A stretch of 64,000 bases of DNA, taken from the NCBI RefSeq assembly GCF_024521635.1, contig NW_026250405.1, forward strand, positions 496,001-560,000, in the 5' to 3' direction. This DNA is from Tricharina praecox (Eukaryota). Numbering within the stretch: the stretch's first letter is position 1; each line of letters begins with the position of its first letter. Both the position numbers and the translations under genes were made by a program. This document shows positions 1 through 64,000 of the stretch, in pieces. Below the pieces are notes generated by a model, which was given only the letters and a program-made list of their open reading frames with translations, made no database searches and had not been told where the DNA came from.

Positions 1-617
1 CCTCCAGATTCCGCCGCAGATCCCAGAACGATATGGTCGACGCGCTTCGCGGGATTCCGCTCCCACCGCAACCGAGACTTCAACTCTCCAATCTCCGTGT
101 TCGCGTTTGGACGCAGCAGCGTGTCGAGCAACGTATTCACCGGGAGAGCCTGAGTCGAGTACGAGTGGTTGGAGGCGTGGAAGTGCTCCGTCAGGTATTC
201 GCACGACTTCTGCGAATCGAGTACATCGTACAGCGGCGTGTTCACCTCCTTCGACAGCTTGCCGTGCAGCACCGCGTCCGGGTGCGGACCATGTGTGATC
301 GGATCGTACCTCGGTACGTTGCCGTGCAGCATATAGCTCAGAAACAAAGCCGCAGGTCCGTTTCCTGTGAAGAACAAAGGGAACCCTAGTCAGCACTTCC
401 ATTCATCACAAAAATGCAACTTTTCTTTTCTTTTTTTCCTCCCGGCTCCCCGAAAAGCCCTGGGCGCCCTCTCTTAAACACCAATACAACAAAACTTGGG
501 CGAGTGATATCTCTCTGTACCTACAATCACAGTGTCCGTCGCCCTGAAGTTCGCCAACTCTCGGTGATATGACGCCATGTCGGATGACGTATAACGGCGC
601 CGATTGGCCGTCGACAT
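1..617 (-). CDS. OSGIN-like (oxidative stress-induced growth inhibitor family) FAD/NAD(P)-binding oxidoreductase, 5' part; runs off the window start
   Basis: Manual translation: exon1 617-521 MSTANRRRY...TDTVIV, GT-AG intron 520-365, exon2 GNGPAALFLSYMLHGNVPRYDP...HPD..LH..L...PVNTLLDTLLRPNA...HIVLG. The VIVGNGPxxxxLSY dinucleotide-binding motif and later blocks resemble OSGIN1/2. Not in the ORF track because the frame is open to the window edge. Confidence 0.8.
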
Positions 618-3600
618 GGGGAGAGTTTAATGTTGTCGATGTAGGTTCGAAAGGTTGTTGGTGGTAAGTTCGGACTCGGTGCGCAATTACTGCACGGGCG
701 TTGACTGGATAAGGACGAGGTTATGCGGATCGTTCAAAAATTATATTTATGACGACGTTCGAGGTTTAGAATTGAGCGGCAAAAAGTGCCGTGCGCGTGT
801 CGTAGTAGGTATGGTAGGTGTAAAGAAGATGCTCAATGGATGCGTTTAAGGCGAAGAGGAAGAGAAGAGAAGGAGAAGTAGGAGGAGGAAGAAGAGCAAG
901 AGGAGGAGAAGGCGGAGGAAGAATTGGTTTCAAATCAACAGGATGGCGGGTTGGTTTTTGTTGTGGCAGTGGTGGTGGTGCGCAGTGGTATGATTTGAAT
1001 TGTCAGACGGAACTGACCCGTGCGAACGGAAAGCACCGGTAAAGTGGAGGGTGTAGAAATCCGACAGGGTATGGGGGCGGGCGGGCGGTTTTGAGGTGGT
1101 GGTAGTGGTGGGGGCAGTGGTGGGCTGGCTGTCTAGATCTCGGAACTGCGAGGTGAGGATGGACAGGAGGAGAGGGAGAGGGGAAGAGGAAGAGGAAGAG
1201 GGAGAGGGAGAGGGAGGAAGAGGGTGTGTGCGGACAAGTACTCAGATATATGATGGAAGGGCGAGGGAAGTTTTTCTCGGGGTGAAGAACATTGCATATA
1301 TCTGATGGCCACTTGCATTTAGAGCAGCCACATGCAAACCAAGTAAGCGCTTCCTTTCAATGATCGATGGCATGCTTGCCGACGACCGTCGCTAAAAGCT
1401 TGCTTGTCATGTTGCCGTAAGTGGTGGGGCGGAGGATATGGTGAGTATTGCAAATGGCGGACCGGAGATGGAGATGGCGGAGGTTGAGATAGTTAGCGGA
1501 GGTAGCGGCTATTAGTGCGGTGGTTGTGGTGATGATGCCGGACGGGTGCATGGCTTGCTTGCTTATTTTTTTTTTGGTTTTTTTTTCTTTCTGTGAGGGA
1601 GGGGCGGATGGATGATGTTGGAACGGTACGGTACGTGATTGGGGCTGAATAATAGCAACGAACAGGCAAAACATGGAACAGAATTGACTCGCGCCGTCGC
1701 CCTTCTGTCTGCAGAACCATTGCAGGCAGAGAATGTTCCATGAGCTATCACATAGTACCTACAGTACACGCTTGCTTGAGAGACTTACTGCCATGGTACC
1801 TAGCAAGTCGATAAAGTACCATGCGGAGACCATCACATCAAGTGCCGGAGTATCTACATATCTGGAGTAGAGGTACACAACCAAGTGCAAGTACCGGTAT
1901 CCTATGTACAGACATACGTCTTGTGACAAATGATGCCAGGTGGACGATGATCGGATGGACAGGACTAATCCCACAAACTTTTTCGTTTCCTCGTTTCGTT
2001 TCGTTTCAATTCAATTCCGTTCAGCGATCATGATCCGAGTTCCCCGAGTTCCTCGAGTGTTGGGATGGATATGGATCCGCACATCCGCGGCGTTGCGATT
2101 GCGTCCATCCGGCCAGCCGCATCTGCTTGCAATCATGCGGAAACCACTCGGAGAAGACAAGATCGATGACCGAATCCACACATGATGATGATGATGATGA
2201 TGATGATGGCCAACACGATCGATATAGTATTGAACGGGTCTTTCTCCAGGCCTCCAATGATCTGCCTTCCGGCCCATCTGCCCCCATTCCCCCTTCCCCC
2301 ATCCCCATTTCCCCCCACATCCTGTGGTACAGTACCTTCCTGGGATATCTGCTTAGGCACCTACTCTACGCCGCACCTTCGATCATGATCGTACTCGCCT
2401 AAGTAGGCCTTCTCAGGCCCTTGCACTCGCACCTAAAGCACCCCCCCATCTCTACATACTCTGCCTACATCCTCAAGCCTCAGATTCCTCTCGAAAAAAG
2501 AGATCTACACGTCATTGCCACTCACGAGCCACCCACCCCTTCTCTCCTCACGCCTCCTCCTGTCCAATTCCCCCTGTCCTGCGCGTGTCAAGTACTCCAT
2601 GTCTCACCAAAGTCAAGACAGACAATGCGAGAACCCTCTCTCCCCTCCCCTCCCCCTCCTCTCCCAAGAAGAAAGAAAGAAAGAAAGAAGAAAAAAGCCA
2701 CCAAAGTAACTAGACTCGCACATGGGAGAGCCGCAGTCTCAACTCCATCCATCCTCATCCAGTTTCAAAGACCTGCAGCGTGGGGTGGGTTTCCTGCAAC
2801 CCTTCCGATTCGCAACCTCCCATACATCCCACGTCCATACATACACACATACATACAGGCACACATACATACATGCATACTTCTACCCGCCCAGCATCTT
2901 GCGCAATTCCACATGATTTGCAATTCTTTCCTTTTCCCGCAGGGCAAGGCAAGGCAACACAAAAAAGATAGAGGTGAAGGTTGGATGGATGGTTAGGTAC
3001 GGAATCTCCAAATGGCAACTCCAGCCATGCAGTGCTCTCTCGAGTCTCGCTCGGCCCCTAAACCCACGCTAGCTGGGCGGGAAAACAGAGAGGGTGAGGG
3101 GAGGGGGGAGGGGGGAGGGGGGGCTATCCAATCGAACCTATGAGAGTCCCTCGAGCTCGGATTTTAATTGATTTCCCCTACACGCGACATCCTCCTCCCA
3201 TCACCACCACCTCCCCACTATCCCACCATCCCACCATCCGTCCCCACTCGAGAGAGTGACCACACCACTCGGAGAATTCGAGGGATACATACGGTACTCG
3301 ACATACCCGGCTTAACTTATCCGAGCCGGGCGGAACGAACGATCGTGTTGAGTAATACATACTCTACTTGCTCTGCGGGACGGAAGAACTCCCCTCCCCC
3401 CTCCCACCCTCCCCCTCCGCCCATCGCCCTTTCAGCCGACTGACCGCCCTTGGTGGACTCGAGTGCAGCGGAGTTGCAGGTCACGGAAGTCGTCCCTAGA
3501 TACATCACAGTAGGACGGCGGCGAGTCGCGGCGGCGGCGGGCGGTCGAGACCAGCACTAACTACTCTACTTCGCCCCGCCGGACTCGCGTACCTTGGCGG

Positions 3601-5494
3601 AACGTGGCTGGCGGACCTAACACCATTACAAACACAAAACACCACGGCCACGACCCGGGAGATCCGGTGGAGGGCTGAGAAACATAGGTAGGTATTCCGC
3701 CACGTACGTAGGTGGTATGTAGAGAGCTTCGGATGCATGCATGGACGGAGCTTTGGCGGAGCGCGAGAGAGATCATGTGCGAGGTAGGCACTTAGGTAGG
3801 TATCTAGGCTTCGAATCGCGAACCTCGAACCTCGAAAGCCTCAAATGTCGCGGAGCGGAGCTTCGGTAGTCGGGCGGAGATACCTGTAGCTACTCCAGAG
3901 TAGATACTTGGGCAGCCGGAGATCCGGTCGAATCTCCGGCTCGTCCCCGAAGTTCAAGCTCTACTCGAATACCTACTACTTGAGTACTATACAGATCATG
4001 AGCTCGAACTTCGCGACGTCCGGAATGACGAATCTCCTCTCATCTCAACGAAACGAGTAGAGTAGTGGGCCGTGGCTGGTGTTCCCCGTCCATAGATAGG
4101 TCCTCTACCTAGTATTTGATGATCCCACGTGGGCTACACATCGTGGGCCGTGCGCAGCCTCACCCCTCCCCATCCCTCCCCATCCCTCCCCACCCCGCCC
4201 CTGTACGGTAGATCGAGACCGAGACCGCATCCCCCACCAAGGCCGCTGTGCTGCGCTGGAGGCGAAGGTTGAGGTCGAGGCCGAACGGTCATCTCACCGG
4301 GTTGGAGGGAGGGAGGCGGAGCTCGTGGCCTGGCCAAGATCACGAGGGGGGATCGCATCTTGCGCTGGCTGCGCAGCGCTCGGGCTCGTCCAGACCGTGC
4401 GCGAGTGAACGAGCGAGCTCGCGTATCTGGTTGATCTGGTTTATCGGCTGGTGTGTAGTTATGTACAGGTATCCAGATGTACCTATCATGTTGAATCTAC
4501 CTAAGTAGGCGGCATCATTGAATCTAGATACACGTAGGGTAGTAGAGTAGACTGCTAGGTCTTGACGATTGGGCAGTGTCAATCATCACAAATCGTGAGA
4601 TCCCATATATACGCTACGTTCACACATACGCACGGTACATACATACCACGGTACATACGGTACATACACACCGGAACTCCACCAACCAACCAACCAACCA
4701 CTCACCCACGACCCACGGTACCTACCTCATATCCCAGCCCCACCAGCTCTGACCCGACGCCCCGCCCCACCTCACCCCGCTCACGCTTCACCCGAGACCT
4801 CACTCGTGCTCCCCACCTTTCCGCCGTCCCCACCCTTCCGCCATCCCCGTCCCCATCCCCATCACACAGATCTTCCGTTTCTTCCACAACCATTCCGATA
4901 CCCGCCTCCAAGCGGTATGTATGCAAGCAGTAAGCAGTAAGTCCTTCCGACTCACCCTCCCTGCGTCCTTCGCTCCCCCTACCACCATCCTCCTACATAC
5001 TAGCTACGGGATTCTTCACAAAGAGAGATGTGTAGAGTATGAAAGCTAACTCCCACTCCGCGCTGCAGGCGGTTAGTTGGTGGGAGTGTGGCCAGGAAAA
5101 CTTCCACCCTTCCACCAGCCCTCAGGATGAATCAATTATCACGCCACTTGCGCAGATTGGTACCTTAAAAAAAACGTACATATCGAGTGAGACTTTATGT
5201 GCGTCATACGGTACCTAACATGCACTGCAGATGCCAGACCCTCCCCCTCTCCATCCCCTCCCCGACTCGACTCGCAACATAGATACACATGCATAAAAAA
5301 GCAAAGAAAATGATCTCCGCAACGCAAGCCTACTCCACTCCACTCCGTTAGAGGCAGGGCAGGGCAGGGCCACGGGTCGGGGTCGGGGTTGGGGGAAAAC
5401 CTGTGCCACAGAAGAAAGAAAAACAGAAAGAAAAAAAAACCACAACCAAATAATCTCATAAAACGAATGTCTAAATATGCGTACACAAACGGGT

Positions 5495-7654
5495 TTACGT
5501 CAAAAACCCCCTCTTCGAGTTCCTTCCATACTCGCCACTCAGCACCTCGAGCTTGACGCCTACGAGGATCGCGGCCATCCCCTTGCCCGCGCCACTCTGC
5601 TGCACGCGCAACCGGAACTGCCCACGTTTCATTATCCACTCGTGGGAGTCCTCGATGCTAGCCTTGCGCTTTAAGCGCTTCTTGCTGTTGGCGGTGAGGG
5701 ACGGGGGTATGGGCAGGTTCTGTTGCAGAGGTAGCGGTGGCGGTGGTGGCGGAGGTGGTGGTGGTTGCTGTTGCGGCTTGGCCGACGGTGGTCGACTGTG
5801 GGATGGCGAGGGCCACTGTATGCTGGGCGAGCTTCTCCCCGCGTCGCTGTCGGACTCCGTGGTGGTGGGTGGTGGCGGCGGATATTGGTGGTGGTCGAGC
5901 TCGACGACCGGGACGCCGTCGCGGTCCCACAGCTCCTCGCCGTCAAGATTGATGTAGCATTCCGGGCCGATGCGGATCTTGACTTTGTCATCGGACAGAG
6001 GAGTATTCCCCGGGCTGGCGGGGCCCGAGGATGCGCCGTTCATGCGGTCGTTGATCATTTTGAGCCCCATGGGGTACTCGTGCGAAACTGGGAGGCCGAG
6101 TTTATTGGTTACCACTTGCAGCAGCGCCGAGACGCGCTGGTTCGTCATCCCGGTGAACTCGGCGCGTGAATTGCGCCAGTCTATTCGTGTGGACTCCCCT
6201 ATGATCTCGATGATTAGTTCGCGCGGTTGGTCGTCGACGAACGGGCGGGAGTAGTTGACCCATCCCGGGGTGTAGGTGGGCCCTCCGGTCCGCGGTTCGG
6301 AGCTGTCAGGGACGAAGGAGACGCCGCTGGGCCGGATGTCTTCGATGCGGATCAAAATTTCGGATTTGCCGCGAGATGGGTTGTAGGAGATTTCATGGGG
6401 AATCAGACGCTGCTCGAGGCCTTTGAAGTGGAAGTATTTGCAGTCGCGGAGGAGCTGCTGGCGGTGCTCTTCTGACCGGATTTGTACTGGATACCCACGA
6501 AGGAGGTGGAGGAGCTCGGCAAAGACTTCCGCTGAACGGTTGGGAACTTCGGGAGGCAGGATCGACGGTGGTCGTAGCAGGCCTTCGCGACTCAGCCCAG
6601 GGAAGATCTCGGAGGGATTGGAGAAGAAGACGGCGAAGCCTAGAGTGAAGAAGTTGGGTGAGTTCCCGGGGGCTTGGAATAGGTCACGATTGATCTGGAA
6701 GTGTTGCGAGCCGATGGAGATGAAGATTTCGGATTCGAACAGTTGCGAGATTAATTTTGGCACTACGGAGAGTCAGTGATATCTCGTGCAGACGTGTGCA
6801 TGGTGGGACCACGAACGACTGTAGAATTGAGCGTCCGCAAAGAGCCGTACGAAATGCGGGCCGTCTCTCGGAGAAATGTGATAACCTGTAACGCCATAAG
6901 CATGTGCTTTTCCAATCCCAGCTCAGTTCCAGTTGCGACCTTGTAGATGTCTTGCGATATCGCCGAACGTTTCCGGATCGCGGTCGATATATAGCGTGCG
7001 GATTTGCTGCCCATCCTCCATCGTCGCTAACTGCCGCTCAAAGAACTGCGAGAAATATGAGGGAGCTCTAGAATTCTCAGTTCCTGCCTTTGAACACGAT
7101 GCGCGGCTCACGACTGACCATCTGACGATATCGAAGCTCCACTATTCGCACCGCGTCAGCCCAGCTGCCCGGCGCAATTGAAAAAATGCAGCACTCCAGA
7201 TTCCACACATACCTGAGACGGAATAACTGATTCCCTATCTGTATGGGATACACCTTTTGCGCGCAGCGCAGTTAGCTCACCAGCTCTTCCATCCACCTCC
7301 AAAATTCTGCCGGAGGCCTACCTTCTCGTGCGGCAAGATCCGCGGAATGTCCGGGAACCACGAGTTCCCCGTCATCCTGGAATCGGTACCACCAGCATCC
7401 TTCGCGCTGCTACCGCTCATCCTGCGCCGCTTCCGGCTATCGCTTTCAGGTAGACGAGATATCGTGGGCGTCGGTGTCGGTGTCGGGGGGAGTTTAAACG
7501 CCGGTTCGGATGTCGGTGTTAACCACGGTGCGAACAGAGTATCGAGGAGCTCGTCGTCGGTGATGGAGGAGGGCGTGGGAGAGTGTTGTCGTTTGTGCTG
7601 GTTGCTGCTGGTGTTGTGATTGGGGTCGGGATTAGAAGTAGCATTGGGATCCAT
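5495..7654 (-). CDS. Tandem BTB/POZ-domain protein (fungal family similar to yeast YLR108C/YDR132C), about 6 exons
   Basis: Spliced translation gives ILPHEK|VYPIQIGNQLFRLS|GASISSD|APSYFSQFF...RTLYIDRDPETF...HLQG|YHISPRDGPHFVRLFADAQFYSL|PKLISQLFESEIFISIG... plus a second BTB in ORF 5495-6763 (LRDCKYFHFKGLEQ). Start at MDPNATS is assumed. Confidence 0.88.
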
Positions 7655-8478
7655 CTTCGGGGAGGCTCCGAGGCGCGTGGATGTCACGAGCTATAGTAGA
7701 CTAGCGTCCTGATCGGGACAGGGACTTGGGCTGAACTGAGCCTGAGTTGAGTCTGATGATTTCCAGCTGAAGATGTCAATAGAGGCTGGGGATTCAGGTC
7801 CCGAGACAGAGATTCCTTCTTATCCACGACGATACTGATGCCCTCTTCCTTCATGGGTGGTCTTGTCGATTTATATGAGTAAGATTTCGGTTCTGCTGAC
7901 TTGGGTTCCGGTAAAGAAGTAGGAGGTATCTAGATCGAATAATATTAATCAAGAATGCGAACCGGGCAGATATGTTTAGAACAACTTTGGATTGGACGAT
8001 GATAGGAGCCTGAACCAGCATGTTGTGATTTCCTTACTCATGCTCACGAGGGAGTGGTTGAGGCGGGGGCTGTTTTGGTTGACAAGCGTGGCGATGGTCA
8101 TAGAGTGAGCAGTCTACTTTCACATTCGTTCCTGTCTTCTGCTAACTGGACGCTTCAGGAACCGGAGCTGTACAAACGAATGTAAAGCCAAAACACGGAG
8201 TGCGATTCGATGGATTGAACCAAACCCTTTGCCCTAAGATTTCCAAGGAAAGCCTCCGTGAAAGCACTAGTGCACCCCTTCGGTGTGTCTCACTTGAGCC
8301 GCGCGACACACGAAAGAGACACCGAGAGACAAGCAGCCTTGCGTCTTCCCAACTCTACTCGCGACAACAAACCCCCAACACGAAAACACGACACGACAAT
8401 CCCACCACCAGCGTCGCTCCTCCACCTCTCCCCATCCCACCCCGCGTCGTGCCTTCCAAAAAACAAAGCACAACCACG

Positions 8479-9168
8479 ATGTCATCACCGCACCCGCACG
8501 CACCGCCGACCAAAGTCGACCGCGCGCGCACCACCCCCTTCCTACTGCACCTCTACTACCGTCAAGGCGGCTTCCACCGCCTGGACGACTTCCGCAGCAC
8601 CAGCCAACCACGGGACTTCATCCAAATCTACACATGGCGAGACTGCACGCTACAAGAGCTCTCGATCCTCCTTTCCGACGCCCTCCCCGCCGTGTGCCCA
8701 CCGCGCTCGCGCTGCGGCTTCCGCCTCATCTTTGCCGACACGCGCCACGGCGGCACGCGGTACACGAGTAAGGACCTGGGCGCCGTGGGTGGCAGTGGAG
8801 GCGACGAGGGCGCCGCGAAAAAGACGTTGAGCGAAGTGCAGTTTGTTGTCGGCGACTGGATCGACGTCGCGGTTTATCCGGAAGGCCATGGGGGCGTTAG
8901 CGCGAGGGGTGGGTTTGCGGGCGGTAGGGGCGGTGTTCTGGGTCCGGGCAGGGAGAATGGGTTCGGAGGGTTTAAGGTTAGGGGAGCGGCGAGGGGTGGG
9001 TTTGAGGGACGCGTGGGCGCTGGTGGTGTGCCGAGTGGGGAGTGGAGACGTGGGGAGAAGGTGGAGGATTCGTTTGGAGGCACTGCAGCCCCACCGATGG
9101 GGATGGGACGTGGCTCCGGAGGGGGGCGGAGAGGCGGCGGCGGTGGAGGGAGGAGATATCACGATTAG
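8479..9168 (+). CDS. SAP18: Sin3-associated polypeptide SAP18 (ASAP complex / histone deacetylase complex subunit) with RGG-rich tail
   Basis: KVDRARTTPFLLHLYYRQGGFHRLDDF...QIYTWRDCTLQEL...KTLSEVQFVVGDWIDVAV matches the SAP18 ubiquitin-like fold. First in-frame ATG at 8479. Confidence 0.92.
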   Translation: MSSPHPHAPPTKVDRARTTPFLLHLYYRQGGFHRLDDFRSTSQPRDFIQIYTWRDCTLQELSILLSDALPAVCPPRSRCGFRLIFADTRHGGTRYTSKDLGAVGGSGGDEGAAKKTLSEVQFVVGDWIDVAVYPEGHGGVSARGGFAGGRGGVLGPGRENGFGGFKVRGAARGGFEGRVGAGGVPSGEWRRGEKVEDSFGGTAAPPMGMGRGSGGGRRGGGGGGRRYHD

Positions 9169-9483
9169 TAGACGCGTGCTTGTGGGGTCATCTACTTCTT
9201 AATCGCTACTTGTACTGTGTTTGGAATGGCAGTGGATGTTCATTCGATGAGCGTGTTTCAGTTCGGCTTAGTTTCCAGTATCATCCTCCGTGTTTCCGTT
9301 ATTTATTCGTTTGTTGCTTCAGAGCGGGGCCATATCAGTGTAGAATATTTCAGTTGGATGATCAATTTACAGCGCGCGCTTGCAATTGCACCCAATTCAT
9401 GACAGCAGCTGTATGTACCGTATGCACCGTATGTTGCCTTCAGCGCACCCCCCACCTCCACCAATCTACCCTTATCGCGCGCT

Positions 9484-9910
9484 CTAGAACTCCCTGATGG
9501 GATCACCCCTCTTCTTTCCGCGGAACTCCCATTTGCCCTATGCCCCCACATCATTAGCCACCGCCCTCATCCACATCCACAATTCATCCCCCTCTCCTAT
9601 CCCCACCCGCTCTCGTCATGGAGCACATACATCAGTAGCAAACGCTAAGTACCCAAGGACAGTGGGTATAACGGCGACATATAGGAATGTAAACTTGGCG
9701 GTACGGGGAGTCCAGCGGAAGTAGCGGTAGCGGTTCGTATTCAGAGCTTCCCAGCATCAGTCGTCATCCCATTGAGCCGGGGGAGGGAGGGGGGAAGTAC
9801 TGGCATAGCGGACGAAGGCGGGGTCTTCGTGGAGAGTTGCTGTGACGGTGTTAGCGGAAGGCAGTCGGAGCGGGTGGCGGAGGGATACGTTTTCCGTGGT
9901 CGCCGGCCAT
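9484..9910 (-). CDS. NDUFB4: NADH:ubiquinone oxidoreductase (complex I) accessory subunit B15/NDUFB4, 4 exons
   Basis: Manual splice: MAGDHGK|..LHEDPAFVRYA|TLNTNRYRYFRWTPRTAKFTFLYVAVIPTVLGYLAFATD|GKWEFRGKRRGDPIREF*. DPA...R..YFRWTPRTA is typical of fungal NDUFB4. Confidence 0.88.
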
Positions 9911-10164
9911 TTTGGTGGTGGTTCTGAGTTCGGAGGTGGTGGATGCAATGACGAGTGGTCGGTTCGGCCGGGCGCGGGTTGGTTGACGACGCTGGAAAGC
10001 GGGTCGGTGGGTTACCCGGACGTAGCCGGAAACGAGTGATAATCGGGAGGGCAGACGACGATTCATGGTCCGAATTCATGCAGACGAACTTGAAGCAAAG
10101 AGGAGAAAGGGGTGGGGGTGGCCAATTGTAAACCAATACGTATCATCCCCTCATCAACAATCCC

Positions 10165-10254
10165 ACCATGACCTCCACCCTTCGTCGACAGTCTCACCTA
10201 GGTAGAAGAATACCATAACCTCCACCCTTCGTCGACCGTCTCATCTAGAAGAAT
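10165..10254. repeat. Imperfect tandem duplication, about 47 bp unit, 2 copies
   Basis: ACCATRACCTCCACCCTTCGTCGACMGTCTCAYCTAG...AAGAAT occurs twice head to tail. Confidence 0.85.
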
Positions 10255-10504
10255 ACAAACAACCGTCTCCTCAATGTGGTAAAAATAGAGCAATCGAGCT
10301 CAAATAAAACAAACGGCCTATCGAAAGCACAAAACAAACACAAAAAGGGCATATTAAGGAATTTTAACCGAGTTGCCCCGCAATTCCACGCACATCCGTA
10401 GCATCATCAAGGGCACGGAAAACATAATGGGCACTGGTGGATCCGATCCTGCATGCCCTCCATCAGTTACAGTCAAATCGAGAAGAGTGGGAAGAAACAC
10501 ACCT

Positions 10505-11613
10505 TCAAATAATAAAGTACACGATAGCGCCCAACACACAAAGGATCTGAATACCGATCCACCAAATAAGAGTAAAGACCCCGGAGACTCCACTTGGTGC
10601 GAAATTCTTGAGCTTGCGGTTCTTCCTCTGTTTTCCCGGCCGAGGAATTCGTACTTTAGTAGGTATAATCGGAGCGCGGTTGGCATCAGACTGAGTCGGG
10701 CTTACCCCTTTGACGCCACCAAGTGAATCGTCGTCGTCGTCACCCGGCAAACTCGAGTAACGGTAGAGAGGTCCTTGGATACCGTAGTTGGGGTCACATC
10801 GGCGTACTGGGAGGATCACTTGCTCGGCCACGTTGACATCATAATTCTTGAGGCAGTCGTAGCACGTTTGGACCACTTCCTGATTTTCCGGCTTGCAGAC
10901 GCATTTCTTAGTGAAGTCCTCCTTGACCTTCTTCCGCTTCCCAGCAGCGGAACTAGAACACATTAAATGAGCACCGGAATATAAAAAAGCATCAAAGGGA
11001 AGGAGGTATCATACCCCTCGGTAGCAACAGGCGTAGGAGCATCAGTAGCCGTAGCATCAGGGTTGGCCAAAGGATCTCCACCTGTAGGAGCCATCGCACC
11101 CTCAGTAGGAACCATCGTAGCTTCAACAGCAGCGGCCGAGCTCGCAGCATCCTCCTGGCCACAAGAAGCCATCAATGCAGTAACGTTCTGGCATGAATTA
11201 GGACAAGCCGGGAGCTCAAGACTCTTCGTGCAGCCATCCATCCCACGAAGAAGGGAATCCCGTGAACCTTCTTCGATGTCACCCCGGAAAAGGCAGTCAA
11301 TGCAGGCAGGAGCATTCTCGCGGAAGGTATCGGGTTCGCAGAGGCAGGACGAGTTGAAGCCGAGGGGACCAAAGGAGAGCACGGGGTTTTTGTTGAGTTT
11401 ACACATATCTACAGATATTTGAAGTCAGCTTTAGCTTGGATTGTACGATGTGGAAGAACAGTGTGTGTGTGGTGGAGGGAGGTATGACTGACCGGCCTCC
11501 TTGTAGACAACCTCACAGGACGGTGCACAAGCCCCTCCCAGTCGATAGTATTCTCCAAGAGTAAAAGGCAGAGCAGCCATAAGTAGGAGAACCTGAAGAA
11601 TGGACGAAAACAT
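10505..11613 (-). CDS. Secreted, C-terminally anchored cysteine-rich protein (3 exons), function unknown
   Basis: Signal peptide MFSSILQVLLLMAALPFTLG; two related Cys modules (C..SC..V...C / C.C.P...C.DCL...C); GT-AG introns join ORFs 11431-11613, 10963-11406 and 10505-10963; hydrophobic C-terminus LIWWIGIQILCVLGAIVYFII*. Confidence 0.75.
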
Positions 11614-12197
11614 GATGGTTGAACGACTTATGCGTATGATTGTCGATTGGTTTGAAGGTTAAGGGCAACGGACCAAAGTCGGTGATAGAGATGAAATACG
11701 GGAGCACTGGGGATGGAAGTAGAAAGGAACGAGAGCGAGAAGAAAGAAGAATGAGAAGATTTCAGTAGAGGAGAGGAGGAGAGGATGCGAGGGAGAAGGA
11801 AGAGGAAGTGAAGGTAGTAGCTCGTTTTAAGAGCTAGATCATGCAGACACTCGGACTTTCCAAACTCGTACAGAAATGCATACAGCTCCAACGCCGCCAT
11901 CTGGACTGGCCCGCAGCTTCACATGTATCTCACAAAAAAAATAAACCCACACGGCAGTGGTAAAGTACTGAAGAAACAAATCTCATCATGGGTAATGGGA
12001 AGAAACTCAGTTGCAGAGCGAGCACTAGACATTGCAGAAGAAAGACATTGTAAAAGAAAGGCACCCGAGATCTCCTAACACCAACCATTCAGTAGCAAAT
12101 TCCCTAAAATCAACCATTCAGCAAACACAAACCGCCCAATCTTACCACCATGGCATGCAAGAACCAGTCGAACAGGCTTCCCGATGAAAGACAGAGT

Positions 12198-14535
12198 CTA
12201 CGGCTTGGGAGGAATGTAATCCTGTAGTAGCCTCCACATCTTCGAGTCCTCAAGCCATTTATGGCTCGTTTTGTCCACTTTAGGTTGTCCTGGCATAGTC
12301 CCACAGAATTTTGGACGCGTCCATTGTGTAATGTACATGAGGGCCATATTCTCATCCCATTCCCACTTCCAATCAACGTCATCTTGGATGTACCAGGGCC
12401 CAATTCCGATCCAACGAGTGGCCTCGGACTGTCGAGGTTTGCCGATTGCTTGCTTGCCAGAAATTATCTCCCTCGCCCAAGCACGGGCGACTATGTAGGC
12501 CATGGACGATGCGTTGCAATAGTACGGAGTGTGCAGAAATGAGTCGAGCTTGGACACTTGCCCGTCCTTAGGAACCCACGGAATCCAATGATTGCCGCAA
12601 GTGTCCTGGGGGTTGAAAAGATGCAGGCACTTCAACGAGGGGAAGCAAGCGACGAACATCTCAATACGTTCCCATGGCCCCATCAGCCAAAGCCCTAGCT
12701 CCTTGATGTTGGAGCTCCTGAATTTCCATTGTGCAAGTGAGCTCATAGTCTTCAGGCCGCCTTCACGAGACGGCGTTGGTATAAGTTCATCGATGACGAG
12801 AACTTCTAGAGTCCTGAGATGGTTTTTCACCAAGACTTCCATCATGCGGTTCATCGGATTTCGTTGCACAGGCTGTCTCTGCGATTCCTCAAACGCAAAA
12901 ATTCGCTGTTTAATGGTTCCACAAGCCGCAGCCCGGATCCGGTTGTTTGAGCCTGGGTTCAGGATGTACAACTCCCGCAGTCCAGTGGTAGCCGCGATGA
13001 TGGGGAAGGCATTGATCAGAAAGGTTTTCAAGAACAAAACCCGCAGATTCGGAAGCTGCTTCTGACCGAGTTTCCTCAGAAGCGAGGAGCTCTTCCCGAG
13101 GATGTGTCCACTGTGTATAAACATCTGCACCAACATCTCTGGCCTCAAGATGTAGTTGTCGATGGTTCTGAACTGCCAGGAAGTCCTGATGAAATCAATG
13201 TTCACATTGATCGTCAATGCCGGCGGGATATTGTATTCAATCCTTTCCCTCCTCCTCTGTGCGAGTCCGAAGCACCTGGCCCATAGATCCTCAATCCAAT
13301 CCCATAAGTCCTTTTCCTCGTCGATTAGGTATTTTTCGATCAGCCAGTACCACCAGAGCTCCAGGCCGAGACTGAAGTTCCGCAGGGTTCCGGATTCAAT
13401 ACAGTCTGCGATGACCACCGCAATCTCGGGAAACCGGAGGTCGCTAGTTCTTCCACATCCGACACCACGCAGGTCGAGGGACACCAAGTTCTTGAAGCCG
13501 ACAAGCCCATCTACTGCTGGAACGTAGTTTGTGAGCCTAGGCAGCGCGGGACTCATTCGTTCGTAGAGCAAAGGGTCGGAGTGCTCGAAATCGACCGTCA
13601 AAGTCTGCAGTCGTGGCATCTTCTTGAGCTCCTTCCAGACATCTGCGGTGAGGAAAGCTCTATTATGTGGGTTGATCCAGCCTCGGTCGAGAATATCGTC
13701 CAACCTCAAGACGGGCGGGATCACCTTGGTGGTAGGTCGTGGAAGTGGGCACCAGCTATTCGGTCGGTCAGTAGCAGAAACTAGGGAATATTGGATGATA
13801 TCCCAATATCGGAGGAGACCTGAAAGAACTGGAAGCAGAACTTACGAGAAACTTCGAAGATTGCACATTGACGTAAGAAGGCGCGCCAAATATGGGTCGA
13901 TCGAAATTTTACCACGACCGGAAACTCTATCAATAGCTATGGTGATGATCCCACCAATCTGAAGGAAGCATCTCCGGAGGTCATACTGAACCAAATTCGG
14001 ACTTAGATAAGGCCGTGGCTCTGGTAGCGGTGGAGACGTCATTGACAATTTCGCATTCCAAAGTGGAATGTCGAGATGCCAGATGTACTGCACAAGTTGG
14101 TCTTTACTCGGAAATTTTGATGGAATCTGTGTGCCAGTGGTGAATAGGGAAGGTTTTAGTAGTAAGTTGAACGGAATCATGTCCCCGTCAAACTCATTGG
14201 GGAATATGCAGGCCAGATCTCCGGTATAGAATGGTGAGCGGATACGGAGCGTCCTGTAGAGCCGTCCGATGCACATAGTGTAGAAGAATTTGCTGGTGCG
14301 GCAAAGGGAGAGCAAGTCTTGAGGTGAATCGATCTGCGATTGATTAGTCTCATGAGTTGTGGTGATGAGGGTAGAAAGGAGAAGGGGGAGAAGGAGGGAG
14401 TGGAGGGGGTGGAGGGAGTGGTGGTGATGGTGGTGGTGGCGATAGTGGTTGGGTTCTTTTTGAACATACGAAATCAAGGATATCCATCCAGGTCTCCGTT
14501 CCGAGCGTTTCAAGGGCGCCTGAGAGGTCAGACAT
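12198..14535 (-). CDS. F-box-like / LRR-type fungal protein, 3 exons (alternative start at 14784)
   Basis: LETLGTETWMDILDF|IDSPQDLLSLCRTSKFFYTMCIGRLYRTL is F-box-like; intron 13845-13757 gives NLRSFS|WCP joined to the 508 aa ORF with LxxLxL repeats. Confidence 0.72.
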
Positions 14536-15565
14536 CTTTGGCGTTCCGGTCGCAGAAAGGGTGAGGTTGTCGAATGCGTGGATGAACTCTCTATCGACGA
14601 TCTGTTTCTGCCGCTGACTCCAAATGTACTCGGCGCTGTGCAAAGAGAAAGGTGAGCGTTTCGGAGGAGGGAAGTTGGTTGAGCTCACTTTGCCCCAAGT
14701 CCTCTCTGGTTCCGCTAGCCTTCTCGGGCTTTGGGGGGCAGGAGCCCTCACGAGTGACCAGTCGTGCGGGGTCGAACGCGCCATCGTGGTCTGGAAGTTA
14801 CGGGCTCAGCCCTGTATTGGCGATCACCACTCAAACTTCGATGTACCCGTCTCCTTTCACGACCTGCACGCAAGGGACCTCCAAGTCTCCTTCAGGCACC
14901 TGTGACCGCTCTCACCTACTTAGTGCCGGGGGTTATCTACGTGAACATGTGCATGTTGATGGGGGTAACTTACGTGCGGGGTAGCTTCCGCAAGCTGTTT
15001 ACGTGAGGTTGATGTTGCAGGCTGGCGTTGCAGACGCATGTGGCACAAGCAGGTAGGCGGTACTCTATATACCGGTGTTAGCGTAGGCGAATCTGGCGAG
15101 AGCTGGTGCTGTGGCGCAGGGTGGTCCGTGTATACAGGATTGTCAGTCTGCGCTTTGCTTGACGCCTTGGTGCGGGAGGTTTTTGAGACTTTTATAACAG
15201 CCTGTGGATAGGTAAATTAGAAATGAACACACATCGCTGCGTGCGGTGTCAGTGTCACGGTCAAAGGGCTGTAGCTAAGGCGTGGAGTTGTGTGGCGGTG
15301 TTAAGCGGTGAACTCACAAAGCTGCAGAAGTGTTATGGTAGACTGCCCTTCAATAGAGTAGAGTACTAGTAGTTATCCATTGTGTTCTGGCATTAGGCGG
15401 AAGTAAGGAGGCGATTCTCTGAGGAGAACGGTAAAGTAGAGTCACTTTGAAATTTGAGTCATATGGTATGTGACTCCAGATGTAGATAAGGCCGAAGCCG
15501 CACTGCCGCACTGCCGCCCCCGCGCAGGTCAGGTATCATCATCTAGGTACTTGGAATACACGTAA

Positions 15566-15946
15566 TTATTCATCCCCAACAATGGCATCGACTGAGCCTC
15601 CCAAGTACACCTTCAGCATTGGCCTCGTAACCTTCAAAACCTTACAACCGACACTCTCCACCTGTGCCTTCTCATACGCCTGCAGACGATGGCACCCGCC
15701 AAACGCGAAATAAAAGTCCTTCCCCGACGGCGCGCGATAGTGCAACACATCCACCGGCGGCAGCTCTCCGGGCGTTATCGCCTCGGGCGCAGGGCTCGGG
15801 ATATAGTCCGGCGTTTCGTTCCTTAACGTCTGAACCATCGAATCGATTTTCTTGCTATCCAGCACCGGCGGGATCGGTCGGAGGAGCGACGAGAGTGGGA
15901 GGGATTGCGTCTTGAGCGCTCGTGACTGAAGCGATCCTCCCAACAT
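15566..15946 (-). CDS. SRX1: Sulfiredoxin
   Basis: RPIPPVLD..KIDSMV..L, LPPVDVL and the catalytic FAFGGCHRLQA motif; ends LKVYLG. Confidence 0.95.
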   Translation of the reverse strand: MLGGSLQSRALKTQSLPLSSLLRPIPPVLDSKKIDSMVQTLRNETPDYIPSPAPEAITPGELPPVDVLHYRAPSGKDFYFAFGGCHRLQAYEKAQVESVGCKVLKVTRPMLKVYLGGSVDAIVGDE

Positions 15947-18919
15947 GATGGCGTGTTTCGGACGTTCGTACGTTTGCTGCTAGGTATTCGCAAGAGCTGA
16001 AGATCAAGGCTTGTAATCAGAGCTGCTGACCGTTGTCCGTAGAGCGTGGTGGTGGTGGTGATGGATGCGTTGGCTTGAGGAATGAGTCCCGTCACAGCTT
16101 AAGAAGAGCAACGTCAACCTCAAGTCGCGAGTCCTGCATCTTGGTGAGCGACGATGTTCTAGATCGTGCGGCCATGGTCGGGATGACGTACCTAGATCAC
16201 GACTAGCCACTCTAGTGGCTAAGCGAGACCTCACTTCATGCTTCATGATCGTTCATACCACGAAGCCGAGCCAGCCAGTCTTGACTGGAATGAACAAAGG
16301 CCGCTCTTTGAACATCTAATTCTTCTATTAAACTCCAGAATCCGGAGGGATCTCTGAAGCAAAAGTGCTCCAAGATGGATGAGGCCCATTATACATGTAG
16401 AGACAAGGTTGATCCTACAAGTGCGCAGATTTCTAGGGGGTGGCATGCGTAGATTCATGCTAGTCGCATTCAGAAACCGGCGAAGATAGGCAGATCAGCT
16501 GAGGACCGGGATCCAACCTCCCATCTTAAGCTGAACATAAAGTCGTCCGATTTCCTAGGCCCAGACAACATCAGAACAGTCCTACAGAATCCGTGAGCTT
16601 GAGGAATCTTCAGGACTTACTAATCGGTGATCGCCGGTCGCGAGGGCCTTGAGGAAAGGTTGTTTCTGATACTGCCCATGGCGTTTCCCAGGAAAAGGGA
16701 CAGATGCGGTCTCACGATTCCCGATTGTTATATAGTGAGCCAGTCGCAATATCATACCCTAGGATAAGACAGGCCGCCCATGTCGTGCAGGAAGCCGCAG
16801 CACGCGCAGCATCTCCAAGACTCCAACACGGTCACGGGGAACGCTGTGGGATAGTTATGATGTGGTAGGTGGACCATCTGCCATGCAGCGCTTTACTGGC
16901 AATACCTACTCGCCTGCCCTTCGGCTCCACCAACCTGTCGATTGCGAACCTTTGGCAGACAATAGCTCCCGGAGCCAGTGCGATGGCTGCGTTCGACGGG
17001 TAGAGTCCCTTGTGCTCTACATACGGTAGGTACCTGTGTTCTGCGATACTCTGCGGATCTGCCCAACAAAAGTGCCTATAGGATTTCCCCAACTCCTGGA
17101 GCTACTACCGACCAGCCACACACGAGATGAATTGGTTATTGCAGTGATATCATAACTTTCGGCCGCATGCCTTCGGTAAGCAGCCGTACGCCCTCCATGC
17201 TCACTGATCCAAAACCGATTACTCCGGCAACAAAGCAGGTGTCCATGAGGTAGGTAGCTCGTGTGCGGCATGATCGCAGGGCTGCAATGATTAGTTACCG
17301 TGCAAAGGGTTTGCACCTACAAGAAGAAAGAGCTTCAATATGATAGATACCTCCGTTCGGAAAAGATCCACCATCGAGCTCAGGGGAAGACAGACAAAAA
17401 ACCCCTCGTGGAAGGCGCCATGCATCGAATCTGTGCAGAGCCAAAGTGCATCGAATCTGTGATTTATTATTAGGAACGATACGTACCTAATACCTATGCC
17501 GAGCGCAGCTCATCTGTACCTCCTCTCCGTGCCGCTCCGCTGACTTGGATCTGATCTGTCACACGCCATCTCCCTGGTGACGCAGCGATTTCTGGATGCT
17601 GGCCTGCAAGAGCTTCTGCCGAGCTTCAGCTCTTGGGAGAAACATGGCATCTGCGGAGGTATATTGGCAAAGCGTGGATCAGAAAGAATGCACTTTTCTA
17701 AAACCTCCGTACAACACATGTGTATTAGAGTGCATCTGGAAATAATAGGTACGAGTAATACTTATTTCACCCACGTAAGCTGGGTCAGATGTCTGTCCGT
17801 CGGCTGGCTTCCGAGCTTTAAATAATCTGAATATCACGCTGGTAAGCTCATAATCTCTTCCAGGAGACAGTTGCTCGGTGCAGCTACATACCATCTCGGT
17901 GAGGCATCCGGGACACTGCGGCGGAAAGGGGATGCTCGATTCCTTCCCAGTGCGTACCGATCGCCAACTCGTATTTGCAATTCTCCGACAGTGACTAGTA
18001 TGTCCGATGATCAACGGATATAGGCTCGGCGTCGGAAAGGGAGAGCGGCTTCTTCGCATAAGAAGTATATGTAGTTGAGTTATCATCTAGTTAGTGTCCT
18101 ATGCTAGGTAGGAGCAATATAAATTGCCGAGCCCACAGTAGCCGCAGAGCATGGACAGGGCACTGGAAACTCAACTCTCTCGTCGCTAGCAAGATAAGTC
18201 CTCATATGTACTCGTCCCAAGCTTTGCTGATGAGTCGAGTGCGTAGAGGGTGAGCTTGGTAGCGGGAATTACCAGCAGTCTTTATTTTGAGACCAGGCCC
18301 ACAGCCCCGGAGCCGCTCTGTAGGCAGATACCATTCCTGCGCGGTTGCGTTTCTTTGCGTCTGAACTAGCAGCAATGGATCGATACTCGGGTTCGGAGAG
18401 CAGTCGACAGCAAGTCGACTGCTGCAAAGGAGGGCAGTACAGGAGGTATGTAAGTACTTGAGCTGAAAACGGTGAACTTGTGGTGGCTGCAGCCCCCCGC
18501 AATTCCAGACTTCAATCAACATTTCATGGAATGATGATCATCCCGGGCGCCACCGGCAGGCGGTGAGGGTTGGGGTGAGAGAGCGAGAGCGAGAGACGGA
18601 GGAGAATATTAGGTCGGCAAGAAACAGATAGAAGAGAGGTTGTCCCTTGCTGCCGTTCAATTGCACTGCTTTGTCGGGAGGCTTCTTTTGATAAAGCTTG
18701 GACTGCCCGCCTCTGTTCAATTCGCCCACAACCACCAACCACCATCACCCGCCATTGACCTCGTCTCGTATTCCCCACCCCCCACCTTCACCTTCGTCGC
18801 CGCCTCTCTCAGCTAAAACCTTCAACGAAACTCCATCATCTCTCCTCGACCGGTCGGCCCTAGGTATAGAATCCCTGCGGTCATTCATCTCGAGTTCGAT
18901 TACAACACCGCTGTCAAAA

Positions 18920-20075
18920 ATGTCAAAGCTACTCGACCCCAACGCCGGTATCAACAGCCATCCGCATCCAGGCTCGAAGTACGGTCCGGCGATTACCATT
19001 CCGCCCTCACCGGCGCCTACCACACGTTCGTTTGAAGTCGGCGACGACGACGATTTGATTAAGCCTCTGCAACCTCAGTCGCCAACTCTGAAGCCTACCC
19101 AGAATCCGACGCCAGCTCAGAAGCCAAAACAGAACATCGACCTCATCATGCGAGACATCGAACACGACGTAGCGGGATGCACATCTCCCAAGAACGGAAA
19201 GGGAAGCGCCTCGGGGAAGCCCAATAAGGGAGTCCAGTATTACGACGAGGTCTTCGGAGTGCGACAGTCGCCGAAGATACCGCAGACAGCCGGTATTTGT
19301 GTTGAGTTCAAGACGAATATGGTGGTGAGTTGATACCCAGTTTTCCTCCTACCCAATTCAGCGGGGGATTCACAGGGTTGCCGCTGCTGGGTTGCGTTCC
19401 GAAGCTTGTCACTTGCTTGTGTCGAAGCTGGGATTCGGTCAACCCCGCGATAGTATATCGGAATGTCGTGTGACACCTCGGGCCATGAAAAAGAAAGCTA
19501 ACCGTTGCTGGAAACCTGTTTAGCTTGAGGACGAGTTTCAATTCGCCATGATTCTTGGGGCTATGATCGCGACTCGATACAACCGCGAGCCGGAGCATAT
19601 CTGTGTGGTGGTGGATCACAACGCTTGCATGATGGTCGGCGGAACCTTTGACGCTGCGTATCTCATGACAATCACCTCAGTCACCATGATATCACCTGCA
19701 GTCAACAGACGGAACGCTGCCGTGTTCGCAGATTGGATCGAGTCAAATTCCACTATTCCGGCATGCCGTGGGTACATTCGGTTTGTGGATCCCCAGTTTT
19801 CCAACTTTGCTGTTGGGGGGAAAACGGTCCTGGGTACTATGGAGACGGAGGAGATCAAGAGGACCGGGTACGCGGAGAAGGCGAACATGATCCGACAAAA
19901 GAGCATCAAGAGGCAGCTGTCGAGAAAGGAACAGAAAGCGGAAAAGCTGGCGACCGCCGAACTGAAAGTGGACAGCGATGGACGGCCAACTAGCCCGTAC
20001 AATCGGATGCAGAAGAAGAGCATGAGCATGCTCAACATGTTTCTGCGAGGTCAACAGCAGCGTGGCACGACATAG
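18920..20075 (+). CDS. MIF/tautomerase-fold domain protein (fungal type with long N-terminal extension), 2 exons
   Basis: CVEFKTNMV|LEDEFQFAMIL...RYNREPEHICVVVDHNACMMVGGTFDAAYLMTITS...NRRNAA...RGYIRFVD...NFAVGGKTV; intron about 19324-19523 (GTGAGT...GCTAAC...TAG). Confidence 0.82.
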
Positions 20076-21499
20076 TCAGACCATCCGCTCAGGCTGTGAG
20101 ATTTATCTGACAGTGTCTATTGGTCAACTTTTGGGGACGTATGAGTTGGTTGTATCACCAATTGAGTTTACAATAACTGCCCACGAGTGATCTGTCAATC
20201 TATGGAATAGGACTATTACTATTCCAGATTCTGTACTGCCCTTCATTTGTTGCTTTCCATTTCATTTTTCCGATGGTTTTTTGAGAGGTTTTGGAACGGA
20301 GTTGTATCTTGTTTGTGTTTTTTTGTTCTTTGCTGGAATGCTTATCCGTTTTGGTTTTGGTTTTCCGTTTTCCATGTAATGGGTGCTGGTGCGTGAAGGG
20401 TTCATTTTCTTATACGAGGGGCATCGGAGTACATTTTGGAGGCTGTTACTTGGTGATTGTCAGTTCGGCGCTCGGTGGGAGCCTGCAGGTTTTCTACCTA
20501 CTTGTGTATATCAAGGGACGGTAATTAAGTATACGTGGAGTTCGGGTACATACTGCCATATGCAAAAGTGCCCCCCTCCGCAACCTGTTTCACTGGTGAT
20601 GATCATATCGTCCAGCCTGCTCTCGGTATGTTTTCAACAGAACGCCAGGATTTGGTTCAGTAATTTGAATCCTCCGTGCAAAAGAAGCTGTGTTTTGCTG
20701 AAGTGGTGAAGCAAAGGGGTGGGAAGTAAACTTCAGTTCCTCCATCTCCATCCCCGCCTTCCGTCACCTCTTGCCCTGCCAATGTTGTGGAGGTTCACAG
20801 TCCACGGGAACGTGCGGACGCCAGGACGATGAAACCTATAGGACAAGGCTACAACGGTTTCTCCCTCCCTCCAGCACTATCCCTACCAATCTAGAGTACG
20901 AACGGTCACCTACGTACTTTCGGTGGCCGGTACGATAGGTAGATTGCGATCCTGCGGGATTCCAATATCCAGGAATGCAGGTAGGCAAGGGCACTGTATC
21001 GACGATGTTGTATGGAAACAGGCTTTCCGGCTCGTGGTACTACGTTGTGCAAACGGAACGGTCGGATGTGGTGGTAGGTGTTTTCACGAGATTGTGAGTG
21101 ATATTCTGTGAATTGCTGTTGAGGGGGGTTTTGGGGGGGAGGTACATGTATCGAAAGGTGCCAAAGATGCTCGAGGCATGTGAAGCGTATTCACTTAAGG
21201 TCTCGGGGGGTATCCTATGCGGTATCACTCGTTCGGGTATCACTCGTACAACTTGTCATGTGGTGTGGTCGCGGTGATCATCGCGTCTCGCCTCGCCTCG
21301 CCTCGCGTTGCTGGCACTTGCCGGTTCACTGTACTCTACTCCACCAACCGCAAACATCGCAGCGCCCGAGAACTTGTCTCCCCCCCAGTTCGACCTCTAC
21401 GACGACCACTCTCCGCGACTACATCCGTTAGCTCCCTACGCATCCTCGAGTTCTCGTCGCACCCTCCCCACTAGTCACCACTACCACCCAGTTACCACT

Positions 21500-21841
21500 A
21501 TGTCCAGCACCGACGAAGTCCGAATCCCTCCAGCGCTGCTTCAGCGTCTAATCACAGAATTCATGGAAGACAAAAAGACGCGCATCTCACAACCGGCAGT
21601 CGACGCGCTTGGCGAATACTTCCGCACATTCATCCGCGAAGCGATCTGGCGGGCGGCGCAGAGCCGCAAGGGCGACGAAGACGACGAGGTTGGCGGGAGG
21701 GTTGTCGGTGGGGGAACGCTGTTTCTTGAGGTAAGGGCTATGTGTGGCGGAAGAAAGGGAAGGGACGAATGCTAAACCGGGGTGGGGCGACAGGTCGAGG
21801 ATATAGAGAAGGCTGCGCCGCAGCTCATGTTGGATTTCTAA
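21500..21841 (+). CDS. MHF2: Centromere protein X / Mhf2 (histone-fold, CENP-S/X complex), 2 exons
   Basis: IPPALLQRLITEFMEDKKTRIS...EYFRTFIREAIWRA...FLE|VEDIEKAAPQLMLDF*; intron 21731-21793. The C-terminal PQLxLDF is typical of CENP-X. Confidence 0.92.
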
Positions 21842-22845
21842 AGGGTTGGGGATCGGTCATCAGGCGCAATGGGAGTTCTCGTTCACGGTTTACGAATACA
21901 CATACCTAGGTACATACGTACACTTCTCCGCTGTGATGCTACGTGGCCCTCTTCGTTCCAGATGCGACAGACAGGTATCACGATTCCACACTCGCCCATC
22001 GGACTTCTGCTTCCATATGCGAGGCGTCTCAAGAGTCACAACGATGTTTTCTGAGGATCATCATATTCTTGATTAGGGTCTATCGCGCCTGAGGCTTCTA
22101 GCGAACCACACGAATGGAGTTTTGGATGCCGTGTCAGATGTTGGGGTAGATGGTGTCGTGATCCTTGCATGATGTTCGATTTGTAGATTGTGACACCAAC
22201 ATCAAACGTCTGTCGGCGGCTCTTGGGACCCCTGGTTGCAGGTGCTGGAGTGCTCGATTTATCCGCCAAATGGTGTCTCTGGACGATTTCCATTGCGGTT
22301 ATGGCCGTAGTGTCTGATGGAAGCGTCTGGGATGACTGAAAGGCGGCACTGCGCTGGTGGATATGGATTTTTTTCTCGACCAGTCCTCATCAAGAGCTCG
22401 CCGGGAAAGATGTTGATATATGTCGTCAAGTCGTCTCATGTTCGACGGATCGCGCTTATGCAAGCTTCCATAAGATCGAGCCTGGAAGATCTCCTAGAAT
22501 ATCAAACACCAAAACGTTACAGTTGCGAGACTCTGCACAGCCGCCTAAGTTTCACAGTCCATAGCTTGGATATCATGAATGAGGGAGTATAAACCTCTCC
22601 AGCAGCACTCCTTTTCGTTTCTTTCCTTTTCTCCAATCTCATCTCTTCAATACCGTGCACATTGTATGGGTTTCCTCTCGCTACCCTTTTAATTCCCTTC
22701 TGTTTCTTTGCTCCTCTAGGTTATCGCCAGCCCGATTCCTACCTCTTACCTTCATCAAAGCGCCAGTCGCGATACAGATATCAGTACACATTCATACATA
22801 CCTCGCCAGCCGAGTTTTACTTCACCCTAATACAATACCCACACC

Positions 22846-23646
22846 ATGCGTTTCTCACGATCATCTTTCGCCACTGCCGCAACGGCCATCCTCCTCCAGG
22901 TCACAGCGGCACAGAACTCATCCGTACCAGTGCCACCGGGGAGCGTCATGACACACGTCATTCAAGTTGGAGATCAAGACGGTGCACTCAAGTTCTACCC
23001 AGACACTCTGGAAGGCGTTAACGCCGGAGATTTGGTCCAATTCCACTTCTGGCCCCAGGTTCGTTCGCATCTCTTCACGCTTCTACTTCCCTCTGTTGAC
23101 ATTTCCACCAGGCGCATTCCGTAGCACAGAGTAGCTTCGACGCACCATGCCAGCCCCTTGAGTCTGCGGACACCACTGGGTTCTGGAGCGGAATGATGCC
23201 GGTCACCGCTGAGAGCACCACTATGCCGGTATTCACTATTCCCATAAACAGCACCGACCCCATCTGGTTCTACTGCGCCACTGGCAAGCACTGTCAAAAC
23301 GGCATGGTGGGAGTTATCAACCCGTACGTATTCCCCTCCTCTCCCCTTACCCTTCCTAGCTAACCCGTGAAACAGTCCCGCGGATAAACAACTCTCCTCC
23401 TACGTCTCCGCAGCCGCAGTCGTGCCAAAGACCGGTATCCCCAGCGGCATTGGCGGAGGAAGCAACAGCACCATTCCCGGGGACGAGAGCCGCCCGAATG
23501 GAACGATTCCCATTGGTACTGGCGCTACGTTGTCGCCGACTGCTACTGGTGGTGCGGGTACAGGTGCGGCGGCTACCCTCAGGATACCGGGCCAGGCGAT
23601 TGGCGCGTTGGTGGCGGTGTTGGCGGCCGCGTTGGTTTTTGTGTAG
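22846..23646 (+). CDS. Secreted, probably GPI-anchored cupredoxin (extracellular serine-rich protein family), 3 exons
   Basis: Signal peptide; THVIQVG...FYP...GDLVQFHFWPQ|AHSVAQSSFDAPC...PIWFYCATGKHCQNGMVGVINP (type-1 Cu ligands H, C, H, M); S/T/G-rich stalk and hydrophobic C-terminus. Confidence 0.9.
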
Positions 23647-24209
23647 AATGTTTGAATGTAATATGGACTTTGGCGTTGTTTCTACTTTTTTTTCTTTTTC
23701 TTCGAGATAGGTCTGCTGGCTGGATTACTGGTAATAGGGTGCATGAATTTGTGGTGTTAGAATGTGATAACTGTATGTGATCTTTGCTCGTTTTCATGAA
23801 ATAAAAGTTTCCGAGTGATCGTTATGGAGGCATTTATTCATCAGGGGCTTTGGACAATTTACTGGGGAGCAGCCTATATAATCCCCTCAATTGCCATTCA
23901 AAGTATACCGTTCCATTCCACCTCGTTACTACAGTAGCTCTAACGAATGTTTATTGAATCACAGTAAACAGCCGCCCACCCGCCGGCAAGACAAGCTCCC
24001 GCTTTCCACCGGCGCTATGCATCCGGGCGTTTGCAGCTGTCTTTCACGAGCTGGCCGCCACCGTAACATGTTTACGACTCCTAATCTCAAGCTCCTAACC
24101 GGAGATTGTGAAAATTTGTGTTTTCTGTTGGTCCCCCATCTCACTTTGCTTGCATGCGAAGCTACTCATTAAAGTCAAGCTGTAAACGTTACCGACTTCG
24201 AACATCCAA

Positions 24210-24317
24210 GGCAGGATGGCCGAGTTGGTTATGGCGCCAGGTTAAGGTCACCTTAATACAATCGTTTCGATTCCTGGTTCGGGAAACTGAGCGTGGGTTC
24301 AAGTCCCACTCCTGTCA
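24210..24317 (+). tRNA. tRNA-Leu(AAG) with intron
   Basis: Acceptor GGCAGGA/TCCTGTC+A, A box TGGCCGAGTTGG, anticodon stem CCAGG/CCTGG with TT-AAG-G, ~24 nt intron partly complementary to the anticodon, long variable arm, T arm GTGGG-TTCAAGT-CCCAC, downstream T8 terminator. Confidence 0.93.
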
Positions 24318-27300
24318 CTACTTCTTTTTTTTCCCCATGAACCATGAATACACGGCATCCCGTCGGCAAGCCCGAACGCAGCAAGCGGGTAGACTAGCGG
24401 TACGAATAGGGTTCAATATCTTTTCGAGGACTGCGTAGCATGGCGGAGCCACTGCAAGCTGTTGTGAGCGCCGGCGCGGAGGCGGGGAGTTTAGTAAGCC
24501 AAAGAAGCGGAAGGCTGAAGTTCAGATATACATATCGGAGCTATTCGCGGAAGAAAGCACTGCCCGGCTATACTGCGTTTCTTCTGCGGCGATGGAGCTT
24601 GCAGAGGAAGAGCGAGATGCAGGTGAGCTGTCACGGTGGCAAAGATGTGTGGCGGGTGTGCGCTCACGTAAGTTCTTATGTCATCCGGCCGTTGGCGGCG
24701 GGCGGCAACGGAGATTCCGCTAGGCGACTTCTAGAGTACTCGAATGGAACCTGGAGGAGACGGGATATGACAGATAGGTGTCATGGTTGGGAACGGCCGG
24801 GAACGGCCGAATGTAATGTGAAACAAAGCTCCGTGCGATGAGGGCTCAATGCCTGGGCTAGCACTCGTTTCCACGGGTTTTGGATTCCCTGCAACAGCGA
24901 GTTACTTAGGAGGAATTTCTCCCTTGACGAACGGGAGGAGACTCCGTTCCTTCCCAATCACTCCAGTATCCTCCAGCAGTTCAGCAGGAAAAACGATGTC
25001 AGCTAAGAATACCCATTGCGCGGTAGACGGCGGTGTGCCCTAGATACGGCCCGCTAGGGAGATTATGTGGTGATACTAACTGAGAAACAATGCTTCCCTA
25101 TAGAGCCACGCCGGAAAGGTCAAACGAGAGGGTAGGCGAGGAAGATCGAAAAGCGAAGAGGGCGGTTATGCGGGGAGCAGACAAGGGCAGAACGGGGGAA
25201 GGAGGAGCAGGAAAGGGAGAGTAGCAGATGAAGAGAAGGAAAGTAGGAGGCAGGATTCAGTGTGTGCATGCTTGCGTGGTGTGACATGAAGGAAGAGGGT
25301 ACAGTTGATCTTATGCAGTAAGCTTGAAACCCTAAAGGACCGAGGTCGACTTGTGGAGGCGAGGGAAGGGTGCATAAGAGTGGTCGGTGAGCAGGAGAAG
25401 GTGGCTATATCTCTTTAGCTCATACTTTCCTCCCATCTGATGCGAGTAGATCCGCTCAATTGCTTCACCAACGTCTGCATAATGTTCACCATCACCACCG
25501 TCATCATGAGTCCAACCGCCCGCCCTATGCCCGGTTTTATGTCTTTACGTTGTTTAGCTCCATCCCACTCCACTTTCAACTTCATCAGCCCCACCGCTCC
25601 ACCGCCCACCTTCGATTTGGACGTCATTGTGTGTGACTCGATTATCTCCAGTCCTTTCAGGCCGTCTTAACAATCTATGTCGCAAGGTAAGCTATGTCCT
25701 TAGATAAGTGACGAGACATGAGTCAAGGCGAGAAGTTCTCTGGGATAATGCGCGATCTTCGAGTCTACGAACTTTCAACTCATGTGAGTCTGTCAGCATG
25801 GAGTCAAAAACAATCCAAGTCAATCCGTGTCGACAATGCCATATTTCAACCGACCTTACTAGCAGAAACTCAAGTATCATATGCATCAAACGACTTTGTT
25901 GAGAGCTGAAGTTGCACGATAGTCGTCTTTGACAGCTGGTATGTAGATCCCATTGATAATTACACGGCAAGTTCCGGAGGCCAATGGGAGTCGAGGTATC
26001 AGTGCTACCATGTGTTGACACCATGTTCCGCCAGAACCATATGTAAGCACTACCGCACACTATATATCCACAGTGATGGATACCGACCACACAATTATAT
26101 ATTGCTTTATATTCGTCCGTTTGCTGGGCACAGTGTATGTTCTGATGCGGGACTTCATTCAGCTGTACATATTACAAACAATTGCCAGTCATCAATGCAC
26201 TTCTCCATACACCGTCGACTATCCAGTGCAGGGCAGTAACGATACCTGTAGGTTTTGGGAGCCATCTCGGTCTAATGTGTCGAAAACCAGTATGATGGCT
26301 TCCCGGATTACCAGACATGAAACGGAACCGGGGATACTTAGTACTTAGTATGTACCGTCAGATTCTGTGACTCTAAGAGCAGCTCACGGACGGTAAATGA
26401 CTAGTTTCTTCCCCACCCACATCTCCCGTCTTACCTTGCGGCTATCTGGTGTGCACGGCTGTCGGGTTCTCGCTTGTAGACCAGGCCATTGGGGCCATAA
26501 AGCACGCTCTGAGCATGACTAGTAGCGATCTGCCCCAGGAACGAACATGTCAGCCATCAGACATGCAACTTCATTATTCACCCTCGCCTTGCTGAATGCT
26601 GGTGCACCCGCTTTGCCGGGTGCCCTGCTTACGGGCTGCCAACCGAGATCCTCATAGACGAGCAGTGAGGAACAGCTGGACCAGACCAAGAAGATTGCCG
26701 CAGGGAAGAAAGTGATCACCGCTATCAGTAAGGCAGGATGGGGGCTAAGTAGAGTAATTCTGCTAGGCACAGAGGTTGTAAGCACTTCACTAGAGAACCA
26801 GCCTTTCCCGTTCGATGGGGCTATCACCAAACTACCTAGAAAACTTCGGCCGGCGATAGCTCCGAGCAAAACATCTACATACAAGGAAAGCTCAATGCTG
26901 ATGGAGCATAGAGTTAGGCATTCAGCACAGCGGCGACCTATCGTTGTTATGCCCGATTTCTGGTAGCCAGGCAGTGGTACATATCACATATCTGCCAGGT
27001 AATAAAAAGTCTGTATTGCCGTGTAAATTTTGGCCCTGGGTGACGCGCGCACGCGCAACCGCCGGTGAAACTTAGGCTAGAACTTGCTCATGGCGTTTTC
27101 TCGATCGTTTGATCTATCAAGAAACTCGTGAAACATACTCGGGTTTTTACCGGGCTTTGCCGAAAATAGACAGGCGCCTTGACCCCGCTGTGCTACCTCG
27201 AGGCAACCATCCCCAGTTATGTAGGCCGCCCACCGGCGAAGCTCCCTTGGAGTTTTACCGGGTCTTGAACATAGAGATGTTCACGTGCAAACTCGAGGTG

Positions 27301-28955
27301 ACTATGTCCGTTAAGGTGTTTACGCTATGGCACGGCCCAAGTCAACTCGAAGGATGTCGGGTTCGCCTGGGGAGTCTACACTAGAGCTCAAGTACATCCA
27401 AACGAGATACCCGCTAATCTGACCGCATGCATATCTGGAGGGAACATGCGTCAGTGGAGACGCAGCCTCGAAGCGCCTTTACCCGGGCAGACTCGATGCG
27501 ATGGATGATTGTCGGTGACGCTCTCTTCCCCAGCGGCGAAACCCCTCGTCATCGTGTCACGGACTGTCCACCGGAGCTTAGCCAGTCAACTACTGGGCTT
27601 CTTGACATCGCTGGATGATAACCCATCTGGCGTGACTCCTCCGGTCGACCAATGCTCAGAATCAACCGATTCCTTCGGGGCGATAATCGATTCAGTGATC
27701 GATGCTGTCGTAATACCACGGGTGGAATGCACGTCTTCTTGAAATTACTGCATGTCAGGAAGTTCCTCCGTTCCAGCGATTTCCTAACAATTCTATCGCC
27801 AGATCAAGTGTGGAGTAGACACGCATCATCTAGTATGACTGGCCGTACCCCCGGAGGAGGGCCTAAAATTCACGACGTCGGTCATTGAGGCCGCCCCCGA
27901 GCTATCGCTACCACCTCAATCTCACAGACTGTGTTGATGTACATATCAGTTGATACATAACTACCGGAGGAACGTGACTGGCCAGGTTCCGTGACTAACG
28001 GAATCGATAATAGCGTCAGTCATTGCCGTGTTGATCCGAAGTTCGCGTGGTGTTGAAGAAATGGTGCATCAGCCACATGTCGCACAAGCAGCCTCGACTC
28101 AGCCTCACCACTCACCGACGGATTGATTGTTAATAGCACCGCATTGGGCACTATTAGGGGTGATTCTAGAAGGCCATGCTACCGTTTCAGATTTGTTAGC
28201 ATGCTGTTAATTGGCCGTTCTGGCCACTTTGTGGCGTGCGCACAGCTCACCAGCCACTATCCGTTTGTAGCTCTCAGCCCAAGCTAACGTCTCACAGCTA
28301 CAAACTTTCGAGCCGCCAGCCAATCTCACCTCTGCTTGCCGGATCAAAAAGAAAAGAGATTATGCAGATCAGGCCGTCCCTCTCCTCTCCCTAGAGGCCC
28401 TTGTTCCTGATCTCATCCGTGGAACTCGAGTTCTCTGTCCACTCGGATCGCAGAGCTCAAGAGGTGCCTCACCTGATTCCCCGCTTGCTTGGCTTGACGA
28501 ACACAGGCCCGCAACTGCGGGCATCTTAATCAGTTCGTATTAACTTCGGCGTGAGACTTGGAGTAATCCCGGGATGTTGTTCTACCCCCTACGAAACAAA
28601 CTGACTGATCAGATCCGCTGCCATGGTTGTTGGGGCTCATGATGTTATCCAGCAGAGCCCTACGGCTTGGTTAGTCAGTCCGCACGCTCAGTAGATCATT
28701 CCCCAGTCCACAGCTGTACGGTTCAAGTCCATGCTATCACCGTATAGGGAAGGAGAAGCATATATTATACAGATGCTGCAGATGCAAGCAGTATCGTCCA
28801 GATCTCCGGAGAATCATCGAGGCAACCCAACTTACCGTCTTCACTTGAGGTCTTACAACTTTTCCGAATCCGGAATCTTACCTCTCCCACGCTTATACTG
28901 CCTCTGAAGTATCTCGGTCTCGCATATAAGACTTTTGGTTCACCCGGGTTTTGAA

Positions 28956-29810
28956 ATGGCATCAAACAGTCGAGGAAACAACAGACAGTCTTCTAGATAC
29001 CCCAGCATACCAGCTTTTCCTTCATCCATCTCATCCTCCAAAGCTTCCTGTTCTTCTTCCTCACAGCCCCATTATCTTCACCCAGTCCTCGAAGGCCAAA
29101 CCGACTACTTCAACAAGAACTTCGTTGAAATCTCCGCAGAAGCAGACGAAATGCCTAGCTACTCCAGCCCCGACTATTCCCACCAGGCCCGCCCCAGCCA
29201 GGTGATCTCCATCACGGAGATCAACCAGATGCGACAGACTCTGAGAAGCCGCCGAGTAAACACTCTCACTGAGCTCCGCCGAATCGAGAGTGTCCTCACG
29301 ACGCTCCCCAACTTTACGACCGAGCTCATCCATGAGATAACCGACTCCTGGGGCTACTACGTGAGCTCGAACAACTTTCTGAACGAGCTCCGCGGCCTCA
29401 CCAGGCAGTATCCTTTCAGCAACGAGCTCTTGGAGGATGCCAAGGCACGGGTACTCAACGACCCCAGCAGCAGCAGGTCCTGGAACTTTGCTTGGCTCCT
29501 TCTGGCCAAAATCAAGAATGAGTGAGTTCTCGTCCTCGGGCACGGGTTCACCAGGCCGGTAAAGCTGACAGGGTTTGATTGCTTGCAGTCAATTGATTCC
29601 TGTGTACGCACAGAGGGTAGCCTACCAGCCTTCGCAGTGGGGTGGTGTTCACCCCGATCCCAGGAACGCTGCCGAACTGGCGAATGTTTTGAGCCAGGAG
29701 TGGACCAGTACGTTGCCATTTTTCAACTATATCCCGACTTTATGCTGATATTCTGCTTAGGAGCTGTGGAACAGCTGCTGAGGCATTGGCCAACCGCGCC
29801 GGCCTGGTAA
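28956..29810 (+). CDS. Hypothetical fungal protein, 3 exons
   Basis: Long codon-biased ORF (RSRRVNTLTELRRIE...YVSSNNFLNELRGLTRQYPFS...RSWNFAWLLL). Canonical introns restore KND|QLIPVYAQ...QEWT|RAVEQLLRHWPTAPAW*. Confidence 0.82.
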
Positions 29811-32452
29811 ACCAATCATTTGGTGCCAATCCCTCATGGTTCAATTTGGGGATACCCGGGCTGCGTTGGCCACTGTAGCTTCTGGAATCTTCACTTTTGA
29901 CATAGCCATGTCAGGGACTAGCTGGGCGCCGAGGCACCTGTGGAGCGAAACGTGATCCTACGAATTTCTTATGTTTTCTTTCAGTCTTTGCCTTTTCTGT
30001 TTACAGCTGGGTGGGGTTAAGCCCCATTGATATGGCTGGTTACTTGGAACAGATTTTCCTATTGGATGCCGAGTTTTGTTTTGCTTGTTTCTGATTTTAC
30101 AATGTTTTATCTGTCGATGCAATACAATGGAATTCGAATTCTTCCAAACCCAAACCCTGTTTCTCCGTAATTCGTGGGCGAGTGAACCCGTGTTTCAACT
30201 ACAGACCTCGACGTCGGTTCCGAAATTCGCAGGTGGGTGTTCGAGATCTTGGTAGGTGTGGCGTAGTTTTGCGGATCTCGCATTAGGTACGGCCCGGGGT
30301 TCGGACCCGCATAACGAATGGGTGGAACCGACACATCATTGTGGCGCCGTCATCGTGTGCACCGCCCCGAAGAAGCGAGCGCAACCCGGTATCCGCATGG
30401 ATCCGAGCTGATCCCTGGGTTTGGTGGGTGGGTGTCTGCCACTCTAGAGTAGAGTAGAGATCTAGAAGAGCGGATTAGCAAGTATGTACGATTGAAGTTA
30501 TTCTGGTGGCCGTGGCGCTTATTTTGGCGGGGGGACAAGGTGGGGATCATAGGCGTTTATGCCCTGCCGGTGACCGACAAAGCTGTGCATACCCGCACCT
30601 GCGCGGCCTGACATACATACATGCAACCTTATTGCTTTCGTGTACCGTGAGCATTGCAAATCTACCGACCCGCGGTATGTGCAATATACATCCCTCATGC
30701 TATTCTGATACCTCACGTTTCCCTTAATGACAAATCTAAGTAGTTACATATACACCGACTTTGATTCCAGAACCACAAATACTGTAATTCAACTCCACAT
30801 CCACCGTCACCGCATTTATTTCCGTGTTGGCATAGGTAGATCCACGAGGCGAGCGCGGGCAAGAGCGCGGGCGCGGGGGACGGAAATATCTACATACCGT
30901 GCGCGTCTAATTTTAAGGCTCCCCCCCCCGGCGACGGCTGTGGTTAGCGAGAATCGGAAACAAGTGTGGCTGGACTGTGGAGAGGCTCGTTCGGCTATGC
31001 AGAGTACTATAGTTAAGGCCAGCCACGTTCGTTTTGGGGGCCGATACGTAGATAGCGGCGCGATTTTGGTGATTGGAAAGGAGACCGGGGAAGAGAAGGA
31101 GTCTCGAAGACGAGAATGAGAAATCGGGATTTCGTGGTAGTGTGGCTATGGCAGAAGGATATTTTTTTGCTTGTAGAAGGCTTGATCTCTAAAAAAACTC
31201 CTCCTCTGACAAGTTGGCGAGCAATCCGGCATTTCCTGCTCGGTCGCTGGAACTGTACTCGGGAGACTCTACAAAGAAACACATGATGTCACTCGAACGT
31301 CAAGATATGAGCCAACGTCCTTGAGAGTCAGTTTCACGTTCGGGTTTCTTGTCTCTGCCAATATTTTCTAGTTCGCGCTTTTAGTCACATGGCTATGGTC
31401 AATGATGCTGCCCGCAGACGTCTCCGGTTACCTAGTTCCCATAGTTCTAGATTGCCAATGTCGTGTCATTTCTCACCTGGGTCAGCATCACTCGTCCTTA
31501 GTATGTACCTTACCCGAACGGCCGACCGACCGACTGAAAGAGCCACCTTACTCGGTGGTGAAAATCTGGGGGGTGTCGGCCGACGTTAGAAGCGCATGGT
31601 GACGATCCGGACCCGAAACGCCCGCCCAGCCACCGGTGGATCCGTAGGGTAAGGCAACATGGGTGAATCTCAAGCACCCGAAGTTTGTGAAAGAAGAAGT
31701 TGTATCGGATATGATCTAAAGGGCCGTAGAGCCTATGGAAAGTGATGTGTGGCGTAAGCTGCGATCCGTGCCGCGCACAGTCAGACCCTGCAAAAGTGAC
31801 TCAATGCCCAATGGTTGCCACCAACGAAGGCCCGAGCCACTCTTGTTATGTAAGTCGCGGTAAAAAGAATAGGATGAAGATTACGGCATCATCTAGAAGT
31901 ACGGTAACGGTTTCACCCTCTTTCTACTACTGTAAAATACGTACCTAAGCAACTTGTAAACTCTCGGAGTACTATATGAGTGATGCATCAGCCACACTAC
32001 GCTGTTATCATCATACATACCGTCAGATTGGTGAAGAAATAAAATGGCTCCACCACTACTGCTGACCAACCAACCGTCAAGACTTTGACGGCGGAAGCGG
32101 GAGGCAGCTTTCGCATTTTTCCGACCTCTAAAACCGTCTGCCATCACAAACTAGTCCTCACCCCCTCTCCTGGTAGTGACAGTGGCTGAGGATGACGTGG
32201 AACGCAAGGAAATCGCAGACAGGGCTCATCTAGAGTTTTAATTTTCCCCTCAAAGGCACACAGATCAGCTCGTGTACCGTAATCCATCAACTGCAGGGAC
32301 TTTCAGAAATCGAAGGACGGCGAAGGATAACGATTCTTGCCAGCTGTGTGACGACTAATATCCTGTTAGCCTCGCTGTGGATATAGTACTGGCCCGCCCC
32401 GAGAAACCCACTGTCTCGCCGCGAATAACCTGCTGGCCTTACCATGGTTACC

Positions 32453-33885
32453 GCGCTGTCTTTATCGTTCGTTCAAGCGCAGAAAGACGTCGCATCAGAT
32501 CCATTCAAAGCACACGGCATGTCGTTCGTTCGTTCAACGTAGACAGTATTTTTGTGGCGGAGCGTGTCCGTCGTGGGGGCACCTACCACTTTATAATTTT
32601 CGAATTGATATTTCCAGCACGGAAAAAACCCCGCGTGGTCTAGTGGTCTAGGCCACGCAATCGGCGAGGGGAGTTGAGGGAAAGGTCCAGGTTCAACCCT
32701 GGTAGAAGAACTTTCTATTCAGCTCTTGGGGTTTCCAAGCCACCTGCCGCGGGTGGTGATGGTTTTTGTTTTTGTTTTCGGCGTGACGGAGGGAGCATTA
32801 GCCGGATATCACTCGGTCGTAGCCGAGTGATCCGAGCCAGGGGTACGCTGTGAGTGAAGAAACCGTTCTAATCGAACTCATCCCTTCTGTTTGTCAGTGA
32901 CCACCCACACTTCGTATCTCCACGCTGGAGACTGCACGGCGCTGTCATACCTACAGCCCCGAGACTGTGTGAAAGCCCGCCGTGACCGACTTGGAGCCAC
33001 CGCTGTCGACCTTCTCTGAGCCACGAGCGATCTCCCACACACCGCCCCTAAGCAAGTAGGTCGTTTACGAAACTTCATGGTGAGTCGACGTCGGAGATGA
33101 AGCCAGTAAGCGTTTAGATGGATGCCAATATGAAAGTACCGTCACGATTACTTAAATATTCCGGCACATACCCTCACAGCGAGTCACTCGCAATGAGGTA
33201 TGTACCGGTTAGGCGCGACCACCTGCATCCATGGAGGAGCCACAACGAGCCGAGTCGCCCGCGGACTAACCGATAGCGAATTTCTCGGGCAGTGAACGGG
33301 AAAAAGTGCGTGTACATTGCAATGATCTACTCTAGATAGGCCACCAGCAATCTATGGTAAAACAAACGGTCTGTGGTCGGCGATAAGCGGGCATCCTCCC
33401 GGCCGTCCGCCAACTTCCCTGGTTGGTGGAGGGTAATACTGCTGCCTAGGCATGACGTTTCGCTTCTTCGCCGGTATGTAGATCACTCTGCTGCCCGTGT
33501 AAATGTGGGATTGTTCATTTGATGTGACGATATGTCAGCACCGCATCATGCTCGGTGGATCGCAGGACCGATGATGCAGGGTACATGCCGTTGGTCGACA
33601 ACGACATGAATGTGAACTGGGGATGTATATGCGATTGAGCATTGGACATTCATTATTGCTGTAAGGATTGTACCCCGCGGAAATGTTGAAAGAGAAGGCT
33701 CTTCGGCGACGGGGACAGGCGTAACTAACACCCACTGAATGGGGCATAGTTAGCGCGTCCCCTGATGCAAACCACTATCTACCGTTCATGCATGTAGACT
33801 ACCTCACCTTGCCGGCGCTGTCAACTTTCAAGGCTCGGTGAGCCCGAATGCTCAGCAATGTAGTCACAATACCACTGCTGCCGCC
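32453..33885 (+). repeat. Dispersed non-coding repeat, copy 1 (block order B-C-spacer-A)
   Basis: By-eye alignment: 32453-32817 to rc(57345-57704); 32822-33153 to rc(56286-56624); 33698-33885 to rc(57704-57921). Confidence 0.85.
32616..32767 (+). ncRNA. Candidate tRNA-derived RNA polymerase III transcription unit / SINE-like structured RNA, copy 1
   Basis: TTTATAA at 32590-32596, A box TGGTCTAGTGG 32636-32646, B box GGTTCAACC 32690-32698, several hairpins, TTTTT run from 32763; second homologous copy at 57435-57574. 5' end is estimated. Confidence 0.62.
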
Positions 33886-34207
33886 ACTGCAAACGGTCGT
33901 CGCTGTGGTGCATCTCCAGCATTACGTAAGGGCCCTCAAGTTGTACGGGCAGAACCGGACTCGGGATGTGGAGATTCCTTAACTTTCACCAATGTGCCCT
34001 TCCTGCCCTCACACGAGGATGAGGCTGAGGATAGTTAATTATTCCCTGAAATTCCAGCGCCTCACGGAGTGGGCGGTGGAATCACATGTCATCACGTCGG
34101 CTCCCATCCATCGTCTCACTCACTTTGCTGTCCAGGGTCCAGTGGGTGTGGAGACGTCCACCGGCGCAGTACCTACCGGCACCGCCGATTACTTTGGATC
34201 GAAGCGA

Positions 34208-34269
34208 GAAGTGGAATCTCAGAGATGGCCCTACGGAAAGTAGAATCTCAGATGGCCCTACAGAAAGTG
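34208..34269. repeat. Imperfect tandem duplication, about 30 bp unit
   Basis: AAGTRGAATCTCAG(AG)ATGGCCCTACRGA twice. Confidence 0.75.
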
Positions 34270-36260
34270 TCTTATCCCGTGCGGCCCCTTCTCCACGTGC
34301 TTCCGCTCATACATATGATATATCAGCAGGATCCCGCAGACATCGAGCAGCCGCTCGCCCAATTCGCATCACTTAACGAAGGAGCTGCCGATATGAACGG
34401 AAGCAAGATCGCTATAATCACGCGATGATGCAGAGCGCGGTGGCACCCCGCGCCAGGCGGGCGTGCTCGAGTGCGGCATGTCGATAGTGTTCTCGGTACA
34501 TGTATACTCTAGTGTACGAATTGAAAGCACTTTTATCCCCCCTCTCCCCCACGTCCACCCAGCCCAACGATATGCACCAGCTAGGTAGGCTCCTCTCGTG
34601 AGCCGCACATCTAGAGCGCCGCGGACACCGCCCTGCTCAGAATGAATGCACGGCGTCACGACATCAGCCCTATGTGCTGGGTATATAGTGCTTGTTCTAG
34701 GGCTGAACCCCGCACTGCACTCCCGCCGTTCCGTACCAGGGAAGGCTCGTGTCTTTCCCAAGAGCGGCTGGTGGGTAAGGTGCGGTGCGGATGGGCTTAT
34801 AAAGCCTCGCGCATCCATTCAACTGCTGACAGGATATATGTCCACCACCACCCACCCACCACCCACCTCGACCACCACCACCGCTACATACCGCCGCCGC
34901 GGCCGCCACCACCACCGTCACGCCCCCCTCCACCACCACCACCGGTGCACCCCCAACAATGCGCCCACGCACATCCGTCGACGCCCCCCCCACATCCACC
35001 AAGGAACCAGTTTTCGCCGACAGTCAGCCGAATCACGGCTCATGAGCGCCGCTACTCAATATGGCGCAATAGTTAAACGGTAGGTTCCGTGTTTGACACC
35101 CAGCCGGGAGTGAACAATGGATTGACAGATCGCAGCCACGCCACGAAGCGAGTTCCCAGTACCACCTCACCAACTCACCACTTCACCACCTCACCTCCGA
35201 GACCCCGTACCGGATCCGGGAGTAGTTATACGCTGAGATCTTAATCGGCACCATCATACTCGCCCGGGGGGTTCGACGCAATGGAAAACTAACCCCACTC
35301 CCCAGATGTGGGGAGAGGGTTGGGAGACACAAAAGCTTGGAACAACAAACGGGTAGCGCCGTTGAACCTTGGTGGGTGCTATGATGGACTTTGACGTGAG
35401 TAGTCACAAAACGCATGACTCGAGCCAAAAAGTAAAATGACTTGATTCAATACGTAATGACTCGAGCCAATAAACCACAGCACTCGAGTCACCCAAATGG
35501 ACGATACAACTCCAGCCTCCTCCTGTCGCCCTCCGACCCGACGGACCCGGATTTCCGGTCCTATCGATACATACAATCCCGCATCGAGCCGCACAAGCTG
35601 ATCGACAGTACCTTCCACGTTTGTTGTGGTCGGAGTTCCTGACATCCCCATGCCATCCGCCGCGCCCAATCCCTCGCCTAATTAATGTGTGTGTATCCCG
35701 AAGCTTCATGCGCCCGGGGCGAGCATGTAACCACGCACGCACGAACGCACGCACGGAGTAGGAGCGTCGGAGACGGATCGGAGACGGCAGCCAGCATTCC
35801 TCCGGCCGTCCGCTCCGAGATCGCCGGATCCGCTGGTTGCGGCTACCGTTTGCGGCCACCACCGCCGCCGCCGCCGAGGAACCTGGCGCGCAATAGTCAC
35901 AACTTACCCAACCCAATCCTGCTCCATGATGAAATATGTAGTGTTCGCCGGCGCGATGCGTGTGACCCGAGCGACGGCGACGGCGACGACCGTGGTACCT
36001 ACTGTCATACCCACTGATATTATACCCAGCATACTTACTCGTGCCCTTACCTGCTGGCAACCACCGTGTCCACCGATGCGAAGGGCACATCGACTCTCCA
36101 GGCCGTGGCTCGAACTTTGTGCAGAATATTTTGCGTCCGGTTCCTTGATTTCATTGATGTCGGTGCTCCAGCCTCCCCAGCGCCCAGGCTGCCTGCCCGC
36201 GGATAGCAGCAGCAGCATACCTGCTCCAGCCTCCAGTGTCGACCACTTAACCAATCTACC

Positions 36261-36314
36261 TATGTAGAGTATGTAGAGTATGTAGAGTATGTAGAGTATG
36301 TAGAGTACGTAGAG
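36261..36314. repeat. Minisatellite (TATGTAGAG)x6
   Basis: Direct reading; last unit imperfect. Confidence 0.9.
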
Positions 36315-39300
36315 ATGTATGTATGTACACATACCTGCTCTCCAGCGGGCAGAACGCATGCATGCATACCGAGGCACAGGCACAGTGCCCAGACGCACCG
36401 AGATGACCTCGACAGATGGTTACATACCGTACGAAGTCACATAGTTATCGAGCACTGCTCGGCTTCCTCCTTCTTTCGCTCGCTCGCTCGCTCCATCTTT
36501 CCGTCTTTGACGAGACGAGAATGACGATGACGGTGGTGATGAAGATGATGAGGTGTGTGCTGTGTTGCTGCTGCTGCTGCGCATGCAGGATCGCTCAAGA
36601 TAGTTACATCAGCACGCTGCACTCACTACTAGTTACTCTACTCTAGATAATAGCTATCAGCAACTATGTTCACGCTAGTAGTTATCATAGCCGATTCTGT
36701 GGCTGTGAGCACAAGCAAAAGCACAACGCTAGCTACTCGAGTAGAGCATGTGGGCGGAAGCAGCTTTGCAGCAAAGCCGCAGCACCGCCTCGAGCCAGCC
36801 ACTGGTTGGTTGGCTAGCGAAGGAGCGAGACGGGGGCACTGGGGCACTGGGGCTGCAAGCACGAGCCACGGCCAGCACACGCATGGTCGAGTAAGTCCGC
36901 TGACTGCTCACTCACTGCTCAGGTCAGATGGAGAGGAGAGTAGAGTACCATATGCATACCTAGCTAGAGCAGAGCAGAAGTACAGAGCAGAGCAGCGCAT
37001 CTAACCTCTACCCGTCGTGGGGACAAGATGCGAGTGCTGCGATCGACCACAAGTACCTACCGTACATACATCACACCGCCGAAGACCTTGGACGAAGAAA
37101 AGGGAATGCAAGAAAGAAGAAACCCCAAAATCCTTCGCTCGCTCGCTGGTGCGTTCAAGGCTCCCAGGCAGACACGGAGCCGGTGCAGGTGTGGACGGTA
37201 TGTATGGAGATGGTATGGATATGGTATGGAGATGGCATGGTGATGGTATGGAGATGGTGTATACGGTACTATTACGGTAGATACTATTACGATGCAAACC
37301 CACGGCAATGCACCATGAACCCGAACGCATCCGCACACCGCACGGCGCACACTGCGCACCCGCACCCCCAAACCGCGCACCCCAAACCGCGCGCACCATA
37401 TCTACCCCCGTTTCTCCGTCTCCATCCCTAGGTATTACCGGTAGATATACATATCCTTTCCACAATCTGCATATTTAGCGAATCATACTGTTTGAACCTT
37501 GGGGATGGCAGTGAGCAGTGATGGGAGGGGATATCGGCGAAGTCCCACGGATCAACAATAAACAACCGTGGGACCGCAATTTTCCGCGGGTTCATGGGAG
37601 GAACCTGTCCGCAGTCCCGTTCGTTCGTGACCCCATCTAATTTCATACTCCACATACCCAGCCCGATTGTTTGATCCTGCGGACCTGCGGGCTGTTCACT
37701 GGTTTGCCTATTCAAAATTCCAAATCGGAGAAAATGGAACACGGGTTGCACAGATTAATGACAGTTGACCAGTGACCACCACTCAACTTGGACCTGGACA
37801 ACTTCCCTGCTCGCATGGAAATAGGCAGCCACGGCAGTGACTGCAGTGAAGTTCTCATTCCTGTAGAGAACACTGCGTCTCTGGATTGGATCAACCATAT
37901 GTACCGGTATCATACCCAGGAATCTTCAACAAGCGAACCGTCTACATACGACTCACTCGTCTCACAGACTCCAGACACCGCAGAGCATGTATTTCGCCCG
38001 TCAGATCCTATCCAAGCCATAGTTACATATCATGCCCTTTTCACCCGCGCGCGTTCCGAACAAAGCATGGTTGGGGTTTGGGTTGGCGTGCGCAGTGAGA
38101 AGTTTGTTTTGAACTCACCCCTGGGCCTGCTTTGACGGATCTCCTCCCGGAAACATGGCGTTCAATGTTCCCAACAACAACTGGCTCTTAGTACTCTACA
38201 TACTGGCCACTGGTAAATGGTTAGTGGCACCGCTGGTAACTGCGGCAAGCAAGCAAAAGATGGCGGTGAAGGGGAAGGGGAAGCCCAAGGGGAAAGAAAA
38301 GGGTCAAGAACTCAGAAGCAGGGGAAAGGAGTTGGCAAACAGGCAGGCAGGTAGGCAGGCAGGCTCGCGGGTTCATTCATCTCCTTGAAGCGCTCACTCA
38401 TGTCAACAAATATAAAAAAGCAAATAACAAAGTGAACGGAGCCAGGATACTCACTCACTCTATGTAGAGTAGATACCGTACCCTTTCCCGTGTGTGTGTG
38501 TGCTTACTCGCCCCGCCACCACAAAAACATACCGTAGGTAGATACCGGTATGTATACGGTATTCCTGCCTGGGGCGGCGGGCGCGAGGCGTTGGACCGGG
38601 GGACGAGGGACGGAACGCGGCCATACATAACTATTCTCTTGACACCTCTGCTTCAATCAGACGCCCCACCTTCTGTTGCAGCGGTGCATATATCTTCGCC
38701 GGTGGGAAGTTCCACTGTACCACGGTAACACTCCTCCACCACCACCACCGCCTCCTCCACCCCCCTCCAGTTACGTTGCCGCTATTCCTCAGCCAAGTGC
38801 AAAGAAGCAAAACCAAAAACCTGCGCACCACTGCAACACCGCACCACCGCGCCCCAGGAACGTGGGAGTCGCTGCTATAAAGTGGTTACTCGCTTCATCG
38901 ACCAATCATCTGGAGCCCAGGGACGCCAGTCACGCCACTGGAAATGCCGCATCTTCTCCCCAGCAGCAGCAGCAGCAGCAGCAGCAAGGAAGAGAACTGG
39001 GAGTGGGGGAAAAGTAAACATTACTACATGGTAGTATTTACCGCGACCCATAGGTAATAATTAGACTACATATCTGCTAGTATTGTCAGCGAAGTCGACT
39101 CACTCGATGCAGCCAGCAAGCAAGTAGGGTTGGCCCCGGGAGTCCGGTGCTGTCTCTGAGAGATCGAGGAGATCTTCCGCCCCGTCGTCGTCGTCGTCGT
39201 CGTTGTCGCCGCCGCCGCCGCGGACGCGAAAGATAGGGTGTGTTGAGGGTACATACCTACCGTACTCTACTCTGGAGTCTGGAGCACTCGAAATTCGTGT

Positions 39301-40336
39301 TTGGCAGGTAACCTGACAGAGTGCTCGGAGTCTGGAGCCTAGAGTAGGTACCGTATGTAGCCATGTACTCTGCCCACTACAGCCCGACGGGGCAGAAGGG
39401 TGGTGGTGTATGCATGGCAGAATACGTACCTATCGTACTCTTCCCTACTGTGTGTGGAAGAGTTTCAACACTGTCAAGAGACGTTTCTACATACATTTGT
39501 ACTTGGCTTCTTCACGAATGCTCCCACAACCGACCCAACCGACCCACTTCGCCCGTGGCCCATGTCCTTGCGATGTCATTGACAATATATCTGGGTATAT
39601 ACGAGTTGGTAGGTACTCTGGAGTACATATGTGTCCAGAGGAGTCTCGGCCGGTTCGCGGTTCGTCACCGTCCAGGCCAAGCATGGTTATACATAGTAGT
39701 ATCATACCAACCACTCGATGAAGCCAGTGCAGGCTACGATGGAGTACATACATACATCTGGCGATGTATAGACACATATGTAGCTGCACCCCGCTCACCA
39801 ACCTCAGGGGCCCCCCGTGCATCACATACGGCGATCTTTCCGATGACGGCAGCGACGTAATAAATGCCCATTCCATTGCCCACGAATCTGAAGACTTCAC
39901 ACGCGGGGCGGGCAGGCAGGTCATATGTATGATGTGTATGATATGTATGTGGGTAAATCTTATCCGCACCCGACGCCCCCTTGAGCCCATCGCATATACC
40001 GGTACCGTTACCGTTCCGCTAGGCGGCATAGCTATGCGTCGAGTCTTCGAGTCTTCGACGCCGCTTTTGTCTTCCCACCCATCCCCTCCCCCCCGGTTGG
40101 GTTCATCTAGATATCTAGATACATAGGTACCTTAGGCAGCGGTTTTGGTTTTGGTTTTGTGCGGCGGCTCTTGAGTCTTGCATGGTGGCCTGGCCTGATA
40201 TGCGTGTGGCCCGTGGAGAGGAGGGACCGTGTGGGAGGGACCGTGGGGAATTTCGTGATTCGCCCGACTCGACTGACTGCACTGACTCGACTGACTGACT
40301 GGAATGCAGTCGATCGGTTGTACAACTCTTTGGTGG

Positions 40337-40378
40337 CGAGCATGAGCATGAGCATGAGCATGAGCATGAGCATGAGCA
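40337..40378. repeat. Microsatellite (GAGCAT)n
   Basis: Direct reading. Confidence 0.9.
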
Positions 40379-42853
40379 GGAGCAGGAGGAGCCCGACAAG
40401 GAAGAAGGCTACTCTGTGATAGGAAGCATATCAGGACAATCCCAAAGTCTAGAATCCGGAGGGGTAGTGTAGGCGGCGGCGGGGGCGGCGGTGGACACTG
40501 GAGACACCATGCGTGTTCGCGAAGGCATGTGGGCACTGCGCGAACAGGAGTCAGGACGGTTATCTCCCGCAGGCCCGTCGCTTTTGTCCACACTACTAGG
40601 CAGTGACTACCTACTCTGTTTCCAGAGTCAATTGCATGCGCATTGAGGCGCTCTTTGTATACCTGCTCTGGATGGCAAAAGTGAAGTGCCTACGTTGCAT
40701 ACAGTGGTTTGTGGGCCCCCGAGGGAACCCCCCGCACAGCAGCCTGTGGGAGTCTAGGAGTTCCGGCGTGGGCACTGTTGCGTGGCTGGCAGGCAGACAG
40801 GACAGGTAGGCAGCAGGGTATGCAGTTCATCGCACGGCATTCCCCACCCATCGTTGTCTGCATACATTCGTACCCAAGGTTCTCATTATCGCAGGACTGT
40901 GTGTTGTTTCGGCACCCTCTCACTCGTGGGGGGAGGATATCGATGCATCATCATAATATCCACTGCAAGTCTGTAACCGTCAACATCGTTATACCCTCCT
41001 AGTACGCACTTATTCATGTACGGACGCCTTCACTGTCGAAACGGATGATGTTTTGAGTTTTGACACGAACATGGGCCGGCTACGACGTCCACATCCAGAA
41101 CTTGCCTTCCTAGAAGAAACCGGCGACCCAGGACTGCCCATCGATTCGATGAGACGAGTCGGTATTATTTTCCCGTTGATTGTGCGTGGCAGCCTGGCGG
41201 CCCGGCGGCCTGGATTGCGATAACTTGGTGTGTATGGTATGGTAGGTATGATAGGTACTTATCATCTGGATGATGACGATGACGATGCATAGGCTTTGGG
41301 CTTTGGTTGGTTCGAATAGAGGCGAGTAGAGTAGAGGGAAGCGGCATAAACACCATTGCTGTCGACCGACCTGCATATGATACATTGATACATTGATACT
41401 ACGAATACTACCAATACCTCTATGTATACTGTTATGTATGTGGTGTACATACACAAGGCCGGTGCATTCCACAGAAGCAATTCAATCTCGATACTCTGCA
41501 GCAGCAGCAACAGTAACAACCGCTCTGGCTCTATGATTCGCCCGCGGTCATCTACATACCTCCATACTCTACATACCTGCCAGCAGGAAGGAAGCCAATC
41601 CGAAGCCCTGGAAGTCATCGGACGAAGGAAGGGCGAGCAACTAAGTGCATACATACGGTCGCGGCCGCGGCACAACCCGGCACCCACCCACCAAATACGA
41701 AATCGAATCTAACCCAACCCAACCCCACTCCCTTCCAGATTAGGATGACAGCTATCTTCGAGTGGGATTGCAAACCCAAAACGACCCCGACGTATGAAGG
41801 AAGGAACCAGTATGTACGCGGAGTCGAATACCGTGGGTGTGTGTCAATTACCCAGTCAGTCAGTCAGTCAGCATCTGGAGGGTGTGTGTCGATTAGTCAA
41901 TCAGTCAGCATTTGGGGGGTGGGACGGGGTGGCCACTGGTGAGGTGAGGCGAGGTGAAGGAGGGAGTGAGGGAGGGAGTGAGGAAGTGAGTGAGTTGGGG
42001 GCAGGTAGGTAAGCTTCTGCAGGCCATAAGGCTGAGACCTGCGGCCTGCGACCGCCTGTTGTGCAATGCATACCATACACACATACGTTGCTGTGTATGC
42101 TATGCTAGTTTTTCCCCCTCACCTGTAGTCGAATCAGCCGGCGGCGGTATGTATGATATCTACCTGTTCACGCACTGCCGACCGACACGGACGCCGTCTG
42201 ATTGGCCCCGCGGAAGCAGCAGTCAGGTCGCACGATGTGAGTGATGCTGAGCCCCACCCCCTTCCCTGGCACACCAACGCCGACGCGGGCTTCGATAAAC
42301 ATTTCCAGAAGGCTTGATACATGTGATCGACCGCATCGTCGGGTCGTTTTCCACCCTACGGACCCACTGGCCCCACTGGCCCCACTGGCCCCACTGGTCA
42401 GTGCCCGTGCCCTTCCTAGGAAACTGGGAAAACCCCGCCGTGTATCGCCGTTGTTTCGAAAATTCTTGGGACCTACTGTGATCGAGATCGTTGTTGTGGA
42501 ATAAAAAATATCCGCAGCGCCGGCTGTGCTAGAGTATACACAAGTACCCGTTTGTCCCAGCTGGGTATGTGGATACGGTATGTACTCTAGATACTCTACT
42601 CGACATGTCGGAGGGATTAATTGTTCGATTCGAACGGGCGAACTTACTTTGCGCTTTGGAAACCGACCAGCTAATGCAGACGTCATGGGCTGGGGCGGGG
42701 GGTTGAACGGCCCGGCTAAGGCTGCGCAGCAATCGAACGAACAAACGAAACACACCGTCTCTTCTTTCCTCCTCTGGGTGAAGCAAGTTACAGCTTAACC
42801 GTTTACGTCTCTCCGAGTCGCCATTGCCCAAAAAAGAACAATCGTACAGCGCG

Positions 42854-42888
<35 letters not shown>
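42854..42888. repeat. Poly-C/poly-G homopolymer of about 35 nt
   Basis: Direct reading. Confidence 0.95.
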
Positions 42889-44779
42889 ATCGGACGAGCC
42901 GAATCTCGCTCGCTCGCTCGCTCTTTTGGTGGGTGGTGGTGTTGCGATGTTGTCGTCGCAATTATTCCCCAAAGATCCTTGACCAGCTGAACCCCCCGGC
43001 CCCATCCAGCAAACTAGACCCCACGCCGCGATGGGCCCAAGCCAGGCTCGGTAAGATTAAGTTGGGTGGAGCGCTATGGCTACATACGTGAGCTAACTTA
43101 TGCATGTCAGAGGAAGAAGAAAATTTAAGGTGTTTCCCTATGGGCCAAGCACGGATGCACGGATGCATGTGCGATCGTATGGGGCAGTGCTTTGCGCCCC
43201 CCCTCCCCGTAGCGGCTTACGTTGAGTCTCTGACTCGCAGTCTGCAGAACATACGTGCGACCACCTCGGCCACAGTCGAATGGGAGGATTGGAGATGATA
43301 GGTAAGCCGGCGCGGATGGCGACGATTGGTGGGGTAGATGGATCCTCTCGCTCTGTATGTACTCAGAACGATCTCAGCGTCGATAGGTAAGTCAGTACTT
43401 TATCGCAGGTCTGAGGAGTGTGTGTTGAATCAAGTGATCTATATACTCCAGTCGTGTCCTGTGTGTATACTAGTAATGTAGGACCTATCGTAGAGTAGCA
43501 GTCAGATCAGATCAGACGATCCAAGGCTTCTCTACACATCGGCTAAGAACCGCCAAGAATGTAGAGGTACCGCGCTTGGTCTCGCGCTGGCGGGCAGGCA
43601 ATGACAGGCATGCTTTGCCAACCGATGGCTACATACAATCCCGAGTGCCTATGTTACTACCGGTATATCCATACTCCGGTGTGCTACATACGGCATGTAA
43701 GCACGTGCGTCCGCGGGCTGGAAGGCTGAAGCAAGCAGAGTACCGGTATCGGCGCCGGCGGAAATCCTCAACGGTGTCGCACTGTCGCTGGAGGCATCCG
43801 TTTCTTCGTGCAAGAACCCAAGTGGAGTATGATACCTATGGTTGGCAGGAGGATTATGATTCATCCGAGTTGAGCGTGCCAGAGCTCTGAGCAACAGCCG
43901 ATTGGCGCAGGGCCTGTAACTAGGCCGCAGCACGATGGTACTCTACTCTACGAACGAACGAACGAACGCCGGGGTACGATACTCTAGCCTACATACCCGC
44001 CTATCAAACCTACCCACAAACATACTGATGCAACCCAACTACATGCCTAGGTATCATACGCTAGATACTTGTGCAGCATGGCATAAATACAATCCGTACG
44101 ATACGAGGGGTAAACGAGGCTTGCCACACCCCACCAGCAGCCGTCGTGTCTTAAAAGTTACCGCGCCTTCGTGACACACACATACGCCTGGACACACGCG
44201 CCAGTGGCAAGAAGAGGCGGCGGCGGGTGCAGGCTATGTACCGTACCTACTAGTCACCACTACTGCCGTTCCGCGCTCATCTCCTGCATCATTGACTCGT
44301 CGGAAGTCCCGCCACGATGATTTTGATTCCACGCCGGCATGACCCGTGGGTTTCAGGCTGCATTTTAGCGAGGAGTAGGCAGTCATAGGTACTGGCACTG
44401 GCATGAGATGGCTGAGGAGTCCAGGACTCTGGTTTGGTTTGGTTACAGACTTGCAGACTTGCAGAATTGCAGTTCATCTCTCACCGCCAGGAGGTTTTGT
44501 TACTTGTATGTCAGTAGACATATATGTAGCATGTCGACGTCAACTTCCCGTGCACGTACGCCCGCACGCATGCACGCTGGCTGATGAGTCGAAGAGTGGG
44601 GCGGAGGATCCGACATCGCAATGCGCATTGCATGCCTGCAGCGCCCGAGGATCTGGAACGTCGGAATGTTGTTGCTGCTGCTGTCGTTGTCGACGTTGTC
44701 TCGATCATGAGTGCAAAACATCTCTAAAGCATCTATCTGCATCTGCCATCGTGGCCGAATGGTGCGGCGGGGAGGCTAG

Positions 44780-44829
44780 GCAACCACACAACCACGCAAC
44801 CACGCAACCACGCAACCACGCAACCACGC
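44780..44829. repeat. Octamer tandem repeat (GCAACCAC)x~6
   Basis: Direct reading. Confidence 0.9.
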
Positions 44830-47800
44830 ACGGCAAATCGTGGCGGGAGGTCGGTTGATCGGTCAGCGTGTGCGCCGGAGCAGGAGTAGGAGGCGGTGGA
44901 GGAAAAGGAAGGAAGATCACCCAACCATTTCACAACGTTTGAACTTTGGGTAGGGCGCTATAAACGTACTCTTACGGTACATCCGTGACGATGGTTCTAC
45001 AAGCCCTACCAGCCCGGTTTGCAGCTGGTCGGCTGGCCAACGGACAGAAATACAGATAGACAACGAGGTCACTGGAGATTCAAGAACTGCCAGCTAGGTG
45101 ATCTGATTTGCTGTGCTCGAATATTCGTTTGTGAGCGGGGGCCGGGGGTAAGACGTCGACGATGGACCAGCACTTCTAATGTCTGCCGCCAAACACAGTG
45201 ATCTGCGGCAGTCATACTCCTCTTTCTCCCCCTGCTGCTGCTGCAGGCCATGAGTGTGTCGAGTGTCTCCCCTCATCGACGGCTGCATTACAAAGAATGA
45301 AGGCTGTCAATCTTCAGTGTGTATGCCTAGTACGCCCAGCCTAAATATGCATCATAGTTACTACGGCACGCACACATTTCGTGTCTCGACTCTCCAGACG
45401 AAGCCGGCCCGCGATCATGGGGACTCCCGCCATCATCATCGCCAGCTGCTGCTGCTGCATCATAAGCATCATACGCATTACCTCATCATAAGCATCTTGT
45501 TTCCCTAGGCGGTATAGCGCATTAGTAGCCAGAGAGCAGAAGACTGAAGTTCTAAAGACAGATCCTCGTAAGCGGAAAAGCAGCCACCGACTCGCCTTTG
45601 GGCCTTTGGCTGCGTTGCTAAGTGCTACTTCTGGATCATAGATATATTCCATCTTTAGAATCATCGAAGAAGTCCATCCGACTGCGCGAGCGTTCCAATA
45701 TCACCTCGAGACTCAAGCTTTGAACCCAGTCATGTCTATGCCACTGCACCGGGCACGAAGGTGATGATGATAATGATGATGCACCCTGCTTAGCCATCCA
45801 TATCTTCTTTTTTCTTCTGTATTTCCTTCCTGCTCTTCCTTTTCTTTTTCCTCTTCTTCTCTTTTTCTTTTCTTTCCTGTCTGTTTGTTTGTTTATTTTC
45901 CACTGCAAGTGTGCACTGCACCGCACCGCGATTGCCCGCTCTGCGTGCTCTGCTGCGTGCTCTGCGCCTCGTCAGTGGATGGATGAATAAGAATAAATAA
46001 GAACGGCCCTACGAATGGCGGGGGCGTGTGAGCGTGTGAGCGTGTGTGGGTGGGTGGGTGGGTGGGTGGGTGTTACGCATGGTTTGCTCGTCGCCGGTTA
46101 GGGTCCAATAAAAATCCCTCTCTCTCTCTCTCTCAACGACCCAACGAGTCATCGGACGGACGGTAAACGGTAAATGGTCAACCCCGCCCGCCGGATTCAA
46201 TCAGGTCGAAAATAGAGTATACACCCAACCTTCATCTCCCGATGATGAGTCTGATATGAAGTGTATGAGAGGGTGTTGTGCCTGCTCTTATTGCGTGCCA
46301 TTCTCGAAACTGTTTCTTTTCTTCTTTCTTTCTTCTTTCTTTCATTTGAGATTCCGTGTTCTGCCGTTCACAGGTGGCCGTGCTGGTGGGTGCTGGTAGG
46401 TGCTGGTGTTGTAGGGAATTTCATCATCAAATCTTGCGCAGCCTTGTTATTTCACCGACATCCATCTGCCTTTCACTTCCTCGCTTCCTCGCTTCCTTGA
46501 TAGGTGGAGCGCGTGTGATAGGTGGACTACATACGAAGCTAGGTACAGGTACTTGGTATGCGGAGACGATCCTCACGACGGATAGGTATGTGTATGTAGG
46601 GTGGCAGATACATCTCTACATGCTTCCACTACTACTACAACTAGTGGCAACTCCTCCACATGATGTACCGCATCATGTGGGAGCCACCATCCATCCAGCC
46701 AGCCAGCCAGCCCACCAGCCTACTTTTCCGCAGCGGTCCCTCCCTGACCTGCCCCGCGAACTGATTGGGCAGTCCCTAAGCCACAAAGCCGCAAAGGGGG
46801 GAAGCTCGGTCTCGATGAGAGAGTATCATACGATAAACTTTGGGCGGGTGGCAAATCTAACCACTCCAACCACTCTACTTACTGCGCGCGTTCGCAAAGG
46901 AGAAGGTGCGTGGGTGTCCTTGTGAGCACGTTTTCGTGTTTGCTTTTTCCTTGGAGAAGCTACTTTGTAAGAGTATGTAAGAGTACTACATACGGTATCT
47001 AACTATACCGTAGTCCGCAGTTCCCAGCGAGCGAGCGAGCGCCGAGCAAGCAAGCGATATCGGTTGAAAGTAGAGTAGGTACTCTACTTTAGAGTAGAGG
47101 CGTGCGCAGAAGGCTCCCACCCCCAGGACTCGCCACACTGACGAATAGCGACGAGGAAGCCGCGCAAGGCTTCGCGGGTCGGCTTGATTGGCAATCTATC
47201 GAGAAACCTGGCTCCGTTGTCGTCACGGTTGCCGGCGAACGTTGACGCAGGAGGGAGGGTCCTGCGACTCTGCGAGGACATCCGGCCTTCCAGATCTCGA
47301 CGCCACGGCCTACGGGACCCGCATTCAGGCCGGCGGCGCGGGGGGAAGGGGAGGGTATCGCAGTCTAGGTATCCAACGACGATGTTTAACAGCGCCTGTT
47401 ATACCTATATCCAAGGACTTACTCCCGCAACCTTGTCTCGACTCTGGGGATTCCTTGAGCCGGGTTGTGGGGAGAGAGTGGGCCACGGAGTTGCTGGCAG
47501 CGAGTGGCGGGGGTGGGCCGTGGCCATGGGTAAAGATAGGCTTCATGCAAGACGCGCCCGCGCAGAGGCATACTGGGAGAGAGTCTGGGACAGCACTGGT
47601 ATGTAGTTGTGTACGAGTACATCCTGTAACAAAGGATCCTTTCAGTTAGACACCGACGACGGCTGACGATCATGCCTAGGGCTGCCTCCCCCCGCTCCCC
47701 CTTTGGTGGCGGCAAGTTCCCCTGCCTTTCTCTCTATCTCGCTTGTTTGCACGGCCGCGCGAGGCTTCGCATTCTCGAGAAATGGGAGGTGGAGGGGGGC

Positions 47801-49991
47801 GGGCCAGTGAAACCGGAAAATCGTCTCACAAAATCTCGCGAGGCATGGATGTGGGTGTAACTGGGCGGTGGGAGCCTGGGGGGCGATTGGACGACTTCGG
47901 CCGTCACACGCAGATGTTACACCGCAACCCAGCGCTGCCATTGGAACGAGCCGGGAACGAGAAAATAGTATCCCGCATCGGGATAGACAGCAGTTCGACA
48001 GCGTCCCGATCAAGCAGCTGCATGCTTGGTCGGCGAATCGCCGCCGTGGACGCTGCAGACCCTCCAGCGAATCTAACCCCAACACGCGGGGCGGGTGGGC
48101 GGGGGGTTCTTCCTTTGACATCGGGACGGGTTGGTCTAGAGTAGAGTAAGTAGAGTGTGTAGAGTGGAGGAGGAGGAGGAGTTTTCGAGGTGTTCGAGGT
48201 GTTCGAGGTATTCGAGGTGCTCCAGCCAGGAGACACAGGAAGTGAGGATCGCAGCCGATGAGAGCGTGGGGACACGAATGACGCTGCGGGGCGACAGGGC
48301 GGGATCTGAGGGGGGGCCCAATGGCTAGTTGCCGCTGCGTTGGAGTCGTCCGGGTACGTACGGTGACTCCCGGGGGGAGGGGGGAGGGTTTGGAGGATGT
48401 CTGGAAACAGAGCAAGCAGCAAGTAGGCAAAGGGGCTCGCGCGGATCGCAAATCGGTGTGTCACGCCTGGTGCGGGCGGGAGCCTTCTCGATCATCAATT
48501 GCTTACTCCGGGGGGATGGGGGGGATCTGGGGCGGTGAGCGACAGATGTCCGTGTCGAGGTGCGGATTTCTATGTACTCGACACCGTGCCCGGCAAGCGA
48601 AGTGCAGCATTTCAATCGCCGCAACCAAATGGCCTCGGTCGGGTGCGCGATGGGGTTCCAGGAATCCATGGAACGAACTTCGATTCTTCGAAGTGTATAG
48701 TACCGTAGGCCGTGCCTGGCGACTAATCGACGCGGAGTAATATCGATCACGGCGGAGTCTATTTTCGTGGGGTTGGAAATTTTGATGGGGGGGTCTGCGG
48801 TACTGGGCAGGGCTGTGGCTGTGGCTGCTGCGGAGCCGAGGGGCTGTGGACTGCCGGCGCCGTTTGGTGTGTGGTGTTTCGTGGCTTGTCGTGGCTTGTG
48901 GTGGCGGTGAGCTCCGATGCGCCGATGCGCTGCCGACGGGAACCGAACAGAATCCTCCACAATGACAATTCGCTCGTCCTCGCTCCTCGCGCCCCGCCCC
49001 CTCACTGCCTCCACCTTCCCGTTCTCCGAGGCCATCTGTAACGCGGATGACATTCGACAGCGCGAGCGCGCGGGAAGCCGTATGAAGGGTCACGGACATG
49101 CCTTCTTTTTTCTTTTCGACGGCGCGAACGAAACGGAAACAGTCAGAGCAAGCAACTGAGTACACTCATACACACCTCCATACTCGGGCACTGTGTATAC
49201 GGGTAAGGCGTATGAGTGTGCACGCACGGTGGTAACTAGGAGATATATGCTGGCATCTAGTAGTGTATGCGGTGTAGGTATAGTACAGTACTCTAATCGT
49301 GCTGAGCCAACGCGGTCATTTCGTCCGTCCCTTCTCCTCGCCCCCGCTGTCGTGTCAGCCCTGCCACAGAACTACATTTGTGTAAGTATATGCACTCAGC
49401 GGATACCCGATGTCTGCCACTGCCAACAGACTTACGCCTGATGCTTGTTCTCACCACCATCATCACGTCTCTTTTCGCCAGGGTCCAGTGCTCGGGCCGG
49501 CAGGGGAAAAATCGACAACAGAATGGCCCCCTCCCCTCTCTCAATCCCTCCCTCCTCCTACTCCTTTCCCGTTCCCCCCTGTGGTCCCGCCCGTTCTGTC
49601 CGGCCTCTTCGAATCGATCCTTTCGCGGGCCACTTCGACGGTATCTCCTTTACATACATGCCAGCATAACATCTCGCAGTCTCGCAGTGGATGGCCCGGT
49701 TGATGTCATGCATCGGCTGTCCAATCGCCCCGTGGCTTTGGGTGCTAACCCATCCCAGAAACCGCAGGCACACACCCATTCGCACCCACACCTCACCTTC
49801 TGCTTGTGTGGCCCGCCCGCCTATATCCCGCCTAAACACTGAACATGGCTAAGGGGATGCTGGTCTCGACCGCTTTCGGGGTCGCAGCACGCCAGGATCT
49901 TCATGGCCACCACATCCTGCCACCCCCCCATCCCTCACAAGCGCAGGGCAGAGCACATCCCGGCAGGCAACCATGTCCGAGACAAGACGGA

Positions 49992-50110
49992 GTGGTGGTG
50001 GTGGTGGTGGTGGTGAAATGTGGTGGTGGTAAATATGGTGGTGGTGGTGGTGGTGGTGGTGGTGGTGGTGGTGGTGAAATGTGGTGGTGGTGAATATGGT
50101 GGTGGTGGTG
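49992..50110. repeat. Compound (GGT)n microsatellite with duplicated interruptions
   Basis: GGT runs interrupted twice by GAAATGT and RAATAT, a higher-order duplication. Confidence 0.9.
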
Positions 50111-50688
50111 CCAGACAGTCCAATCTATCTATCCAACTCGCTATTTTTCCAGTGTCACAAGAACTTTGCACACTGCTCAACATTATATACAATCTCTACT
50201 ATACTTGTCGTTCTGCCTACGCTTCTCGAATTCCCGCGCCATCCCCCCCCTCCCTCCCAATCGCTGTTCCACTACTGCTCTACTCTACCCTACATAAACT
50301 TCTTCTCCCCACACCCCGATCCCTCGCCGTGCTCCCAACAGATATAGAAAGCAGTAGCCCCGTCCATCTGACTCGGTATAAGTCCGCCTTCATCCCTCAC
50401 CCACCCCCCCAGCCAGCCCTACGATCCAGATCAATACCACCCTCGCTGTCGGGTTTGATCTCACTTGCGTCCCACCCCGTCCCTTAGCAGGCACACTCAG
50501 AGGCAGACTGCGGCGACCCCATCCACACTGAGCGCCCTCACCGCAACACTGGACTCTACGAATATTCAAGCCCCTACATCTCTTATATCTGCTTCGATAA
50601 CTCTTATTGTTCTTGCCACTGCTGTTTCACCAGAGCCCCCGATAGCGTCATTGCCAGTAGCCACTATTCGACAGTGTACGAACCTAAG

Positions 50689-50867
50689 GTTAGTGCTTCC
50701 CTCGCTATGTTTATCCCCTCCGTAGGCCGTAGCGTCCTGTCATAAATATTCCCAATGCACCAGCCAGTTAGAGCCGTAAACTCCTGTCCTTGTTTTTGAC
50801 GTCAAGCGGGAGTGCTTGTATTGCCGTTCTCGAGGGAAACCCGGAACCTAGGCTAATGGTGTGACAG
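50689..50867 (+). other. Probable 5'-UTR intron of the C2H2 transcription factor gene
   Basis: AAG|GTTAGT donor, GCTAAT branch, ACAG acceptor about 110 nt before the ATG at 50978. Confidence 0.55.
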
Positions 50868-50977
50868 TCTGCTGCCGAAACACAAGCTATCCATCTCAGC
50901 TGGCTCTCATCCTGGAAATTTGGTTGGAGTAACCGGATTCGTCGGAGCGGCCTCTCGACCGCAATATCAATAACAAC

Positions 50978-53083
50978 ATGGCCGCTCACACTCTCAGACC
51001 GACGTCTTCCGGGTCGGAACATCAGCAACAGCACCACGGCGATTTCGTGCTTTTCGGAGAGGATCCTATATATGCCACTACATATCGAACACCATCTTTC
51101 TCCCACCCCGGCAGCAATCTTTTCCCCCAGGTCCTTTCCGACGTTTCCTTCCCAGGCGTCTTGGGAGAATCCCACATCTCGGATGCCCGCAACATGAACA
51201 CTCATTTCTACTCTCTCGGCACCTCCGGTATCGAACACGAGCTTCCCGTAACCTCCTCCGCCCCCGGCTTCGACCACCACATGGCCTACAGCCACTTTGG
51301 GGCTTCCGATATCCCTCGTTCCACTTACATGACCGAGTCGTTGACATCCGCCCCCGATGTCTTGATCCACCCTCCGACTCTCTCCTATCACGCGAATCAG
51401 TTTCCTCATCCTAGTGAGTACCGAACGACACCTTCTGCTTCCCCCGCAACGTCCGCCGGCGGCTTCGATGGATCTGGGAGTGGCCTATCGGGCTCCGAAG
51501 CTGGCAGTGTGCGAGGTTCGCCCTTCAACCCTCCCGTCGGCGTTGAAGACCACCTGCGCAGCTTCGGTGTCGTCGACCCTGCTTTCACCGGTACGCGCCA
51601 TTCTCATTCGCATATGCGACGAGGGCTGACCCTTTCACCAGACATAGACCCTTCCCTGGTGTCCAATTCGCCTCCCGCCGAGCAGCCGCTCTCGGCCGTT
51701 TCCCCGTACGGCTCTCCCACCTGGGGTACGATGCATTCGGGCCCTCCATCCCCCAACCTGAGAAGACAACACAGCCAGACCGGAAGACTCACCCCCGGTC
51801 ACCAAGCGTACACCAGACACATCCCTTACTCGCCGCGAAGACCCTCGACCGGATCGGTACACTCCCACAGATCCATGGGATCCCCGCACGTCAACAACTT
51901 GGAGCAAGAGGAAACGTATATCCCCAGCGGGATGGGATACCCACCCAGTCGATCGCCCTCTCAGAAATCCAACTGTTCCCACAGACACGCAAGAGCGGAG
52001 AGCACCTCGGAAAGCATCAACAGTGCTACCGGCTCGGCCGGAGGAAATCCTCCTACCAAGGACGCAAAGGAAACACTCTGCCTCGAATGCAACAAGTGCT
52101 TCCGCGACCTCCGCGCCCATCAATACACCCACTTAGCTGAGAGACCTGAGAAGTGCCCTATCGCTACCTGTGAATACTCGAAGAAAGGGTTCGCGCGCAA
52201 ATACGACTGCCAGCGCCACACCTTGACTCACTACAAAGGCACCATGGTATGCGGATTCTGCCCCGGCTCGGGCTCGGCGATGGAGAAGTCGTTCAACCGC
52301 GCAGATGTCTTCAAGAGGCATCTCATGGCTGTCCACCACGTGGAGCAGACACCACCGAACGGTAGACAGAAGAAGAGCTCGAAGGGCAAGGGATTGCAAG
52401 AGGACGACCTTTCGAACCACTTCTCGAGCGGCAAGTGCAGCACTTGCAGCATCACCTTCGCCACCGCGCAGCAGTTCTACGAGCACTTGGACGACTGCGT
52501 TCTCTCCAAGGTTGTGGAAGAGGAGCCGGCAGCCGCCGCCAACGAAATGAATCTCTCCCAAATCAAACTCGAGGATCTCGAGGAGGACTTTGCACACATC
52601 AACGACGATGACGAGGATGACGACGAGGAGCTCGGAGATGTCGACGAGATGGACGACGACGAGGATAAGGACGAGACATACGTCGGTGGTCCCGTCAAAA
52701 AGAACAACAAGAACCGTCGGGCCCCCACCACTCGGTCCAAGGCGAAGACCATCAAGAGGTCCGGATCTGGCAGTAGCCGCCTAGGGGACCGCAACGCCAT
52801 CACGAAGCCTCTGAGGCGGAGAAAGAAGAAGAAGCACTTTCCCGCGGGATGGGGCGCATCACCAGAACACATGGTCACCAAAAGACGGTGTCTAGTAGTC
52901 TACGATGGCCCCAAGATGTTGTGCAAGGACGAGATGATGATGAGCACCGAATGGGAAGTCCGCGCCGAAGTCGGAGACTTGTCCGACCTTGATTACTGGA
53001 CCCTGCGGCGAGCTGAGGCCTTTTTGGATTCCGCACCCAGCCGGGGCGGTGAGGCGACTCCCCTCATCGGAGGGGTACGATGA
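50978..53083 (+). CDS. C2H2 zinc-finger transcription factor (4 fingers); probable in-frame 51 nt intron at 51591-51641
   Basis: CLECNKCFRDLRAHQYTH, ERPEKCPIATCEY..KGFARKYDCQRHTLTH, CGFCPGSGS..EKSFNRADVFKRHLMAVH, CSTCSITF...YEHLDDC; acidic tract and basic NLS-like RRRKKKK. Confidence 0.93.
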   Translation: MAAHTLRPTSSGSEHQQQHHGDFVLFGEDPIYATTYRTPSFSHPGSNLFPQVLSDVSFPGVLGESHISDARNMNTHFYSLGTSGIEHELPVTSSAPGFDHHMAYSHFGASDIPRSTYMTESLTSAPDVLIHPPTLSYHANQFPHPSEYRTTPSASPATSAGGFDGSGSGLSGSEAGSVRGSPFNPPVGVEDHLRSFGVVDPAFTGTRHSHSHMRRGLTLSPDIDPSLVSNSPPAEQPLSAVSPYGSPTWGTMHSGPPSPNLRRQHSQTGRLTPGHQAYTRHIPYSPRRPSTGSVHSHRSMGSPHVNNLEQEETYIPSGMGYPPSRSPSQKSNCSHRHARAESTSESINSATGSAGGNPPTKDAKETLCLECNKCFRDLRAHQYTHLAERPEKCPIATCEYSKKGFARKYDCQRHTLTHYKGTMVCGFCPGSGSAMEKSFNRADVFKRHLMAVHHVEQTPPNGRQKKSSKGKGLQEDDLSNHFSSGKCSTCSITFATAQQFYEHLDDCVLSKVVEEEPAAAANEMNLSQIKLEDLEEDFAHINDDDEDDDEELGDVDEMDDDEDKDETYVGGPVKKNNKNRRAPTTRSKAKTIKRSGSGSSRLGDRNAITKPLRRRKKKKHFPAGWGASPEHMVTKRRCLVVYDGPKMLCKDEMMMSTEWEVRAEVGDLSDLDYWTLRRAEAFLDSAPSRGGEATPLIGGVR

Positions 53084-54765
53084 GACGGACCTTCCTCTTG
53101 CATCTTTTAGTCCCTTCCATTTCTGTATGGGTCCAGGCGTTATTTTTCACTCTTCTTTTTTTTGGTTCTTTCTTTTTTCATTTTTTCCATGAGTTGGATG
53201 ATTTACGATTTTTTTTAACTGGATACTTCCTTTTGGAAAGGGGCACTCCAGGGGGATGGAGTTATTTTGCACCTTTGGGGCACGCATGGGGATATGTAAT
53301 ATGGTATTGTTTTTTTTAACTCGCTCGCTGCTGGTTGCGATCGCGGAGTCTGCGAGGTTGGGCGGAATTCTGTGTCATTAGTTTTATTGGGGGTTTTCTC
53401 GGTGGTGGTGGTGGTGGTGGACTGGTGGTTGGCATTGGGTTTGGGCGCATTTGGGGTTACGGATATTTATTTGGGGGGGTTTTTAGGAATCAATTCATTT
53501 TTTTTCATGCGAATGGACAGCACAACACGATTGGACGTGATGTGATTGTGTGCACTGTGCACTGTGCGGGAATCGTGAGATCGTCTGGTGATCATTCATG
53601 ATTTTGTAGGTACTTACATACGACAGGTTTTGCGACGTTCACTGTCTTGTTCATAATTCATGTCACTGCTTTTTTCTCTTCTGCTGTTTTTTTTTTGGTT
53701 TAATCATCATTGCATTCCCGACCATACCTACATCTATGTCATAGCATTTCCTCATGTGTCCAAGACTCCAACTGACCACGCGTCGCCCCCAAAAGCGGAT
53801 TGAGTGATCTTCAGTGCTTCCACTAACCTACCTATGCTGCCTACAGAACTGATCCAGAATGCAGAATCTGGAACATCGCCAATGGGCGCGCGATTGATCA
53901 TTGCAGTAGGAAGAGCAGTAGAGTAGAGCGATGCCTACGACGGAACGAGGGACCATTCGCATCGCGGCATGGCGGCATGGGGCGGAGAATCTCTCGCCAG
54001 CCGGCCGGCCGAAAGATACTCTACCTACCTACTCTACTCTACTCTACGGTAGGCACATAGGCGGATGAACGTACTCTACATAGGAGTAGGAGTAGGAGTA
54101 ATACTCTACCGTACCGGATGTTCCGGGGGGCCTGGGGTCGGGGGCCTGGGGGGTGGTGCCCCTGCTTTGGCTACCCTACCTGCTTTGGTCCACTCACCAC
54201 TCCGCTCCACTCCACCTGCTCTGCCTGTCCTGCTCGCTCTGCCCGCGCTGCCTGTGACACACCTCGCACCCGCCACTAACAAGCTTTCGGTAGATATAAT
54301 ACAATGTACTCTACTTAGACATGTTCGTCCCCCCGGCCCCCAGACAAGACAAGACAAGACCAAGCCAGGATCGGGCGTCCCGAAAAGTCGCTCGGCAATC
54401 CCTATCCGGGTCCGGGGGGTTACACGGGTTTACATATTTAATATATCTAGGGATGTGTGTAGGTATGAGGTAGGTGCATGGGTAGGCACAAAGAGCAGGT
54501 ACATCTGCGCGCATCGGCATACGTATATCGAGTAAGATCTAGATTCTACATAGATTCATGGCGCGGTTGTTGTTGACGGATATAATACCTGGTATAGTAG
54601 GTATGTAGGTGTGCCCTGCTCGCGGGTACATAGGGCTGTGGCCTGTGCTCTGTGGCCGGTGGGTTCCGGCACCGCACGTCGGGATGCAATTGTGCCGGTA
54701 CTCTATGTACATACATACCCGAGCGGTCAGGCTTCAATGTTCAATGGTAAGGGAACGTGTGGGAA

Positions 54766-54809
54766 TAGGCGAAGATGCATATGCCATAGGCGAAGATGCA
54801 TATGCCATA
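54766..54809. repeat. Perfect 21 bp tandem duplication
   Basis: ATAGGCGAAGATGCATATGCC twice. Confidence 0.9.
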
Positions 54810-54867
54810 TGTGAATTAGATACCGTATGTAGATGCGGATTGTCGAGTGAAATCAATCCCGACATGT

Positions 54868-55649
54868 CTATGTTGCCCTCAATAGTTCGTCTTCCTCTCC
54901 TCTCGATACTCGCTTTACCTCGTCGACGATCCTCTCCGCCATAGTCTCGACCGCCTCGACCTCCTCCCACGTAGCCCCGTTATTGACGCACCCCCTGTTT
55001 ACCACCCGTAAGCAACCGATCACCCCGCGGCACTCGCCCGGCCCACCCCCGCCACGCACCTTCTATGCCCCTTCCTCTGCGCGGCCCAAGCCTCACCACC
55101 GGTGACCAGGCCCGCAACAAGGACCCAGCCAGTCTCCTTATTCGACAACACGGCCTCCTCAGCGAGGACGCCCGCATATACCAGCGCAGCGACGGTGCCG
55201 AGATCATCGTAGCTCCTGCGCATACCGCTCATGACTCGCGGGCCGACCTTTCCATAGATACTCTCCCACAGCATCTGGCCGGCGTGCATACGCACGCCCT
55301 CCGCGCGCGCAGTCGGACTCGGCGCGTCCAGCAGCTCCGGCGGCACAACGGCCTTGAGCGCGTTCAGCGCGTTGATGGAGCTGGGCAGGCCGCCGATGGC
55401 GGAGGCCTTGAGCAGGGCTTCGCGCGTGCGGTCGAGGACCGCGCGCTCTGCCGCCGGAGACCCCCCCACCGCCGCCGCCGAAGCAGCCGAAGCAGCTGAC
55501 GCCGCAGTGTAGATCGCGGGGATCTCAAGCGGCCGGTTCAGCACTGCGAAGGTCACCGACGCGAGGTAGTACCAGCTGTTCGGTGGGAGGTGCGGGATCG
55601 CGCGCAGCGATGTCAGGAACCGCGGGGTGGATATTTTCGCCATGGACAT
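54868..55649 (-). CDS. AhpD/carboxymuconolactone decarboxylase-like protein (yeast Pxp2-like family), 2 exons
   Basis: WYYLASVTFAVLNRP.EIP.IY...RTREALLKAS.IGGLP..INAL...GQMLWESIYG...Q.KGHRR|GALNNGAT.EEVEAV; last exon ends at 54868. Confidence 0.82.
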
Positions 55650-56285
55650 GGTTGCGGAAGGAAGAAGGAAGGAACGTGCGTGACGTTGGTGATGTGCTGA
55701 TGTGCGCCCGACTCCCGGGGCCGAGGTTAGTGCGTCGTCTCGGTAAATGAGTTCCGGATCATGGATTGTCACTCATCATGCGAGCTCCGGTATGTGGAAC
55801 GGCTTTCGAGGATAGGCGGATGAGGCCGCTGAGGAAGACGCAGCAAGCGAGGTGTCCGAGTGGGAGCTCAGTGAGCGGGAAGAAAGGGAGGCAGAGCTGA
55901 GGCGAGGGGAGGAGGAGGGTGCTGAGGTCGAGGAGCCGGGGTCACGCCCGCTGTTCCTTCCCACACCTTCCTTCATGGCATCCCCTGATGAAGAGGCAGG
56001 AGGCGGCGAGGCGGACTAGTGACCTGCGTTGGGGCAGGGGCGAGTTGGGGCTGCGGATGAGTCGAGGGAGCGGAAGTTGTCTTTTCCTAGTGTTATTTCT
56101 TTGGTGTGCGCATGCAATCAATGAATAAACAAAAAAAAGAGGATATGCGGATGATGGGATGGTTGCCCGTATATAGTCTCGCTCGCCGGTGGTAGGTGTC
56201 GCAAGAGCTTTTCCTCCCGGGCGGAGCGTAAGTGCTACGAGTACAGCACTCTTTCCGCTCCTGTTGTGACTATTGATGAAGTTCC

Positions 56286-57921
56286 AAGTAATCATAACGC
56301 TGCTTCCATATGAGCACCCTTCCAACTGCACACCGGCTTCATCGTCGACGTCGACTCACCGTTAAATTCTGCAAACGTCCTGCTTGCTCAGGGAGGGTGT
56401 GCTGGAGATTGCTCGCGGCTCGGAGGAGGTCGATACCTAGCGGTGGCTCAGTCGGTCACGGCAGGGTTTCACACGGTCTCGGAGGGCGTAGGTATGATAG
56501 TGCTGAGCAGTCCCCAGCGTGCGTGGGAACCCGTAACATACGTGGCCACTGACAAGCAGAATTGGTGAGTCCAATTGGAACGGTTTCTTCGCCACAGCGT
56601 ACCCCCCGGCTCGGATCACTCGGCCGTTGGCGGCCGTACGTGACGTCGTCTAGAACTGTCGCTGTTGACGGCTGGAAGGGAAGGTGGGGTATGGTAGCAG
56701 GGTCGCCATAGTCTACTAGTAGAAAGGCCGTAGGTATGTGACAATAAATTGATGTTTTCTCACTCTTGTCGCTGTTGACAGTTTTGCGGACGGCTCATTT
56801 GACAACACCCTTCCAGGCCGGAGGCGGATCGAGAAGAGAGCACACACAGAAGAAAGAGGAGATATGGAGGTTGATCGTCTATTCGGTAGATGATGAAAGA
56901 GAGAGAAGAAGAAGAAGAAGGAGAAGGAGAAGAATAAGAAGAAGAATAAGAATAGGAAGAAGATTAAGAAGAAGACGACCCTGCCATGCCAGCCAACGTT
57001 GGTTGCCACCAACTTCGATGCCCACTACTAACCACATTTGCTTCCTCTCGCCGATGACTCCTCCATCGCTCCGCGCTCCGCATAACAGAACCATCGTCAT
57101 CTGGCCACGGCTCCCCTTTTACGGCTAGCCAGTGCTCTTACTGTTCCCATTGGTATAAGACACTGGTCATCACGAGCTTTCCAAGAAAGTTTCCGGATAT
57201 AGTGTTCTAACCGAGTATTCCAACAGTCTTTAGAGTATATACATTCGATCTTAAGGCAAATTATTAAGATCATGGCAAGAACCAAGTACTTCTTGTGGAT
57301 TCTCTCCTCCACAGCCGGTAGCGTAAAACGTATCACGTGATATTACCGAGTGATATCCATATAACCAGTGCTCCCTCCATCACGCCGAAACAAAAAACAA
57401 AAACAAAAACAAAAACAAAAACAAAAACAAAAACAAAAACCACCCCCGGTGGGTAGCTTGGAAGCCCCAAGAGCTGAGTCTTTCACCCCGGTTTGAACCG
57501 GGAGCTTCCGCCCAACTCCCCTTGCCGATTGCGTGGCCTAGACCACTAGACCACGCGGGGGTTTTTTCCGTGCTGGAAATATGAACTTGATGCTTATAAA
57601 GTGGTGGTTTCCCCCCGCGACGGACACACTCTGCCACAACGCTGCAAGCGAACAATATGCCGTGTACTTTGAATGCATCTGATGACGAACGATAAAGATA
57701 GCGCAGCAGCAGCAGTATTTTGGCTTCATTGCAGAGCATTCGAGCTCACCGGGCCTTGACATAGCCGGTGAGGTGAGGTAGTCTACCTAAACACATAGAT
57801 GGTAGGTGGTTTGCGTCAGTGGACGAGCTACCTTAGGTACCTACTCTAGTAAGTCACCATAAGACGAGACCGAGAGCCCGCCGGAGCGATAGTTAGTGAT
57901 GCGCCTCCGTTGCCAAAGAGC
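56286..57921 (-). repeat. Dispersed non-coding repeat, copy 2 (block order A-B-[722 bp]-C)
   Basis: Reverse-complement homology to 32453-33153 and 33698-33885; 56624-57345 has no counterpart in copy 1. Confidence 0.85.
57435..57574 (-). ncRNA. Candidate tRNA-derived Pol III transcription unit / SINE-like structured RNA, copy 2
   Basis: TTTATAA at 57600-57594, A box TGGTCTAGTGG, B box GGTTCAAACC, same hairpins as copy 1, followed by a (TTTTTG)n tract at 57388-57440. Confidence 0.62.
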
Positions 57922-59101
57922 GACGCCACGGAATCGGCTATACCAGTGACCACATAGGGAAGAGGGAGACACCATTATATCCGTCCGTCCTCCATACACC
58001 ACCGCCAAGATCATTGATGCACCAGCACAGAATACCACGCCGTGTGCCCTCCCATCCCGTCGTCAGTTCCAGTACACATCACCCACAGATCATCACTCTA
58101 CATACACGCCTCTCACAGTGCACACCGGCCAGCCGCCGGCCCCACTTGCACTTTTCCCCCAATCCTGCCTGCAATATATCTTCTAGTCCAGTCAATAAGT
58201 AAGTATGCCCGCATGCGGCTAAACATAGAGGGTGGGGGGAATCAACGTCCCAGCAGCCTTATGCCTCGGTACGTGCTTCGGGTAGGTAGTTGTGTAGACA
58301 CTGCTTGGCCCAATGTGAAAACGCAACCCAAGAGTTCGGTTTAACGTTGGCATTGTAGTATGCTGGAGTAGAGCCTGGCGGCCGTCTACCAGCTTCCAGA
58401 CGTGCCTAAACGGCAACGGCAACGTTACCGCCAGCCGTTCGTCTCCGGGACCCGTCCAGCCGGCCCGCCTTCGCATTCTCACTCCAGAGTCCAGTGGCTC
58501 CCCTTCAGGAATCAGGGCCCGAGCCGCCGGTACGATCGGGAACCTTGTCCGACAGATACATACCCATATCGCCCGGGAAACGAGGAAACGGGGAAGATCT
58601 TATGTCGTGCGTGCTATTGCTCTATCCGCAACGCTCGGCCGACGACCGCGGCTGTGCGATCACCAACCGTTACCAGAGCTCCCCTCCCCTTCTTCCCCGA
58701 CCACATAACAATGCATAGGATATTAAGACACAGGAAGGAATGCCAAGTGTCAATATATGTCAAAGCAGTTGCGGGTCCTGCAATAAATATTAAGGATGGT
58801 GTCTGCCAACTTAGGGCGTCGCGCTGGTTCCGTAGGTGGGTGGAGTGTGGCGGCGGGGAGCTGAGTGGTGGGAAAATGGGCTCTATCGTACCGTGGATTG
58901 TATGATGATATATTGATTGACGTATAGTAGTAATGGTAGTTATCATGCTAGCAGAAACGTGCAATGCTTCAGATAGAGCCATTAGGGGGACGCAGAAGTG
59001 TTTATCAACCACCCTCTTCCACATCTCCATCTCCATCATCAGCACCGCACCGCATCCATTCCTTCCCTCCCACCTACCTACCCACGCTCCTTCTCCTCGC
59101 C

Positions 59102-60480
59102 ATGGCCCTTCTACCCACCCTCCCCACCCTCCTCCTCGCCCTGAGCCTCCAGTCTTTCGTATCCGCGCACGGCGCCACCTCACCCCTAGCGCTCGCTCGA
59201 CGCAGCGCTTACCACCTAGACGCGCGCGCGGCGCTCTCGCGGTGCTCGCACAAGCTGCGGTTGCGAGAGCTAGCCACGCACCGGCTCGCGCGGCGCGCGG
59301 AGCTGATAGAATCGTACCTTTCCCGCCGTAGCGTCGAGAAGCGCGCTTTCGTCCCGCGCCCGATGTCGAAGCTCCAGGGGAACGGCAGCGAGCCGTGTAT
59401 TCTGGCGCCGGAGGTTACGATTGGGCCTTATTGTGGGTTTACTCTGGAAGCTTGGAGGAGGGGATGGGGGATGGGGGAGGGGAGGGGATAAGAGGCGACG
59501 CTGATGCGTGCGTGGACGGATAGATGTCAAGGAACAGCTGATACGCGGCGACGCTGATGCGTGCGTGGATGGATAGATGTCAAGGAACAGCTGATACACG
59601 GCGATATACGTAAGGGCGAGGGCGAGAGAGGCGTGCCGCTGCTGCTCGATCTGCAGTTTGTCGATATTAACACGTGCGAGACGGTTCCGAACGTTATGGT
59701 TGATGTTTGGCATTGCAATGTTGGTTACCCTTGGAGCGCGGGGGGGTGAATGGTATGGTATGGCTGACTGACTGGCGGACATAGACCACTGGAAAGTACT
59801 CGGGCTTTGAGGTGGAGCAGACCGTTGGCGAATCGTTGAATCGGGGATTGCACCCCACTGGTAGGGGCGCCCCCAGATCCTTTTAATGGGACCGGACTGA
59901 CACCTCCACCGTAGATCGCCACGAGATAATGCACATGACCACCTCCTTCCCGGGCTGGTACAGCGGACGGGCGACACACATCCACATCGCCGCGCACGTC
60001 GGCGGGGCTATCGACCGGCGCAAGCGTGTGTACGTCGGCGGCAACACGACCCACATCGGGCAGGTGTTCTTCCCCGAGGCGCTTCTCACACAAATCGACA
60101 GCGCGCTGCCGTACAGCAAGAACACCATCAACCGGCTCAAGAACACGTAGGACTTCATCTTCCACCAGGAAAACACCGGGTACGATGCGCTCGCCGACTA
60201 CCAGCTCCTGGGCGATGAGCTCGACGACGGCGTGCTCGCGTTCCTTAGCATAGGCATCGATGCGAAGATGGACTACCCCCTCGAGATGACGTTCCCCGGT
60301 GGAGGTGGCCCAGGCGGATTCAGCATGCCCCCGAACTTTACTATCACTCTCCCGCCCGGGCTCACCCTGCCCCCAGGGTTCACCATTCCCTCCGGCGTAT
60401 CGGTCGTCACCGCCACCGGCACGCTATCCGGTACGCTCGGGATCCCGTCGCCATCGGCGAATGCCACCGCAGCACCGTAG
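59102..60480 (+). pseudogene. Secreted intradiol ring-cleavage dioxygenase-like gene with in-frame TAG (probable pseudogene or null allele)
   Basis: Signal peptide; CILAPEVTIGPY|YV...GVPLLLDLQFVDINTCE.V....VDVWHCN|TTGKYSGF...NRG..PT|D...TTSFPGWYSGRATHIH...HIGQVFF. TAG at 60148-60150, after which the same frame continues DFIF...GYDALADYQLLGDELDDGVLAFLSIGID. Confidence 0.78.
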
Positions 60481-62885
60481 GTCCGTAGCCATTTTGTTCA
60501 TGTCCCTATCCGTAGTCAGTCCGTATCTCAACCCGCGTAGAATAGAGTACCTACTATACTACACTATATCTCTCGCGAGTCTCGCCCACATGTCCGATGT
60601 CGTCGCGCGCCGTACCGTGCTGTGCAGTCGCAGTGCTATCTAGAGTACTAGTAGGTGACGAACCCTCGGGAACCGATCAGCGATCAGCGCGGCGCTGCGC
60701 GACGTCCCGGAGCCGAAGCCCCTCTCCCAGAGTCCCAGGACCCACACACCAGTAGCCTCCCAGCCCAGCCAGCCCAGCCCAGCCGATAACCTTTGTAGAG
60801 TAGGTAGAGTAGAGTACTTGGCAGAATCGCTTACGCCCCCGTCGATGCGATCGATCATCGCCCGAGACCCCCCACCCCCCACCCCTCCTCCCCCCACCCT
60901 CCCTCCCCTCCCCGCGGGCCCCCTCCCGAGCCCGAGCCCGAAAGAAGCGGCGTGGCAGTCCGTGGAGTGCACTCGCGCCGATGCATCGACGGTCTGACGC
61001 CCTGAGGTCGAGTGCGCAAACGAAACGAATCGGTGCGGGATGAAGCGGAATGGAATCGAAAGGAATGGCGGGTGGAGACGGGGTGCGATGTATCACATTC
61101 CCAGGCAGTTGCTGCGTACTCAACACAACCAGGTACCGTAGAGGGTAGTTAGCAGCGCCGACTATGCCGAGCATGAGAACGAGCACAGACACGGACACAG
61201 CCACAGACAGACACGGGCACAGCACGGGCACGTGAGCGCATAAGTCTCAGATCGAAGACCTGTTCGCCGCCCTAAGCCGACTTACTAGAGCAGAGTAGAG
61301 TGGGCGGCAGTAGCTACGAGGAAGCCGCAGAAGCAGCAGCATGAGAAGATGGAGAAGATGAAGCAGTACATACATACTAAGGATAGTAATCGTGACTCGG
61401 CGGAACCGCCATCGTGGGCGGCTATACCGTACATATGCGTACCAACAGCTACAGCTGCCTACAGGCGACAGCTATGTACGGCGACAGTTACAGCCACATA
61501 CCGCTACAGCTACACCTACATACAAGCAACAAGCAACAGCTGCATCCGCTGGTTAGAATTTGCGGCCGCAGGCCACAGTTGCAGCCGGATCGACGGGGCG
61601 GGAGTCGGGACGGGACGTCTCGCCGCGTCACTCGCCCACCCGCTATGTACTCTACATGCATCCTAGTACTCTACCAACTAGTATCTACACAGCTAGAGCA
61701 TCTACACACCCAGCTAGCCAACTGTGCATCCGGAGGACCGGAGACGGCTCGATCGAACCCTTGAAAGTCGCACCTCCGTAATCCACACCTTGGCAGTCAA
61801 CCGTCTTCGGCCCTGGACTCTGGAGTTGTGCCATACCGCAGCCCCACACTCCGCACCCCACTCCACTCCACTCCACTCCCCGTGATGTCAAAGCGAGGCC
61901 AAAGCCACCCGCGCCGAGACGGAGTGAGGGACGGTACAGTGCGGTACGGTATGTACACACGGTACTCTACGGTTCTTCGTCGCCCGGGCCTAACTAACTA
62001 ACCAAAACGCAAGTGGCACGTGGCGCACACTCCGAACGGAACATTCGGGGATCGTCCCTCTAGACTTCTAGACTTCTAGACTTCCATGAAGTTCTTCTTT
62101 TTTGTTTGCTGTCTCGTTTCCCCTGTCTGTAGATCCTAGAGGATGTGTCACACACATGACCATGATCATAGGTAGAGTAGAGTAGCTCTGCTCAGGGATG
62201 TTTGGGGTCGGGATTGCAGCTTGGGGTCGACGTCGCGCAGTGGGCAGACCAGGAGCCGGAGCTAGGTATCTCGTCTACCTAGGTAGGTTGTTGAGCACTT
62301 GACGCCCCGAAAGCACACGAGCAAACCGACCGACCGGCACACACACACGAGCAAACAGACACACGAGCAAACGAACTCGTATCATGTAAATCTCGGTCAT
62401 CAATTGACCAGACCATGATAGAGTCTGGGATGATTTCCATACAGTGCCGATAAGGAATAAGGAAGGCCACATCCCAAGAGGAAGAAAAAAAAGAAGAAGA
62501 AGAAAACAATGACAAGCCAACGGCCGCAATGTGCCGCATACACAAACACCACCCAACTCCCAAATCCTAAGAAACCATATCGCCAGCAAGAAAGGCGGTC
62601 TTCGATCCCACCAACAACGCGCTATCGCTCGCATAGTAGTAGTAGTAGCAATAGCAATAGTAGTAGCACCAAGCAGACACGTACGCGTGAAACATTTCGA
62701 AGGAAGAGAAACCTACAATGGAGGTTAGGACGTGTAATGGGGGGATTTGGGGGGGAGTGCAACATACCAATCATCCCTCGATTCGTTGTCCCCCCTCTTA
62801 CTCCCTCTTCCCCCAACCCCACACGTCCTTGTGGTTCTCCCCTGCCGATAGGTACACCACCTCCGCCGCCGCCGTCGCTGCCCAC

Positions 62886-63158
62886 CTAGTATCCGCCATA
62901 CCGAGCGCGGTGGGCACGGACCCACGAGTCGTACTTCTCTCGGAACTCGGCCTCGCTCTGTGTCCGCTCGAGCTCATCGTCGCGTGCGCTCTGGAGTGTT
63001 TGCCGAAGCGAGGCCCAGACGGTTGTGAAGACGCCGATCGATCCGAGAAAGAGCAGGAGCTGTGGTACCGAGCGAGGCATTCTTGTGGTGGTGGCGATGA
63101 TGTTGAAGCCTAGCATGTTGGTAGCAGAAGAGGAGAAGGATGCCGCGGCGTTCAGCAT
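62886..63158 (-). CDS. Small hypothetical single-pass membrane protein
   Basis: 90 aa ORF with CACAATG context, hydrophobic stretch LLLFLGSIGVFTTVWASL and charged helical C-terminus; family not recognised. Confidence 0.5.
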   Translation of the reverse strand: MLNAAASFSSSATNMLGFNIIATTTRMPRSVPQLLLFLGSIGVFTTVWASLRQTLQSARDDELERTQSEAEFREKYDSWVRAHRARYGGY

Positions 63159-64000
63159 TGTGGAAGAGGACAGAACTTTGGAAGGATGGTAAAGTTAGTT
63201 TGTTGGGCGGAGGCTGTTGTTTAGCTTCGATCTGGCTGGCTCGCTGTTTTTTCCGTAGTGCTGTTGAACTAGACTAGCTTTCGGAACAAGTAACCACGTC
63301 AAAGGATTGTGGTCGTGTGAGACAAGGGCGAAGGTTGCTAAGTAGCTGCTGCTTCGTCTGCGCTGTTCTTGATGAACGGGATTCTGTAATGAGGAAGAGT
63401 GATAGTGACAATGGCAGCAGCAGCGGTTGTGGTTATAGTTATGTTGGTGGTGGTGATTTAGGAGGATTTAAGACCGTTAAGAGCGGGAGATGTTTTTGTG
63501 GGTGATGGTTGACGTGACGGGGGGCAGACGGTTGATTATTTAATATGCCGACTTTCCGCTGGGCTGAGTGTGGGTGGAGAGATCGAGAGAGATAAATAGG
63601 CAAGTGGGCACGCGACACTAGATGCTGTGGCCATTAATTAGCGGTCAGCCCTGAATCCCTTCTTCACTATCGCCAGCATCTGGTTGGACCCTCACCTCTG
63701 GCCGTGCAGGCAAACGATACTTGTCAACTTTTGGTTGACGTAGCTGTGTGTGCCGATTGGCGCTGGCCGTAGGTTGTCGTTGTTGGAGCCTATCGTTATG
63801 GCTCCGCTGGTAGTGCCGGGGGAAGGGAATTGCGGATGGTGATGAGGCCGATTCGATGATGTCGCTGTAGTAGTGGAAGGGGACGCAGACACGTATGCAA
63901 GGGCCAAAGAATTGTAAAGCTGTAGTAGATCTGAAACGAAGTCTAGGATGGGTGGTGGTGATGGTAGTGGCGGTGGTGGTAGCAGGTAATGGGGGATGTT

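Follow-up and report, generated by a model that had tools for sequence, protein, structure and literature searches.

The window analyzed here is a 64,000-nucleotide stretch of a Tricharina praecox contig (NW_026250405.1), in which a short repeated element occurs twice, on opposite strands and 25 kb apart. The abundant core of copy 1 lies at 32576-32817 (+). When contigs of two soil-metagenome DNA runs (X1 and X2) were aligned on positions 32000-33400 at a likeness of at least 80%, all five bins covering 32564-32798 were enriched in depth, and at least four contigs ended at 32817-32821. From 5′ to 3′, this core comprises a TATA region, an A-box hairpin, a variable center with a B-box hairpin, a conserved block (block 2), a closing hairpin, a T-rich hexamer repeat, and a 3′ segment. 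The TATA-like element ACCACTTTATAA occupies 32585-32596 (+) and precedes the A box by ∼40 nt. The A box itself (TGGTCTAGTGG, 32636-32646, +) sits inside an 11-bp hairpin, GCGTGGTCTAG-TGGT-CTAGGCCACGC, which spans 26 nt at 32633-32658 (+) and recurs exactly at 57531-57556 (−). With up to three mismatches allowed, this hairpin matched the window at just these two sites and matched none of 100 shuffles. The B-box hairpin, CCAGG-TTCAAC-CCTGG, lies at 32687-32702 (+), with the B box at 32690-32699 and family-wide variability at positions 32689 and 32700. In the predicted fold, block 2 (TCAGCTCTTGGGGTTTCCAAGC, 32719-32740, +) is base-paired to GGGGAGTTGA (32668-32677). The closing hairpin, CCACCTG-CCG-CGGGTGG (32740-32756, +), was read from the sequence and from predicted folds. 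It is followed by ∼2.7 units of (TTTTTG)n at 32763-32778 (+), a candidate Pol III terminator or simple-repeat tail, and then by a 3′ segment past the T-run (CGGCGTGACGGAGGGAGCA...GGATATCACTCGGT, 32779-32817, +). Upstream of the core, a leader at 32445-32575 (+) is common to copy 2 and to a minority of other copies (depth of 32-62). Homology to copy 2 begins at 32452, and two contigs begin to align at 32445 and 32448, leaving 458 and 186 letters, respectively, unaligned upstream.

The core of copy 2 lies at 57345-57614 (−). Its parts are the TATA-like element (57594-57605), the A-box hairpin, a B-box hairpin (57487-57502), block 2 (57456-57477), the closing hairpin (57440-57456), and the 3′ segment (57345-57387). 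The hexamer tract is longer here, with 8.7 units of (TTTTTG)n at 57388-57439 (−) (Tandem Repeats Finder: period 6, 97% matches), and pairwise alignment with copy 1 places the leader at 57615-57704 (−). A search of the window with an nhmmer profile of both copies returned those two only, beyond five other rows with E values of 0.11-4.6. A first-pass annotation of this DNA had described most of these parts: the common ACCACTTTATAA, the exact 11-bp hairpin, a CTTGG-N5-CCAAG hairpin, the closing hairpin, and the T-run were all read as it gave them.

Homology between the two copies extends well past the core. Positions 32452-32817 (+) align with 57704-57345 (−), and downstream of the repeat a low-copy flank at 32822-33153 (+) (depth of 7-14) matches 56286-56624 (−) at 264 of 342 positions (77%). 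In copy 2 only, an extra 720 bp (56625-57344) separates this partner from the repeat. A further segment pairs 33748-33884 with 57833-57703. Overall, 32452-33153 (+) is 77-85% identical to 57704-56286 (−), and the pair forms a larger local inverted duplication; the homology had previously been drawn too narrowly, around the supposed RNA gene. The low-copy flank pair shows that both copies lie within one local inverted duplication, and the TATA element, leader, and post-T-run sequence are thus common to both because one insertion was duplicated together with its flank. The sharing of the TATA region and the post-T-run sequence had been used as an argument against a SINE, but it has two other explanations, namely, the local duplication and the inclusion of these parts in the repeated unit elsewhere. 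The window copies are sisters, as seen from their common low-copy flanks and from two minority letters that both carry: A at 32610, where the family has G (402 of 511 in depth), and C at 32656, where the family has T (422 of 649).

The pairwise alignment is free of substitutions over 58 nt (32608-32665), with one C indel only, as had been noted at first pass. Given 50 substitutions and 7 indel events in 335 columns, a substitution-free run of this length was matched in 36 of 20,000 shuffles; when indels are scored as differences too, the longest run shrinks to 37 nt, a length that 780 of 20,000 shuffles reached. The block and the hyper-divergent center beside it fit patchy gene conversion among repeat copies, constraint on a promoter hairpin, or both.

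Several features support a Pol III type-2 layout, with putative A and B boxes, a T-run, and an upstream TATA element, all motifs that the earlier description had also recognized. A and B box consensus sequences at tRNA-like spacing occur at four sites in the window, compared to a random expectation of 0.11 on average and 3 at most (200 random windows). These sites are a real tRNA-Leu, both repeat copies, and one probable chance site; the last, at 45796-45717 (−), is without tRNA-like features and lies beside a purine-rich tract. The sense strand folds well in both copies. For copy 1, the minimum free energy is −67.7 kcal/mol (z of −5.06), which none of 200 shuffles equaled, and for copy 2 it is −64.5 kcal/mol (z of −3.48), equaled by 1 of 200. 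Antisense folds are weaker, at −50.4 kcal/mol (z of −3.10) and −52.8 kcal/mol (z of −2.87), respectively, in agreement with the strand previously proposed for a structured RNA. Among 37 consensus pairs between the copies, 1 is changed on both sides, 3 are changed on one side, and none is broken. The pair changed on both sides lies in the B-box stem, where CCAGG/CCTGG of copy 1 corresponds to CCCGG/CCGGG of copy 2, a double compensatory change that the first-pass annotation had reported. Pairing is indeed kept. The tract that contains the change (32677-32716) occurs in three or more versions within the family, so that descent or conversion of a whole block, rather than two independent mutations, may have produced it. 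Contig counts (A>G at 32689 in 15 contigs and T>A at 32700 in 16) suggest that a third version of this hairpin, a shifted CTGGG/CCCAG, appears beside the A:T and C:G forms.

The element has some likeness to tRNA genes (RF00005), namely, tRNA-like A/B spacing, D-arm-like and T-arm-like hairpins, and a downstream T-run; its head may resemble the D-arm region of eukaryotic tRNA-Glu/Pro. It differs from them in having no cloverleaf, in a T loop of 6 nt rather than 7, and in a “D arm” that is an 11-bp hairpin. A tRNA gene was set aside, in line with the earlier view, as the predicted folds are not cloverleaves, the Rfam tRNA model has no match, and ARAGORN at default settings calls nothing; at a relaxed threshold, its calls are weak and disagree between the copies. 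The Rfam models for tRNA, 5S, and SRP RNA do not match the repeat, and no family in Rfam 15 reaches its gathering score for it: A search over 701 nt gave 0 matches even at E values up to 10, and one over 161 nt gave four noise matches only, with 8-13.8 bits against thresholds of 36-80. With the tRNA, 5S, and SRP models silent and ARAGORN weak and inconsistent, descent from a tRNA is no more than a candidate origin for the repeat, a point that counts against the SINE model.

The metagenome contigs place this pair within a much larger family. In total, 265 contigs of X1 and 154 of X2 aligned, piled on 32564-32798. By identity to copy 1, the X1 contigs fall into classes of 26 (99% or more), 38 (95-99%), 90 (90-95%), and 111 (below 90%). 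Many fit only in part (129 in X1 and 86 in X2), and the aligned share of contigs running on into unlike sequence is 0.24 (X1) and 0.27 (X2). In X1, summed depth over the five bins of 32564-32798 is 246.5, 871.6, 426.4, 1109.3, and 771, whereas the flanks have 6.5-7; the corresponding X2 values are 82.5-559.3 for the bins and 0-3 for the flanks. The deepest bin in both runs, 32705-32751, covers block 2 (1109 in X1 and 559 in X2). Core-to-flank depth ratios are 37-165 by bin and ∼250 at position 32750, although summed metagenomic depth is not equal to copy number. They suggest roughly 100-250 genome equivalents, an estimate to be read in that light. Because hundreds of variants occur in the same soil samples, the element is probably an ordinary genomic repeat and not a unique RNA gene.

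The reading first proposed for this locus, a unique Pol III structured-RNA gene in just two diverged paralogous copies, is accordingly very hard to credit. The common flanks, the 58-nt substitution-free core, and one double compensatory change had spoken for it. However, local duplication accounts for the flanks, and in hundreds of further contigs the core is continued by other sequence. A multitude of copies set in unrelated flanks had been named in advance as the observation that would tell against a gene, and it is what the contigs present, at 37 to 165 times flank depth.

It is very improbable, too, that the pile of contigs stems from many organisms, each with a conserved single- or two-copy noncoding RNA gene common to soil fungi. 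The data are metagenomic, so that depths of other organisms are summed, and the X2 repeat contigs (depth of 3.4-7.7) are deeper than the flanks of the window. Nevertheless, such an account needs ∼60-250 fungal genomes at a depth of 4-8 within the 1,954 million letters to which the X1 contigs amount. It also leaves the leader and 3′ segment shared beyond an RNA-sized core, and two copies are already present in the window. JGI metagenome contigs gave just three loci matching the A-box-hairpin 20-mer, all attributed to chance because there is no similarity beyond the 20-mer, and neither this 20-mer nor a 21-mer from block 2 matched any GTDB genome contig or IMG/VR sequence. We infer instead that the repeat contigs are mostly from one genome. 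The window has two copies, the X1 repeat contigs listed have depths of 4.95-8.09, near that of the single-copy flanks, and 1,954 million letters are too few for about a hundred separately assembled fungal genomes.

Copy number within one genome could also reflect a dispersed, multicopy, functional Pol III gene family, in which the TATA element, boxes, and terminator of a ∼145-nt structured RNA are under selection. Some filamentous fungi have dispersed 5S rRNA genes. Across the family, conservation is best in the TATA element, the A-box hairpin block, and block 2. This conservation, the fold scores, the unbroken pairing between the window copies, and a B-box hairpin apparently kept in three versions are all consistent with such a family. 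Against this, 201 of the 265 X1 contigs are less than 95% identical to copy 1, with most copies at 80-95%, and no Rfam family fits. In many cases the center fails to align, having diverged too far or been replaced. At least 15 module joints occur among the contigs (e.g., 32360 to 32442 and 32471 to 32600), and 8 of the 15 joints listed fall inside the core. Divergence among copies together with replacement of the center indicates decay of the type seen in repeats, not purifying selection on ∼100 genes, and we regard a functional family as improbable. We give similarly little weight to a related possibility, that a Pol III cassette (TATA, A box, B box, terminator, and downstream segment) was multiplied about a hundredfold, with its ∼145-nt RNA selected in many copies. 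If true, such a selected cassette would represent either a dispersed functional noncoding RNA family new to Rfam or a new form of Pol III-gene mobility. A metatranscriptome that accompanied these DNA runs (X3, with 122 million letters) gave 0 aligned contigs, which has no bearing on expression either way.

We consider it probable that the two linked copies at this locus belong to an interspersed ascomycete repeat that is old, diverged, and present in high copy number, with SINE architecture. This architecture would consist of internal A and B boxes, a predicted ∼145-nt structured body, and (TTTTTG)n of variable length, as judged from sequence. Depth climbs from 5′ to 3′, with values of 40 at 32574, 177 at 32584, 293 at 32597, 511 at 32607, 649 at 32656, and 1510-1691 at 32745-32750, the pattern that 5′-truncated retro-copies would give. 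For a SINE-like element, Pol III would initiate ∼10-20 nt upstream of the A box, and the RNA would fold into a conserved multihelix structure. A reverse transcriptase supplied in trans would then copy RNA of a master copy back into the genome, where the majority of copies would afterwards decay. The window pair would represent a single insertion followed by local inverted duplication with ∼0.4-1 kb of flank, rather than independent insertions.

SINEBase defines a SINE as a repeat in the genome that is short (<1 kb), interspersed, and not in tandem and, for the head, uses ≥60% identity to tRNA, 5S rRNA, or 7SL RNA over ≥60 nt (PMC3531059). The present repeat is short (core of ∼240 bp), nontandem, and interspersed, with copies 25 kb apart and on many contigs. 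Further criteria for SINEs in general are an internal Pol III promoter in a 5′-terminal head and a variable simple-repeat 3′-terminal tail, in addition to target-site duplications, dependence on a partner LINE, and transcription by Pol III. The A/B-box head does not lie 5′-most in the repeated unit, because other copies also carry the upstream TATA element and leader, and (TTTTTG)n is not terminal in many copies, because a conserved segment of ∼40 nt follows the tract. At the 5′ side, the loose-end consensus of other copies before 32611 contains ACTTTATAAT, the TATA-like ACCACTTTATAA is present there, and the consensi before 32576-32585 still resemble the leader of the window. At the 3′ side, most loose ends of other copies break within (TTTTTG)n (32767-32774), and the consensi behind 32767 and 32774 are similar to the 3′ segment.

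The repeated unit therefore exceeds the Pol III transcript expected from the A and B boxes, an observation that counts against the SINE model. A transcript starting downstream of the TATA element could not carry it, and its retention in other copies speaks against a SINE. Likewise, ∼40 nt beyond the T5 runs belong to the repeat in many copies (depth of 340 at 32779, with at least four contigs reaching 32817-32821). Either T5 is thus nonterminating here or the element was not moved as this RNA. Among the 79 open reading frames of at least 130 amino acids in the window, none was found to encode a reverse transcriptase, LINE protein, or transposase. A search of protein databases for open reading frames inadvertently annotated over other copies gave none: There was no candidate for an 81-amino-acid antisense frame, and for the 121-amino-acid sense frame of copy 2, 0 of 2,789 word-sharing protein candidates had an E value of 0.01 or better.

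Movement of the whole unit at the DNA level is a rival account of its extent. The repeat might be a composite mobile element or one resembling a MITE, or else a piece of a larger element, with a tRNA-like module resembling a Pol III promoter. The unit takes in the TATA element, the leader from about 32445, and the 3′ segment to 32817; its modules are joined differently between contigs, at the joints described above; and the 3′ end (GGATATCACTCGG) lies opposite an inverted copy (CCGAGTGATCC) at a distance of 5 nt in copy 1 and of 720 bp in copy 2. We consider this nonretroposed origin unlikely, although not negligible. In neither copy does an inverted pair of 9 nt or more join the ends of the unit, as terminal inverted repeats of a MITE would. 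Each copy has four inverted pairs, all internal except the 3′ palindrome of copy 1. In addition, no transposase was found among the window open reading frames, and the 3′-ward depth gradient and simple-repeat tract suit retroposition better. In Fusarium, mimp is an example of a fungal MITE. The repeat is like MITEs in being short, noncoding, and apparently of high copy number, with putative movement of a whole unit that includes promoter-like parts; it differs from them in its lack of unit-joining terminal inverted repeats, its 3′-biased depth, and its simple-repeat tract. A Helitron was set aside, the 3′ palindrome being split by 720 bp in copy 2. A solo LTR was also set aside upon inspection by eye: Neither TG...CA inverted termini (32445-32455 and 32817) nor a TGG-type primer-binding site downstream of 32817 was seen, and the copy 2 leader is not preceded by a polypurine tract.

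The SINE-like reading finds its closest counterparts among fungal tRNA-related SINEs. Described examples include MgSINE of Magnaporthe (∼100 copies, 472 bp), Foxy of Fusarium oxysporum (∼160 copies), and AfuSINE2 of Aspergillus fumigatus (140-493 bp), of which AfuSINE2-1a ends in ACT repeats (PMC5063351). Compared by description only, the present element likewise appears to be a short interspersed ascomycete repeat of ∼10² copies with internal A/B boxes, a non-tRNA body, and a variable 3′ simple repeat. In contrast to these SINEs, it adds an upstream TATA element with leader and ∼40 nt past a terminator-like T tract. As a probable SINE-like ascomycete repeat not previously cataloged, it would best be masked as a repeat rather than annotated as an RNA gene, and it has little importance beyond annotation. 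The point of note is that the amplified unit seems to include its own TATA element and post-T-run sequence, unlike a plain Pol III retro-copy. If this is true for the full copy set, it would bear on the means by which Pol III units dependent on an upstream TATA element can still spread. RIP is not indicated as a cause of the divergence in this family: The window copies differ by 31 transitions and 20 transversions, and the family-wide variable places in X1 comprise 59 transitions and 35 transversions.

Copy 1 (around 32576-32817, +) and copy 2 (around 57345-57614, -) are probably members of a new SINE-like interspersed repeat family of a soil ascomycete, with the pair in the window derived from local duplication. 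Direct reading of both stretches recovered all sequence features listed in the first-pass annotation, which had described a structured, Pol III-type RNA gene of no known family in two diverged copies. The TATA region ACCACTTTATAA lies at 32585-32596 (+) and 57594-57605 (-), and a 26-nt hairpin, GCGTGGTCTAG-TGGT-CTAGGCCACGC, is exact in both copies; with up to 3 mismatches allowed, the 64-kb window contains it only at these 2 sites, and it appears in 0 of 100 shuffles. For the B-box hairpin, copy 1 has CCAGG-TTCAAC-CCTGG and copy 2 has CCCGG-TTCAAA-CCGGG, and the CTTGG-N5-CCAAG hairpin, the GC-rich closing hairpin, and the T-runs were found as described. The aligned part of the copies spans 335 columns with 50 substitutions and 7 indel events. 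Global alignment also confirmed the 58-nt block, with 0 substitutions over 32608-32665 and one C indel; a substitution-free run of 58 nt was reached in 36 of 20,000 shuffles, and when indels are counted as differences, the longest identical run shortens to 37 nt, a length that 780 of 20,000 shuffles also reached.

Four sites in the window carry the A-box and B-box consensus at tRNA-like spacing (mean of 0.11 in 200 random windows): a genuine tRNA-Leu gene, copy 1, copy 2, and a regular-expression site at 45717-45796 (-), which is without tRNA-like features or an Rfam match and is probably due to chance. At gathering thresholds, the sole Rfam match was a tRNA at 24210-24317; region 32300-33000 gave 0 matches at E values up to 10, and a search over 161 nt returned four noise matches only (8-13.8 bits against thresholds of 36-80). 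ARAGORN gave a tRNA for neither copy at default settings and, at a relaxed threshold, one weak call per copy, unlike in kind and place. The boxes are thus tRNA-like, but the descent from a tRNA proposed previously is not demonstrated by Rfam or ARAGORN. The tRNA-Leu(AAG) gene itself (24210-24318, +; Rfam, 46.9 bits) contains an intron of 24 nt, ends in a T8 terminator, and was recovered by ARAGORN only with introns allowed; unlike the repeat, it is without a canonical TATA ∼30 nt upstream.

Folded in the sense direction, copy 1 gave a minimum free energy of -67.7 kcal/mol (z = -5.06; 0/200 shuffles as good) and copy 2 gave -64.5 kcal/mol (z = -3.48; 1/200), compared with -50.4 (z = -3.10; 1/200) and -52.8 kcal/mol (z = -2.87; 2/200), respectively, for the antisense strands. 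The consensus fold holds 37 pairs, of which 1 has both bases altered, 3 have one, and 0 are broken; these changes are weak evidence, since two sequences were compared and the structure was derived from the same two. Together, the A and B boxes, the folds, and the Rfam null result support a Pol III-type, structured element of no known family.

Judged by BLASTN between their neighborhoods, copies 1 and 2, which lie 23-25 kb apart, belong to a single inverted segmental duplication of ∼0.7-1.4 kb. Identities were 226/288 for 32493-32778 against the matching part of copy 2, 38/46 for the 3' segment beyond the T-run (32779-32817), 264/342 for 32822-33153 against 56624-56286, and 105/141 for 33748-33884 (+) against 57833-57703 (-). 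The last piece lies ∼0.9 kb downstream of the repeat in copy 1 and its partner directly upstream in copy 2, which points to rearrangement or a further repeat module. Copy 2 carries 720 bp extra (56625-57344, -), precisely between GGATATCACTCGGT and GCCGAGTGATCC, with the inverted 13-mers GGATATCACTCGG and CCGAGTGATCC as its exact borders; in copy 1, each pair is 5 nt apart, and GGATATCACTCGGT and GCCGAGTGATCC make a 9-bp palindrome. This difference may reflect insertion into the palindrome (copy 2) or deletion in copy 1. A (TCT)n tract lies within the 720-bp segment at 56904-56975. Given the local duplication, the TATA and post-T-run sequence common to both copies is uninformative on the element's spread, and the argument against a SINE that had been built on it loses its force.

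Public runs with this stretch are limited to soil metagenomes from a single study (X1 and X2), whose contigs were placed on 32000-33400 at a likeness of at least 80% and their depth summed by region. Summed depth in X1 (X2 in parentheses) was 6.5-6.95 (0-3) over the single-copy flanks, 246.5 (82.5) at 32564-32610, 871.6 (355.4) at 32611-32657, 426.4 (169.1) at 32658-32704, 1109.3 (559.3) at 32705-32751, and 771 (288.8) at 32752-32798. The 265 X1 contigs divide into 26, 38, 90, and 111 at identities of 99+, 95-99, 90-95, and under 90%; 129 fit in part only, and a share of 0.24 continues into unlike sequence. For the 154 X2 contigs, the corresponding numbers are 16, 18, 44, and 76, with 86 fitting in part only and a share of 0.27. 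A unique two-copy Pol III RNA gene, the original reading, can hardly be upheld: many copies with unrelated flanks, which the first-pass annotation itself had named as contrary evidence, are present among the contigs of both runs. Although depth totals from a metagenome cannot be read as copy numbers, we infer from them roughly 100-250 genome equivalents, with most copies in one genome or very close relatives. This placement is supported by the two copies in the window, by per-contig depth similar to flank depth (4.95-8.09 for the X1 repeat contigs among those listed), and by the X1 contig total of 1,954 million letters, too few for ∼100 assembled fungal genomes. The same total makes a single conserved gene present in many fungi very improbable as the source of these contigs. 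Searches for other copies gave 3 matches in JGI contigs, all chance, 0 in GTDB and IMG/VR, and no trace at the protein level.

Across the family, the best-kept parts are the A-box hairpin block (32600-32665) and ∼32716-32760, which comprises block 2 (32719-32740) and the closing hairpin (32740-32756). A dispersed functional Pol III gene family is a further reading of these copies, which we consider improbable. The B-box center is variable: 8 of the 15 joints listed skip parts of it, and X1 contigs carry A>C (n = 13) and A>G (n = 15) at 32689 and T>G (n = 7) and T>A (n = 16) at 32700. Copy 2 has the family-majority letter at 32584, 32597, 32607, 32745, 32746, and 32750 and one of the common variants at 32685, 32689, and 32700, while minority letters at 32610 and 32656 are common to both window copies, marking them as sister copies. 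Between the two, 11 substitutions and a 7-nt indel fall in the central tract (32677-32716), which adjoins the 58-nt substitution-free block. Such patchy divergence suggests gene conversion among repeat copies, through which the A-T to C-G change in the B-box stem may have been inherited as a block; the compensatory change reported earlier is seen, but it may not have arisen by independent changes.

X1 depth climbs from 5' to 3' (40 at 32574, 177 at 32584, 293 at 32597, 511 at 32607, 649 at 32656, and then 1510-1691 at 32745-32750), as expected for 5'-truncated retro-copies. The number of units in the (TTTTTG)n tract differs between copy 1 (∼2.7) and copy 2 (8.7), and most 3' loose ends of other copies break within this tract. 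Farther upstream, 32282-32375 (+) is moderately repeated (X1 summed depth of 24-38 against 6.5 in the flank); in some contigs it is joined straight to ∼32442, with 81 nt skipped, indicating that repeat modules are combined differently among copies.

Other observations depart from the textbook SINE. In other copies, the loose-end consensus before 32611 is still ACTTTATAAT, those before 32576-32585 are still similar to the leader of the window (the segment upstream of the core; 32445-32575, +, and 57615-57704, -), and two contigs align only from 32445 and 32448 onward. At 32779, past the T-runs, depth is still 340, four contigs among those listed extend as far as 32817-32821, and several of the 3' loose-end consensi are like the 3' segment. 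In many copies, the amplified unit therefore includes the upstream TATA, the leader, and ∼40 nt past the T5 tract, as a DNA-level or composite repeat, the main rival, would have it. However, terminal inverted repeats of at least 9 nt join the unit's ends in neither copy, and the 79 window ORFs of at least 130 aa include no transposon proteins, whether transposase or reverse transcriptase (Pfam matches: only SAP18, MIF, CENP-X, and a sub-threshold LRR), leaving this rival unlikely.

For the favored SINE-like family, the SINEBase definition (PMC3531059) provides a benchmark: short interspersed repeats with at least 100 copies, a simple-repeat tail, and a head that matches a tRNA, 5S, or 7SL RNA at 60% identity or more across 60 nt or more. 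The repeat is short and interspersed and, as estimated from metagenome depth, probably reaches this copy number. Its head has A and B boxes, whereas Rfam gives no tRNA match and the ARAGORN calls are weak, and in many copies head and tail are not terminal. Size and copy number are like those of the fungal SINEs MgSINE (∼100 copies), Foxy (∼160 copies), and AfuSINE2 (140-493 bp) (PMC5063351).

ORFs with SAP18 (8146-9165, +; E = 1e-35), MIF (19524-20072, +; E = 2e-9), and CENP-X (21278-21772, +; E = 5e-14) domains confirm a eukaryotic host, in whose window the intron-bearing tRNA is also present, and the nearest Atlas clusters of the SAP18 ORF, being ascomycete, suggest that it is an ascomycete. 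Low-complexity GGT/CCA-rich tracts recur across the window, which also contains an uninterrupted run of 35 C (42854-42888) and a (GTG)n tract of two 61-nt units with 98% matches (49992-50110).
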